From Oopsacas minuta (taxonomy: Eukaryota; Animalia; Porifera), in contig JAKMXF010000354.1 of NCBI GenBank assembly GCA_024704765.1, positions 109,690-173,689 of the forward strand: a stretch of DNA of 64,000 bases, given 5' to 3'. Positions 1 to 64,000 of the stretch are shown piece by piece (position 1 is the first letter of the stretch; every line of letters begins with the position of its first letter). Under the pieces are notes generated by a model that was not told where the DNA came from, made no database searches, and worked only from the letters and a program-made list of their open reading frames with translations. The translations under genes were made by a program, and so were the position numbers.

Positions 1-2
1 GA

Positions 3-1130
3 AAAAATTTTCTTCTCCAACTAGTAATAATACTAAAAGACAAGTATGAAAATATGGAAATCACACGATTGGCGAGGATAGATGACTTAACGAAAGCCCA
101 ATACTCTGCAGAGCAAATTAGTTTGAGACGTAATGAGAACGTTTCAATACGTGAGGAGATAGCTAAAATGTTTAGGAATAGACACGATGTTTTAAAGATT
201 CCAACACCTTTTCCCACTCTTACATTCAATACATCACTTTTAACAGATCTGCAAAATATGATAAATAGTTTTGGCGAAGTGTTGGAATGCGACTCCATCG
301 ACTATTCATTGAAAGAAGAACCTAAAGTAGCTATTGGAAAGAATGGAAAGAGGAAAGGAGAGTTTAATTCTCCGAGGGGTATAGCTATTAATGAAAATGA
401 AGGAAACATATTTGTAGCTGATCGCGAAAATAGTAGGATGCAAGTTTTAACAATGGAAGGCGGATGCGTATGTGAATTTGGGAAGGATGAGCTCAAGAGT
501 CCTTACGGTGTAGCTGTCAATGATGAGCATATATTCATTACTGATACATTCCATCATGCTGTATTCAAATACAGCTGTTCTCCTATTCAGTTTGTAGGTA
601 AGGCAGGGACTAAAGGGAAATCTGATGGACAGCTTAACAAACCATGCGGCTTGTCAGTGGACGCGAGTGGGGATGTGTACATAACTGAATATTGGAATTA
701 CAGAGTATCCATATTTACGAAAAACCTGGAATTTATTAAATTTATCGGTAATGATATTCTTGTGCATCCAAAAGACGTGAAGCTAACATATTCTTTGGTG
801 ATAGTGTTAGACTTGAGTTTTCATTGCATACATTATTTCAATCGTAATGGAAATCATCTTAGCTCCTGCGTTACACAAGGATACCAGCAGCAGTGCTTAG
901 TATACGATCCGTTCTTTTTCTGTCTGGACGATTCCGAAAATATTATCATTAGCGACAGACTTAACAATTGCATCAAGATTGTTTCGAAATCTGGTGATTT
1001 GTTACAAACCATAGGAAGGAAAGGGAAAGAGAAAGGACAGTTGACTAAACCAAAAGGGATTTGCATTACTAAGTCTGGGAAAATATTTGTTACTTCTGAT
1101 AATCCTAAGTATGCTCTACAATCATTCTGA
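3..1130 (+). CDS. NHL-repeat (six-bladed beta-propeller) protein, TRIM-NHL-like C-terminus; 5' partial
   Basis: Repeated NHL motifs (GEFNSPRGIAI, GQLNKPCGLSVD, GQLTKPKGICI; FVADRENSRMQV). The frame of the ATG at 54 stays open back to the window start (KNFLLQLVIILKDKYEN-M), so the true start is probably upstream. Confidence 0.85.
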   Translation, partial: KNFLLQLVIILKDKYENMEITRLARIDDLTKAQYSAEQISLRRNENVSIREEIAKMFRNRHDVLKIPTPFPTLTFNTSLLTDLQNMINSFGEVLECDSIDYSLKEEPKVAIGKNGKRKGEFNSPRGIAINENEGNIFVADRENSRMQVLTMEGGCVCEFGKDELKSPYGVAVNDEHIFITDTFHHAVFKYSCSPIQFVGKAGTKGKSDGQLNKPCGLSVDASGDVYITEYWNYRVSIFTKNLEFIKFIGNDILVHPKDVKLTYSLVIVLDLSFHCIHYFNRNGNHLSSCVTQGYQQQCLVYDPFFFCLDDSENIIISDRLNNCIKIVSKSGDLLQTIGRKGKEKGQLTKPKGICITKSGKIFVTSDNPKYALQSF

Positions 1131-1838
1131 TATTTTTTCTTATCAAGAACCGAATTGTATTATGATACATTATATGTATATTGTTTGGATATTATGTATA
1201 TGCTGATTATGCTCGTTTGGTCTATTGTACATATTTACCACTTTAGTGATAGTTTATAGAATGATATGCTTTATTTGTGTTCCAATTTCTTACTGATTAG
1301 AATAATGATTCCTATTCATAATCGTATTATTCGGAATTATTCTTCTCCTCACTTCATCCAAATTATGGATGTTTTACTACCGTCTATTTTAATCCCCTTG
1401 ACAATTACAGTGCAACCTCGGAATTACAGTCACCCTTGGGACCGAGAAAATTGTCTGAATTTCGGGGTGGCCGTAATTGTAAAAGTATTCAAATATTCTC
1501 TCAAAATTGTATCAGAAATCCATTATACTTTATCATACTAACTTTAGTTAAGAGTATAATTATTGTTGCTCTCACGACAATAATTATCAAATTTGATATG
1601 TTGACAGTATTTTTGTCATTTTTTGTAGGTAGATTACACCTCATTGTGTTTTTATCGTTTTTATTAATATCAACAATATGTATCATGACGTACCATTGTT
1701 ATAAGAAATTAACCGTAATTCCAGGGTTAATAATACGTCGAGTTACGCACTAATACAATGCCTGTATTCTGAATTACATTTATGTAAACTGAAGTAAGCA
1801 TATAACAAATTTATATTTTTATCTGAATATAAATAGCT

Positions 1839-4748
1839 ATGAGTGTTACTTCATTGAGCCCAGCCCATCATCCTGTATTCAACGTGTTTGGAGACTACTT
1901 CTGGAGTTCTGACAGAAATATAACGGAGGGAGTGAATGTGTTGTATGAAGCTTCTAAGGTAAGTTTAAACAACACTAAACAATTGACTGAGCTATTTCAG
2001 GAACATTTAGAAATGGAGCGTGATTATAACAAACGTTTGAAGAAGTTATCCGATAAAGTGCGTTCTGTGAGCGATGACAAGAACACCATGGCTCCCATCT
2101 GGAAGAACTTATCTACGATGTATACGTCTATGAGTGAAATGCATTCTCAGTATCTCAAAGAGCTTTCTCTAACCCACAAGTCTATCTCTAGCTACTCCTC
2201 TGAAGAGAAAAAAAACTCCAACAGTCTATCCAAACAATGGGAGCAAGCTAACTCCCTCAAGCAACACTACAACAAGTCCTTTCAACAGTACAGTACCTCT
2301 AAGAGTCAGTTCTACATAGTTTCACAGTCTGTTCAGAAGAGTAACCATTTGGAAGTGGGGTCGAATGGAAGTACAGAACATCCAGAACAAGAGGGGGAGC
2401 TGGTCCGCTCGCAAGAAGAATACAAAAGTTCTGTTTCAAAACATTCTAGTTCAGTTCAACAAACTGTCGATAAACTGTTTAGCATTTTTGTTGAGTTTGA
2501 GTGTTTCGAAAAACAGAGATTCTCAAAGATATGCGGTATTATTCAAGAATTCTTGTGTGTCTTCTCAAAATTTTTCGTTCGTGTTTCTAAGATAACTGAA
2601 GGAACAGGTGAGAGTGTAAAAGCTATTGAGAACAGCAAGGAATCGATTTTGATAGATTTCGCATCTCGATATGGAACAAAGGGACATCGCCCCATCTCCC
2701 CTTGCTATGATGATCCTCCTAACGTAGCTGAGCTAGAGACTGAATTAGGACCACGTCCTATTTATCGGAGTCCTTCTGCACAGTCTATAGAATCCGACAA
2801 GTCTAAGCCAGAAACTCCTAAATCTAAGAGGTCACATAAAGTCGGAAATAAATATGATCAAGATAAAAAGAAGGCGAAATCAAAGAATTTTTTGAAAAAA
2901 AAATCTAAAACTCAACCCGAGTCAGAACCTTCAACTCTAAACCCAAACTTCAATCCAGAACAATCCCTCTCTCTTTCTAAGACCCCCTCTCCAGTCGACA
3001 CCTTGCTGCCTGGTTTCGTTCTCGACGAGGATGGATATCGAGTACGAATAGATGATGGAGGTACCTCTCCACAGCCCCATAGCCGATCTAGTAGTAGCAG
3101 TACTGACACAGACGTAGAGAATAACACAAGTGCTGATGTACTTCGTAATATGCACATAAACCAGCCAAAGAGTCTGTTAGATGCGAGTAATGACAACACA
3201 GAAGATCTCTATAAATTAATAGATAAGATGAAGCTTGGAGCACCTCATACAAACCTCTCTTCCAGGAAATCTAACTCTGCTAATCAGCTGACACAAGGAA
3301 CTGATTCTAGTATAGAGAATCTGCTAGCTCCTCTCAGACAGAAGAACACCAATATAGGAGACGTGTTGCTAGCTTCTACCTCCTATACCAAGAGACAGTC
3401 CTCGGCACCTCGACAGGCCGAATGGGATCAAGATTCCGAGCCAGACAGGACTAGGACTCCTACCCCTGTCGACCCCACTCAAGACGGAATAGCATTCCCA
3501 CAACTAAGTGGATTAGACCCTTATACTTTCTCAAATGATTTATCTACCCCCAGAATAAATGCTAAGCTCAGTATAGTCCCTCCTCTAAGTAAAGAGGATG
3601 ATTTTACATTTACTAATAACTTCTCTAATCCTGCTGATCCCGATAATATGACACCCACTATTTCTAAGAATCCTCTCACCTTCTCGACCTCCTCTCCCTC
3701 CTTTATCCCTCTCTCCCCCCCTGTAGTAGCACTACCCCCACCTATAGTCATAAGATCCCCTCCTACCAACTCCCTACTCAGAAATAAACCTGCTTCAAAG
3801 CTCTCTATTGGTAACAGGATGGTCCAGATTATCCCCGAATCAGAATTTGACTCTCCGACTCACTCTGCAGGCTCAAATCCCCAATCCCCTGAGCAGATTA
3901 TCCGTCCAGACTCCTCCATGTCATTTACTAGTGAAATTGCACGTGGTAGCTCTCCTGGTAGCGACACAATGCCGATAGCTCTCAGTCTAGAGGAGACTAT
4001 ACATGTGCTATACAAACAGAATCAGCTGACTGAGCAGTTTGTTAGACTAGGTGGTAAACTCAAAATCGCATTCTTGTCCAATAATATTGATACTTTACAT
4101 CAGTCTAACCTCGTGTTTGTCATGGAAGGTGATAATTTAATCACAGATAAATTCAAGTGTGTCGAAGAGACATTGCTCTCTCGGGAGGGAGAGGAATTCT
4201 ACTTCAAGATGGAACCTCTCAAAGAATATCTGCTAAAACAGAGAGCTTCTACTCCAGGAAAGAGTTTCACAGTTCTAGAAGCTCTAGGTTACTCTGTGAA
4301 GATACCAGTGACAGCCCCACCACTCTTACTCACTGTCACATGGGACCCTGACTCTAGGACAGATCAGACAGTAGTCGACATACAGTATAAATACAATCCA
4401 GACGGATTCCCTATTCTCTCCCCTTATCCTCTTGAAAACGTTGTATTCTCAGTAAATTACGGGAGTAAGATTAGTGAGGTTGAATTAGAACCAGTTGGTC
4501 ACCATGTAAAGCCGAACTACAAGGTAATATGGAAACGAGATATGATATCGTCCCAGATAAACTCTACAGGAAAGTTTACTGCCATTTTCACACACCTCCC
4601 AGACCTTAAATTACCTCATGTAGTAGAGGTATCATTCAAAGCTAACCACACACTATCTTCTACTCAGGTTAAACTGAAGCGTCCTGGCTTTAACATAGCG
4701 AAAACTAAACGCAATCTCTCTAGTGGAGTGTACAAAAGTGAAAATTGA
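1839..4748 (+). CDS. FCHO2: F-BAR domain only protein (muniscin: F-BAR, Ser/Pro-rich linker, mu-homology domain)
   Basis: N-terminal FGDYFWS...EGVNVLY...TKQLTELFQEHLEMERDY matches the FCH/F-BAR pattern. The C-terminal PIALSLEETIH... region matches the muniscin mu-homology domain. Single exon. FCHO1 versus FCHO2 cannot be resolved. Confidence 0.85.
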   Translation: MSVTSLSPAHHPVFNVFGDYFWSSDRNITEGVNVLYEASKVSLNNTKQLTELFQEHLEMERDYNKRLKKLSDKVRSVSDDKNTMAPIWKNLSTMYTSMSEMHSQYLKELSLTHKSISSYSSEEKKNSNSLSKQWEQANSLKQHYNKSFQQYSTSKSQFYIVSQSVQKSNHLEVGSNGSTEHPEQEGELVRSQEEYKSSVSKHSSSVQQTVDKLFSIFVEFECFEKQRFSKICGIIQEFLCVFSKFFVRVSKITEGTGESVKAIENSKESILIDFASRYGTKGHRPISPCYDDPPNVAELETELGPRPIYRSPSAQSIESDKSKPETPKSKRSHKVGNKYDQDKKKAKSKNFLKKKSKTQPESEPSTLNPNFNPEQSLSLSKTPSPVDTLLPGFVLDEDGYRVRIDDGGTSPQPHSRSSSSSTDTDVENNTSADVLRNMHINQPKSLLDASNDNTEDLYKLIDKMKLGAPHTNLSSRKSNSANQLTQGTDSSIENLLAPLRQKNTNIGDVLLASTSYTKRQSSAPRQAEWDQDSEPDRTRTPTPVDPTQDGIAFPQLSGLDPYTFSNDLSTPRINAKLSIVPPLSKEDDFTFTNNFSNPADPDNMTPTISKNPLTFSTSSPSFIPLSPPVVALPPPIVIRSPPTNSLLRNKPASKLSIGNRMVQIIPESEFDSPTHSAGSNPQSPEQIIRPDSSMSFTSEIARGSSPGSDTMPIALSLEETIHVLYKQNQLTEQFVRLGGKLKIAFLSNNIDTLHQSNLVFVMEGDNLITDKFKCVEETLLSREGEEFYFKMEPLKEYLLKQRASTPGKSFTVLEALGYSVKIPVTAPPLLLTVTWDPDSRTDQTVVDIQYKYNPDGFPILSPYPLENVVFSVNYGSKISEVELEPVGHHVKPNYKVIWKRDMISSQINSTGKFTAIFTHLPDLKLPHVVEVSFKANHTLSSTQVKLKRPGFNIAKTKRNLSSGVYKSEN

Positions 4749-5587
4749 TCACACAGTCTCCTATGTGATATTCCAACGAGTAAATATGTAATAATTTCTT
4801 TAATGAATTCTTAACTATGTTGGCTAACCTGTACTAGCAATTATTTATTGTTATTTCTATTTTGATCTGTGAGTTATGTCTATCAGTAACTTTATATTCA
4901 TTTTGTTTGCTTAATGATTTATTTACATTTGTGGGACGAGTATACTTCCTATCAAAATACCAAATTAGTTCTAATTCAGCCGCAGTTTTTAATAATTTCG
5001 TGTTCTAGGGCCCCACATTAAACCAATTAAATATGATTGTTCCCAGACGGTGCTCAACATAGGACGGCACCTAACTAATTAGAGCCCTCCCAGGTAAATT
5101 CATGGTACAGCAACCAAAGTAGATGTTAGATACATGTTACATTATGTCATATGGCTACATAGTAACTACTAACAACAACTAGATTTCTAACTAATAGTCC
5201 CCGTTCTCAACCTTAGACTCTTGACAGAGTGCAACTGTAAGCTCTAATTATGTAAGCACCCAAAAAATAATTATTCCGTCTGGGGGCCTCCAATTATTAG
5301 GACAGGAAACCCACATTTACCCGCCAGAGGCGCTTAACCTAGAACGGCACCTCAATTAGATCGCATACTGTTGAATATAATTGGAGCTTATGTTAGTGTT
5401 CTGATAACATATCCACTTCTTAAGACCCAAACCGGCGTTAAGAAAGTAGATCGTTGAGTTCTACGATTGATGTACGTATATAGCTAAGAAGAGAAACTGA
5501 TGTCTTCACATATGAAGAATCGTAATTAAACTCATAAAGTGTCAATTCTCCATGTATGGTCATTTTAGCTTGTGTGCGAATATATAC

Positions 5588-5660
5588 TACCGTATTCACT
5601 CTAATTCAGGTATCGTTCTAGGTTCTAGGAAACGGCGCCTGAATTAGAACGAATACGGTA
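5588..5660. mobile_element. Short MITE with TACCGTATT...AATACGGTA ends (Tc1/mariner-pogo type)
   Basis: Imperfect 23-bp inverted ends taccgtattcactctaattcagg / cctgaattagaacgaatacggta, with TA at both termini. Confidence 0.55.
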
Positions 5661-5937
5661 CTTAAATACATAATTATTCAAAATGATACGATCTAGTGAA
5701 TCGAGGTATCTTCACTTCTACTTTGAAGGAATTTTGTATAATTCAGACAGTCAGTACATTAAAAAGCTTGGAGACGTGTAGTATATGTACAACAGTTCAG
5801 CGTTGTAACTAGTTCGGACATATGCCATCCTTGAGTAAGAAGTCGTTAGTTGGTTGTAAACTATTAACTTGAGTTAAGCCCACAATACACGGTGCAAAGG
5901 GCCTCGTTTAGTTTATTTATAGCATATAATTTAACTA

Positions 5938-6389
5938 CAGTCAACTTCGCTTAATTGGACAAATCTCCAGGAACGGAATCATCTCCATTCAAGTTAATAC
6001 TAAATATTTTCAGTTAATGGGACAAACTCTGCTAATCGAATGAAAATTATTAACTCAATCAAGACGAATTTTCTCTTTAGTTAGGAAATTCTAATAAGCT
6101 AGTTTTATGTACAAATTTAGATAGAGAGACTACATTTTGGATTAATTTGCCCAAATCAAATTCTATTTACTAGTTATTGTTATAACATTGATTCACGGAA
6201 GGCACTAAACATCCAAAATATTAAAATTTGTACTATGGATGGGTTTGGCTCAACCATAGAGTGGTTAACTTGCTTTAGAGGACTCTAAAATAGAATAGTA
6301 CTGCTCTTTAGTATTATTATTAGAACATTTCCGGTTAATTGGGACAAAATAGCTGGAACCGATGTGTCCCGATTAAGCAGAGTTGACTG
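5938..6389. mobile_element. CAGT...ACTG MITE with TA target duplication
   Basis: TA|CAGTCAACTTCGCTTAAT ... ATTAAGCAGAGTTGACTG|TA inverted termini. Confidence 0.65.
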
Positions 6390-6451
6390 TATTTACTAAA
6401 CTATAAACTAAACTCAAACATTAAATTGCAATTTTCCTAATTCCAGCAATA

Positions 6452-6563
6452 CAGTAGTGTTTCGTTAATACGAATACGGTTAAGACGTAACTCCGGATAA
6501 GGAGCACGAATTTGGCAGTCCCCTGGTGTACCTATTAACATATTAACGAGACGAGATTTACTG
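6452..6563. mobile_element. CAGT...ACTG MITE with TA target duplication
   Basis: TA|CAGTAGTGTTTCGTTAATA ... TATTAACGAGACGAGATTTACTG|TA. Confidence 0.5.
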
Positions 6564-7209
6564 TATAACGAATTTCTTTTCCAATCTATAACTTTAGAAT
6601 ATTATTGATTATCTTATAAGTTATAATATAACTACGATCGTATGACTCCTGCTACTTTGTATCAAATATTAGAGCATATGCTCATTGCTGAAAATAATTA
6701 TTACATTCAATATTACTAGTAAAAGGAACTTATGAATCCATTACTTCCCTAATTATTAAACGCGCGAACGAGCGTATCTGAAATGAGCTCGATTGTGTCC
6801 CAAGACTTCATGCCTATCCAAGACTTGTATCTGAGCTAAAGAATTTCCACAGTAATTCCTACATAAAATAATTTGACTTATCGCCAACATTAAAAATATC
6901 CGATTTCTACTCTATGTCAAAATCTCACAATTTCAGTCCAATTATAATTATTCAGGTTATTTTATTTATTATAATTATTCAGGTTATTTTATTTGGACTG
7001 AAGTTGTGAGCTTTTGACATAACTTACAATATCCAGTTTCTACTGTACTTAAAATTGGGTCTCTGTACATTGATTAACGATTTCACGTGAATGTAGTTAT
7101 TTTTTAAGTAACATACTTGTCAGACTATCGTAAACTGTGTTTAATTTGACTACTTAATCATGTGCATTTTTTCATTCTCTCTATGTAAATAAGTTAGTAT
7201 CTAACCTTT

Positions 7210-8685
7210 ATGGTTTCCTATCCAAATGCATTTCCCCCAGGTGTTCTGCCTAACTACCGTCCTGGTATGTTACACAGATCCGCGATGCCTGTTCCCAATC
7301 AGAATTCTCGTCTCCCTCTCATCTCCAGCAACATGTCATATCATCCACACGGACAAGATTATCTTCCTTACTCAAACTCCATGACAGGCATACATCCTTT
7401 GGCAGCTGCTACATCTGCTTCTTCTCATTCAGGTCTCAAGAGGAAACCTGCCCTCACAGTTGGACTGGACCCAATGAAGGGGATGTCCCGTATGCCTTCC
7501 ACACAGATAGTCCCACCAAGGAAGCGTTACAAGACCTCTTATCGTGTGCTGCCCAGACAGATCCGATCTTTCGTACCAGAAGGGGAGAACTACCATCAGC
7601 TGCTAATGCTGGAGAAAAGACTTGACAGTATTCTACAACGTGTAAAGATACAATTCGAACATTCCGTCAAAGATAAAAACAGCTTCCGTCTGCCTCGTAA
7701 GCTCCGTATTTTCATCAGCCACAGCTACATAGAGCCTGAAACTCCAACTGACCCTCTTCAATGGGTACTAAAGCTAGAGGGCAGGTTACTGAATCCTAAC
7801 TCCACTGAGACAGAAGATCCTCTACCTCCTGCTAGATTCTCTGCTTTCTTCAGTAGCGTCATATTTGAGCTAGACAGTGAGTTGTACGGATCAGACTCTC
7901 ATCTCCTGGACTGGCAGCATAAAGATACTCAGGACGAAAAGGATGGTATTCTTGTGAAACGTATGTGTGATGAAAGACCTGTAAAATGTGACATGCTACT
8001 ACAAGTACTATACGACCCTCCTAGATATCAGCTGGAGCCAAGACTAGCCGGACTCCTAGGTACTCAGATACAGAGTCAACAGGGAGTTCTGTTGGCTCTG
8101 TGGAGCTATATAAAGTCTCAGAGACTGCAAGATGCTCACAATAAAGAAATAATTAATCTTGATACACATTTAAGAGCTGTGTTTTCATGTGACACATTAA
8201 AGTTCTCTCAATTACGAGACGCGTTACAACCACACCTGACTGCTCCTGACCCTATAGTAGTACACTACATGATCAGCAGAGAAGGATTAGATAAGCAATT
8301 CTCTGTATATGATATCGATGTGGAATTAGAAGATCCATCGTATTCTAAAATACAGCAATTCATTCAGAATATTAACCAGCCTCGGCAAGAGATTCTGAAC
8401 ATCAATCAGTTAATTGACGATCAGATTGAGAACATAACTAACTTAAGACAGAGGAGAGAGTTCTTCATGGCATACTCCCAACAGCCTCAGAGGTTCTTCG
8501 CCGAATGGATGAGCTCTCAAACAAGAGACTTGAAGGTAATACAGGAGGTGGATAGGAAACCAGAACTGGAAAGGAATTCTGATCATTACCAGGGGGAGTG
8601 GACATCTGACGCTGTAACAAAGTATATATATCTAAAAGTTAGCAGTAGGAAACAAGAAATAGACAAAGGGATAGGGAAAAATTGA
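7210..8685 (+). CDS. SMARCD1: SWI/SNF BAF60 subunit (SWIB domain)
   Basis: RKLRIFISH, WVLKLEGRLL, SWIB core LWSYIKSQRLQD...EIINLD, HLTAPDPIV, YDIDVELED. Paralogue number not resolvable. Confidence 0.92.
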   Translation: MVSYPNAFPPGVLPNYRPGMLHRSAMPVPNQNSRLPLISSNMSYHPHGQDYLPYSNSMTGIHPLAAATSASSHSGLKRKPALTVGLDPMKGMSRMPSTQIVPPRKRYKTSYRVLPRQIRSFVPEGENYHQLLMLEKRLDSILQRVKIQFEHSVKDKNSFRLPRKLRIFISHSYIEPETPTDPLQWVLKLEGRLLNPNSTETEDPLPPARFSAFFSSVIFELDSELYGSDSHLLDWQHKDTQDEKDGILVKRMCDERPVKCDMLLQVLYDPPRYQLEPRLAGLLGTQIQSQQGVLLALWSYIKSQRLQDAHNKEIINLDTHLRAVFSCDTLKFSQLRDALQPHLTAPDPIVVHYMISREGLDKQFSVYDIDVELEDPSYSKIQQFIQNINQPRQEILNINQLIDDQIENITNLRQRREFFMAYSQQPQRFFAEWMSSQTRDLKVIQEVDRKPELERNSDHYQGEWTSDAVTKYIYLKVSSRKQEIDKGIGKN

Positions 8686-10782
8686 CTCACTCGTATGTAT
8701 TATTTTATTTAGTTAATTTCTGATTCATTGTTCTACTATCTTTATCATTTGATGGTTGTTACATGATTTATGTTAATTGCTACGGATGTGAATACTGTTT
8801 CAGTGAAGTGTTAACCTGTCTGAATACTATTATAAGAGAATATCTTTCATGAGGCGCGAGGCGCCTCATAATATTATTCTGTCCAACTGTGGTCAGGCCA
8901 TAGTAGTACACCTTTCCCAAATTATCAGACAAATCTAATCATTTTGATTTTCAGATATTCTGAAAAATTGTGAATGCTTAGGATAACTGAAACCTTGAGG
9001 CTGGTTGGTAACTTGACCAACAAGAGGGGGAGATGACAACTCCATTTTCCAAACAAACTAAAGAAGGAAGCGTGGGTGAGATTTACATATACATGTGCTT
9101 ATGCGTATAACTATCTCGTCAACACAGAATTTCGGACTTTCCACTAATAAATCCACCCGGGGGTTTTGGGCGAATTGGAATGGGTCATTCGGGCTAATTT
9201 TTATGAAAAGTGGCCTGACCGATTTCTACGGCCTTGGCTCACCATGTCAGAGTCCCGGTCCATTTCACCCCGTGATTGAATACATGAATTTATTTACTTA
9301 TCCCTATCCAGATTTCCATCCGGTCTTCCTACACTTGTAGAATCCCAATACGTATATGCTTAAGTTTGGGATCCAGAGATTCGAAAACAGAGTCATTTCC
9401 GGCATTGCATGCCCTATTCAATTATACTTCTTACATAATTATTTATTTATTTATCCCAAAGCCGAATATGTAGTTACAATAATCACTAATGGACTGAAGT
9501 TCTATGTATATTGTATACTGTATTAATTGTATAGCCCTATTAAATGGGTTGGATCGAAGCCTCTGGTTTACCTCATCTTTTACGATCTTGTATGTAAGCG
9601 AAATATTACCTATCCCCAATGCTGTTTCCCCAACACTCTTCCCCGTGCATTATATATAACTAGGTTACGCCATGTATTATTTGTAAATTTATTTTTACAA
9701 ATAGTAACTTTCTAAAACTAATGTGTCAGCATGTAGACATTATTGAGTATAAATGGTTCGATGGAGATTATTGTAAATAAGTGCTAGAGAGATGCTTTTT
9801 TGGTTATTAATTTGTATATTGTTGGTGATGGGTTGTGGTAGTTTGTGGACTACAGTTGTGTTTTGTTTTTGGTTTGTGTATTTGCTCCAAGCCATTTATC
9901 ATAAGCGAATTTATCATAATACTGCTTTGAGATGTCTACACGGAGAAAGAACTTGTCAATTATTACAAATACAGGCTCACAAAGCAAGAACTGAATATGT
10001 TAAGAATATCTTCTTATTTTGGATGAATTTAGCAGGATGGTTGGCATTCTTTACGTTATCCCTTCTATATTTTATAGTTATCCAGGTTTTAAATTATCGA
10101 TTCTTCAATCAATTCTGGGCCTGACTGAACGCGTGGAATATTTTCAGACATATAGTAATAGCTTAAACCTAACTATAAGCTTGTCAGGGGGTGCTACCCT
10201 GGTGGTACTATCAGAATCAAGGTAGTAGGAAGCCCATAGGAAGTGGAGTAGCTATGCTGTCTCATGGCGCATAGAACTAACATTATTTCACACAAAAAGT
10301 GGGGGCGGCCAAGGCCGCCCCGCCGCCCAACTTCCGACACCCCTGACTAGAATACTAGCTTTAGTACCACATCTACACCTTCACCAATCAGGGATGATAG
10401 GAAAAATTTTAATTTTATTATTTTCTGTTTTCCTGCTTGGAGTACCAGTAGGATAGCACCAGCTTGACTAAAACCTATACGCTATATAGCCATATTCGTA
10501 AACGCGGTACAGCGTGCTATACACAACAATAACACATACATAACATCTATACCAGCGGTTGCCAAACTTATTCACTCTTAGACCCCCTATACCAACATTA
10601 ACATATCATGTGAACTGTGAAGTGTAAACTACTGAACGGCCGCCTATTGACTCCAATTAAAATTTTGAAATCATGAGAACCCTTCCTATCATCCGTGGAT
10701 TCAAGTTTGGAACATCTTATCTATACTGTTAATACATTAGCAATTATATATGTATCGTAGAGACAATATTAACATGTTTAAA

Positions 10783-13692
10783 CTATTTAGGATAAGGAGG
10801 AGGAGATGAATGTAACTCCTCATTCAAACACAGATACTCAGGTCTGAATGTAACCAGCTGAAATGTTTCCTGAGAATTAAGTTCAATATTGTAGTCAGAT
10901 GGTAAGAGGGAGTTGGAAACTTTGAGCAGAATCTGAATATCATTTTCTTGCTTGTAATATTGCACTGGAAATTCTTCTAAAGAGAATATATGAATGCCCT
11001 CCTGACCCTCCTTCAATCTACCCTTCAGTGAGAACTTTGCCCCGTGAGAGATCAGGGACTTTACAGAAAGTTTGTCCCCACCCACTGAATTAATATAGAC
11101 AGGAGATGGACATTTAATTAGTTCCTCTATGCTGTCTACATGTTGAAGATCATTCTCTGAATCAGAGCTTGTATCTGAATCTGAGAGAAGTAAGAGACGA
11201 TGGTTTTTGTAAAGTTTTTTGAATTTTTCATCATCTCCTTCTTCTTTCGGTAGGAATAGTTGTTCAAATTCTTTATACATCTTTTTCTCCTTTTTTCGTT
11301 TCTTTAAATGGAAGAACAAATGTCTTATACACCAAAAAGCAGGTATAAAACAACAATACATGAAAAAGCAGAAACCTTTCACCAATGAAAAAGCGCTCAT
11401 TCTAGCATTGACCAAGCATGTACAGTTGTATGGATCATCCCACCAGGCTTTGTTTATTCTAAGACCATTCCTCAATCGTATTCTCATTTCCTTTCTATAT
11501 TCATTTCTAGCTTGTTTGGCTCCGTCACATAGACCATTACAGTATGTAGGACGTATAAAAGCAGAGTTTTTGCTAGCTCTAAAAGAACCCATACTCTTCT
11601 CCTCTTTGCTCCGAAACTTGAAACAAAGAATGTGAAAGTTCTGATAAACAAATAAGCAAAGATTCTTAAAGCAATAGCAGAACATTGTCAATTCAGGAAT
11701 ACTGAACTCTCCATTCACAACCATTTTGTATATTCTAATTATGACTAACAGAACAATGCTAATTCCGCAAATACTAACGAGTAAGATCAGTGGTAAGAAG
11801 CGAATTATATTTAAAAGGAAGTTTTGAATTCCTCCGAATATTACATTCTCTATTGCAGCTACAGCATTATCAATAAACTCTCCTATCTCATTCCAACCTA
11901 CATAACCACCGATATCTACCACAACGTCAACCTCACTCACTTCACTTTCTTCTACACAAAAGTTTGACAAATATTTGGCATACGTCATATTATTCATCTC
12001 AGATTCAATATTAGGAGATGTAGAGTTAGACGAGTTGTTTTGTGTTACGTTACCACATGAACAGGGACAATAAGCTGGACAGAAGCATGTAGAATAAGTC
12101 TCAAATGTGAAATTAATCTCATGCATTAGATTCCCTCTTGAATCTCTGAGATAAGCAAAGCATTGGTTCTCACGATGTATTGGATGATGTGAGTAAATTG
12201 TAAAGTTATAAGAGCTAGATGCACCAGGATTTAAAGTGACAATCCTCCCATGAGGTAGTTCTATTCCTGCTGAACACCTGTATATACCTAGATGATATGA
12301 AGCTGTTAGATTTCCTTCATTCAGTACGAGTAGCATTGCATTGCCTTGTTGCGTCAGAGCTTCGAAATCTTCAACATAAGCAGATACAATCTTACCAGCT
12401 GATTTGTGTACTATAAACTTTAGCTCGTCTGCAGTTAGAGTTACCACAACCTCAGATCTTCCTAGATTGTCATTCTCAAACTGAATGCTATAATCCGGAA
12501 TCTTTCTACGAATTCTAGTAGGGCGTAGCTTACCGTAGTAAGAGAGTAATCCTCTGAATGATCGACCTCTCTTCCTTCTTTCGTTGTTGATACGCCAGAT
12601 ATCTTCCGGCTGGTTGAGGAGACAACTTCCATTTCTGAGACTACAGAAATTTTCCTGGTGTCTGAATGCCTGAAACCATACCCCTACCTTGTTACATTGA
12701 GTGCCTGAGAGATCAACTTGATCTTTTTCTAGTACTAACCAGTCAGACTGTCCTCTTTTGAGTATTTTATATGATTTATTTTCTGGTACCAGTAGGAGTT
12801 TGGAATGGAGAGTGAAGAAGTGAGCTTTTGGTGCAAAATCTCCAATCAGTTCTACAAGTACTTGGCCATTCAATAGAGAAACATGCGAGCTACTAGGACT
12901 AACTACCACCCTCCCTATCCTATTCCATCCTTCTACTGTTTTCTCAGTAACTATAACAGTTATTTTGAATATTATTTGTGGAGCAAGGAATTCAAACACA
13001 TCCATGAATACCGGATGTAATCTCATACAGTGACCGGTCTCAGACACACCTATCAAGCCACATTTCAGTTTAGACCTAGTCCACTGATAGTTCTGGCCAA
13101 GTTTATTCCCCAAATCACACTTACAACATCGACCGTGTGAATCAGTGATTGTAATTCCATCCAATTTTACTGTATTGCATACTAGTTTTCCTTTGTAAAT
13201 ATTCTCATTACAACCGTTGAAATAAAGGATCTTTTCTCGTGGCTTATAATTGACACGGCCAATTTTACGGATGCGATATGACACCCGGGATTGTGATTTA
13301 ATTATTGAAATACGGATTGGTTTTTCTAGAAGAGAAGTTCCCTCCATTCCATTTACTTTAGACACAAGTTTAGATTCTAGCTTCTCAGTTCCCCCGCCCC
13401 CCGATGGTATTGAGACTGATATTACTAACTTTCTCGTACAAGGAGACCCATCCATATTGTTAACCTGTGCTTGTCTTCCCTTAATGCAGGTCTCAAGAGA
13501 GCTCGAAGCGAGTAGATCAAAGGACAGAGAAATACGTACGAAGAGAAAGAGAATATAGAGTAATTGTTTCTGTAAAATCATTTTACCACCAAGTATAGAG
13601 TAATGAGATATAGCGTATATATATCCAGGATATATAGAATATACAGATGGAAATAGCAGATTTGGTTGGTTCACTTGTGTAATGAATGACAT
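10783..13692 (-). CDS. HAP2: HAP2/GCS1 class II gamete fusogen
   Basis: HAP2-GCS1 signature DLSGTQCNKVGVWFQAFRHQENFC...GSCLLNQP; fusion-loop region GRCCKC...TRSKLKC...GHCMR; probable signal peptide from Met at 13581 (MILQKQLLYILFLFVRISLS); TM FLPLILLVSICGISIVLLVII; Cys-rich and polybasic (KKRKKEKK) cytoplasmic part. Single exon. Confidence 0.93.
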   Translation of the reverse strand: MSFITQVNQPNLLFPSVYSIYPGYIYAISHYSILGGKMILQKQLLYILFLFVRISLSFDLLASSSLETCIKGRQAQVNNMDGSPCTRKLVISVSIPSGGGGTEKLESKLVSKVNGMEGTSLLEKPIRISIIKSQSRVSYRIRKIGRVNYKPREKILYFNGCNENIYKGKLVCNTVKLDGITITDSHGRCCKCDLGNKLGQNYQWTRSKLKCGLIGVSETGHCMRLHPVFMDVFEFLAPQIIFKITVIVTEKTVEGWNRIGRVVVSPSSSHVSLLNGQVLVELIGDFAPKAHFFTLHSKLLLVPENKSYKILKRGQSDWLVLEKDQVDLSGTQCNKVGVWFQAFRHQENFCSLRNGSCLLNQPEDIWRINNERRKRGRSFRGLLSYYGKLRPTRIRRKIPDYSIQFENDNLGRSEVVVTLTADELKFIVHKSAGKIVSAYVEDFEALTQQGNAMLLVLNEGNLTASYHLGIYRCSAGIELPHGRIVTLNPGASSSYNFTIYSHHPIHRENQCFAYLRDSRGNLMHEINFTFETYSTCFCPAYCPCSCGNVTQNNSSNSTSPNIESEMNNMTYAKYLSNFCVEESEVSEVDVVVDIGGYVGWNEIGEFIDNAVAAIENVIFGGIQNFLLNIIRFLPLILLVSICGISIVLLVIIRIYKMVVNGEFSIPELTMFCYCFKNLCLFVYQNFHILCFKFRSKEEKSMGSFRASKNSAFIRPTYCNGLCDGAKQARNEYRKEMRIRLRNGLRINKAWWDDPYNCTCLVNARMSAFSLVKGFCFFMYCCFIPAFWCIRHLFFHLKKRKKEKKMYKEFEQLFLPKEEGDDEKFKKLYKNHRLLLLSDSDTSSDSENDLQHVDSIEELIKCPSPVYINSVGGDKLSVKSLISHGAKFSLKGRLKEGQEGIHIFSLEEFPVQYYKQENDIQILLKVSNSLLPSDYNIELNSQETFQLVTFRPEYLCLNEELHSSPPPYPK

Positions 13693-13849
13693 TTTAAGAA
13701 TAAGTTTCTTGGAATGTGAATTTTGTTAGAGAGATTTGGCCCAGTATTCAATTTACTAATCAAAATACTTGTAAGATTGCATTAATTATTTATAAATATT
13801 TTTACCTCTTTTTTATTGAACCTACGCATGATACATATATACAGTTGAA

Positions 13850-13947
13850 TTGGCAGTTATGAAATTCCCATTAATTGGGGATAACATAAATATATATATA
13901 TTATCCCCAATTAACCAATTAATGGGAATTTCATGCATAGCTGCCAA
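13850..13947. repeat. Imperfect palindrome (MITE-like) between the divergent HAP2 and TMED9 starts
   Basis: ttggcagttatgaaattcccattaattgg ... ccaattaatgggaatttcatgcatagctgccaa, with an inner ggataa/ttatcc stem. Confidence 0.55.
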
Positions 13948-14065
13948 CACAACGTCTAATCAAGAATTAATATAATTGGTAATTATCTGTCAAAACTTCT
14001 TTCTTCATTCCTTTACAACTGTACAAAATTACAATATTTGTGATTAGTGAATAGTTCAGGTAATA

Positions 14066-15694
14066 ATGGATAAAATATTATCTATCCTATTACTCTTCTC
14101 TCTAATCTCTCCTAATCTCTGTCTCTATTTCCATATTCAAGAGAAAGAGGAGAAGTGTTTCATAGAAGAGATCCCTATAGAGACTCCAGTAATTGGTTCT
14201 TATAAAATAGAAACGTTTAATAACCACATTCAAGCCTGGGAAAAAGCAGAGCATCCTATAGGTATGCATGTAACCATAACTGGGCCTGATAGGAAGGTGA
14301 TACAATCCAGAGATTTCAGTACTGAAGGAAGGTTTAGTTTCACATCTAACTACCCTGGAGAGCATTCCATATGTCTACGGTCTACTACTGATCAGTGGTT
14401 TGCTGGAATTAAGCTTAGAATACACCTGGACTTGCAGGTTGTTTTCTTAATATTTTGTATTCATTCTATCATTAGATTATTGGCTCCGTCTATTTGAATA
14501 CATCGATCTATATCTAAGGCATTTGGCTCAATTATGCGGAATGAAGAAAATCCGAATTATGTTTGCATTACGTCTAAAGGCTGGATATTTATCGTCCCTG
14601 TAAATATATTCTAATTATGCTCAATGATATTCTAAGTAATAAACCGGTAGCACAAATAAACAGAGTTCACTGCACTTTACACTTACATTTATGCATTGTC
14701 GTTGATTGGTTAATCTCAGATAAGAATCCAAGAGTCTGTTACTGTATGTATTGTATTTATAATGACAGTCCTTGCTATTATGACACTCTGGATCCGAACT
14801 ATAGATTGTCTGAACTGTGTGTATTGACTTTCACTACAATGGTTATACTTCATCGCCTTTTCGAAAACGTGTATTATGTTATGAGAGTCTTTGATAAATA
14901 CGTAGGACTAGTTTGTTCATATTGTTTCGTTATGTTTAACAAAACGTATTAGGATAGCTCGATAGATGAGAAAAATTCAAAATATGTGGGACTGCGGGGT
15001 CCAAATGAAACAAAATAACGGAAATATTAGACTTATTTCTTTACGTGTTCCTACCTCGAACCAATCTTTAAAATCATTTCAAAAGATGTTCCGTATCAAT
15101 AACAAACATAACACTTCTAAATTTTCACAATAAGATAATTAAAAATATGGGTCCAAGTGCGTGGTTCGGATAATCAAAGTTGCACTGTATTGTATATTAT
15201 AACTTCTGGAAATTTATAATTCTACTACATAATTCAGTAAAAAATCTTGACTGCCGTCCCAATTTTGTAGAAAAAGTTGTATCAGAAACAAGTAAATATA
15301 TTTTACATGGGGGGGGGGGGCCTAAGATTGAATTAGTTTGTCGAAAGTATATTCATTTTCGAAATTGAGTCTGTAAATTTGATTACTTTTATTTAATTTT
15401 TCGCATCAACTATTTTAGTCAGGAGAGCATGCTGTCAATTACGACGAGGTAGCAACAAAAGAGAAGCTGACTGACATGCAGCTACGTATGCGGAAGCTGT
15501 TGGAACACGTGGAGCAGATAAACAGGGAACAGGATTACCAGCGTTTGAGAGAAGAGAGGTTCAGATACACGTCAGAGTCTACGAATGCCAGGGTTCTATG
15601 GTGGTCATTAGGACAAGTGATAATCGTGTTAGTTATTGGATTTCTGCAAATGAGGCATCTTAAAAGTTTTTTCGAAGCAAAGAAGCTAGTTTAA
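14066..15694 (+). CDS. TMED9: p24 alpha-family cargo receptor (GOLD domain); two exons 14066-14437 and 15419-15694
   Basis: Signal peptide, [30 protein letters not shown]. The phase-0 GT..AG join gives HLDLQ|SGEHAVNY, then [22 protein letters not shown] and the C-terminal FFEAKKLV dilysine motif (TMED4/9 type). Confidence 0.92.
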
Positions 15695-15801
15695 TTGGAA
15701 TCTATGATATGATATATTCTGAAATTATTTCTACATTCTTTCTCATAATGTAACTGAATCCTGTTGCTACACCTGCAATACGAATGGCTAGTAAAGTATT
15801 T

Positions 15802-16376
15802 TCTATATTATTAAATCTCAATTGTTGTCTGTTTGTTTGTCCGTTGTCAAGGAAAGGATTTATGGTATGCATTTTGAAATTGTAGCATAACTATGTATTT
15901 ATCGTGTTTATCAAGTTAGTAATAAGAATCCAACCAAGCTTCACTAAATATACCGAATATGCTGAATTCGATTTTCACACTTTTGGATTAATCATATGTA
16001 AATTTATTGTTGTTTTTATGAATATAAAGTAAACAAACTAGCCAAATCTCAAAATATACGTACAGCCTTTCTCTAACCAGCTACCCAGGGGTAACTAAAT
16101 ACGCTGAATTCGAATTTCCCATTTTCAAGTTTCTCATATGTAAATTTATTTTTTGTGTTTTTTATGAATAAAAAGTAAACAAATTACAAAATTGAAGTAG
16201 AATCATACTTTCAACGACTATACTGGTATACTCGAGTATGCTGAGTCTGAATTTTGTAAACAGCATCGATATTATTAAATCTCAATTGTTTTTTGTCTGT
16301 TTGTTTGTCAGTTGAATACCTTGAGGCGCAATGCGCCGAGTTCATCCACGAACCGACGAGCCAAAGGCTCGTATTA
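15802..16376 (+). mobile_element. Non-autonomous Helitron-like element with about 140-bp internal subrepeats
   Basis: 5' TCTATATTATTAAATCTCAATTG followed by a GTYT-type microsatellite; three GCTGAATTCG/GCTGAGTCTG-headed subrepeats; 3' hairpins GGCGCA-A-TGCGCC and ACGAGCC-AAA-GGCTCGT. Related copies at 21.4-22.3, 24.7-25.0, 28.9-30.0 and 37.1 kb. Confidence 0.6.
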
Positions 16377-16899
16377 ATTATAAATTTGATTTGAATATTG
16401 TTCCTTTCGGTTAATATTATTTAGAGGGTTTAGATACAGTTAACTGAGGGATCTTAAACAAATTTCACTCATAGACTTTTACAAATGTTGATAAACATGA
16501 GCTGAAATAAGTTTCCAAGTACCAGTGCCAGAATTCTCTTAAATATATTGTTAACTGATGAAGTATAAAGCTGACAATTTGACATTAGATTGTAATACGT
16601 ATTACCATATTACATAATTTGAGAAATTTTATATTTATCAACTTCACAGAATTATTTGTATGGGATATTATAACCGACATCCCTTCTTATGAAGGAGTAT
16701 CGGCCGATAAGACAAAACGCCCTGGGGAGAACACTGCCTTACATCATAACTCATGATTAGTAATCATACATTGATTTGATGTAAATCAAAACCATTGTGA
16801 TTAGTACTTAATATTTATGAACTCGAACACCCCTGATACCACAATGATTCATTATTAAACTCAAATTTAACTGAGTATTGTTAGTACAATAACTTAACA

Positions 16900-17742
16900 A
16901 TGGAGACACCAACTTCATTCTGGCAATCAAGTGGGAACTTCTGGACTGAACTGTGGCGTTATGTACACGGGTTCTTCCAAGACGATTTCAATTTGATAAT
17001 GTTTGGTTCTTTTGGTGTGACTCTTACATTTTTCGTTGTACTCGGATTTTTCTTCACTTTGGTGGATATTTGGGGCCCGAGCATACTTACTAAGTATAAA
17101 GTGCAGGAAGGTAAGAATGTCCCTATCTCTTCTGCTGATTTAATAAAGCTGATTAAGTTAGCCTTTCTTAACCTTGTCGTCATAAGTTCCTGTTTCTCAT
17201 ACTTTGGATCGTATCTTATGGTTTGGCGCGGCATGGCAGTACTACCTGAAGAGTTGCCTACCTTTCAACGCTTTATCATTAACATGATACTTCTCCTTGT
17301 CATGCAGGACTTCTTATTCTATTATATGCATAGATTGTTTCATTACCCGCCTCTCTATCGTGCCTGGCACAAGAAGCATCACGAGTTCACTGCACCTGTA
17401 GCTATAGCTTCTGTCTATGCACACCCCGTAGAGCATGTGTTTGTTAACCTCCTGACTGTATGGCTGCCTACACTCATTTTGTGTGTTCACTGCGCTGAGT
17501 ACTGGGCATGGTTTGGTATTGTTATCACCGGTACGTTTGTTAACCACTCAGGTTACCATTTACCCTTCGTTCCCATTTCTCCAGAACATCATGATTTCCA
17601 TCATCTCGTGTTCACAGAGAACTTTGGAAGTTTCCGGTACCTGGACTGGCTGAATGGTACTGACAAACAGTGGCAGGCCTCCCAACAGAAGAAGAGAGAT
17701 CATCCTCTCACTTCACTCACTCCTATCAAGTATAAGTGCTGA
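16900..17742 (+). CDS. FAXDC2: Fatty acid hydroxylase / sterol desaturase family protein (FAXDC2-like)
   Basis: Histidine boxes HRLFH, HKKHHEF, YAHPVEH, HSGYH, HHDFHH; membrane segments. Confidence 0.8.
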   Translation: METPTSFWQSSGNFWTELWRYVHGFFQDDFNLIMFGSFGVTLTFFVVLGFFFTLVDIWGPSILTKYKVQEGKNVPISSADLIKLIKLAFLNLVVISSCFSYFGSYLMVWRGMAVLPEELPTFQRFIINMILLLVMQDFLFYYMHRLFHYPPLYRAWHKKHHEFTAPVAIASVYAHPVEHVFVNLLTVWLPTLILCVHCAEYWAWFGIVITGTFVNHSGYHLPFVPISPEHHDFHHLVFTENFGSFRYLDWLNGTDKQWQASQQKKRDHPLTSLTPIKYKC

Positions 17743-18105
17743 TCCTATTCATACAGCAACAGCTGTGGAGTTGTGTTTTCCTGAATTTTATTTTCACTCT
17801 TACTTTCGTACATTTAATATTATTTATTGTCGATTGTTATGTCGAAGTTTAATATTTATCTATGTTTACTGGACCTGAATTACATGATTGTATTTTCAGA
17901 TTATGCATTGTATATGACACCAACGAAATCGATATTGTAAAGGTGAGGCATTAGCCAAATGATAATATCCTTCGTCCTACTAACCTTCATTCGCGATTTT
18001 TCCATCAAGTTACCTTCATTTTTAGGGGGGGGGCTAGATGAAATTGTATAACCATGAACAAATAAGATTCAGCTACTCGGTAATAGCCAGTAGAAGCTAT
18101 TACCG

Positions 18106-18377
18106 CCTTCCTCTCCTATTATAACACTCTCTAAGCCTAATGATAACTGTACTAACATTGTAATCAGCTGGACTACTCCTGATAGTGATAGATATATTAT
18201 ATTATACTCTGTGTATCGTAGTAATACATTATTAACTACTACAACAGATAATCATTACATCAGATACTAATCAGCTGACTATCAATACATAGTCAGCTGA
18301 TTAGTATCTGGTATACTGTTACAGCTATTAGCTGTGCTGGTACCTCTACTCCTGGCGTAAAGACACTCAGATTGCAA
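18106..18377 (+). pseudogene. Isolated FN3 pseudo-exon, paralogous to exons c/d of the receptor at 24-29 kb
   Basis: Translates PSSPIITLSKPNDNCTNIVISWTTPDSDRYIILYSVYRSNTLLTTTTDNHY, then a frameshift, then YTVTAISCAGTSTPGVKTLRLQ. No splice acceptor; contains a fold-back insertion. Confidence 0.8.
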
Positions 18378-18871
18378 GTGAGTCAGTCACAATTTGTTCG
18401 CTTTATCCGGAGGAAAACCAATTGATTTCTTTACATAATATATATCTAGGTTGCTAATTAGCTGCTAATCCAGACCTTTATATCAGTAATACCAATACAA
18501 GCAATGATGTATATCTTGATTGAGTAGGTTAATATTCTTTTTTTGTTTATTTTATGGTATATTTCCACCAGGGATACTCAAACTGTCATGAGGCAGAGCT
18601 ATGGCCACACTTGTCCACTTTTCCTATATAGCCAACAGAAGTATATGTTATTCCCTATATTATATGCGCAGATCATCTCCCCTTATTAGAATACAAAGTG
18701 GACAAACACAAACAATTTATAATGTAACAAACATTAATAATATTCTATAAGTAGAATGTATACAAGCTATAGGATAGGAAAGATGAACTTAGTTCTAATC
18801 TCTCAAATAAAAAATATACAAACAGGCATAATAAGAACTACGTGATGTATCGCACCTTTTGAGTTAGTTAG

Positions 18872-21332
18872 TTAAAGCGCATATACGCAACAGATAGTGA
18901 CGCAAAAACTGCAACAGATACCGCAACAGGTAATAGTGCAAATTGGAAGCCATACTAGAAGGTTTAATAGAAGAAGTAATCCTGTAACACCAATTATAAA
19001 TAGATCTAGAATATAATATAATAATAATAAATACAAACACACTTATTAACATTACAAATACACAAATACTAACATCCCAAATCAGTTCTATGAAGAAATA
19101 ATTATATAATAAATAGTATATCTTCATAATCATTTTATACAAATAAGAATAGTCTGTAATATTAATACCTGAATTTGATATTTCTGATAATTTAGGTCCA
19201 CAGTGTTCGGGACGTCCTATATAGAATTCACTGTTAAGGGGTATGTGATAATTATGATTTTGTAATTTTAAACGTTATAGAAAGGTGTAGTAATATTTGA
19301 ATTTCATGGCCGTTATATAGAGGAGGTGGCAATTAAGACAGGTGACTGATATATAAGGTAATATAGTTGAAGTAGTTAATGGTGGCAAACCAAGGGGCTT
19401 CAAATGTGGACTTGATGGGGAGGTGACAACTATATAAATTGGCCGGTATATGCAGGTTTAGTGCCAGTAAGGGACCAATAATGGTGGCCGCTATGTACAG
19501 GTGACCGTTATACAGAGGTGGCCGTTAAGTTTGACTGTATTTGACAGTATATCCATGCGAAAATGGGGGTAAAATGACCATATCACCAGGAAACTTAGAG
19601 CTAAAGCAGGCTGAAGCTCCCTACAGACATGAAATTTGAACAATTTTAGCAAACTAGATGATATTCTGCTGTTCGGATAATCGAGGATCTACTGTACTAT
19701 CCTATATAGTCATGAAATCCTTACCATTAAAACGAAAAGTTTAACTCCAGGTACAGAGCTACCTACACAACTAATAGCAGTAACAGAGTATGTGTACAGA
19801 GTATTGGCAGCTAGAGATGAGGTATCCTCTACATATACTGTACGTGTGCTTTTTGCAAGGAATATGTCATTACGATACACAGAGTATGTGCGTATAGGAC
19901 TGTCAGTAGAAGGAGTATCCCAGCTGACATCAAAGCCACAGGTATATGAAAAAACACGAAGAACTGGAGAGGATGGAACTACACAGGTACCAGAACATAG
20001 GATAGTATCCACAATGTAGTGCTGTTATATGACCATGTACTTACCGTGACGGTACACTTACCTCTCTATTATTCTATACATTATTGCTACCTATTACACC
20101 GTCATGGTAAGTAAATAGTCATAATACAGTACAAATTAGTCATCAAATATATAACAAGGCCAGTGGCAGATCCAGGGGGAGGTGATAGGAGGATATATCC
20201 CACCACAAGGATGAATTTATATAATATGGAATCGTAGTCACTTGTGATATCTATTGAAATTCCTACCAATACACTGAAATATTGGCTCAAATTGCAAAAT
20301 TCGGTTGAAACCTTGGAACTAAAGTTGTATCAAATAGGTCTTGTCGTCCAGGGGCTTAGGTACAGTTAGGGTTGCAAGATTATCAAAAGTCCAAACCCAG
20401 ACAAAATTTCGCTCCAACAATTGCGGTATGTTTTGGCATTGAACGAGGGAATAGTAGTAGGCGGATACCTACCTCTTTTCTAGGGAATATTTCACCAATT
20501 AATGTCAAGGAAAGTTATAACTTTAGCGCGCACTCATTCTAGTCAAGCATCCTTATTTAAAGCTACCCACGGCTGGATAATTACCCCTCCTCACTACCAA
20601 TTCCTGGATCCGGCGATAACTTCTGGAAGACAACAAACCTCCTATAGATATAGTATTAAAACTTGAGTTACCAGCACAGTTCATAGCTATAACAGAATAT
20701 TCATATTCTGTATCTATTTCTAGAGTAGTGTAATAGGAATATGACGAGTTAGGAGTACTATGGAAATAATCTCCATTAATAAACAATTGATACATCTGTA
20801 TAGAACTGTCAGTAGCTCCAGGTATCCATGATAGCTCTACGTTACCAGAACAAGTTGTAGAGTCAAGATTAGCTGTTAGAGAGACAGGAGGGGAAGGAGG
20901 GGCTAGAAGGAAATATAGTGTTAAATGAATAAATAAGGTTTCATAATATTTTCAACTAACCAGCTTGTTGAATATTAATAGTTTCTGTTAAAGTAATTCT
21001 GTCAGTAGAATCTCCATTAACTATATAATCGTTACTACAACCAAGTCTTAGACCATTATCAGCAAGAGTATAGGATAAAAGAGTTATTGTTCCTAACACA
21101 TTCGCCGTCTTACTAATTGGTGAATCAGCTGTTAACTTGGACAGATCAACACCTCCTTGAGAATCGACACCATTGACAATAATATCAGAAAGGGGAACAG
21201 AATTCCCAACAATAAAATTGGTAACAAGGGAGAGAAAGCTATCACCAGGATTAGGAACACTCAGGTCACAGCTGACTGTTATACTCTCTCCTGGACAAGC
21301 TAGTGCAGGATTTGAAGTTACTATACCCATAC
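18872..21332 (-). pseudogene. Ig-FN3 membrane receptor, copy 1 (damaged): Ig exon 21332-20961, FN3a 20902-20639, FN3b 19978-19725, remnant about 19205-19169, TM exon 19005-18872
   Basis: All listed full exons have AG/GT boundaries. FN3b is 254 nt (1-nt deletion near the donor relative to 258 nt in copy 2, breaking phase). Exons c, d and most of e are absent. The last exon encodes LFIIGVTGLLLLLNLLVWLPICTITCCGICCSFCVTICCVYAL*. Confidence 0.7.
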
Positions 21333-22274
21333 CTAAATAGAAATAATAAAGATTCTAATCACCGTCTGTGTAGACTAATACTATAAATAGTATAATAGTA
21401 CAGTTGTAAAATGGTTGACTTAGTCTCTCTTCTATTCGGCCACCAGTTTCAGCATACTTTGTTACTACTAAATATGTCTTGAGAGAATCTCAACCAATAT
21501 TTAAAAATTTGGATAATTTGTTTACTTTATAATCATAAAAAGAGCATAAATTTACATATGATAAATTCGGATTCAGCGTACTTGATTATCCCTATGTGTC
21601 TGTTGAGAGCAAGTCTCTACGTATATTTTGAAATTTGGATAATTTGTTTACTTTATAATCATAAAAACAACAATAACCTTACATATGATTAATTCAACTG
21701 TTTGAAAATCGGATTCAGCATGTTCGATATATTAAGTGAAGTTTTATTGAATTCTATTTACTTTTTTGATGAACACTCGATACTGCATATTACTAAATCT
21801 CAATTGTTGTTTGTTTGTTGTTTGTCCGTTGATATGTAAATATATTGTTTTATGAATAGGCTTGCTCTAAACGGCTACCTAAGGGTAACTAAGTACGCTG
21901 AATCCGAATTTCGCATTTTAAGTTTCTCATATGTAGATTTATTGTTGTTGTTATGAATATAAAGGAAACAAATTAGCAAAATCTCAAAATTTACTTAGAT
22001 ACTTGCTCTCAACGGCAACAAAGTGGGTTGATCTTACAAAATAATTCAATAATATATATGCTATATACGATATTTGTGAATTACATTGTTGCAAATATAG
22101 CTATATTTTTAATTATTACTAAAAGGGCGCCGTCAATTTGGAGAACAATGGATACCTTGAGGCGCAATGCGCCGAATTCCTCGCGAAGCGACGAGCCAAG
22201 GCTCGTACATAGTTATGGAACAATTTCAAAATTGCATAACGTAAATCCTTTCCTTGTCAACGGAGACACAAACA

Positions 22275-22306
<32 letters not shown>

Positions 22307-23250
22307 CAATTGAGATTAATAATATAGATTACTACTCACTATTATTGAAGATAATAGAAGATAGAAGTAGCAGAATATAGCACAAAACTGTACTTCTAGC
22401 AGCCATCTAGACAGAGAACAGATAAGAGCTGTTAGTATTGAATATAACAACAATTTGTCTATTCTTTACAACTTATCAGTTACCATAAGCTTTTTCAGAA
22501 TAGATTCGGTTTTTGAATGAAAAACAAAGATTCTTGAAATTTGGATTGCAGCTACGGACTTGTAGACAATTAGTCAACGCAACGGTAGAGCCGAGCGTCG
22601 TGTTACAAATACATATCAACAAAACGCGAAGGACAGAAATAACGTGAAATGGAGTGCGCTCCAAAATTGAGGAGCGCTTAATGCTCTGCTACTATGGGTG
22701 CCGGGTGGCCTTGAGTGGTGCCAACTTGGAGTATGTGATGCGAGTCCATGCGACAATTGCCTAGTGTAACTTAAATATCATGTGGCACAAATGCACAACT
22801 TGTGAGGAACGGCGAGTGGTCGTAATAACATGTTGTAATTATATTTATTCCATTATTCGAAATAAATACAGTTGAAATCGGATTATTTTGTCCATTTGAT
22901 TGCACTGCCAAAAACGACAAAACAACCCGATAGACGAATACATCAATGATGCTAATTTCTGTTAGACAAGATTATTTTTTGTAGCTAATATACCAATTAA
23001 CAATAAACTTGAAGATTACATACTGATATCCAGTGGTAACGAATATTGAACTATTCTGTTGTAACTTTGCTATTGAATTTAACAAAAACTCAAAACATCA
23101 ATATATAGCTATTACAAATACAATCAAGATGAGAGTGTATCTCTAAAACCTATTGAAATTTAATAATATGGGAGTATAGATAGTATCAGTTCTGATATGA
23201 ATATCATATGACACTACCCTACGTGAAAGTACAGAATATGTATATTCTGT
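19690..23250 (+). repeat. Segmental tandem duplication, unit 1 (pairs with about 27070-30930)
   Basis: Collinear near-identity by eye, offset 7378 bp at FN3b and 7394 bp at the Ig exon, rising to about 7680 bp after an extra Helitron-like segment in unit 2. Confidence 0.9.
21450..22328 (-). mobile_element. Nested Helitron-like composite: a plus-strand copy (about 21785-22212) inside a minus-strand copy
   Basis: Minus-strand A|TCTATATTATTAATCTC start at 22328 followed by (GACA)7 on the plus strand. The inner copy ends with a GAGCC/GGCTC hairpin plus ACATAG|T at 22212. Reverse-oriented subrepeats (TCGGATTCAGC) at 21.5-21.7 kb. Confidence 0.55.
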
Positions 23251-23848
23251 ACTAACTATGAGGCGTGCTGGTACTCTGAACAACTTTCTCTACGTCATAA
23301 TTATCATTAGGCTATGTAAAGTAATATACTTGTTTCTCATCCCTCCCGCCCCAAACCGGAAGATTTTATTTCTATTATTTCCAAATTTATGGATAATTCT
23401 TTGATCACACAGTGTGCAATCCTCATTTTTCTAGTTGTATAGTTGAAAAATTCAATATTTTAATGCCCAGAGAGAATGTGGCGTGATATCGAAGGGTCAA
23501 AATGTGTTATATATTCACTGGCCAATAAAAAATAAAGATAAATACCGCCCGCCATGGCAGTTTCCGAAGAAATTCCGGGTGAGAAACAAGTAATTAATTT
23601 TACATGGACTAATAGTATCAATCTTAGTCATCTGTATACTGACTATTGTTAGAGTGATAATGTACAAGAAACTGAAGTCTACTAACATACAGAACCACCA
23701 CACAAACATGAGTATATACTATATAGATATAGTTCCTGTATCTCCTGGTAGAACAGCTGATCCCTTTTACACATGTATGGACCCTGAAGGTACACATTCT
23801 AGTTCTCATGAGTCTGTTAAAACTCCTCCGTATTCTAGCTTGAAGTGA
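22985..23848 (+). pseudogene. Decayed plus-strand receptor relic: FN3 fragment plus TM and cytoplasmic-tail exon (23594-23848)
   Basis: About 23205-23310 reads YDTTLRESTEYVYSVLTMRRAGT, homologous to FN3a YYTTLEIDTEYEYSVIAMNCAGN. 23594-23848 reads LILHGLIVSILVICILTIVRVIMYKKLK...IYYIDI...FYTCM...PPYSSLK*. No clean acceptor before the TM exon. Confidence 0.55.
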
Positions 23849-24115
23849 AGTGTAGATTCATTTATTTGTTTACTACGTTGTATATATCGTTTTTAGCGAA
23901 TCTATTAGTATATTTGTTGTTTAAAAGGGTAAGATCATATATTCGATAAACAAACAATAAAGTAACAAATATTATTAAGATTCTATAAATAGCATGGATA
24001 AAAACTATAGGATAGGAAAGATGAATTTAAATAGTTCAAATAATAAAATATACACTCAGGATAGGACAGGATAGGAGCTAGTAGTATATCACACCTTATT
24101 AGTTAGTTATGAGAG

Positions 24116-27100
24116 CTAGGTTAATAATACTAATAGAAATCCTCCTATAACACCAGCTACATATGGAGCTAAAATAGAATAATAATAATAATAATAAATA
24201 CGCACAAACAAACTTATTAACATTACAAATACACAAATACTAACATACCCGAACCAGTTTCTATGAAAGAAATAATGATATAATAAATAATACGTATATA
24301 CATAAGTAACATAATCAATAAAGGTATGAACTTACGCCTATTGTGTAATACTGTAGAATAAAGTAAATAAAATCATAACTCATTAGATACAAATAACAAT
24401 ACTTAGTATGTAATATGTATACCTGAATCATAATCCATACATATTGATGGTCCTCCACATTGTGATATTCGTAGACAAGCTGTAATCTCTGTATTGACAG
24501 TACCTGTAATAAAGTTATGAGGAGTTATAGCCAAACTATAGGTAGTGTCAGTAGAGAGCTGTGAGAATACATATGTTTCAGAGAACTGCCAAATGTCGCC
24601 TTGAGAATAAGAATAGTCCAGATGAAGTGAGTAGGTGAGTAGGAGGATAGGATTGCTTTCTGTATTCGTGTCGAGAGTCTAAAAATTGTATGATAGGGTA
24701 GATCTATATTATTAAATCTTAATTGTTGTCTGTCTGTCTGTTTGTCAGTTGTCAAGGAAAGGATTTACTGTAAGCAATTTTGAAATTGTCCCATAACTAT
24801 GTATTTATCGTGTTTATCAAGGAAGTTAATAGAATTCATTAAAACTTAACTAAATATAGAACATGCTGAATCCGAGTTTATGTACTCGAGGACCGTAGGC
24901 CCGAGTGTGGACACGAAGTGTTTGCAACCGCGTAGCACGAGCAAGCGAAACGTCCTCGTACTAGAAAGCTCAATTAATCTATGCGTATATATACATATTT
25001 GAATATGTTCGTATCTTCGGAATTGATTGAAGAAACTGGAGGACCCCCAGGACAGATTTTTGGCATACGAGGGTATTTCTGGCCTGGCTCGGACTATTTC
25101 GAGTCTTGAACAAAAAATTACACCAATGACGAAATTATGACGTAATTCACCTTTTGGGATTTTCAAAATATCACATTATTAGCTACTACTCAGCCACTAT
25201 TTATGCTTTAAAATATGAATCACAGGTACCCCCCTCAATATGCCGAATGTTCTGACGGTATGCTCGAAACACAAATTACACATATACTACCCAAATGCGA
25301 CATAGCAGCTCAGGTATTACCACAGAAAGCTATTGAATGGAATTTGGATGGGTCATAGATAAAATAATTTAAAATGTCCACAAAAATTAACCTCGAGGTA
25401 CGAGGTGCGAAGTAGCGAGCTTAGAGCACCCAAAAATGTAACTGTTTAATAGCTAAGCTAACCTGATACACTAAGCTGTTGCGCAGCGACCTAGCAAGGG
25501 AAGCGGGCTAGTATTACACAACGCCGAGAATATTGAAATACTAAAATTAATGGCTAATATATAAAAAGGAACTTACCCATGTAATATTAGTTCCAATATT
25601 AGTTTCGTCATAGCTGAGAGAAATATTATTGAAAGATAATGAATATTCTGGGATGTTTGTATAGATAACATCAGAAGTAGAGGTACCAGCACAGCTTCTA
25701 GCCGTAACAGAGTACTGATATACTGTATTGATAGTTAGCTGATCAGTATCTTTGTACTGTTTATCTGTTGTAGTAGTTAATAATGTATTATCACGATACA
25801 CAGAGTATTCTATAATATCTCTATCACTATCAGGGGTAGTCCAGCTGATCAGAATGTTAGCACAGTTAATATCAGGCTCAGAGAGTGTGACAATAGGACG
25901 AGAAGGAGCTACAAAATAAATAGTAAATAATTATCACTAATCAGTAAATTACTAATTATCAGAAATAAACAAATCTATATCAAATCAGCGTCTGTGCCAA
26001 CTAAAATTTTACCAAATAAATTTCTGTGGATTATTGAACTGTACTATTCTGCTAATATACATTTTAGAAAAGAAAGATAATTTGAATTTTACTAATCTTG
26101 TTAGAGATTTTAAAATGTTAAAATTGAATTCTCCGTCCCAGTTTACCCTCTTTAACAAGTGGAAGCTAATCTATAGGATAATATTGAAATGTTCACTAAA
26201 AGGTGTGATTAATCATATGATAAATGTGTACCCTACCCTGACAAAAATTCATCAATATCCAAAATTTCCACACAAATAAAGGAATAGTTGGTCTATTCTT
26301 GATGTCAATACAGTAAAAGAGTACTATTCAAAGGGTATTTGCTAATAAATTCGCTATCCATGTATTATGATAGAAAAGTTTCTAAGAATTCTATGAAATA
26401 CACGGTAATAAGTTGCATAATTTCCAACTCTGTGTACTTAGTGAAACCTATCACCTTATATCTTAATAATTTTAACCACTTTCAAAAACATAGATGTATA
26501 TTTATAGATAGTCAACCAATTTTAAAACTGAGCCCCTATACTATAAAATAGTATTCGTCGGCACGGTAAATATATTATCGTCCTTCATATAATCTCACCT
26601 CTAACAATAAAATTATTAACACCAGGAGTAGAGGTACCAGCACAGCTGCTAGCCGTAACAGAGTACTGATGCACTGTATTGATAGTCAGCTGAATAGTAT
26701 CTGTGTACTGATTGTCTGCTGTAATAATTAAAGGATTATCATTACGATACACAGAGTAAAATATAATATCTCTATCACTATCAGTAGTCCAGCTGATTAG
26801 GATGTTAGAACAGATATTATCAGGCTCAAAGAGTGTTACAATAGGAGAAGAAGGAGCTACAAATATATAGTAACTAAAGTAAACTCGTTATAACGAAGTG
26901 CTCGGGACCTCCGTTTCAATTCGTTATAAGCGGAATTTCGTTGCATCGATCTATCATTTCGTTATAAACTAAGGTTTTCTAACAATTAGATGGAAGGATT
27001 TACGGACCATTGGACTACTTAATCATAAGCGTGTTTCGTTGCATCCGACTGGGTAATAACGCGAGTCTACTGTACTATCCTATATAGTCATGAAATCCTT

Positions 27101-28726
27101 ACCATTAATACTAAGAGTTATAACTCCAGGTACAGAGCTTCCTACACAACTAATAGCATAAACAGAGTATGTGTACGAAGTATTGATAGCTAAAGGTGTA
27201 GCATCTGTATACTCTGTGTTAGTTGGATTAGCTAGGAGGTTGTCATCACGATACACAGAGTATGAAAGAATAGGTCTGTCAGTAGAAGGAGTATCCCAGC
27301 TGATACCAAAGCTAAGACAGACAGGAACCTGAAAAACATCAAGAACTGGAGAGGATGGAACTACACAGGTACCAGAACATAGGATAGAATCCACAATGTA
27401 GTGCTGTTATATGACCATTTACTTACCATGACGGTACACTTACCTCTCTCTATTATTCTATACATTATTGCTACCTATTACACCGTCATGGGAAGTAAAT
27501 AGTCATAATACAGTACAAATTAGTCATCAAATATATAACAAGGCCAGTGGCAGATCCAGGGGGAGGTGATAGGAGGATATATCCCACCACAAGGATGAAT
27601 TTATATAATATGGAATCGTAGTCACTTGTGATATCTATTGTAATTCCTACCAATACACTGAAATATTGGCACAAATTGCAAAATTCGGTTGAAACCTTGG
27701 AACTAAAGTTGTATCAAATTGGTCTTGTTGTCCAGGGGCTTAGGTACAGCTAGGGTTGCAAGATTATCAAAAGTCCAAACCCAGACAAAATTTCGCTCCA
27801 ACAATTGCGGTATGTTTTTGGCATTGAACGAGGGAATAGTAGGCGGATACCTATCGCTTTTCCAGGATATGTTTCACCAATTAATGTCAAGGAAAGTTAT
27901 AACTTTAGCGCGCACTCATTCTAGTCAAGCATCCTTATTTAAAGCTACCCACGGCTGGATAATTACCCCTCCTCACTACCAATTCCTGGATCCGGCGATA
28001 ACTTCTGGAAGACAACAAACCTCCTATAGATATTGTATTAGCTGTGTAGGTAAATTTTGAGTTACCAGCACAGTTCATAGCTATAACAGAATATTCATAT
28101 TCTGTATCTATTTCTAGAGTAGTGTAATAAGAATATGATGTGCTAGGAGTACTATGGAAATAATCTCCATTAATAAACAAATGATACATCTGTATAGATC
28201 TGTCAGTAGCTCCAGGTATCCATGATAGCTCTACATTACCAGAACAAGTTGTAGAGTCAAGATTAGCTGTTAGAGAGACAGGAGGGGAAGGAGGGGCTAG
28301 AAGGAAATATAGTGTTAAATGAATAAATAAGGTTTCATAATATTTTCAACTAACCAGCTTGTTGAATAATAATGGTTTCTGTTAAAGTAGTTCTGTCAGT
28401 AGAATCTCCATTAACTATATAATCGTTACTACAACCAAGTCTTAGACCATTATCAGCAAGAGTATAGGATAAAAGAGTTATTGTTCCTAACACATTCGCC
28501 GTATTACTAATTGGTGAATCAGCTGTTAACTTGGACAGATCAACACCTCCTTGAAAACCGACACCATTGACAATAATATCAGAAAGGGGAACAGAATTCC
28601 CAACAATAAAATTGGTAACAAGGGAGAGAAAGCTATCACCAGGATTAGGAACACTCAGGTCACAGCTGACTGTTATACTCTCTCCTGGACAAGCTAGTGC
28701 AGGATCTGAAGTTACTATACCCATAC
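24116..28726 (-). CDS. Ig-like + 4 FN3 + fifth FN3-like domain cell-surface protein, copy 2 (apparently intact, 5' exon not found). Exons 28726-28355, 28296-28021, 27360-27103, 26856-26599, 25908-25577, 24678-24423, (24350-24336), 24168-24116
   Basis: Manual splicing at AG/GT sites gives about 600 codons without a stop. Phases 1-1,1-1,1-1,1-1,1-0,0-1,(1-1),1-stop are all compatible. Ig pattern PGESITVSC...TITLLSYTLADNGLRLGC; FN3 patterns P..P...SW......Y.VY......L...T.Y.YSV.A. C-terminal hydrophobic tail PYVAGVIGGFLLVLLT*. Confidence 0.8.
24703..24964 (+). mobile_element. Short Helitron-like element in the receptor intron, 24 bp from a splice acceptor
   Basis: A|TCTATATTATTAAATC start, GTCT repeats, imperfect terminal hairpin ACGAG...CTCGT and CTAG end. 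Confidence 0.6.
25981..26107 (+). repeat. Dispersed repeat, inverted copy at about 52183-52310
   Basis: caaatcagcgtctgtgcc(a/g)actaaaattttaccaaataaatttctgtggattattgaactgtactattctgctaata is present in both places. Confidence 0.75.
26877..27072. mobile_element. CAGT-type MITE in the intron after FN3b
   Basis: (a)AGTAAACTCGTTAT ... ATAACGCGAGTCTACTG|TA; same family as 36559-36708 (shared aacgaagtgctcgggacc). Confidence 0.55.
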
Positions 28727-29947
28727 CTAAATAGAAATAATAAAGATTCAAATCACCATCTGTGTAGACTAATACTATAAATAGTATAATAGTACAGTTG
28801 TAAAATGGTTGATTAGTCTCTCTTCTATTCGGCCACCAGTTTCAGCATACTTTGTTACTACTAAATATGTCTTGAGAGAATCTCAACCAATATTTAAAAA
28901 TTTGGATAATTTGTTTACTTTATAATCATAAAAACAACAATAACCTTACATATGATTAATTCAACAGTTTGAAAATCGGATTCAGCATGTTCGATATATT
29001 AAGTGAAGTTTTATTGAATTCTATTTACTTTTTTGATGAACACTCGATACTGCATATTACTAAATCTCAATTGTTGTCTATTTGTTTGTCTGTTGTCAAG
29101 GAAAGGATTTACGGTATGCAATTTTGAAATTGTCGCATAACTATGCATTTATCGTGATTATCAAGGAAGTAAATACGTAGAATTCAATAAAACTTCACTA
29201 AAATATATTAGAACATACTGAATTCGATTTCTCACTTTGGATTAATCATATCTAAATTTATTGTTGTCTTTATGGATATAAAGCAAGGTTGCAACCGAAT
29301 AGTTCAATATTCGGTATTCGGTTAAGCAACTATTCATGAATACTGATATTCAGTTTGATCGGTTTCAACCTTGATACAAAGTATACAAATTTCAAAATTG
29401 TTGTAGAAACATGCTTTCAATGGTTATGCTGAGTCTGAGTATGGTATTGTAAACAACATCTATATTATTATATCTCAATTGTTGTCTGTTTGGTGTTTGT
29501 CCGTTGATATGTAAATATATTGTTTTATGAATAGGCTTGCTATAAACGGCTACCCAAGGGTAACTAAGTACGCTGAATCCGAATTTCGCATTTTAAGTTT
29601 CTCATATGTAGATTTATTGTTGTTGTTATGAATATAAAGGAAACAAATTAGCAAAATCTCAAAATTTACTTAGATACTTGCTCTCAACGGCAACAAAGTG
29701 GGTTGATCTTACAAAATAATTCAATAATATATATGCTATATACGATATTTGTGAATTACATTGTTGCAAATATAGCTATATTTTTAATTATTACTAAAAG
29801 GGCGCCGTCAATTTGGAGAACAATGGATACCTTGAGGCGCAATGCGCCGAATTCCTCGCGAAGCGACGAGCCAAAGGCTCGTACATAGTTATGGAACAAT
29901 TTCAAAATTGCATAACGTAAATCCTTTCCTTGTCAACGGAGACACAA

Positions 29948-29987
<40 letters not shown>

Positions 29988-30930
29988 CAATTGAGATTAA
30001 TAATATAGATTACTACTCACTATTATTGAAGATAATAGAAGATAGAAGTAGCAGAATATAGCACAAAACTGTACTTCTAGCAGCCATCTAGACAGAGAAC
30101 AGATAAGAGCTGTTAGTATTGAATATAACAACAATTTGTCTATTCTTTACAACTTATCAGTTACCATAAGCTTTTTCAGAATAGATTCGGTTTTTGAATG
30201 GAAAATAGAGATTCTTGAAATTTGGATTGCAGCTACGGACTTGTTGACAATTAGTCAACGCAACGGTAGAGCCGAGCGTCGTGTTACAATTACATATCAA
30301 CAAAACACGAAGGACAGAAATAATGTGATTGAAGTGCGCTCCAAAATTGAGGAGCGCTTAATGCCCTGCTACTATGGGTGCCCGGTGGCCTTGAGTGGTG
30401 CGAACTTGGAGCATGTGATGCGAGTCCATACGACAATTGCCTAGTGTAATCTAAATATCATGTGGCACAAATGCACAACTTGTGAGGAACGACGGGTGGT
30501 CGTAATAACATGTAATTATATTTATTCGATTATTCGAAATAAATACAGTTGAAATCGGATTATTTTGTCCATTTGATTGCTACCAAAAACTACAAAATAA
30601 CCCAATAGATGCTAATTTCTGTTAGACAAGATTATTTTTTGTAGCTAATATACCAATTGACAATAAACTTGAAGATTACATACTGATATACAGTGGTAAC
30701 TGAATATTGAACTATTCTGTTGTAACTTTGCTATTGAATTTAACAAAAACTGAAAATATCAATATATAGCTATTATAAATGCAATCAAGATGAGAGTGTA
30801 TCTCTAAAACCTATTGAAATTTAATAATATGGGAGTATAGATAGTATCAGTTCTGATATGAATATCATATGACACTACCCTACATGGAAATACAGAATAT
30901 GTATATTCTATAGCTATAAGTTCGTGCTGG
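27070..30930 (+). repeat. Segmental tandem duplication, unit 2
   Basis: See unit 1. Carries an extra about 420-bp Helitron-like segment (about 29050-29470) between direct repeats of atattatta(a/t)atctcaattgttgt, and (GACA)8 versus (GACA)7. Confidence 0.9.
28850..30009 (-). mobile_element. Nested Helitron-like composite, longer version of 21450-22328
   Basis: Same termini, hairpins and subrepeats; minus-strand A|TC start at 30009. Confidence 0.55.
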
Positions 30931-31455
30931 TAACTCTATTAACACAATAGCTGATCCTATAACTTCTGGAGGTTTTTTGTATATTTTCTGTTGAAAAATT
31001 TTCAATGAGAGCAATAAATGATCTCATTTGGCTCCTTCCTCTCGTATTGTGACACTCTCTAAGCCTAATGATAACTGTACTAACATTGTATCAGTTGGAC
31101 TACTCCTGATAGTGATAGATATATTATATTATACTCTGTATATCGTAGTAATACATTATTAACTACTACAATAGATAATTATAATCATTATATCAGATAC
31201 TAATCAGCTGACAATCAGCAGGGCCGTAAGAGCTGGTACGGCAGGTACGGCGCTCGCGCACCAATGATTCAGAATTTCTATTACTATTAATGGTCATATG
31301 TAATGAATGCCGCACCAACACAATGTACCTAGCCGTACCAATAATTATTTGCTTCCTACGTCCCTGTGATCAATACAGTATATCAGTACACTGTTACAGC
31401 TATTAGCTGTGCTGGTACCTCTACTCCTGGTGTTCTAAGACACTCACATTGCAAG
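30790..31455 (+). pseudogene. Plus-strand receptor relic: FN3a-like fragment (to 30971), 60-bp intron, FN3c-like pseudo-exon (31032-31455)
   Basis: YDTTLHGNTEYVYS..IA..CAGNSINTIADPITSG|gt, then PSSRIVTLSKPNDNCTNI...YSV...YTVTAISCAGTSTPG with frameshifts, a mutated acceptor (tttgg) and a MITE insertion. Confidence 0.75.
31219..31366. mobile_element. 148-bp hAT-like MITE inserted in the FN3 pseudo-exon
   Basis: CAGGGCCGTA...TACGTCCCTG termini and subterminal GGTACGGC/GCCGTACC; absent from the paralogous exons. No clean TSD visible. Confidence 0.6.
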
Positions 31456-32030
31456 CGAGTCAGTCACCATTTGTTCGCTTTATCCGGAGTAACGTCGCAC
31501 ATGGTCCATGCCATTAGGGCTTAGGGCACTAATTAGTAGAGATCTACAATTTCCGCAGTAATAATATTCATTAAAATTAAAGGGTCCAAGAATTTCAAAT
31601 ATTACCAGTAGAGTCCTGGAGGGCCGACCGGAGATTTGTCACTAGAGCGGCACGGGTGGTTTCGTACTTTAAATTATATTTAGTTCAAAATGTAATTTTA
31701 TTTTTATTATTATTAGACTTAAACATTCAACCACAGAGAGGCAAGATAAAACTGAAGCTCTTTGGTTTCACATTTGGTAAACGATAGCATTTCCAAAGAG
31801 TTGCAGAGTACTTTCTTGTATGCAAAAGGTTGGCTCTATCTGTATTGCTAATAAGATAAAATACTCTTACCTTGTGCTTGATACTTTAATTCCAATACAG
31901 AAAATATACCATGTGATAAACAAAAAATGAATATTGACCTACTCAATCAAGATATACATCATTGCTTGTATTGATATAACTGATATAAAGACCTGAATTA
32001 GCAGCTAATTAATAACTTAGGGATACATTA

Positions 32031-34657
32031 CACTACGTAACACAATTTTTGTTTGGCTTCAATTTTTGATGTTCCCTTATGCTTTTTGCGTCGCTGAATT
32101 CAAAAATCGTGTTAGTTTTTCCATATCATCAATGCTTTTTGACGTATTTACACTTTTTGCTTTTTCCGAACAAGTTGTGTTGTTCATTATATGCAAATTT
32201 ACCTACAGCTCTTGTAATAGATTTAAACACGTAGTGATGTGTTGATAAGTTAATTTGAACATGAAAATCATTACCAAACAGTACATTGCTGATTACAAGT
32301 CCTAAAGAAAACAAAACGCACTCATGTTAGAGAGTTAAAATACTTCAAAAATGAACTGTTGAACGAGCTTTCTTTTGTGACCAGAAATGTCTTCCCTTAT
32401 CAAAAACCACATGTAATCGCCCATCATTGCACTGTCCCAGCGGCCCTGATACCGTCTTTCCATTAGCTGAATATCTTGGTGAAATCTCTCGCCATGTTCC
32501 TCGCTGAAATCCCCCAAATTTTCTTGAAAGAAGTCAAGATGAGAGCATAGAAAATGAAGTTTCAACGACATGCGACATCCCATCTTTTGGTAGCTTGTGA
32601 TCAGAGTATTCACTATCTCTTCATAATTAGGATCTTTGTTATTTCCTAAAAAGCCATTAACTACATCACGAAATGCCTGCCATGCTTTTCTTTCTGTTTC
32701 GGTCATTTTACCCTCCAGGGTTCTTGACTTTAACATGGTGGTTATTTGGGGGCCAACAAATATTCCTCCCTTTAGTTTAGCATCTGATAATTTTGGAAAC
32801 ATTGCACGGATTTCTTGAAAAGCTTCTCCTTCAAAATCCAAAGCTTTAACAAATTGCTTTACTAAACCTAGTTTTATATGAAGAGGTGGTAGTAAAACTT
32901 TTTCCCGGCATACAAGTGGCTCTTTGATGACATTGTACTTTCCTGGCATTAATTCTTTTCTTGGCGGCCATTGAATCTTCGAGTAGTGCTCTCCATCAGC
33001 TCTGCTGTTCCACAAACAAAGAAAACATGAGTATTTGGTGTAACCACCCTGCAGTCCCAACAAAAACCCCAACATCTTAAAATCACCACAGAGCTGCCAG
33101 TTAAATTCAGCATAGTTTATTTTAAGCAGTAGTTGCTTGACATTTTCATAGTCTTCTTTCATTTGTATTGAATAAGCAAGTGGAATTGACGGATATTTGT
33201 TCCCATTATGAAGTAAAACTCCTTTAAGACTTTTGGTGGAACTGTCAATAAAAAGTCGCCACTGAGAAGGGTCATGTTCAATTCCAACAGCATCAAACAA
33301 ACCATTCACATCTTTGCAATAGCACAGATCCTGTATTACATCAAAGTAAACAGAATAGTCCAAGTGCCTCTTCCTGTAAGCAGTTATTTTGCAATCATCA
33401 CGCAGCAAATTCCACTCGCTTAATCTTGACGTCAATAGCTCTGCTGCAGATTTTGTTAGTTGCAGATCTCGTATTAAGTCATCTAATTCTCTCTTAGAAG
33501 GATAATGACGATCTGCACTTGTTGATTGGAGATACTCCTCCTCAGCATCCGAAGTTTCACTTGATATCGAGTCTTCACATTCAGTATTAAACTCCAACTA
33601 AAATGACAAGAATAAAACACAAGATGCAGATTGTGGGTCACCCTTACAGCATATAAGCTAGCGTAGCCTTATATTATAAAACATAAAACTACTTACATTT
33701 GCTGGTGGTTTTGGAACTGGTAAAGTTTCACTATGAGGAACAGGTGCAATGGATGATGGTATACTTGGATAAGTCAGTGCTCTTCTTCCCTTAACCTTGC
33801 GGTACTTAGCAATATTTACCATACAAAAGTAACAATCATCATGATGGTTTTGTGGCTCTCTCCAAACTCTTGGAATAGCAAATGGCATAACTCTAGCGGA
33901 ACCCCTCAACCAAGCTTCAAGATTAGATCGACAGCTGCCACAAATCACATGTGGGGCCCAGGCCTTTTCCTGATCCCCAATGGACATCCCAAAATACAGT
34001 CTATACGCTTCCCAATACTTAGCTTCTTTTGATATTTTATTTGAAACATGTTTGTCACCAACATAATATCCACAAACATAGCAAAATGAGTCAGGTGAAT
34101 TCTTGCATTGTCTACTAGCCATTGCAATTTCTAAATTTGAAAAACACTAACTTAACGTAAGAACAACCAGCAAGTTATTTCTGCCTCTCTGCTAAAGGCA
34201 GTTATACTTATGCTTATACTAGCTGCTGGTAGCTTATAGTATTAATATAAGTAAATACTTTCCAAGTGAAGGTACTGAATAGCAAATAAACCATACGCAA
34301 GAACGAAATTTCTAAGTTTTGCAATCCTACCCCAGCCTGGAATTCTGATGCTGTTTAAGCTGTGCATTCGCAGACACTTTAAGTGTCTCCCAGAGCTTAA
34401 AAAGACAAGAGACAGTGAAGGGAGTGCAAAATGTTTGTTATCTTTATTGTTATAGCACAAAAGATTTTGATTGTGACGTACGTTTTTGCTGGGTTGGCTA
34501 AGCGTGTAACCTGCTCATATAAATAGGCTTCCTGAAAGCTAACGATCGATGATAGAAAAAAACTAATTGTATTTTCGGAATCAGCGCCTCAAAATTATCC
34601 ATAAACAATCAAAATATCAAGCCAAACAAAGATTTCATAAAAATTTGTTACGTAGTG
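32031..34657 (-). mobile_element. Full-length Chapaev3-type (CMC superfamily) DNA transposon
   Basis: TTA|CACTACGTAACA ... TGTTACGTAGTG|TTA: perfect 12-bp TIR, about 110 bp of imperfect subterminal similarity, 3-bp TTA duplication. CAC...GTG ends with a TWA TSD are characteristic of Chapaev3. Confidence 0.85.
32335..34122 (-). CDS. Chapaev-type DDE transposase, 562 aa; exons 34122-33697 and 33597-32335
   Basis: A 99-bp phase-0 GT..AG intron joins the Cys-rich N-terminus (CKNSPDSFCYVCG, PHVIC..C, HHDDCYFC) to the catalytic core (FIDSS, CGDFK, PPLHIKLG, EHGERFHQ) with no stop. Confidence 0.88.
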
Positions 34658-35089
34658 TTATGCCCGTCCGTCTGCATGGCCGTACGAAATCTAGCAGTTC
34701 AATTAACATGAGAATTGGCATACATATACATTTTGGGTAGGAGATTTGCACCTCGGGTATGAATTTTCTAAAGTGAATATTTCACACCTTTCTATGTAAA
34801 ATATAAGCTAGAAGGTTTCATCATGTTGTCAGGGCTAATTGGATGCGTAGAGTCCGATTTTGAGATTTTGAGAGCTGAAAGTTACAAATTCAGATTTATC
34901 ATATGATTAATCATATTTCACACCTTTGTGCATATTTTTTAAAATCATGCTAGAGATTTCTTTTCCAAAGTTAGACAGGGTTAATTGTAGGAAAATTAGT
35001 CGGAATTTCCATAGGATTTGAGGATAGAACATGAAGTACATTTTAGGGGATGAATGATATTGAATATCCCGAAATAATTATCAGATCCA

Positions 35090-35304
35090 CAGAACTTACC
35101 AACCCCTTTTGCAAATTTCCCTGGATTTTCGTTGCCAAATCCCTGAATTTCCAATATTTTTCCTGGATTTCACGATATTTCCCCGATTACACTCGAAAAT
35201 ATCAAGAAATATAGCAAAATTTCCCTGGATTTTCAAAATTTTCCCCTGGATTTAAAGTGAAATCCCGGGGTAATCCAGGGATCCCTGGAGGGTTGGTAAG
35301 TTTG
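35090..35304. mobile_element. MITE with internal CCCTGGATTT repeats
   Basis: CAGAACTTACCAACCC ... GGGTTGGTAAGTTTG termini, flanked by GATCCA on both sides. Confidence 0.55.
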
Positions 35305-36558
35305 GATCCAGGAGCCAAAATCAGACGGGTCTGGTGCATTGCGGCATTTACTAGGAGTCAGGGGATCCCCTTGTAAATGCCGCACGTATACGTCTTCTTC
35401 TCTTCCACGGTGTTATATATACATCGACACCATTCCTAAGATATAGATTAATACAGCCGAACCTCCGAGATCAGGACATCTTTTCTTGATTGAGGTCATT
35501 TTCTAACTCAAAAATTGCGGAATTATTAAATATTTATCAGGCGAAATTGATTGGAACGCGAATACGCATTATCCACTACACAGTCTACCCCCGTTATATC
35601 GAAGCTCAGTGACTTATTCGCTAAAAAAATTGGATTTGCTTAACTTTATTTTTGTCGAATATTAAGCGAAGTTTAAATAAATTTTACCAAATTCAATGCT
35701 GGAGGACAGTTTATGGTTTCAGTTGAAGGATTATAGTAAATCTTCTAAAATTTCGAAAATCGTCCAGATATTCAAAGCAACTTTAGCATCATGACGTCAT
35801 GCTTATCTTATATTACACTACAAATTAAAGGAAATTTTGTAAAAGAGCCCAACTTTATTTGAATAAAATTTTATACAAATAGATATTAATCATATTATTG
35901 GGTTTTCTAACTTCATTGAAATTCAATACAAAAGGTACAAATATTAAGTTTTGTTGATGAATAATGACCTCATTTATAATCGCCTCATTTACAGATCCAG
36001 ACAAGACCAGATTCAAACACGACGTATACTCCCATAAACATCAGATTTGAGTTATTACGTATAACTGTGTCCAATACTCAACAGAATGTACTGAAATAAA
36101 TATTTTAGTACTTACATAACCAATTTGGAAAACAAAATTATTTGAAATTTACAAAATATCTTAATTAGCATTTTGAATTTTTTGAATTTCTACTCCTTTT
36201 TTATCTTTCTTCGCATTTTTGATGCAGTGATGCGGCCCCTGAAATATCAACCTCGGAAGGACAGGCTTCACTCGAAAAAGATCATCTTTTCGAATTTTGC
36301 AGCTGTAATATTCCCTAAATTTCATCCTTCTCTCATTTTGTAATCGATCTACACCGACACCATTCCTAAGACAAATTAATGTAGTAAATAAGAACCTGTC
36401 ACTTTGCGAATTTCAAAATTCCTTTGTATACAGTACTCTACAGTCTAAAATCATAATAGAGAATTGGTTTCCTTATCAGGGTTTACAACTTATAACCTAT
36501 ATCGCTCAATTTATGAAGTTCTATAATATTAATCACGGAATTTTTTCTATAATACGTA

Positions 36559-36708
36559 CAGTAAACTCTCATTTTAACGAAGTGCTCGGGACCCTAGATT
36601 CACTTCGCTGAAAGCGGAGTCAAATTCAAGCTATAAGGGGTCACGAATCACTTCGTTATATTCTACTTGGTTATAACTTATAATGGAAGTTTTGACGGGA
36701 GTTTACTG
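36559..36708. mobile_element. CAGT...ACTG MITE with TA target duplication
   Basis: TA|CAGTAAACTCTC ... GGGAGTTTACTG|TA. Confidence 0.65.
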
Positions 36709-37409
36709 TATTCGCTTACCTTCTTAAAATATCACACATATTTCTGAACTCTCTGCGATCCATCACGGTTATGTCATATTTAAGTTGGTCATGAAGTATA
36801 CAATCCCAATTAACTTTTCCTTTAAATGATTCTATATTTATTTCCCAATCATCTCTCAAGTATTGAAGTATTTCTAATATACTTATATGTTTCATCCCAC
36901 ATTGTTTTGCGGTCTTTGCGTAGTTAAGACGAATGCAGCTGTTCTGGAAACGTCTGTTCTTGATCGAAGTCATTTTCTAAACCAAAAAAGGAGAATTTAT
37001 GAGTAGTTTCACCCAGAAAAATTGGTAAATTCAATTTCAAATTCGAGATAGTATGCCATAAATCCTTTCCTTAACTACGTGCAAACTGTCAGACAAACAG
37101 CCAGACAAATACACAACAATTGAGATTTAGTAACACACATATATATTCATATATCCTACCAATTTTCTAGCATTTATACGCTCTAATTGTCATTTTCAGG
37201 CCTACTTTATACTTACCCCTTCTGACATTGCTAACAAATTTTGCAGCAAATTTCATTATTGATATTTCCTCATATTTATTCCCTAATCATATTGAAAGTA
37301 TTATTAATGTATATATTTCTCACAATAGCACAATCAATATGAATCACCAGCCACATAGCCTGATTATCAATAGCATAGATTAATTCATAAAAAAATTTAT
37401 TATTTGTAG

Positions 37410-37860
37410 ACCGTCTGTGTTTCGTTATTCACAGGTAGATCAACCTAGGAATATACTGTGGGAAATGATAGACGCAAATCAGAATGAATAATCTTTATTT
37501 CGCCATTCTTTGATGCCTTAAAGTTACAGAGTATTTGTGCTTGATGGGAGTGATCTATGGATGTTTGTGTTCAATTCAGATCACGTTGTAACCGACAGAC
37601 TGATAACTCTAGGTTCTGGCACACAAACAAACTAACAAACCTTGCTGTTTCCACATAAACAGACTATAACATCATTTAGAGTGACTACAGTAATCACTGT
37701 GTATACGTATTCAATCAGGAGGGAGGACAGATACGCAAATTCGTGAAGGAAGGTCAGACTATCGGGGAGTTCATTAAACTATACGGAATAGTGCTAGACA
37801 GCACAGGACACATTATGTGTCAGAAGAAAACTAATTGTCTACAATTATTTTCAGGGGACC
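37410..37860 (+). pseudogene. NHL-repeat pseudogene fragment (not in the ORF track)
   Basis: VFVLDGSDLWMFVFNSDHVVTDRLITLGSGTQTN* ... NII*SDYSNHCVYVFNQEGGQIRKFVKEGQTIGEFIKLYGIVLDSTGHIMCQKKTNCLQLF aligns with the last blades of the 3-1130 protein. In-frame TAG at 37677 and frameshifts. Confidence 0.7.
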
Positions 37861-38564
37861 AGCTAAATACTATATATTTCTATAACTGTATTGTATTTAG
37901 TTATATTTAATGCATGTCTCTATTGTATAGCAACCTGCTTTCTCACATGAGAGGAGACGGTTTTTGAAATTTAAACTCTCCCTATAGAATTCAGGGAATT
38001 TTGCGTTATGTGACCTTTGAACGGCTTCTTGGGGTATGTCGACTGGATAGAGGTTCTTAACCATGTACAAAGAAATTCTAAAATACAATATTGAATTTAG
38101 TGCTACTATAACAAATTGAAGCACTATGTAATATGAAATTTAAAGTCAATACGCGTTAAGTACCACTGAAAATAAATTCAATTCATATAATAAGCTGTCG
38201 ACACAGATTGTGTAACTTTAGATTTCTATTTACAAATTCGAAGAACGATTCATGAATTGCTGCCTTACCGAATACAGATACTTTTTGGTTAGTAACTCCT
38301 AGGCATAACAGGCGAGCCGGCAGGTCCGACGCTCACAGGACCAATACTTTCTGTAGCTACTATATTAGTGTAGTTATCATTCAGAACCAGCAGGGCTGCT
38401 CCAGTCATTAGGAGATGACTGGACAATACCCGTAATAACTAGTCAGTACACGTACTGACTGATTTCGGGTATTGTCCGTAACATATATGTATATTGAAAT
38501 TTTGCTATTCATAAACTATAGAGCGTTACTTTGCTACTTGTAGCACACACATTGAAAAAGGAAT

Positions 38565-40895
38565 ATGTGTGTGAGGAGATATTTGATTGTTTTTGTCCTC
38601 TTAACTATCCTGCTTCAATCTCTATTTAACTTGTCCCACTGCGGAGAGGTATGTGATCCAGACAAAGAACTTTGTGGAGAAGAGGAAGAAACTGACTCTT
38701 GGTGGGAGAGTCCAGACAGACGGAGTCCTGCAGAGATGATTGAGCAGGAGATAAGCAAATGTACTCTTCTGATAAATATGGGCAGACATCTAGAAGCGAT
38801 TGGTTTATTAACAAGTCTCATACAAGTTCATCCTGGCTTCTTCCAGCCTTATGTAGCACGAGGTAGCGCATATGCTCTAGAAAAATATTTTGATGAAGCT
38901 CTTGCTGACATGACTCGAGCTATCGAGCTAAATCCGACCTACGTAGATTCTTGGATCAGACGTGGTCAGATACGAGCAGCAATGGGGAACACTGAAGGAT
39001 CAATAGCTGACTTAAAACAGGCAAGGATTATTTCTGAGGTTGAGAAGAGTACCGGTAATACAGAGACTATGCTATCACTAGAATACGGTCAGTATGAGTA
39101 CAGTAAGAAGAATTTCAGTGGAGCTGTTTCTATATTTAAGAATGCATTAGCAAACTCTAAAGAAGACAGTACACTTAACAAAATGGTTAGATACCATTTA
39201 GCTAAGACTTATCTCGAGTTAGGTGAAATATACAAGGCGAAAAGTTTACTGGATATTGTCCTAAAGTTGGACCCTAACTTTCTTCCAGCCCTGAGTGAGA
39301 TGGGACAGGTAATGAAGGAGTTTAACCGGTTTAAAGAAGCAGATAGATATTTCATTTCAGTTATTGACTTGGCATCAGAACGACCAGAAGATACACTGAT
39401 AAATCAAAAACAGGTATTACTCATGACTCATCTGAGGATAGCCAGATTCCGTCACTGGGCTGGAGAGCTTGCGTTAACTGTTGAGAGTACCAAGGCTGCA
39501 ATAGACGACCACACAGGACCAGCACTAATAGAGATGTCCTATTACCTTGGAGGTGCTTATCACGGACTAGGGGAATTTCATCAAGCCCTGAGTGGTTATG
39601 AAAGAGGTTTATCTGAAAGTCCTACACATTTCATATACTATCTTAACGAGGTATGCAAACAACATCAAATATACTTTGATACTCCTCTTACTGATTACTA
39701 TTGGGATGCTCTCTTCTCTCCTCAGTTCAAAGAGTGTTACGGTATGCGTAGAGATACAGATGAATGTTTACCTAAGAGCTATGTGCCTCTTCCCCTGTCT
39801 ACTGTAGCCTCGTTAAATCTCAAAAACACTCTCACTCCTAATCAAACAGAGCTTCTTACCCTAGCTAAGAGACTAGGTACTAAGATTCTATATAACACGC
39901 CAGGATTCGTGACTAACCGTAAACAGATAATATCCTCCGGGTTAGCTATGCTGCAATCTGCTCAGGTAATGCATAGGATAATTAAAGGGGAGTCTATACG
40001 TGTTACCGGGAAGTCAAGCAGTCATAATAGAGTACCGCACTCGTTCGGTTGGAGAGATTTCTTTGATATTTTAGTCCGCTGGAGACAAGCAGTGGAGCCT
40101 TTAGATCCTGTTTGGTGGATTGATGGTCTTACCCCTGAGAGTTTTAAGAAGGGATATGGTACTACAACTCCTCTGATAATTGGTGATAAGAAGAACATTC
40201 GATATTTCCCCTACTTCAATTCTGTATTCAATCTACTCAAATACCTCGTACCGCTACAAGTTAAATTGGATGATGAGCAAGTATACCGGATTATCACATC
40301 TAAAACTCTACACGAAGTGCATGTAGCTATGGGATCTGATGTATCAGTACTCTCTCCTTGTTTCTCATCCGTCTCTCCAGGTGCAGTCATGGATGGTAGT
40401 CGTATAAGCTTGTATTATTCTAAGGAAGAGTCTGGATATATGTTTGAGGTATCAACTTCAGCTGTTCCTCCCAGATGGAAATTATTTAACTTAGAGCTAC
40501 AGAGTGCTTTTCAAAACATAACCTATGAAGGCCCTGGAGTGGTTACACGAGGTGATGCCCTCAGTCTCTCTTTAACATTTGCTTATTATTGGTTCCAATT
40601 CATGCCTCTATCAAGAGGATCTGCTGCTATTGGTGTACAAACTATTAATTCTATTCTGTTAGCATTCGGCTATGAATACAGAGCTGCTATACCTAAAGGT
40701 ATACAGATAGACTGGGAAGCTATGGTGAGCTCTAGACCGGAAGATTTTATGCATTCACTTTCTTCCTGGCTGAAGCCTGAATATCTTGAGGAGTTAGGTT
40801 ATGACTTGATGACAGATATCCCTAATGTTGAAGATAGCATTGCTAGTCTCAGAGATATGTTCTCAATGGTTAATTCTGGTATGGTGCTCAACTGA
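38565..40895 (+). CDS. TTC13: Tetratricopeptide repeat protein 13
   Basis: N-terminal signal/anchor, TPR array, C-terminal RWRQ..EP.DPVWW and YYWFQFMPLSRGSAA...IPKGIQIDWEA motifs. Confidence 0.85.
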   Translation: MCVRRYLIVFVLLTILLQSLFNLSHCGEVCDPDKELCGEEEETDSWWESPDRRSPAEMIEQEISKCTLLINMGRHLEAIGLLTSLIQVHPGFFQPYVARGSAYALEKYFDEALADMTRAIELNPTYVDSWIRRGQIRAAMGNTEGSIADLKQARIISEVEKSTGNTETMLSLEYGQYEYSKKNFSGAVSIFKNALANSKEDSTLNKMVRYHLAKTYLELGEIYKAKSLLDIVLKLDPNFLPALSEMGQVMKEFNRFKEADRYFISVIDLASERPEDTLINQKQVLLMTHLRIARFRHWAGELALTVESTKAAIDDHTGPALIEMSYYLGGAYHGLGEFHQALSGYERGLSESPTHFIYYLNEVCKQHQIYFDTPLTDYYWDALFSPQFKECYGMRRDTDECLPKSYVPLPLSTVASLNLKNTLTPNQTELLTLAKRLGTKILYNTPGFVTNRKQIISSGLAMLQSAQVMHRIIKGESIRVTGKSSSHNRVPHSFGWRDFFDILVRWRQAVEPLDPVWWIDGLTPESFKKGYGTTTPLIIGDKKNIRYFPYFNSVFNLLKYLVPLQVKLDDEQVYRIITSKTLHEVHVAMGSDVSVLSPCFSSVSPGAVMDGSRISLYYSKEESGYMFEVSTSAVPPRWKLFNLELQSAFQNITYEGPGVVTRGDALSLSLTFAYYWFQFMPLSRGSAAIGVQTINSILLAFGYEYRAAIPKGIQIDWEAMVSSRPEDFMHSLSSWLKPEYLEELGYDLMTDIPNVEDSIASLRDMFSMVNSGMVLN

Positions 40896-41285
40896 TATTT
40901 ATTTATTACAGTAGTTTACTTGTGTATATTTAGCTACATAAATTGGCTGACTTTTAAATTCTTATTGTATCTATACAGTGGAGTCTCCCAAAACGGACCC
41001 TCCGAATAGCGGACAACAGCTCTACAACGGACAAGCTCGTGGAAAGAATTAAGATAATAATACTACATGTAAATATTACTAGAATAGAAGCGGATATCTC
41101 ACCTACAAAGGACAAAATCTAATCTCCAATGTATCCGTTATTGGGAGATTCCACTTAAAAGTGTCCATCTGGAACCAGGATATTTTGACCCGATAATTTA
41201 CATTCTCTAAAGCACCTTGTGATTACCATTTTATATTTGATTAATTGTATATGTTTCATCCTTAGGGGTTAAGTCACTAGATTGC

Positions 41286-42851
41286 ATGAATATAAGTAGA
41301 TTGATATATTTCAATCATATTTCATCTGCTCCACGCATACGCTTTTCATCTATATCTAAATTGAAGACCGTCATGGCTAGTCGGCTTCACAAAAGTAAAT
41401 CAGAAGATTATGAACTAGCCATAGAGAAACTCAACACATTACAATCTAACTTTTCTCTCTTGAAACTTGCTCGTAAGCAAAAGAAGGCAAATCCAGAAGC
41501 TAAGCTAAAAGATATGAGAAATTTTCTTCAACGTTGTGACATCACTAAACAACAGGCGGATTCTCTACCGATTATTCACGTGTCAGGTACACAGGGAAAA
41601 GGTTCTACTTGTGCAATGATAGAGAGTATCCTGAGGGCTCGTGGTTTGAGGACAGGGTTCTTCTCCTCTCCTCATCTGATTGAAGTGCGTGAGCGGATTC
41701 GTCTCGATGGAGAGCCTCTGTCATTCTCAGCATTCACTCATCACTTCTGGTCATGCTACAACCGGCTTATCAAGACTATGGATGAACACAATCCACAGAT
41801 GCCTTTCTACTTCGCATTCCTTACTCTGATGTCATTGGATGTATTTATTTCAGAAAGACCTGATGTATGTATTATAGAGGTTGGTATTGGAGGAGAGTAT
41901 GACTGTACTAATATATTTACAAATCCACGAGTATGTGGGGTGACGTCATTGGGATATGATCACACAGATATATTAGGAGAATCTCTTGATGAAATAGCCT
42001 GGAATAAAGCTGGTATTTTCAAATCAGGAACTCCGTGCTACGTACAGAGTTGCTCTCCTTCAGTACATCAGGTATTCCTGGAGAAAGCTAAGGAACGTGG
42101 TGTGAAGGAACTCTACTTGATACCTGCTCTATCTCCATACGGACTGCCTAGAATACCTAAGCTCTCATTACAAGGAGAGTTCCAACTAAAGAACGCTGCA
42201 CTTGCTGTTCAAATTGCTAAACGGTTCATCTCTCAGAGAGAGAAACGTCAAGTACAAATGGGAAGTATGAGACTGTTGGAGGAATGTACCCTCTCCCTAG
42301 ATGACATAACCTCTGAGGTAGAAGAAGGACTACAGAACACCAAATGGCCTGGGAGGGCACAGGTTATAGAGAAAAGTGTACCAAATTGGAAGCGAGTAGT
42401 GTTTTATCTGGATGGAGCACACACACCACAGGCATTACAGTGTGCAGTTGAATGGTTTATTCAAGCTAGACGTTCTCAGGAGCGTACATCTACATGCAAA
42501 AAGGGAATCGTATTGAATTTGACTGGGAACAGAGATCATACACTATTCTTAGAGAAAATACGTGATTTAGAAGTAGAACATGTATTTTTCTGTCCAAACA
42601 TAGCATATTCAAAACCTAACACAGCACCTGATACAGCCAGTGCAATAGCCTCTTCAGAACAACAGCTGATTAGATGTAAAGAATTGCAAAGGGAATGGAA
42701 TGAGTTGACAGGTGTGGACTTGTCGCAGTCTGTTTCTAACTTCTCAGAAGTTTATGAATCCTTGTCTGGTAGTGAAGAGGGGAGAGAGTATCATATTCTG
42801 GTCACTGGTAGTTTATATCTTGTCAGCGCAGCGCTACAGTTCTTGAGCTAA
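41286..42851 (+). CDS. FPGS: Folylpolyglutamate synthase
   Basis: IHVSGTQGKGST P-loop, GFFSSPHLIEVRERIR, EVGIGGEYDCTN, WPGRAQ, YLDGAHT, LVTGSLYLV. Confidence 0.95.
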   Translation: MNISRLIYFNHISSAPRIRFSSISKLKTVMASRLHKSKSEDYELAIEKLNTLQSNFSLLKLARKQKKANPEAKLKDMRNFLQRCDITKQQADSLPIIHVSGTQGKGSTCAMIESILRARGLRTGFFSSPHLIEVRERIRLDGEPLSFSAFTHHFWSCYNRLIKTMDEHNPQMPFYFAFLTLMSLDVFISERPDVCIIEVGIGGEYDCTNIFTNPRVCGVTSLGYDHTDILGESLDEIAWNKAGIFKSGTPCYVQSCSPSVHQVFLEKAKERGVKELYLIPALSPYGLPRIPKLSLQGEFQLKNAALAVQIAKRFISQREKRQVQMGSMRLLEECTLSLDDITSEVEEGLQNTKWPGRAQVIEKSVPNWKRVVFYLDGAHTPQALQCAVEWFIQARRSQERTSTCKKGIVLNLTGNRDHTLFLEKIRDLEVEHVFFCPNIAYSKPNTAPDTASAIASSEQQLIRCKELQREWNELTGVDLSQSVSNFSEVYESLSGSEEGREYHILVTGSLYLVSAALQFLS

Positions 42852-44164
42852 TGGCAAATCAGTGATGTCACTTACCATTAAGAATAGTAAAGTATCATAT
42901 TCAGTGTAAATCTGCAACCAGTTTTCTTATACATCATATTGCTTACAAGTTTCATCTTGGACAAGTTTTACCAGTTATGCGATCTATATCAACTTGTATA
43001 TAAATAGTTTTATTATTTAATTGCCAATTTTAGGATCGAAACAACCTGGAAACAGTTCATAGATTTTTTGTTTAAAGCCATAATCTTTATGTTTTTACTG
43101 GTCAGGGCATTTCTATACATCAATTATGTTTGAAACTATATGTACCTTATAAATGTTTCTGACACGCATTATTGGAATCGATTTGAAGACCCAATAAAAC
43201 GCGTGTTTTGATTCATCATTAATTAATATAGATCATAGTTTTCAAATCTGTTTGATGCTTGTGTTTCGTGTATACAGTGGAAACCGCCTATTAGCAACTT
43301 TATGATGGATATAGAGTGCAGTTTGTACGGTAATTAGTGTGTATAATAGAATTTCGCTTAAAAGCAGGAAAATTCTTGAAATATACGATTTGCTAACATA
43401 ATGAGCGGTTTCCTCGGTGCTGTTATAAATTTACCAATATTATATTATAAGTCATTACAGTGACATGGGAAGATGTAGATTGGTGTGGCTATATATGCAC
43501 TTTTAGGGTGAGTAGATGATGGGAGTTTTAGATAAATTTGATGTGGCAGAAGCCGCACCTCCGTCGCATCCGCATATCTGCTACAACCATGTGTTTTGTT
43601 ATCAGTTTCATAGGATTTCTTTATGCACACATTTAATTGTTATCTCTTGATTGAAGTGTGATAGCTGTCGTTAGTATATAATATAATATAATATAATCAT
43701 ATTCTAACCTGATTATATTACTGTGCTAACTATACGTAGTATTCGGGGATTCAAAATTTCGAATACTCATTGCGGCAAACTATTCAGTTGTCCAGTGAAT
43801 AACTACTTGTTCACTCAGATGGAAGGTATGTTTTGATCAACGGATGATGTGTTTTGGTCAATTCCGTTATTGCCCCCTTACTTCCATAATTATTCTTCAA
43901 GCATTTTGGATACTTGTACTCGGAACAATGGAGATTGTCCAGCAATTCCTACATAATAATTTTCGATCACATTTTCGACGGAATTTTCTATCAAATCAGG
44001 CTACTTGTTCTGAACGCCAATATCCTAAAACATTCTAATTATTGCAAACTTACCGAAAACAACATCCTGACTATTGCCAGTCTTCAAAATTCTAAGTTTC
44101 TAACTGATGACAACTTACGAATTCTGACTAATGCATTCTCCTAGCTCCTTATTAAAATCACTTC

Positions 44165-55659: not shown

Positions 55660-58600
55660 ATGCAATTTTCAGCTCTCAATTCTGATAGCAATATCAACCC
55701 GAATTCCAATGAAGAGTTCTCTAACCCTTTTGGAGCTCTAAATTCCACTCGTGAAGCTGTAGAATCTGAGGCCTTCAAAAATTACTACCGTGCTCTTACA
55801 CTCCTGCAGGAGGACCAATATCATCAAGCTAAAGAGTTGCTTGTCTCCGTACTCAACTCGTCCTATCTCACTGACTCACTGCAAGACATCGGTAAGAAGA
55901 TATCCATTGAGTTACTCAAAGGAAAAGCTGCTAAACTGAAGCTTGCAGCAATATGTAACTTATCCCGTATAGCTGAGAAGCAGGAGTCCTGGATAGAGTG
56001 CATTTCCAGGTGTGAACAGGCTCTTGAGATAGACAAAACAGACACGATGGTATGGTACAGATTAGGACGTGTAGCCCTGAAAGTATTAGAATTAGAACTA
56101 AGTGCATATTCCTTTATTCAAACTCTCTCTCGTGCTAACTACATGTCTCCTGCTAGGAAATCCCTCATCCCAATATTATACGCTATATACAGATATGATG
56201 AGTGTCTACTGCAGTGCTCTGAGCTACTAGCAATAGCTCCTCTCTCACAGCTTGCTGCAGACTATGCTAACTGGATTATGAAGACACAACCCTATACAGA
56301 CCCACCTAAAACTCCAGCCATTGATTCCCTACTACAGGAACTACATACTGTAGGATTATCTGAGTTGAAGGAGTCTCCTCACATAAAATATGGCAATGAG
56401 CTTAGACACAAACAGAATATAGCCTATCCGGTGAAAACAGTGTTAGAAGAATGGAGTCCTACATCTCAGCTGTTATCTCTACATTGGGTGGAGTTAGGAG
56501 CTTATTTACTGTCTGTATTCAGAGAGGCTGAGGAGAGACATGATACTCTGAGACCCTGTAGAGTGTGGAGAGAAGATGAAGAATTGCTACCTCGAGAGGA
56601 ATCACCTGATCTCTCTAAAGGGGAGGAGATTGAGAAGAAGGTCTCTAAGAGGAGAGGTCAAGAGCTACTTGAGGATATGCCTGCCTGTCAGAGACGCTCT
56701 CTGCGTAGTTCACAGCAGGAAGGCAGAGACAGAGAGATGTTGAACAAAAAGATGGGTGATCTAATCTCCTACTTCTTTGCTCCTAGATGGAGTTATTTCC
56801 AACAGACTCACTGTATGTCTACACACCCTTCCTACCCTAAAAAGGTGTTCCCTCCTGTCATAGATTCTAAACTCCTCCTCAAGTCTCAGCCTAGCATTGA
56901 AGGGGAAAGTGCTAAGGTTAAGAAATTCCTCCGCTCTCACAACCTGTCTCCGATCTGTTCCCTCCTCCCCCGATATCTAGAAGCATCCTCTCAAATGTTC
57001 TTGCTCCGCTGGACACACTCCTCTACTCATAAATTACATTCAATTATTTCTAACATGTACTTGACATGTCATGGAAGATTCCTCTCTCTCCCTGATATAT
57101 CCACTGCTCCCTCACATATAGACACTGCTCATGTAGTATTGATGTTTATAGAAGGCATGATTTACCAGAATCTCCCTTCCCCCGCTCCTCAGCCAGATCC
57201 TGATCCCCTCCTCTCTCAGGCTGTGTTAGAGGCTGCTTTCTTCCTTGAGCGTGTCTGCTACTCCCCCCTGGTACCCTTCAAACACTGGCATACATTCTTT
57301 TTGAGGAGCTCTTGGTCTTTGTCTAGGCTAGCAGAGTACAGAGGTCTTATAGACAAACAGATAATGCTTCTAGACCACGCCCTACAGACACTGGAGCTAT
57401 GTAACTCTATACAAGAATCAGCTGTTACTCCAGATTCTAACTCTGACTGTAGCAGTAGTAATCATGAAGGATTCTCACTATACTATCCACCTGATGAATT
57501 TATTTTACCACATCCTAACATACATACAGTTATTAATAGAGCTATTATACAGGAGAGTATGGAGAAAGCTATAACAGCAAACTCTATTGACAGAGGAATA
57601 CTATTTGATTACTATCTGAAGGGAGATCACAAGCATCTGATTTCATCTATAAAACCCTTTGTTTCTGATTCTCCTAACTCCCCCTTCCAATTCCTCATGG
57701 TCCGAATGAAGATGACGTCAGAGTGTAGCTTCATTCCTAACCTCATACAAGTTGCATTGGAATGTATAGTTAATGGACAGATGGAAGAATCTGAGATAAT
57801 ATCTCTCCTCAACAAGATCCTCTCTAAACTAGTAATCTCAATATGTGACACTCTAGATCTGACAAATGACATGCATCAGCTGGAAATAGAGCTTAATACT
57901 CTTAGTGATGTCATTGCTGTATTTGTAAACAAACACAAACAACATCCATTCTCAATAGCAGATACCCTGGATACAGTAGGGTTCATATGGAATTTGTTGA
58001 GAATATTAGAATTCTATTGGGATATACGGAATACTTCTATGAGGAAGTTAATACCGATATCTCCTGCTATTTGTCTACTATACTACTGTATACAGAAATG
58101 TAACCTTACAGCTGATCATGCGACAGAATCAAAGATCATTGATGATGATGATGTCACACCTCTCAGTTCTACAGCTAAATCTTTGCCTGACAACAAGAGG
58201 AGGATGTTATTCGCCCAGAAGAGATTAAGTCGTGTTAATCCTGCTCTTGGGTTCTTATTTGAATGTCATGAGTTGTTTGGTGGTGATCACTTCTGCTGTT
58301 CCATTCAAGCTCTGTTGCTCCATTTGTTGTTACGAGATACTAGCAATACACTACATACATTGACAGAAGAGGACAGTTGTCTGAAGGAACTGCTGGAGGG
58401 TGAACTGATTCAGATTCTATTCTGTCTGTTCGGCTACCCAGCTAAGAGGTACAGAGCTCTGGGATTGAGTGAGCATAGAGAGAATGATGACGTCATACCT
58501 TCTTTCGATTGGCCCTCTTGCTATCTGATGCTACACAATCTATACCCATCTTCTTTACCTACATTTGATGACAATAAATCTACAGGCATTTCTCCTGACC

Positions 58601-60387
58601 TAATCATAGTATGCAAGAGATTAGCTGATCAATTGCCTTATAAGGAGTATACAGTTATATCTTTAGAAATTCTTGAGACTTTCATTGTAAGCGAGTCAGA
58701 TTCATTCCCTGAACAATTCGAAGTTACCATCTCTTCTCGTGAGGCTGAATGTTTAGCAATGGCTTATTACGTCATAGCTGATGACTACCTTAAGTGTCAT
58801 TCAGAGAAAGCTATCGATTTCTATAAAAAGCATCTCTTGTTTTACCCCAAACACCCTGACTCTTGGGCAGGTCTCACTCTAGCGAATTTCCGTAAACTCC
58901 AATATCACCTGAGAGATCGTACAATTAACACTCTGAGTCATTTCGTGAGTGAGGTTACAGATTATATGCTGAGTGTATCTCGCTGTTTCAAACAAGTTAA
59001 CCGACTGTATCCATCTCACTCACAGCTGTTAGAGAGATACGGACACTACTGCTATCTAGTTAATTCCTTCTGGAAGAATATATCCTACCTCACATCAACA
59101 CCACTGCCTCATTTAGCTTCCTACTCCATCCCAGACACTCAGTCTGAACTCAAACAGAGTTTGTCTGTATTCCAGAAAGCTCTAGACTTTGAAACTCACA
59201 TTGCAGAACCTTGGCTCTACCATTATCTTCTGGCTAAAATAAAGAAGAAGCTCTTATACCCGTTTGAGGAGTGTTTCTCTCATCTCATCTCCAGTTCTCG
59301 TATCCTACACACAGATGGTGTATATTACCCTGACCACATAGATTGTAATACTACTGGCTCTGCTATACAAGCTATAGAAGTTCATTACGTCATACATTCT
59401 ATGTTTATACAAGCTCTACTCCGTGATAAGATGACTGCTTTATCTGTTGTAGAGAGCGCTCTGCTAGCTCTCAAAGAGGTATCCCCTCTAGCCAGAACTC
59501 CTCCCCCTGATACGGCCATAACTCAGTGTATTCACGATAATAGGTTCATCATTCTACGAGCACTTAACATACATCAGGTTATCACATGGCACTCCAGTCT
59601 CGAAGATAGATTCGTTTCAGTATTGGTTGATTGCATCCATGGTTTGTTAGTGTGTCTAGCTAGATTCCCTACTCACTATAAGTCACATTACCGTCTAATT
59701 AGAACTCTATGGGATTTGAACCCTGAAGTATTCTATACAACTGTCAGATCTCTTCTAATTGGACCTGTTTCCTCTGATGATATTAAGAACGACAAACAAT
59801 TACCTCTCTTTAATCTCAAATCTAATTTATTCGCTAACATGTGGGCATATGACAAGTCTTATGATATTGACAGACCTGGATCATTTGTCTATCACATGTA
59901 CAGACATGTCTCATTGCTGTTCTCTTTCCTTTCTTACCGACACTCCGCAGAAGCTTTCATATCAGCTCTGTCCCTGCTCAAACTTAAGCCAGAATTCGCT
60001 AGAACTTATCTGAGAGAGTGTGAACGTGTTCATCTCTATAACGCAGGGCTACTGATGACAGCACAAGTTCTAGAGAGTGTGTATTCACAGGGACTGGTGG
60101 GTGGTACAGCTAAATCACTCAATCTTCTTAAAGCCAGCTATATACTACATTCTTTTGTATTAAAGTCGTTACTACCGTCCGCTATCAAAGATCAGCTGTT
60201 AGAAAGGTTAGGAATATTGTTAGAGAGATATTTCCAGCTCTATAGAGGTCCTCCCCAGGAAGGAGAGTACTCTCTAAATCTTGTTCTCAGCTCCTGTGCT
60301 CAGCTGACTACTGTATCAGTTAGTGACCAAGTTCAGCTTGCTAAAAAGCCTAAACCAATCAAGCCAAAGCCTCCAGCTGTCTCATAA
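55660..60387 (+). CDS. CABIN1: CABIN1/Hir3 TPR protein (HIRA complex subunit)
   Basis: MQFSALN...TREAVESEAFKNYYRAL, TPRs (D.TDTMVWYRLGRVAL), central ELIQILFCLFG.P, KHLLFYPKH.DSWAGL, EPWLYHYLLAK, CLARFPTHYKSHYRL. Single 4.7-kb exon. Confidence 0.88.
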   Translation: MQFSALNSDSNINPNSNEEFSNPFGALNSTREAVESEAFKNYYRALTLLQEDQYHQAKELLVSVLNSSYLTDSLQDIGKKISIELLKGKAAKLKLAAICNLSRIAEKQESWIECISRCEQALEIDKTDTMVWYRLGRVALKVLELELSAYSFIQTLSRANYMSPARKSLIPILYAIYRYDECLLQCSELLAIAPLSQLAADYANWIMKTQPYTDPPKTPAIDSLLQELHTVGLSELKESPHIKYGNELRHKQNIAYPVKTVLEEWSPTSQLLSLHWVELGAYLLSVFREAEERHDTLRPCRVWREDEELLPREESPDLSKGEEIEKKVSKRRGQELLEDMPACQRRSLRSSQQEGRDREMLNKKMGDLISYFFAPRWSYFQQTHCMSTHPSYPKKVFPPVIDSKLLLKSQPSIEGESAKVKKFLRSHNLSPICSLLPRYLEASSQMFLLRWTHSSTHKLHSIISNMYLTCHGRFLSLPDISTAPSHIDTAHVVLMFIEGMIYQNLPSPAPQPDPDPLLSQAVLEAAFFLERVCYSPLVPFKHWHTFFLRSSWSLSRLAEYRGLIDKQIMLLDHALQTLELCNSIQESAVTPDSNSDCSSSNHEGFSLYYPPDEFILPHPNIHTVINRAIIQESMEKAITANSIDRGILFDYYLKGDHKHLISSIKPFVSDSPNSPFQFLMVRMKMTSECSFIPNLIQVALECIVNGQMEESEIISLLNKILSKLVISICDTLDLTNDMHQLEIELNTLSDVIAVFVNKHKQHPFSIADTLDTVGFIWNLLRILEFYWDIRNTSMRKLIPISPAICLLYYCIQKCNLTADHATESKIIDDDDVTPLSSTAKSLPDNKRRMLFAQKRLSRVNPALGFLFECHELFGGDHFCCSIQALLLHLLLRDTSNTLHTLTEEDSCLKELLEGELIQILFCLFGYPAKRYRALGLSEHRENDDVIPSFDWPSCYLMLHNLYPSSLPTFDDNKSTGISPDLIIVCKRLADQLPYKEYTVISLEILETFIVSESDSFPEQFEVTISSREAECLAMAYYVIADDYLKCHSEKAIDFYKKHLLFYPKHPDSWAGLTLANFRKLQYHLRDRTINTLSHFVSEVTDYMLSVSRCFKQVNRLYPSHSQLLERYGHYCYLVNSFWKNISYLTSTPLPHLASYSIPDTQSELKQSLSVFQKALDFETHIAEPWLYHYLLAKIKKKLLYPFEECFSHLISSSRILHTDGVYYPDHIDCNTTGSAIQAIEVHYVIHSMFIQALLRDKMTALSVVESALLALKEVSPLARTPPPDTAITQCIHDNRFIILRALNIHQVITWHSSLEDRFVSVLVDCIHGLLVCLARFPTHYKSHYRLIRTLWDLNPEVFYTTVRSLLIGPVSSDDIKNDKQLPLFNLKSNLFANMWAYDKSYDIDRPGSFVYHMYRHVSLLFSFLSYRHSAEAFISALSLLKLKPEFARTYLRECERVHLYNAGLLMTAQVLESVYSQGLVGGTAKSLNLLKASYILHSFVLKSLLPSAIKDQLLERLGILLERYFQLYRGPPQEGEYSLNLVLSSCAQLTTVSVSDQVQLAKKPKPIKPKPPAVS

Positions 60388-60604
60388 CGTGTTTATACGT
60401 AAGGCATGTAGTATCGTATTATACTTTTTGAAATTATTATTTCCTCCAATTTTTACTATAAAATGTTGACCGTGATTATTTCTATGGATATAACCGACCG
60501 CCCTAGACATTTTGTTATTTATAAGTATAATGGAATTTTGTTTAGGTCAGTCTGACCAATTGAAATCTGCTTGAAATATTTTTAGTTCGTTATCTTATAT
60601 ACTA

Positions 60605-61075
60605 ATGGAACATCAAACTGAGAGAGCTTTCCAGAAACAGAGAGGAGTATTCCTTAACAGTAAGCTGCCTCCAGGGACCTCTGCTCCTAAGAAAGAGAAA
60701 AGATTCGTACGGAATGTCGGCCTAGGCTTCAAGACCCCAGTAGAAGCATCTGAGGGTACCTACATCGATAAGAAGTGTCCGTTTGTGGGTAATGTTAGCA
60801 TCCGAGGTAGAATTCTTACTGGTACTGTGAAGAGTATGAAAATGAAGCGTACAATAATAGTGCGAAGAGATTATCTGCATTACATCAAGAAATACAACCG
60901 ATTTGAGAAGAGACATAAAAATATGTCTGTTCATCTCAGTCCTTGTTTCAGAGATATAGAACTGGGGGATATGGTTGTAGTAGGACAATGCCGACCTCTC
61001 TCAAAGACTGTACGTTTCAATGTACTCAAGGTACAGAAAAAAAAGGGGGAGAAGAAAGTATTCAGGAAATTCTGA
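60605..61075 (+). CDS. RPS11: 40S ribosomal protein S11 (uS17)
   Basis: [48 protein letters not shown]. Confidence 0.97.
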
Positions 61076-61606
61076 GAATTATACAATTAGAAATTGATTA
61101 GGAATATTATTATTCGTGGAGTAGTGCTGTAATGCTCAGTAGGTTATATTAGTTACTAGCAATAGATTGGATTTAGTTTGTTCAGACGGTTTAGGTCTTT
61201 ATGGCATAACATAGTAGGTACTGAGTTGATTATATTGACTCCACTTAATTGGAACGCGTTTGTTCCAGGCAATCAGTCCAAATATAGCTGAGTTTCTGAT
61301 TAAAATAGTAACTCTTCTACCATACATTTACTTAAGTGTACACAATCTCGTTATCAAACCAAGTATTGACTTCCAACTTAACAGAATACTAAGCTAATTT
61401 GTGTAAACCTCATTGAAAATTAGGAATGTTGATATGTGTATGAGCGATGTATATTTCATTTCGACATCATCAATCATAATCTGTACTTGTATGTAACATT
61501 CTAGCTTTATATCTTATTTTATTTAATTTTCACTCATTCAACTCCTCGAAGATATTTCTTCTGTAACCATCTCATTAACTCACTGCATTTCTAATTACAA
61601 GAGTAA

Positions 61607-61789
61607 ATGGCTAATTCTGCTGGCAGATTAGATCCCGATGAAGGAACTGCATTTGATCCAACTAATATACATGGAAAGATGGACACTGTTATTCCTATTG
61701 AGAATTTAGAAGGTGGGATAACAGCTGAGGAAGAGTTTCTCAACACATTAGATGAACCTGTTCTGACTACTATCAAGAGAGATGCCAAG
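61607..61789 (+). CDS. YIPF6: First exon of a Yip1-family gene (YIPF6-like); later exons not in the window
   Basis: NTLDEPVLTTIKRDAK|gttagt matches the Yip1-family TLDEP..TI.RD motif, followed by a phase-0 donor. Confidence 0.6.
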
Positions 61790-61924
61790 GTTAGTTTATA
61801 CTTTATTATATTTTATGTATACTTATCCGAATTCAAGTCAAAACGGCCATAAACCAAAACGTAAATACGCTGGGGCAACATATAAGGCTCAAATGTCTCT
61901 GTACAATAATGTCCATCCTTTATA

Positions 61925-62070
61925 CAGTCAACATTCGCTATCTCGAACGAATATTCACTTCACTTCGTTGTAATTTTAGTACTTATCGCATCCGTTAACT
62001 GGAGTATTCGCTATATCGAACAAATTATTCAATTCCCCTGAGGAGGGTTTGAGTTCCCGAATATAAACTG
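61925..62070. mobile_element. CAGT...ACTG MITE with TA target duplication
   Basis: TA|CAGTCAACATTCG ... CGAATATAAACTG|TA. Confidence 0.6.
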
Positions 62071-62364
62071 TATTTATCTGAGTTAATAAAAGAGTCATAA
62101 GAACGAGAGTGAACTAGTATACAGGCTAGTATACAGGTACTTTTTCTTTACCATATAACAGAATAATTGTTTACTATTTGTACCATGTGTGTGTATTAGT
62201 GACGAATTGTTATTATTGACACAAATCAGTACACGAATAATTGAGATATGTTTTCTCAATTCCAATATGGCTGCCAAAGTGACATATGTTAACCATATGT
62301 TGTGACTTGTGACGTATAAATGTGTGTCCCGTTTACATACAATATTATCTTACGTATATTTCGA

Positions 62365-64000
62365 ATGACAACAAAGATATTTCCATCTCGTCACTCTCCC
62401 TTACCTCTTCTCAGTCCAACATGTACCTTATCTTGGATGAGTCCCTCTATCTTATATTCCTGCTTAATAACAGGACAAGAGAATGGATGTATAGGTATTA
62501 CTTGGTACCCTTCAAACAAATTCCCCTCCTCCCCCAGTCACTTCTCCAGTCTAACTCTCTCTTACAGCTGTTTAACTCGTATCACACATATTCGTTGCTG
62601 CTCTCCTAACTCATATGCTGCTGTAGCAGACGCTAACGGTACTCTGATGTTACTTTCTGTCAGACAACCACACTCAGGGGTAACACGAATGCTCACATCT
62701 ATGACTAACACACCCCAGACTATTGTAGGGGTAGACTGGTCTCATAGGGGTAGTAGTCTTGCTTGTTTAAGAGCTAACGCTAAGAGAAGTACACAGCTAG
62801 TTCTTATCATCTACTCTAATCTATCTCATACTCAAATAGGACATACCGAAGTAACATTCCCTAGAAATGTAGTAAGAGAGTCTATGATAGCTTCTGAGCA
62901 ATTAATAGCTAGTCAACGTATCGCCTGGAGTCAAGACGATTCTGCTATATTTCTAACAACTCCTGACCACTCTGTCTTAAAGCTGTCAAGTCAGACATGG
63001 CAGATAACAGCTAGACTACATCTCAGCTACTGTACTCAATTACAGATGATATCCTCCACACAGCTGTTAGCTGCCTCCTCAGAAGGAAAACTGTCACTCT
63101 ACAACTTTAGCTCAAACAGTTTCAAACAGCTGACAAGACATGTGGACAACTGGGTATGGTCAGTATACCATGAAAAGCTGCTAGCTGTCACACGACAGGG
63201 CAACAGCTGTCATCTATCAGTCATAAGTCCAGTTGGAATTGAACAGTCACGTTACAATTTGCCTACTTCTGGTTATGTGACGTCAGTATCTCTAAGTCCT
63301 GACTCTACAATTCTATCCTATACTACCGGCAGTTACATGTGTTCTCTCTTACTCTACACTTCTGTACCTACTCTATCTGACCTGTGCATGCGTACTATAG
63401 GAGATACTCGTGTATGTGCTAGCTCTCTTCCTCAGAGACTACAGGAACAAGTCAGCATGCATCACAATGTCCTATTCTATCCCTGGTGTCTGTCTGACGC
63501 TGTAGAGCTTAGTGTATTGAGTATGGAGAAGAGATCTGGTATAGGGCAAAGCTCTAGACTGCTATTAGTTAAGAAAGATCATCTCGGGCAAGAATTAGAT
63601 GTACTACGCTTCTATCATTCTAACAAACTTTGGAAACACAGTGTTAAACTGAAGAAACAATCTGGCTTGGACTCTATGCTACCTAAACTCCTCTCATTGT
63701 GTATCACTCAGCCTCCTAAAAACTGCAAGATTAAATGGAATATCAGTAAGAGTGTATTCACTCTACGCACTGGTGCTAATGAACTACATTTAATATTCGT
63801 TACAGGCGTTGATGAGTTTATTGCTATATTCAGAGGAGGGCAGCATAGAATATCAATGGTTGAGAAAACAGGACTAGTTATCATGAAGCTGATTGATGGA
63901 GATATTGTGACTAAGATCTCTCATGACCAGAATCTATTCAGAATGAAATTATACAAACTGGAACTATTCTCGCAGCTACAAATCCTTATGATTGTTCTGG
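62365..64000 (+). CDS. TULP4: TULP4-like WD40 beta-propeller + SOCS-box protein, 3' partial (missed by the ORF track because it has no stop in the window)
   Basis: Open for 545 codons from ATG 62365 to the window end. Collinear motifs LSW..LITGQENGCIGITW, AAVADANGTL, VDWSHRGS, IAWSQDDSAIF, and SOCS-box-like VPTLSDLCMRTI. Confidence 0.7.
   Translation, partial: MTTKIFPSRHSPLPLLSPTCTLSWMSPSILYSCLITGQENGCIGITWYPSNKFPSSPSHFSSLTLSYSCLTRITHIRCCSPNSYAAVADANGTLMLLSVRQPHSGVTRMLTSMTNTPQTIVGVDWSHRGSSLACLRANAKRSTQLVLIIYSNLSHTQIGHTEVTFPRNVVRESMIASEQLIASQRIAWSQDDSAIFLTTPDHSVLKLSSQTWQITARLHLSYCTQLQMISSTQLLAASSEGKLSLYNFSSNSFKQLTRHVDNWVWSVYHEKLLAVTRQGNSCHLSVISPVGIEQSRYNLPTSGYVTSVSLSPDSTILSYTTGSYMCSLLLYTSVPTLSDLCMRTIGDTRVCASSLPQRLQEQVSMHHNVLFYPWCLSDAVELSVLSMEKRSGIGQSSRLLLVKKDHLGQELDVLRFYHSNKLWKHSVKLKKQSGLDSMLPKLLSLCITQPPKNCKIKWNISKSVFTLRTGANELHLIFVTGVDEFIAIFRGGQHRISMVEKTGLVIMKLIDGDIVTKISHDQNLFRMKLYKLELFSQLQILMIVL

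Follow-up and report, generated by a model that had tools for sequence, protein, structure and literature searches.

The locus studied here lies in a gap-free window of 64,000 nucleotides on scaffold C354 of the Oopsacas minuta genome (PMC10280926), and it raises the question of what its fragmentary Ig and FN3 reading frames encode, and in what state of preservation. The window contains one intact and one broken copy of a cell-surface gene, together with the leftovers of copies in the opposite orientation. The locus seems partly decayed, because both genes lack the tyrosine-motif tail that is conserved elsewhere in the family and one of them is broken. We consider it quite likely that the locus is a small cluster, in part decayed, belonging to a lineage-restricted family of immunoglobulin superfamily (IgSF) receptors not described before. 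The family is new and its members are lineage-restricted IgSF receptors; the locus in the window is a decayed corner of it.

The intact gene (unit 2, 24116–30087, minus strand) consists of eight exons and 624 codons, all its splice sites are GT–AG and most are in phase 1, which bears out the preliminary description of an intact gene of about 600 codons. Its product is identical to the public protein P0157 (record LOD99_12534, "hypothetical protein"). Indeed, both genes of the window are already annotated publicly, as unnamed or misnamed proteins, and these public models may be of ab initio origin. The start exon, which had been missing, was located in each unit; in unit 2 it encodes a signal peptide (30021–30087, ATG at 30087–30085) and ends in a GTGAGT donor in phase 1. 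After intron 1 (28727–30020) come a V-like Ig exon whose splice sites were checked (28355–28726) and four FN3 exons (28021–28296, 27103–27360, 26599–26856 and 25577–25908), the last of which also carries the first strands of the membrane-proximal domain. The next exon (24423–24678) encodes this membrane-proximal beta domain, with a conserved Q-C-G motif, and the terminal exon (24116–24168) adds 17 mostly hydrophobic residues before the stop. The ectodomain is thus intact with its six domains, and the predicted full-length model is made of six beta-sandwich modules. The terminal exon is a shortened homologue of the transmembrane (TM) exon of unit 1, and the signalling tail is absent. It may be that unit 2 is a tail-less co-receptor or decoy form, possibly lipid-anchored or weakly anchored.

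Unit 1 (18872–22406, minus strand) is a recent duplicate that has been truncated and frameshifted, as the preliminary description suspected when it called this copy damaged. The duplicated segments (19688–23277 and 27066–30937) are 94–99% identical, introns included, and the two genes share the same order of signal-peptide exon, one V-like Ig exon and FN3 exons. The signal-peptide exon (22340–22406) is 100% identical to its counterpart. The V-like Ig exon (20961–21332) shows 95% amino acid identity to that of unit 2, with six replacements and one silent change, and the FN3-1 exon (20639–20902) differs by a 12-nt in-frame deletion. The FN3-2 exon (19725–19978) has lost one base pair at about 19742, 17 nt ahead of the donor; the conserved donor thereby moves from phase 1 to phase 0, and the anchor exon is no longer read in frame. 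Unit 1 has neither FN3-3 nor FN3-4, and most of its membrane-proximal exon has been lost; what remains of this exon is its end, with the conserved cysteine (19169–19216), which is open in phase 1 although phase 0 is used in the public model. Read in phase 1, as originally, the terminal exon (18872–19005) yields a TM helix followed by a short cysteine-rich tail, but the upstream exons no longer lead into this frame; the sequence of the exon was found at no other locus in the O. minuta genome. Since these downstream exons remain open when read as before the deletion, the damage is either very recent or a sequencing error. In the public annotation, unit 1 (P0008) begins with an exon that is antisense to the tail exon on the plus strand; this first exon is probably spurious.

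The repeated arrangement initially proposed, in which each minus-strand Ig–FN3 gene is paired with an FN3 relic on the plus strand, holds for the duplicated genes and for the existence of plus-strand FN3 pseudo-exons, but the relic between units 1 and 2 turned out to be a short FN3 fragment and a TM/tail exon. Two FN3 pseudo-exons are dead. Relic A (18094–18422, plus strand) has a frameshift, a stop and a small internal insertion, and relic B (31022–31521, plus strand) carries a dispersed-repeat insertion of about 150 bp at approximately 31219–31367. They are 92% alike and have in common a frameshifting 1-bp indel and the loss of the AG acceptor. Relic A resembles the last FN3 exons of C64 and C360, two other loci (87% of nucleotides), more than it does the window's own exons (82–84%). 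The short FN3 fragment on the plus strand, inside the duplicated segment, spans about 23201–23271 by DNA match and extends to 23290 by protein profile; its unit 2 copy (30862–30930, plus strand) is 86% identical in nucleotides to an FN3 exon of paralogue C360. An orphan exon (23594–23848, plus strand), open and intact, lies tail-to-tail with unit 2 and is the canonical C-terminal exon of the family, with the TM helix and three tyrosine motifs. As these sequence matches show, the plus-strand pieces are the remains of separate, oppositely oriented paralogues. A third unit had been suspected near 18.1 kb; there is no minus-strand gene there, and a fatty-acid hydroxylase gene occupies 16900–17742.

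The spacer described as CpG-rich does have a raised CpG observed/expected ratio (0.9–1.26, vs 0.14–0.6 in the gene bodies), but its G+C content is only 27–39%, and it consists in fact of intron 1 and the DNA upstream, composed of dispersed repeats and holding the signal-peptide exon. For intron 1 of unit 2, in which the ratio is 0.85–1.26, a 647-bp query returned 1764 first-look repeat candidates.

What kind of domain forms the tip of these proteins could not be read from curated sequence models, since the Pfam scan found no family matching the Ig exons or residues 25–147 of P0157. The AlphaFold2 model of the V-like domain (pLDDT 93.8) has best Foldseek matches to antibody V domains. VIA returned Z values of 9–10, and nearly every one of its top 50 matches was a V/I-set Ig domain or the variable region of an antibody or nanobody; an Atlas structure search returned V-set domains and clusters at TM-scores of 0.61–0.66. 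A search with the Ig profile of the family matched multi-Ig proteins rich in Pfam Ig_3 and I-set domains. The two cysteines C20 and C97, which are those of the pair on strands B and F, and G96 are invariant across eight paralogues, the F strand having the context D-x-G-L-x-L-G-C. According to the predicted fold and the profile matches, the N-terminal domain is a V/I-set-like member of the immunoglobulin superfamily. Pfam does recognize the FN3 part: P0157 scores 52.6 bits against fn3 (PF00041), for a gathering cut-off of 25, and the single exons score 26.1 (FN3-2 of unit 2), 25.0, 23.9 and 19.5 bits. The profile and structure searches called for by the preliminary description thus confirm both Ig and FN3 folds; in line with its statement that no named family was recognized, no Pfam model finds the Ig domain and the family is not described in the literature searched.

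Beyond the window, the genome of O. minuta contains at least 14 copies of the Ig exon, so that the family is multi-copy, and tandem arrays are found in three ENA assemblies (ERZ25071281, ERZ25072730 and ERZ20067936), which with O. minuta make up the sample in which it was seen. From the similar G+C content of these assemblies and protein identities of 45–60%, the family would be specific to glass sponges. Canonical members begin with a signal peptide and a single V-like Ig domain; between one and four FN3 domains and a membrane-proximal beta domain that bears a cysteine then lead to the TM helix, and the short tail beyond it holds three conserved tyrosine motifs, Y-x-Y-I-D-[LMI], Y-x-x-M and, at the C-terminus, Y-x-N-L-K, which are kept across O. 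minuta and the genomes of the ENA assemblies. The variable Ig tip would bind a ligand, the FN3 stalk would keep it clear of the membrane, and the phosphorylated tyrosines of the tail would recruit SH2-type adaptors; it is from motifs only that a ligand, tail phosphorylation and the docking of adaptors are proposed.

The family evolves by tandem and inverted duplication, loss of copies, and exchange of cassettes between dispersed loci; the claim of a tandem IgSF cell-surface cluster with pseudogenes is therefore upheld by the duplications and relics found. Among dispersed members, the last FN3 exon has a dS of 0.02–0.20 between genes whose Ig exons differ with a dS of about 0.9–2. Loci C63, C64 and C317 have only a 0.8-kb cassette in common (91–93% of nucleotides), and the domain-by-domain identity matrices of the family are mutually discordant. 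Dispersed members thus swap phase-1 exon cassettes, which makes the family mosaic. Between units 1 and 2, the divergence of the FN3-2 exon (dN 0.235) comes with a high dS (0.30), which points to a mosaic history rather than to selection after duplication. In the Ig exons of recent duplicates, dN/dS is near or above 1, a ratio obtained from small counts and compatible with relaxed constraint as well as with diversifying selection.

How far can the window itself be trusted? One may ask whether the tandem copies are two haplotypes of a single locus joined serially by the assembly, as the high identity of the units, introns included, could suggest; we regard this as highly improbable, because the exon content of the units differs, a unique stretch of about 0.7 kb, with the tail exon in it, lies between them, and distinct relics flank them in a window devoid of gaps. 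A further concern is that the locus as a whole is a graveyard of the family, with a pseudogene in each unit. Neither gene has the conserved tail, therefore both could be turning into pseudogenes. The frameshift and truncation of unit 1, the shortened terminal exon of unit 2 with its stop after 17 residues, the canonical tail exon stranded on the opposite strand, and a combined dN/dS of about 0.8 between the copies all point the same way. We nevertheless find this rather unlikely: unit 2 has kept its 624 codons open over eight exons with canonical splice sites throughout, the signal-peptide exon is fully conserved between the copies, and the exons of unit 1 downstream of the frameshift are still open, as expected of very recent damage or a sequencing error.

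Regarding the family as a whole, its members may be ordinary adhesion or matrix-contact proteins, clustered by neutral duplication and decay in a repeat-rich region. The Ig–FN3 layout is usual in adhesion molecules, whole-chain structural matches include contactin, Robo, LAR-type phosphatases and gp130, and the flanks are full of dispersed repeats able to drive duplication. A conserved single-copy orthologue, which would identify an ordinary adhesion protein, is not seen, since the family is multi-copy, clustered and mosaic, with Ig dN/dS of about 1 or more in recent duplicates; identity is about 60% for the nearest Ig exon of another assembly. The divergence of the Ig exons far beyond that of the stalk exons also argues against plain adhesion, and the conservation of the tyrosine motifs across genomes argues for signalling, so that we hold this explanation to be doubtful. 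By analogy with Hydractinia Alr, the proteins could instead be self/non-self (allorecognition) or microbe-recognition receptors, in whose variable Ig tips selection and cassette exchange would create diversity. This is consistent with the clustered arrays, pseudogenes and mosaic exons, with the dN/dS of the Ig exons, and with the parallel to Alr in combining a V-like Ig domain invisible to Pfam with tyrosine-motif tails (PMC9546547). Moreover, glass sponges distinguish self from non-self, and the aggregation-factor genes of demosponges are reported absent from them (PMC5400394). On the contrary, the window's genes, one of them broken, are both without a signalling tail, the dN/dS values come from small counts and are compatible with relaxed constraint, the high dS of the diverged FN3-2 exon deprives it of value as evidence for positive selection, and numerous lineage-specific IgSF expansions play no part in allorecognition; an allorecognition or microbe-recognition role is therefore a tentative proposal, and an unlikely one. 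Still less likely, in our opinion, is the boldest form of it, according to which the family would be the long-sought self/non-self system of glass sponges, with tips diversified by selection and cassette exchange, a phosphotyrosine tail signalling syncytial fusion or rejection, and tail-less proteins of the unit 2 type acting as decoys or partners.

Whatever the function, a clustered, mosaic and fast-changing IgSF family with a conserved tyrosine tail provides a concrete set of candidates for the self/non-self molecules of glass sponges, and the sharp exchange of cassettes between dispersed loci is a clean case for receptor diversity without somatic recombination.

Several known systems resemble this family in part. 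The best whole-chain structural matches are tall cytokine receptors of the gp130, OSMR and IL-12R-beta type. These receptors have, like the sponge protein, a single Ig domain at the N-terminus and then five FN3-type domains and, like the canonical sponge members only, one TM helix and a tail that bears tyrosine docking motifs. The TM-scores to these receptors are only about 0.2, so the likeness is one of domain order and not homology, and no WSxWS motif was found in P0157, P0008, P0010, P0011, P0001, P0009 or P0012. NCAM, contactin, Robo and LAR-type phosphatases share the Ig plus FN3 ectodomain and phase-1 exons that bound domains, and the sponge Ig domain matches the Ig domains of NCAM, contactin and Dscam with Z of about 9. 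However, bilaterian Ig–FN3 receptors have several Ig domains and are conserved and mostly single-copy, whereas the sponge family has one Ig domain and is multi-copy, restricted and mosaic. The demosponge aggregation factors are also clustered sponge genes proposed for self/non-self recognition (PMC5400394), but of the Calx-beta and Wreath domains that mark them, Calx-beta has no Pfam match in P0157 or P0010.

A further parallel is with the Alr genes of the Hydractinia allorecognition complex, where an allorecognition role has been shown for Alr1 and Alr2 (PMC9546547). Both systems consist of clustered IgSF genes with many pseudogenes, and in both an FN3-like membrane-proximal part precedes a single TM helix and a tail with tyrosine motifs (PMC9546547). 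They differ in that the Ig-like domains of an Alr protein number two or three and no run of true FN3 domains follows, whereas the sponge proteins have one Ig domain and true FN3 repeats; the tail motifs, compared by description, are ITAM and ITIM in Alr (PMC9546547) and Y-I-D-[LMI], YxxM and YxN in the sponge family. In Alr as here, the N-terminal V-set-like domain was missed by sequence models and revealed only by structure prediction (PMC9546547), which makes the sponge family, after Alr, the second non-bilaterian case in which a V-like Ig domain had escaped sequence models.

In the window, an intact gene that lacks the tail, a broken duplicate of it and dead relics alternate in orientation; they belong to an undescribed IgSF family that is multi-copy, clustered and mosaic. 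The exons were searched singly by reference (assembly of 61.46 Mb in 365 contigs, in which the window is G000:C354:109690-173689), and the full-length work was done via two public records, P0157 and P0008. The published O. minuta genome has 365 scaffolds, about 61 Mb and 36% G+C (PMC10280926).

Comparing the window with itself reveals a duplicated segment, 19688-23277 versus 27066-30937, whose overall identity is 94–95% and in which most 60-nt windows reach 97–100%. Both copies contain minus-strand open frames for an N-terminal domain that has no Pfam match, for FN3-type domains and for a signal peptide, the exon of the latter being located 1.0–1.3 kb upstream and 100% identical between unit 1 and unit 2, the two genes of the segment. 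The public protein P0157 (624 aa, LOD99_12534) matches unit 2 exon for exon. On the minus strand, these exons encode the signal peptide (30021-30087), the Ig domain (28355-28726), FN3-1 (28021-28296), FN3-2 (27103-27360), FN3-3 (26599-26856), FN3-4 and the initial strands of the domain after it (25577-25908), the membrane-proximal domain (24423-24678) and a terminal stretch of 17 codons (24116-24168). The junctions are GT-AG throughout, with pyrimidine tracts, and the introns that bound the domains are in phase 1. The preliminary description, which had proposed an intact gene of about 600 codons in unit 2, was therefore correct, based on the exon match to P0157 and on the GT-AG junctions.

Pfam gives no credible match for the Ig exons, the membrane-proximal exon or the tail exon. 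Four lines of evidence, which include structure prediction, nevertheless support the assignment of the N-terminal domain as Ig-like. The model of this domain built from eight paralogues has a pLDDT of 93.8, and its best Foldseek matches are antibody light-chain V domains. An independent all-against-representatives structure search gives Z 9–10, with a top 50 that consists nearly entirely of Ig V/I-set domains or antibody/nanobody variable regions; the matches include CD8, NCAM, contactin, myelin P0, Dscam and titin. The Atlas structure search, made through P0157, returns V-set clusters (TM 0.61–0.66). Two cysteines of the Ig domain and the glycine preceding the second one are invariant in eight paralogues. 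The Ig profile retrieves 174 proteins at E <= 0.001 from 1.84 billion representatives, and the long matches from outside the family, among those sampled, are multi-Ig proteins (Pfam Ig_3, Ig_2, I-set). The FN3 assignment of P0157 is above the Pfam cut-off (52.6 bits). The full-length model (mean pLDDT 71) has six beta-sandwich modules between a signal helix and a short C-terminal helix. Over the whole chain it best matches gp130, OSMR and IL-12R-beta, in which one Ig domain is likewise followed by five domains of FN3 type. The WSxWS motif is absent from all family members checked, so we take the match to gp130-type receptors as shared domain order only.

Unit 1 is indeed a damaged copy, as had been proposed, with lost exons, a 1-bp deletion and downstream exons that are read out of frame. 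Exons FN3-3 and FN3-4 are gone, and the membrane-proximal exon is reduced to a 48-nt remnant (19169-19216). The deletion, at about 19742 and 17 nt ahead of the conserved FN3-2 donor, leaves this donor in phase 0 instead of phase 1, which puts the remnant and also the terminal exon (18872-19005) out of frame. Read in phase 1, the terminal exon would give a TM helix followed by a Cys-rich tail. Since the remnant and the terminal exon both remain open in the phase they had before, the lesion is either recent or a sequencing error. The public counterpart of unit 1, P0008 (375 aa), stops three codons into the terminal exon. Its automatic name, "Chitin-binding protein", finds no support among our results and is likely an annotation artefact; the same is likely true of its annotated first exon (23681-23797, minus), which is the antisense strand of a family tail exon and is probably spurious.

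The CpG-rich spacer reported between each minus-strand gene and its plus-strand relic stands as regards CpG: the observed/expected ratio is 0.9–1.26 at 21.5–23.0 kb and 29.0–30.5 kb versus 0.14–0.6 in gene bodies, with a G+C of just 27–39% in the high-ratio regions. It is not an intergenic spacer, since the signal-peptide exon and intron 1 lie inside it, and its content is largely dispersed repeats; a 647-bp query from it gives 1764 first-look candidates genome-wide. Intron 1 and neighbouring introns are filled by two short dispersed elements of about 230 and 320 bp (29054-29700, 15802-16192, 21563-22013 and 24703-24879). An intron of unit 2 (25980-26108) and a site 26 kb off (52181-52309) share a 129-bp sequence in inverted orientation (95% identity), which is probably another short mobile element.

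On the plus strand, the FN3 pseudo-exons at 18094-18422 (relic A) and 31022-31521 (relic B) are 92% identical and have in common a frameshifting 1-bp insertion and the loss of the AG acceptor. Relic B additionally has a 1-bp deletion and an insertion of a dispersed repeat of about 150 bp. This CpG-rich insert (31219-31367) has at least 30 genomic copies of 75–89% identity; Rfam gives no RNA family for it, and no RNA gene in the scan of the window from 15 to 35 kb. The relics might be seen as local inversions of window exons (D and E), but the last FN3 exon of paralogues on other contigs is a closer match (85–87% nucleotide identity) than the window's own exons (82–84%), which rules out the local flip and indicates an origin in a separate plus-strand gene. 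Each copy of the duplicated segment also contains a short FN3 fragment on the plus strand, at about 23201-23271 in unit 1 (DNA match; the protein profile extends it to 23290) and at 30862-30930 in unit 2; the unit 2 fragment shares 86% identity with an FN3 exon of the paralogue on contig C360. The weak "FN3" matches on both strands of 23146-23401 were discarded as partly palindromic, the credible part being only about 70–90 nt. Between the units, an intact plus-strand exon for TM and tail (23594-23848), a homologue of the exon that ends canonical family members, is tail-to-tail with unit 2.

The cluster thus reads relic, gene 1, relic, gene 2, relic. This is the alternating order described previously, except that the relic in the middle consists mostly of a tail exon and is not an FN3 exon. 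For the suggested third unit there is no minus-strand gene; a fatty-acid hydroxylase gene is found at 16900-17742. This intronless 280-aa ORF (plus strand, PF04116, E 1.7e-22) forms the left boundary of the cluster. Immediately to the right is an intronless 420-aa ORF (32335-33597, minus) with no Pfam match, which looks transposon-derived and may be the reason for the loss of sequence beyond relic B. Oppositely oriented pieces occur at other loci: C360 has a convergent gene pair, a family piece adjoining a gene, and contig C64 has a plus-strand membrane-proximal remnant past the tail of a minus-strand gene.

The genome-wide paralogue count that had been called for gives at least 14 Ig-domain copies on nine contigs, several of them adjacent. 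Two family members are intronless full-length genes; the hypothetical protein LOD99_3186 [Oopsacas minuta] is matched at 100% identity by an intronless paralogue on another contig. The canonical order is signal peptide, Ig, FN3 run, membrane-proximal domain, TM and tail, with one to three FN3 domains in the paralogues examined and four in unit 2. Three further assemblies from ENA, ERZ25071281, ERZ25072730 and ERZ20067936, have same-strand tandem arrays of three to five family genes within 20 kb. In a three-gene array of ERZ25072730, the Ig exon of the middle gene (L033:13011-13535) is split into two open frames and the neighbours are intact, so pseudogenes are common in such arrays elsewhere too. 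An alignment of the tails from all four genomes shows three tyrosine motifs to be conserved: Y-x-Y-I-D-[LMI], Y-x-x-M and, at the C-terminus, Y-[AGS]-N-L-K. The motifs pYxxM and pYxN are those of the SH2 domains of p85 and Grb2, respectively, and these meanings may carry over to the family tails, as judged from the motifs. Neither minus-strand gene of the window has the canonical tyrosine tail: the Cys-rich terminal exon of unit 1 is found at this locus only, and that of unit 2 is a shortened homologue with a stop after 17 residues.

The two units differ most in FN3-2, where nucleotide identity is about 70% between flanks of 92–100%. Positive selection after duplication could give such a local divergence (dN 0.235), but it is ruled out by a dS of 0.30 versus 0.01–0.07 in neighbouring exons, which argues that the divergence is old and the copies mosaic; we attribute it to a mosaic history. 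A donor paralogue for FN3-2 conversion was sought in the assembly and not found, the next match being about 51% identical in amino acids for either copy. Between genes on different contigs, the dS of the last FN3 exon is 0.02–0.20 versus about 0.9–2 for the Ig exons. C63, C64 and C317 have in common a cassette, of about 0.8 kb and 91–93% nucleotide identity, that runs from the last FN3 exon through the intron to the membrane-proximal exon; the Ig exons of these genes are only 20–40% identical in amino acids, and the flanks are unrelated. C63 and C64, 28% identical in the Ig domain versus 90% in the membrane-proximal domain, could be read as haplotigs of one locus with huge allelic Ig diversity; this is ruled out, as only the cassette is common. 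A cassette so alike amid unrelated flanks points to exon-cassette exchange between dispersed loci (C63:10450-11237, C64:38275-39061, C317:239966-240705 and C360:90042-90311).

In recent duplicates, the dN/dS of the Ig exons is around or above 1. Nonsynonymous to synonymous counts are 6 : 1 between units 1 and 2, 36 : 8 and 20.5 : 1.5 in two gene pairs of another assembly, and 18.5 : 7.5 (dN/dS about 0.8) in one recent pair of a third, ERZ25071281; unit 2 versus C360 gives dN 0.22 and dS 0.21 over 122 open codons. For the FN3 and tail exons of the genes of the two pairs, dN/dS is 0.4–0.7 in most comparisons. The Ig values, which rest on small counts, are compatible with diversifying selection or with relaxed constraint in which the frame is kept.

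We propose that the variable Ig tip of the receptor would bind a ligand and that the canonical tail would signal through phosphotyrosine, unit 2 being a putative tail-less partner, decoy or weakly anchored form. A role of the family in self/non-self or microbe recognition by glass sponges, argued by analogy, appears unlikely to us. The self/non-self idea is attractive, since glass sponges discriminate self from non-self yet lack aggregation factors (PMC5400394), and since several features of the Ig–FN3 family are like those of Hydractinia Alr (PMC9546547).

Follow-up and report, generated by a model that had tools for sequence, protein, structure and literature searches.

Two tandem genes, A and B, both on the minus strand and putatively encoding surface receptors, lie in a 64,000-nt window of the Oopsacas minuta assembly (contig JAKMXF010000354.1, positions 109,690 to 173,689) and share a single block of ∼3.6 kb whose near-identity is broken only by short, very different stretches within one fibronectin type III (FN3) exon, FN3b (Table 1). 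The best reading of this arrangement is an already known pattern, concerted evolution with divergence islands: we tentatively suggest, with slightly less than even confidence, that A and B arose by an old tandem duplication and that gene conversion later homogenized their 5′ parts, leaving the FN3b islands unconverted.

The tandem genes and their shared block

Each gene would start with a signal peptide and an unclassified first domain, followed by FN3a and FN3b; a stalk and a membrane anchor would come last, preceded in B alone by additional FN3 exons. The shared block, delimited by self-comparison and MAFFT alignment, is uneven in age: substitution rates along it run, in order, at 4.5, 0.3, 1.0, 1.9, 3.8 and 2.3%, with the lowest at 22520-21880 and the highest at 23250-22521, as expected from several conversion tracts of differing ages. 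A transposon-like repeat at 21568-21786 in copy A aligns poorly to B. No substitutions were found in the 58-nt intron between the first-domain exon and FN3a (0/58), and the 660-nt intron upstream of FN3b (20638-19979) is 97.7% identical between copies (15/657 substitutions). Homology ends 37 nt beyond FN3b, where A has no counterpart of FN3c, FN3d or the bulk of the stalk exon of B; a 1944-nt contig of public run X1, aligned to copy A, is clipped exactly at 19688 and continues with 80 unmatched letters. All counts of the original prediction were reproduced on the assembly, among them ∼97% identity for the 660-bp intron, identity of the 37 bp after FN3b, and seven differences (one synonymous) in the 372 nt of the first ectodomain exon, where we find 7/372 substitutions, 6 of them amino-acid-changing.

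That exon had been labeled as an immunoglobulin domain, a label which is unconfirmed: the exon has no Pfam match, its AlphaFold model has a pLDDT of 30, and the Ig leads are weak (ESM Atlas feature matches to Ig clusters reach just 0.87-0.88). FN3a differs between the copies by 10/264 substitutions and a 12-nt indel, with a small substitution cluster at 20736-20749 in copy A. Its 3′ end was previously thought to be locally replaced; it is explained instead by three substitutions and a 12-nt deletion in A; contigs C360 and C317 carry relatives with the long form.

Table 1. Positions of exons, islands and pseudo-exons in the window.
Feature	Gene	Position	Strand	Remarks
Near-identical block	A	19688..23277	-	5′ region to 37 nt beyond FN3b exon
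Near-identical block	B	27066..30937	-	Self-comparison and alignment
Putative signal-peptide exon	A	22341..22406	-	MAARSTVLCYILLLLSSIIFNN; predicted from an open reading frame (ORF) and a phase-1 GTGAGT donor
Putative signal-peptide exon	B	30022-30087	-	Identical to that of A
First ectodomain exon	A	20961..21332	-	372 nt
First ectodomain exon	B	28355-28726	-	Copy of A 20961..21332
FN3a exon	A	20639..20902	-	264 nt
FN3a exon	B	28021-28296	-	276 nt
FN3b exon	A	19725..19978	-	254 nt, not a multiple of 3; acceptor 19978 backed by a joint in run X4
FN3b exon	B	27103..27360	-	258 nt, phase 1-1
FN3b island V1	A	19926..19958	-	55% identical to B 27302-27340; 6-nt indel
FN3b island V2	A	19886..19900	-	67% identical to B 27262-27276
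FN3b island V3	A	19796..19872	-	62% identical to B 27175-27248; 3-nt indel
FN3b exon tail (strand G)	A	19725..19745	-	Three substitutions and a 1-nt deletion
37-nt intron stretch after FN3b	A	19688..19724	-	0/37 substitutions; homology stops sharply at 19688/27066
3′ exons	A	18874..19231	-	Small stalk remnant ending 19171; intron 19170-19008; exon from 19007 to stop
B-only exons, whole region	B	23948..26856	-	Splice sites and phases mutually consistent
FN3c	B	26856-26599	-	
FN3d	B	25908-25577	-	
Stalk exon	B	24678-24423	-	
Short hydrophobic C-terminal exon	B	near 24171-24118	-	
FN3d-type pseudo-exon		18097..18377	+	13-nt insertion; unlike A or B islands
FN3a-type and FN3d-type pseudo-exons		30837..31437	+	Unlike A or B islands

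Divergence islands within FN3b

By profile and predicted fold, FN3b is a fibronectin type III domain: scores against Pfam PF00041 (fn3) were 24.9 bits for A and 25.9 bits for B (cut-off 25), and the AlphaFold model of B has seven strands at a pLDDT of 92 and matches solved FN3 domains at a TM of 0.74-0.84 (Foldseek). Its exon ends are backed by a contig joint, 19978 to 20639 (GT..AG on the minus strand), in run X4, which has an RNA-like depth profile. A search of a word-indexed protein database gave no match for the FN3b exon ORF of A, and an exact-product look-up of both FN3b exon ORFs found nothing on record.

Both copies begin the exon with the same 20 nt, as previously counted. Overall, the exon carries 52/251 substitutions (79% identical) plus 10 gap columns, an excess over the upstream intron at P ∼ 1 × 10−18 (Fisher), and amino-acid identity is 63%, close to the earlier estimates of ∼78% and ∼60%, indels included. 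Six codons have a synonymous difference alone, where at least six synonymous changes had been counted, and pS and pN are both 0.23 (Nei-Gojobori). In copy A, a 1-nt deletion near the 3′ end of the exon breaks the phase 1-1 symmetry, and the frame is lost.

The differences are gathered in three islands (55-67% identical) separated by blocks that are 94-100% identical. On the fold, V1 covers the end of strand A, the A-B turn and the start of strand B; V2 covers the end of the BC loop and the start of strand C; and V3 runs from the C-C′ turn through the C′ strand, C′-E loop and E strand to the E-F loop. The exon tail is family-like in B and not in A. Pooled over the islands, differences fall about equally on codon positions 1, 2 and 3 (19, 13 and 15 of 40 each). 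Synonymous differences number 5 per 12.6 sites in the islands versus 1 per 28.6 in the conserved blocks (P = 0.007), and the blocks are not shielded from synonymous change, since in the C3 block (F strand and FG loop) B and its relative on contig C64 differ synonymously in 5/13 same-amino-acid codons (counted from the alignment). Because synonymous changes are concentrated in the islands, the mosaic ancestry is genuine, and we consider that FN3b is probably a true mosaic formed by DNA exchange between gene copies. Two earlier proposals hold: that the exon core has a different and older ancestry than its flanks (52/251 versus 15/657, with the island synonymous excess; synonymous divergence in FN3b likewise stands at 0.23 against 15/657 for the intron), and that amino-acid selection alone is insufficient to explain it.

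Age of the duplication and search for a donor

Collinear homology resumes in the 3′ parts of the genes at just 76-82% identity (A 19174-18710 versus B 24428-23948), compared with 95.5-99.7% in the 5′ block; the duplication is thus far older than the 98-99% block suggests. A predicted membrane helix and Cys-rich tail are encoded by the 19007-to-stop exon of A. Run X4 has a loose end at 19007 that resumes at 19171, which shows the intervening intron spliced out, and X4 depth is high at 24400-24599 in gene B. A further 15-letter loose end at 24423 gave no meaningful match, its one genome match being at control level. Copy A is degraded: it lacks exons and has deletions of 12 nt (in FN3a) and of 1 nt (in FN3b), the latter breaking the frame.

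Genome-wide, the FN3 exon closest to that of A is that of B, and vice versa; the two are sisters in trees of both the conserved blocks (support 97) and the islands (support 100). Polarization, where feasible, assigned 24 island changes to copy A and 10 to copy B; at third codon positions, the split between A and B is 10 to 3. Branches of the island tree measure 0.55 substitutions per site for A and 0.027 for B, estimates drawn from few sites.

DNA and protein searches of the whole 61-Mb assembly found no donor for the FN3b islands. In V3, the next-closest FN3 exons reach 44-61% identity, and FN3d-type exons are ∼65-78% identical to A and B in C1 and C3, the two longest conserved blocks. The pseudo-exons (of which the FN3d part at 30837..31437 is split by an insertion of ∼150 nt), FN3c and FN3d are ruled out as donors by this 44-61% identity in V3 and by belonging to another FN3 subtype. 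A k-mer template search of the window yielded longest shared words of 10-12 nt, which is chance level, and local templated mutation was rejected. A Sawyer-type (GENECONV-like) runs test detected no shared fragment (minimum P = 0.045 over 21 pairs). The original prediction had proposed conversion from other FN3 paralogues, possibly with the pseudo-exons as a donor library, and had looked to GENECONV-type tests and discordant per-exon trees for support; with no donor in the assembly, a negative runs test and A and B as sisters in both partitions, ready-made FN3 cassettes or nearby pseudo-exons as the source of the mosaic are not supported by the sequences compared.

Variants in public sequencing runs

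Public data consisted of the Logan contigs of four runs (X1 to X4), which show presence, not absence, and contain just 39-59% of the 31-mers of the window. Letters near contig ends may go uncounted, and De Bruijn contigs may switch copies where at least 31 nt are shared, for example at a 35-mer (A 19072-19040/B 24244-24212); A-type and B-type letters are therefore not phasable. Among the differences listed, A-type letters at 19928 or 20046 were not found in the contigs of the four runs. A/B differences in the C3 block (19761 and 19780) vary between runs, and X2 and X3 contigs with the B-like exon have ∼2× the depth of unique flanks, which together hint at ongoing exchange. A B-like 17-mer from V3, differing by two amino-acid changes, occurs in run X4 and not in the genome. 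Run X1 contains a variant of the membrane-helix exon of A: 17/18 of its differences lie within a 74-nt segment flanked by A-like sequence, and a single 18-nt stretch in it matches gene B. Both variants come from contigs rather than reads, and the runs are probably from different adults. In the published O. minuta assembly, each library was made from another adult (PMC10280926), and the assembly appears to mix different adults. An artifact of haplotypes assembled in tandem is unlikely as a full explanation: near-perfect overlapping contigs from three runs (23041-23343, 23314-23542, 23442-24032 and 23580-24241) bridge the upstream region of A into the 3′ end of B.

Alternative origins of the islands

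If a single surface-receptor gene gave rise to A and B by an old tandem duplication, homogenization would have extended to the point where A lost its downstream exons, and three short FN3b segments plus the exon tail would have escaped it in the assembled haplotype, standing as divergence islands against a young background. The flanks would then have been converted rather than the core imported, and this reverse direction, in which flanks are homogenized between old duplicates, fits at least as well as cassette import. The islands may have persisted through selection for a different surface, through heteroduplex rejection over dense mismatches and indels, or merely as an unconverted allele; selection preserving the islands of A is hard to argue, since its FN3b is out of frame. 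Identical blocks between islands are as short as 17-29 nt, so conversion must have been very short or patchy. Both points count against this explanation, as do the raw divergence in the islands (33-45%), which exceeds that of the old, unconverted, non-coding 3′ homology (18-24%) in a comparison of few sites, and the location of the excess mainly on A, third positions included, where simple retention predicts symmetric branches. Also counting against it are the A-type core not seen in the contigs of the four runs and the origin of the libraries from different adults, if the genome is that of the published assembly.

The island excess is what would be expected had locus A once been B-like and had a donor absent from the assembly, a diverged FN3b-type copy or allele, later supplied it with several short conversion patches; segment exchange would be kept as the mechanism, with a source other than the pseudo-exons. 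This is possible, if clearly less probable than incomplete homogenization. Variants outside the assembly do exist, as the X4 V3 17-mer and the patchwork X1 membrane-helix exon show, and exon shuffling with neighboring pseudogenes is described for Hydractinia Alr2, as summarized in PMC8282982. However, no donor occurs in 61 Mb, the conserved-block and island trees are concordant, and a single tract would have replaced the conserved blocks too, yet these are 94-100% identical between A and B, so that three or four micro-tracts, or a donor with identical blocks, would be required. The missing A-type letters (among the differences listed), the low 31-mer recovery and the variation between runs at A/B-diagnostic sites could also mean that the two cores are alleles or copy-number variants of different adults, one threaded into each locus, in which case the contrast between paralogues would partly be a contrast between individuals. 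We think this unlikely: overlapping contigs of three runs back the tandem layout, three runs contain the unique 3′ region of A, and the A-type tail lies ∼60 nt from A-unique sequence, within one 99-mer (the largest k of the published assembler). The A-type core moreover keeps an FN3-like open frame, as real biological sequence would and sequencing error would not. Less likely still is a recent duplication followed by a localized burst of changes, through strong diversifying selection or targeted, error-prone mutation of the A-B, C-C′-E and G parts. Such a burst would suit the even spread over codon positions, an island pN close to pS, the concentration of changes in one lineage and the position of the islands on adjoining strands and loops of a high-confidence FN3 model, but it would have to place ∼47 substitutions and three indel events in ∼120 nt against 2% in adjoining introns, change synonymous sites as often as nonsynonymous ones, act on a copy that is out of frame, and leave few rather than many variants in the runs, among the differences listed.

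Comparison with known systems

Retention of islands by old, homogenized duplicates, the reading we prefer, has counterparts in exon 5 of the primate red/green opsin genes, tandem duplicates with a divergence peak under gene conversion as in the Teshima-Innan model (PMC3924837), and in the copepod GOT1 paralogues (PMC3728101). These systems likewise have old tandem duplicates kept near-identical by conversion, introns closer than one exon, and a sharp exon-centered peak; flanks closer than the exon, with sharp borders, are present here (15/657 and 0/37 versus 52/251). In contrast to opsin and GOT1, A and B show a peak broken into three islands, with identical stretches of 17-29 nt in between; its divergence exceeds that of the unconverted 3′ parts and is borne mainly by one copy, which is out of frame.

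Alleles of Hydractinia Alr2 and the pseudogenes next to it exchange domain exons (PMC8282982, citing Gloria-Soria 2012). As described there, Alr2 resembles A and B in being an invertebrate surface receptor with one domain per exon, broken neighboring copies, patchwork alleles and variation that clusters in parts of one domain. For Alr2, that account has donors identified and many alleles sampled, whereas A and B have no matching donor and their neighboring pseudo-exons are of another FN3 type. By analogy, A and B might belong to a glass-sponge family of polymorphic, recognition-type receptors in which short segments of domain exons (those of FN3b, possibly of the membrane-helix exon too) are exchanged in the germline between alleles and between gene copies, some of them outside the reference, to create patchwork alleles, an idea we hold to be improbable.

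Chicken immunoglobulin genes undergo somatic gene conversion from pseudogene V segments, an upstream array matching the patches and each animal carrying many variants. Solely the idea of templated patches in an otherwise constant gene is common to both; none of the somatic change, the patch-matching upstream pseudogene array or the many variants per animal was seen for A and B. We know of no variable self/non-self receptor described from glass sponges. Homogenized introns with sharply bounded hypervariable stretches mark a site of selection or unusual exchange on an ectodomain, and if patchwork alleles proved numerous in population data, the pair would become a candidate locus for recognition in a syncytial animal. 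The pair also cautions that individuals appear to be mixed in this assembly. For the present, it is a clear case of something already known, a peak of divergence in duplicates undergoing gene conversion.

Two tandem receptor genes and their supporting data

Self-comparison of the window resolved 19688-23277 and 27066-30937 as a single near-identical direct repeat, with both copies on the minus strand and one in each of two tandem surface-receptor genes, A and B. Gene models rest on open frames, on the phases of the splice sites and on how related loci are built.

Exons modelled for genes A and B (window coordinates)
Gene	Feature	Position	Strand
A	Predicted signal-peptide exon	22406-22341	-
A	First ectodomain exon	21332-20961	-
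A	FN3a	20902-20639	-
A	FN3b	19978-19725	-
A	Short stalk remnant	ends 19171	-
A	Membrane helix and Cys-rich tail exon	19007-18874	-
B	Predicted signal-peptide exon	30087-30022	-
B	First ectodomain exon	28726-28355	-
B	FN3a	28296-28021	-
B	FN3b	27360-27103	-
B	FN3c	26856-26599	-
B	FN3d	25908-25577	-
B	Stalk exon	24678-24423	-
B	Last exon, short, hydrophobic		-

Data from the public run X4 look like RNA: depth over exons was 10-20x that over introns, a minus-strand joint linked 19978->20639 with GT..AG ends, and a loose end connected 19007 with 19171, so that the FN3a-FN3b splice and the last intron of A are backed by RNA-like data. FN3b scored at the Pfam threshold and its structural model (pLDDT 92) matched solved FN3 domains with TM 0.74-0.84; sequence and model together indicate a true FN3 domain. 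For the first ectodomain exon, the label “Ig” used in the original prediction gained no confirmation. The two genes end unlike each other, B stopping straight after a 17-residue hydrophobic stretch (24118-24171) that looks like a GPI signal or tail-less anchor, and A (18874-19007) continuing from its helix into a Cys-rich tail (CCGICCSFCVTICC). One X4 contig runs 15 letters past the donor of B’s stalk exon at 24423; these letters were unmatched in the window, had genome matches at chance level only, and could represent an unassembled alternative 3′ exon or allele.

A first-intron repeat family (21568-21825, 28872-29460, 15802-16192) differs in arrangement between A and B; its depth was very high in every run, making a transposon probable. 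Another dispersed repeat (18634-18715) has at least 40 genome copies. Just past gene B, two long open frames of 420 and 162 aa (32338-34146, minus strand) look like a transposase-type gene.

Old duplicates with a near-identical block

Over their collinear 3′ parts, including introns and sequence further downstream, A and B reach an identity of only 76-82%, which marks the genes as old duplicates and leaves the 98-99% block as the part needing explanation. Every A/B difference count of the original prediction was reproduced on recounting substitutions per aligned sites: 7/372 in the first domain (“Ig”) exon, 0/58 in the 58-nt intron, 10/264 plus a 12-nt indel in FN3a, 15/657 in the 660-nt intron, 52/251 plus 10 gap columns in FN3b, and 0/37 in the 37 nt past FN3b (FN3b exon versus 660-nt intron: Fisher P ~1e-18). 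A/B homology ends 37 nt past the FN3b exon, exactly at the point where A has repeat-rich sequence instead of B’s FN3c, FN3d and most of its stalk exon. Divergence within the near-identical block is uneven (4.5% at 23250-22521, 0.3% at 22520-21880, 1-4% elsewhere), as conversion tracts of differing age would produce.

Mosaic ancestry of the FN3b exon

A/B differences were clustered within FN3b (permutation P = 0.001) and equally frequent across the three codon positions. Three islands of low identity (V1 55%, V2 67%, V3 62%) are interspersed with blocks of 94-100% identity (PSSPVL, SWDTPSTD, YSVYR, YTYSV.AISCVGSSVPGV). On the structural model, V1 runs from the end of strand A through the A-B turn into the start of strand B, V2 from the end of the BC loop into the start of strand C, and V3 from the C-C′ turn through strand C′, the C′-E loop and strand E to the E-F loop. 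Conserved blocks map to strands C and F, to the FG loop and to the end of strand B together with most of the BC loop; the exon tail is strand G. At codons for the same amino acid, synonymous changes per synonymous sites numbered 5/12.6 in islands versus 1/28.6 in conserved blocks (P = 0.007). In the conserved block C3 (F strand, FG loop), B and the relative on contig C64 differ at 5/13 such codons (manual count from the alignment), so the conserved blocks are not shielded from synonymous change. A/B identity in the blocks is recent, and the islands are older or foreign; with synonymous changes concentrated in the islands and the blocks unshielded, the mosaic ancestry at the center of the original prediction proved right.

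Donor searches and competing explanations

Searches covered the 61.46-Mb assembly (365 contigs, ~36% G+C). Whole-assembly DNA searches with either FN3b exon returned only A and B, and otherwise FN3 exons of 66-69% identity or short conserved motifs. At the protein level A and B were mutually nearest (71-72% identity), all other FN3 exons reaching <=51%. Identity of V3 to FN3d-type exons (FN3c, FN3d and those on contigs C64, C317, C360 and C63) was 44-51% for A and 53-61% for B, versus 62% between A and B. Maximum-likelihood trees placed A and B as sisters from both conserved blocks (support 97) and islands (support 100), a Sawyer-type runs test on 21 pairs gave no support for exchange (lowest P 0.045), and a local template search within the window found nothing longer than 12 nt. 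Each of the originally proposed tests that was run thus came out against exchange with assembled paralogues. The opposite-strand pseudo-exons at 18097-18377 and 30837-31437, suggested as a donor library, are FN3d-type, broken and unlike the islands of either copy, and were rejected as donors.

Related genes (C360:88547-90754, C64:38327-39507, C317:223964-224899 and 239978-240663, C63:10461-11174) vary in FN3 exon number, with a first domain, 0-2 FN3a, FN3d and a stalk; the FN3b type occurs in A and B only. DNA identity of FN3d-type exons between contigs is 83-94%.

Copy A is the degraded copy. It lacks several exons, its FN3b is 254 nt through a 1-nt deletion that breaks the reading frame toward the following exon, and its FN3a carries a 12-nt deletion where relatives have B’s long form. 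Island tree branches measured 0.55 substitutions per site for A and 0.027 for B; polarized with FN3d-type exons, 24 changes were A-derived, 10 B-derived and 13 undecided (third codon positions: 10 A-derived versus 3 B-derived). Patchy escape from conversion combined with fast change on A ranks first among the explanations. The islands differ by 33-45% (raw) versus 18-24% in the unconverted 3′ parts. This excess, the weighting of changes toward A, their even spread over codon positions and the degraded state of A sit less easily with concerted evolution. Relaxed constraint alone cannot yield exon-confined divergence this large. Import from a donor absent from the assembly ranks second and an unusual local mutation process third, with no strong separation among the three.

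Evidence from public runs

Four runs recorded as one sample (X1-X4) were read as Logan contigs, which are unphaseable, with differences as listed. Overlapping near-perfect contigs (23041-23343, 23314-23542, 23442-24032, 23580-24241) bridged the tandem layout in three runs, and A’s unique 3′ region was present. One 1944-nt contig follows A from 21531 to exactly 19688 and then diverges, as expected of copy B; in X2 and X3, contigs bearing the B-like exon had ~2x the depth of unique flanks. A’s letters at 19761 and 19780 occurred in X4 and B’s in X1, and the assembly’s A letters at 19928 or 20046 were in no contig among the differences listed. Being unphased, these contigs do not establish that the animals behind the runs have the A-type core at locus A.

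Two sequences found in the runs are missing from the assembly. One resembles B’s V3 but has two amino-acid changes; the other is a membrane-helix variant in an X1 contig that is A-like over 18634-19040, with 17/18 differences within 74 nt (18926-18999) of A’s membrane-helix exon. Applying these differences gives an altered helix and an earlier stop, and 18 consecutive letters are those of gene B. The locus is therefore polymorphic and patchwork variants exist. The helix exon is a second exon with the exon-confined pattern of FN3b. Variants at 21162, 21167 and 21293 in the first ectodomain exon, seen in several runs, carry neither A’s nor B’s letters, indicating polymorphism beyond A/B differences.

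Comparison with known systems

The avian Ig analogy, offered in the original prediction, fails on each testable feature. The old 3′ divergence, the uneven block and the abrupt end of homology match a known picture, concerted evolution between tandem duplicates with a divergence peak in one exon; comparable “islands of divergence” occur in copepod GOT1 paralogues (PMC3728101). In Hydractinia Alr2, domain exons recombine between alleles and neighboring pseudogenes (PMC8282982). Alr2 is the nearest case in flavor, and an opsin-type divergence peak the nearest by strength of evidence.
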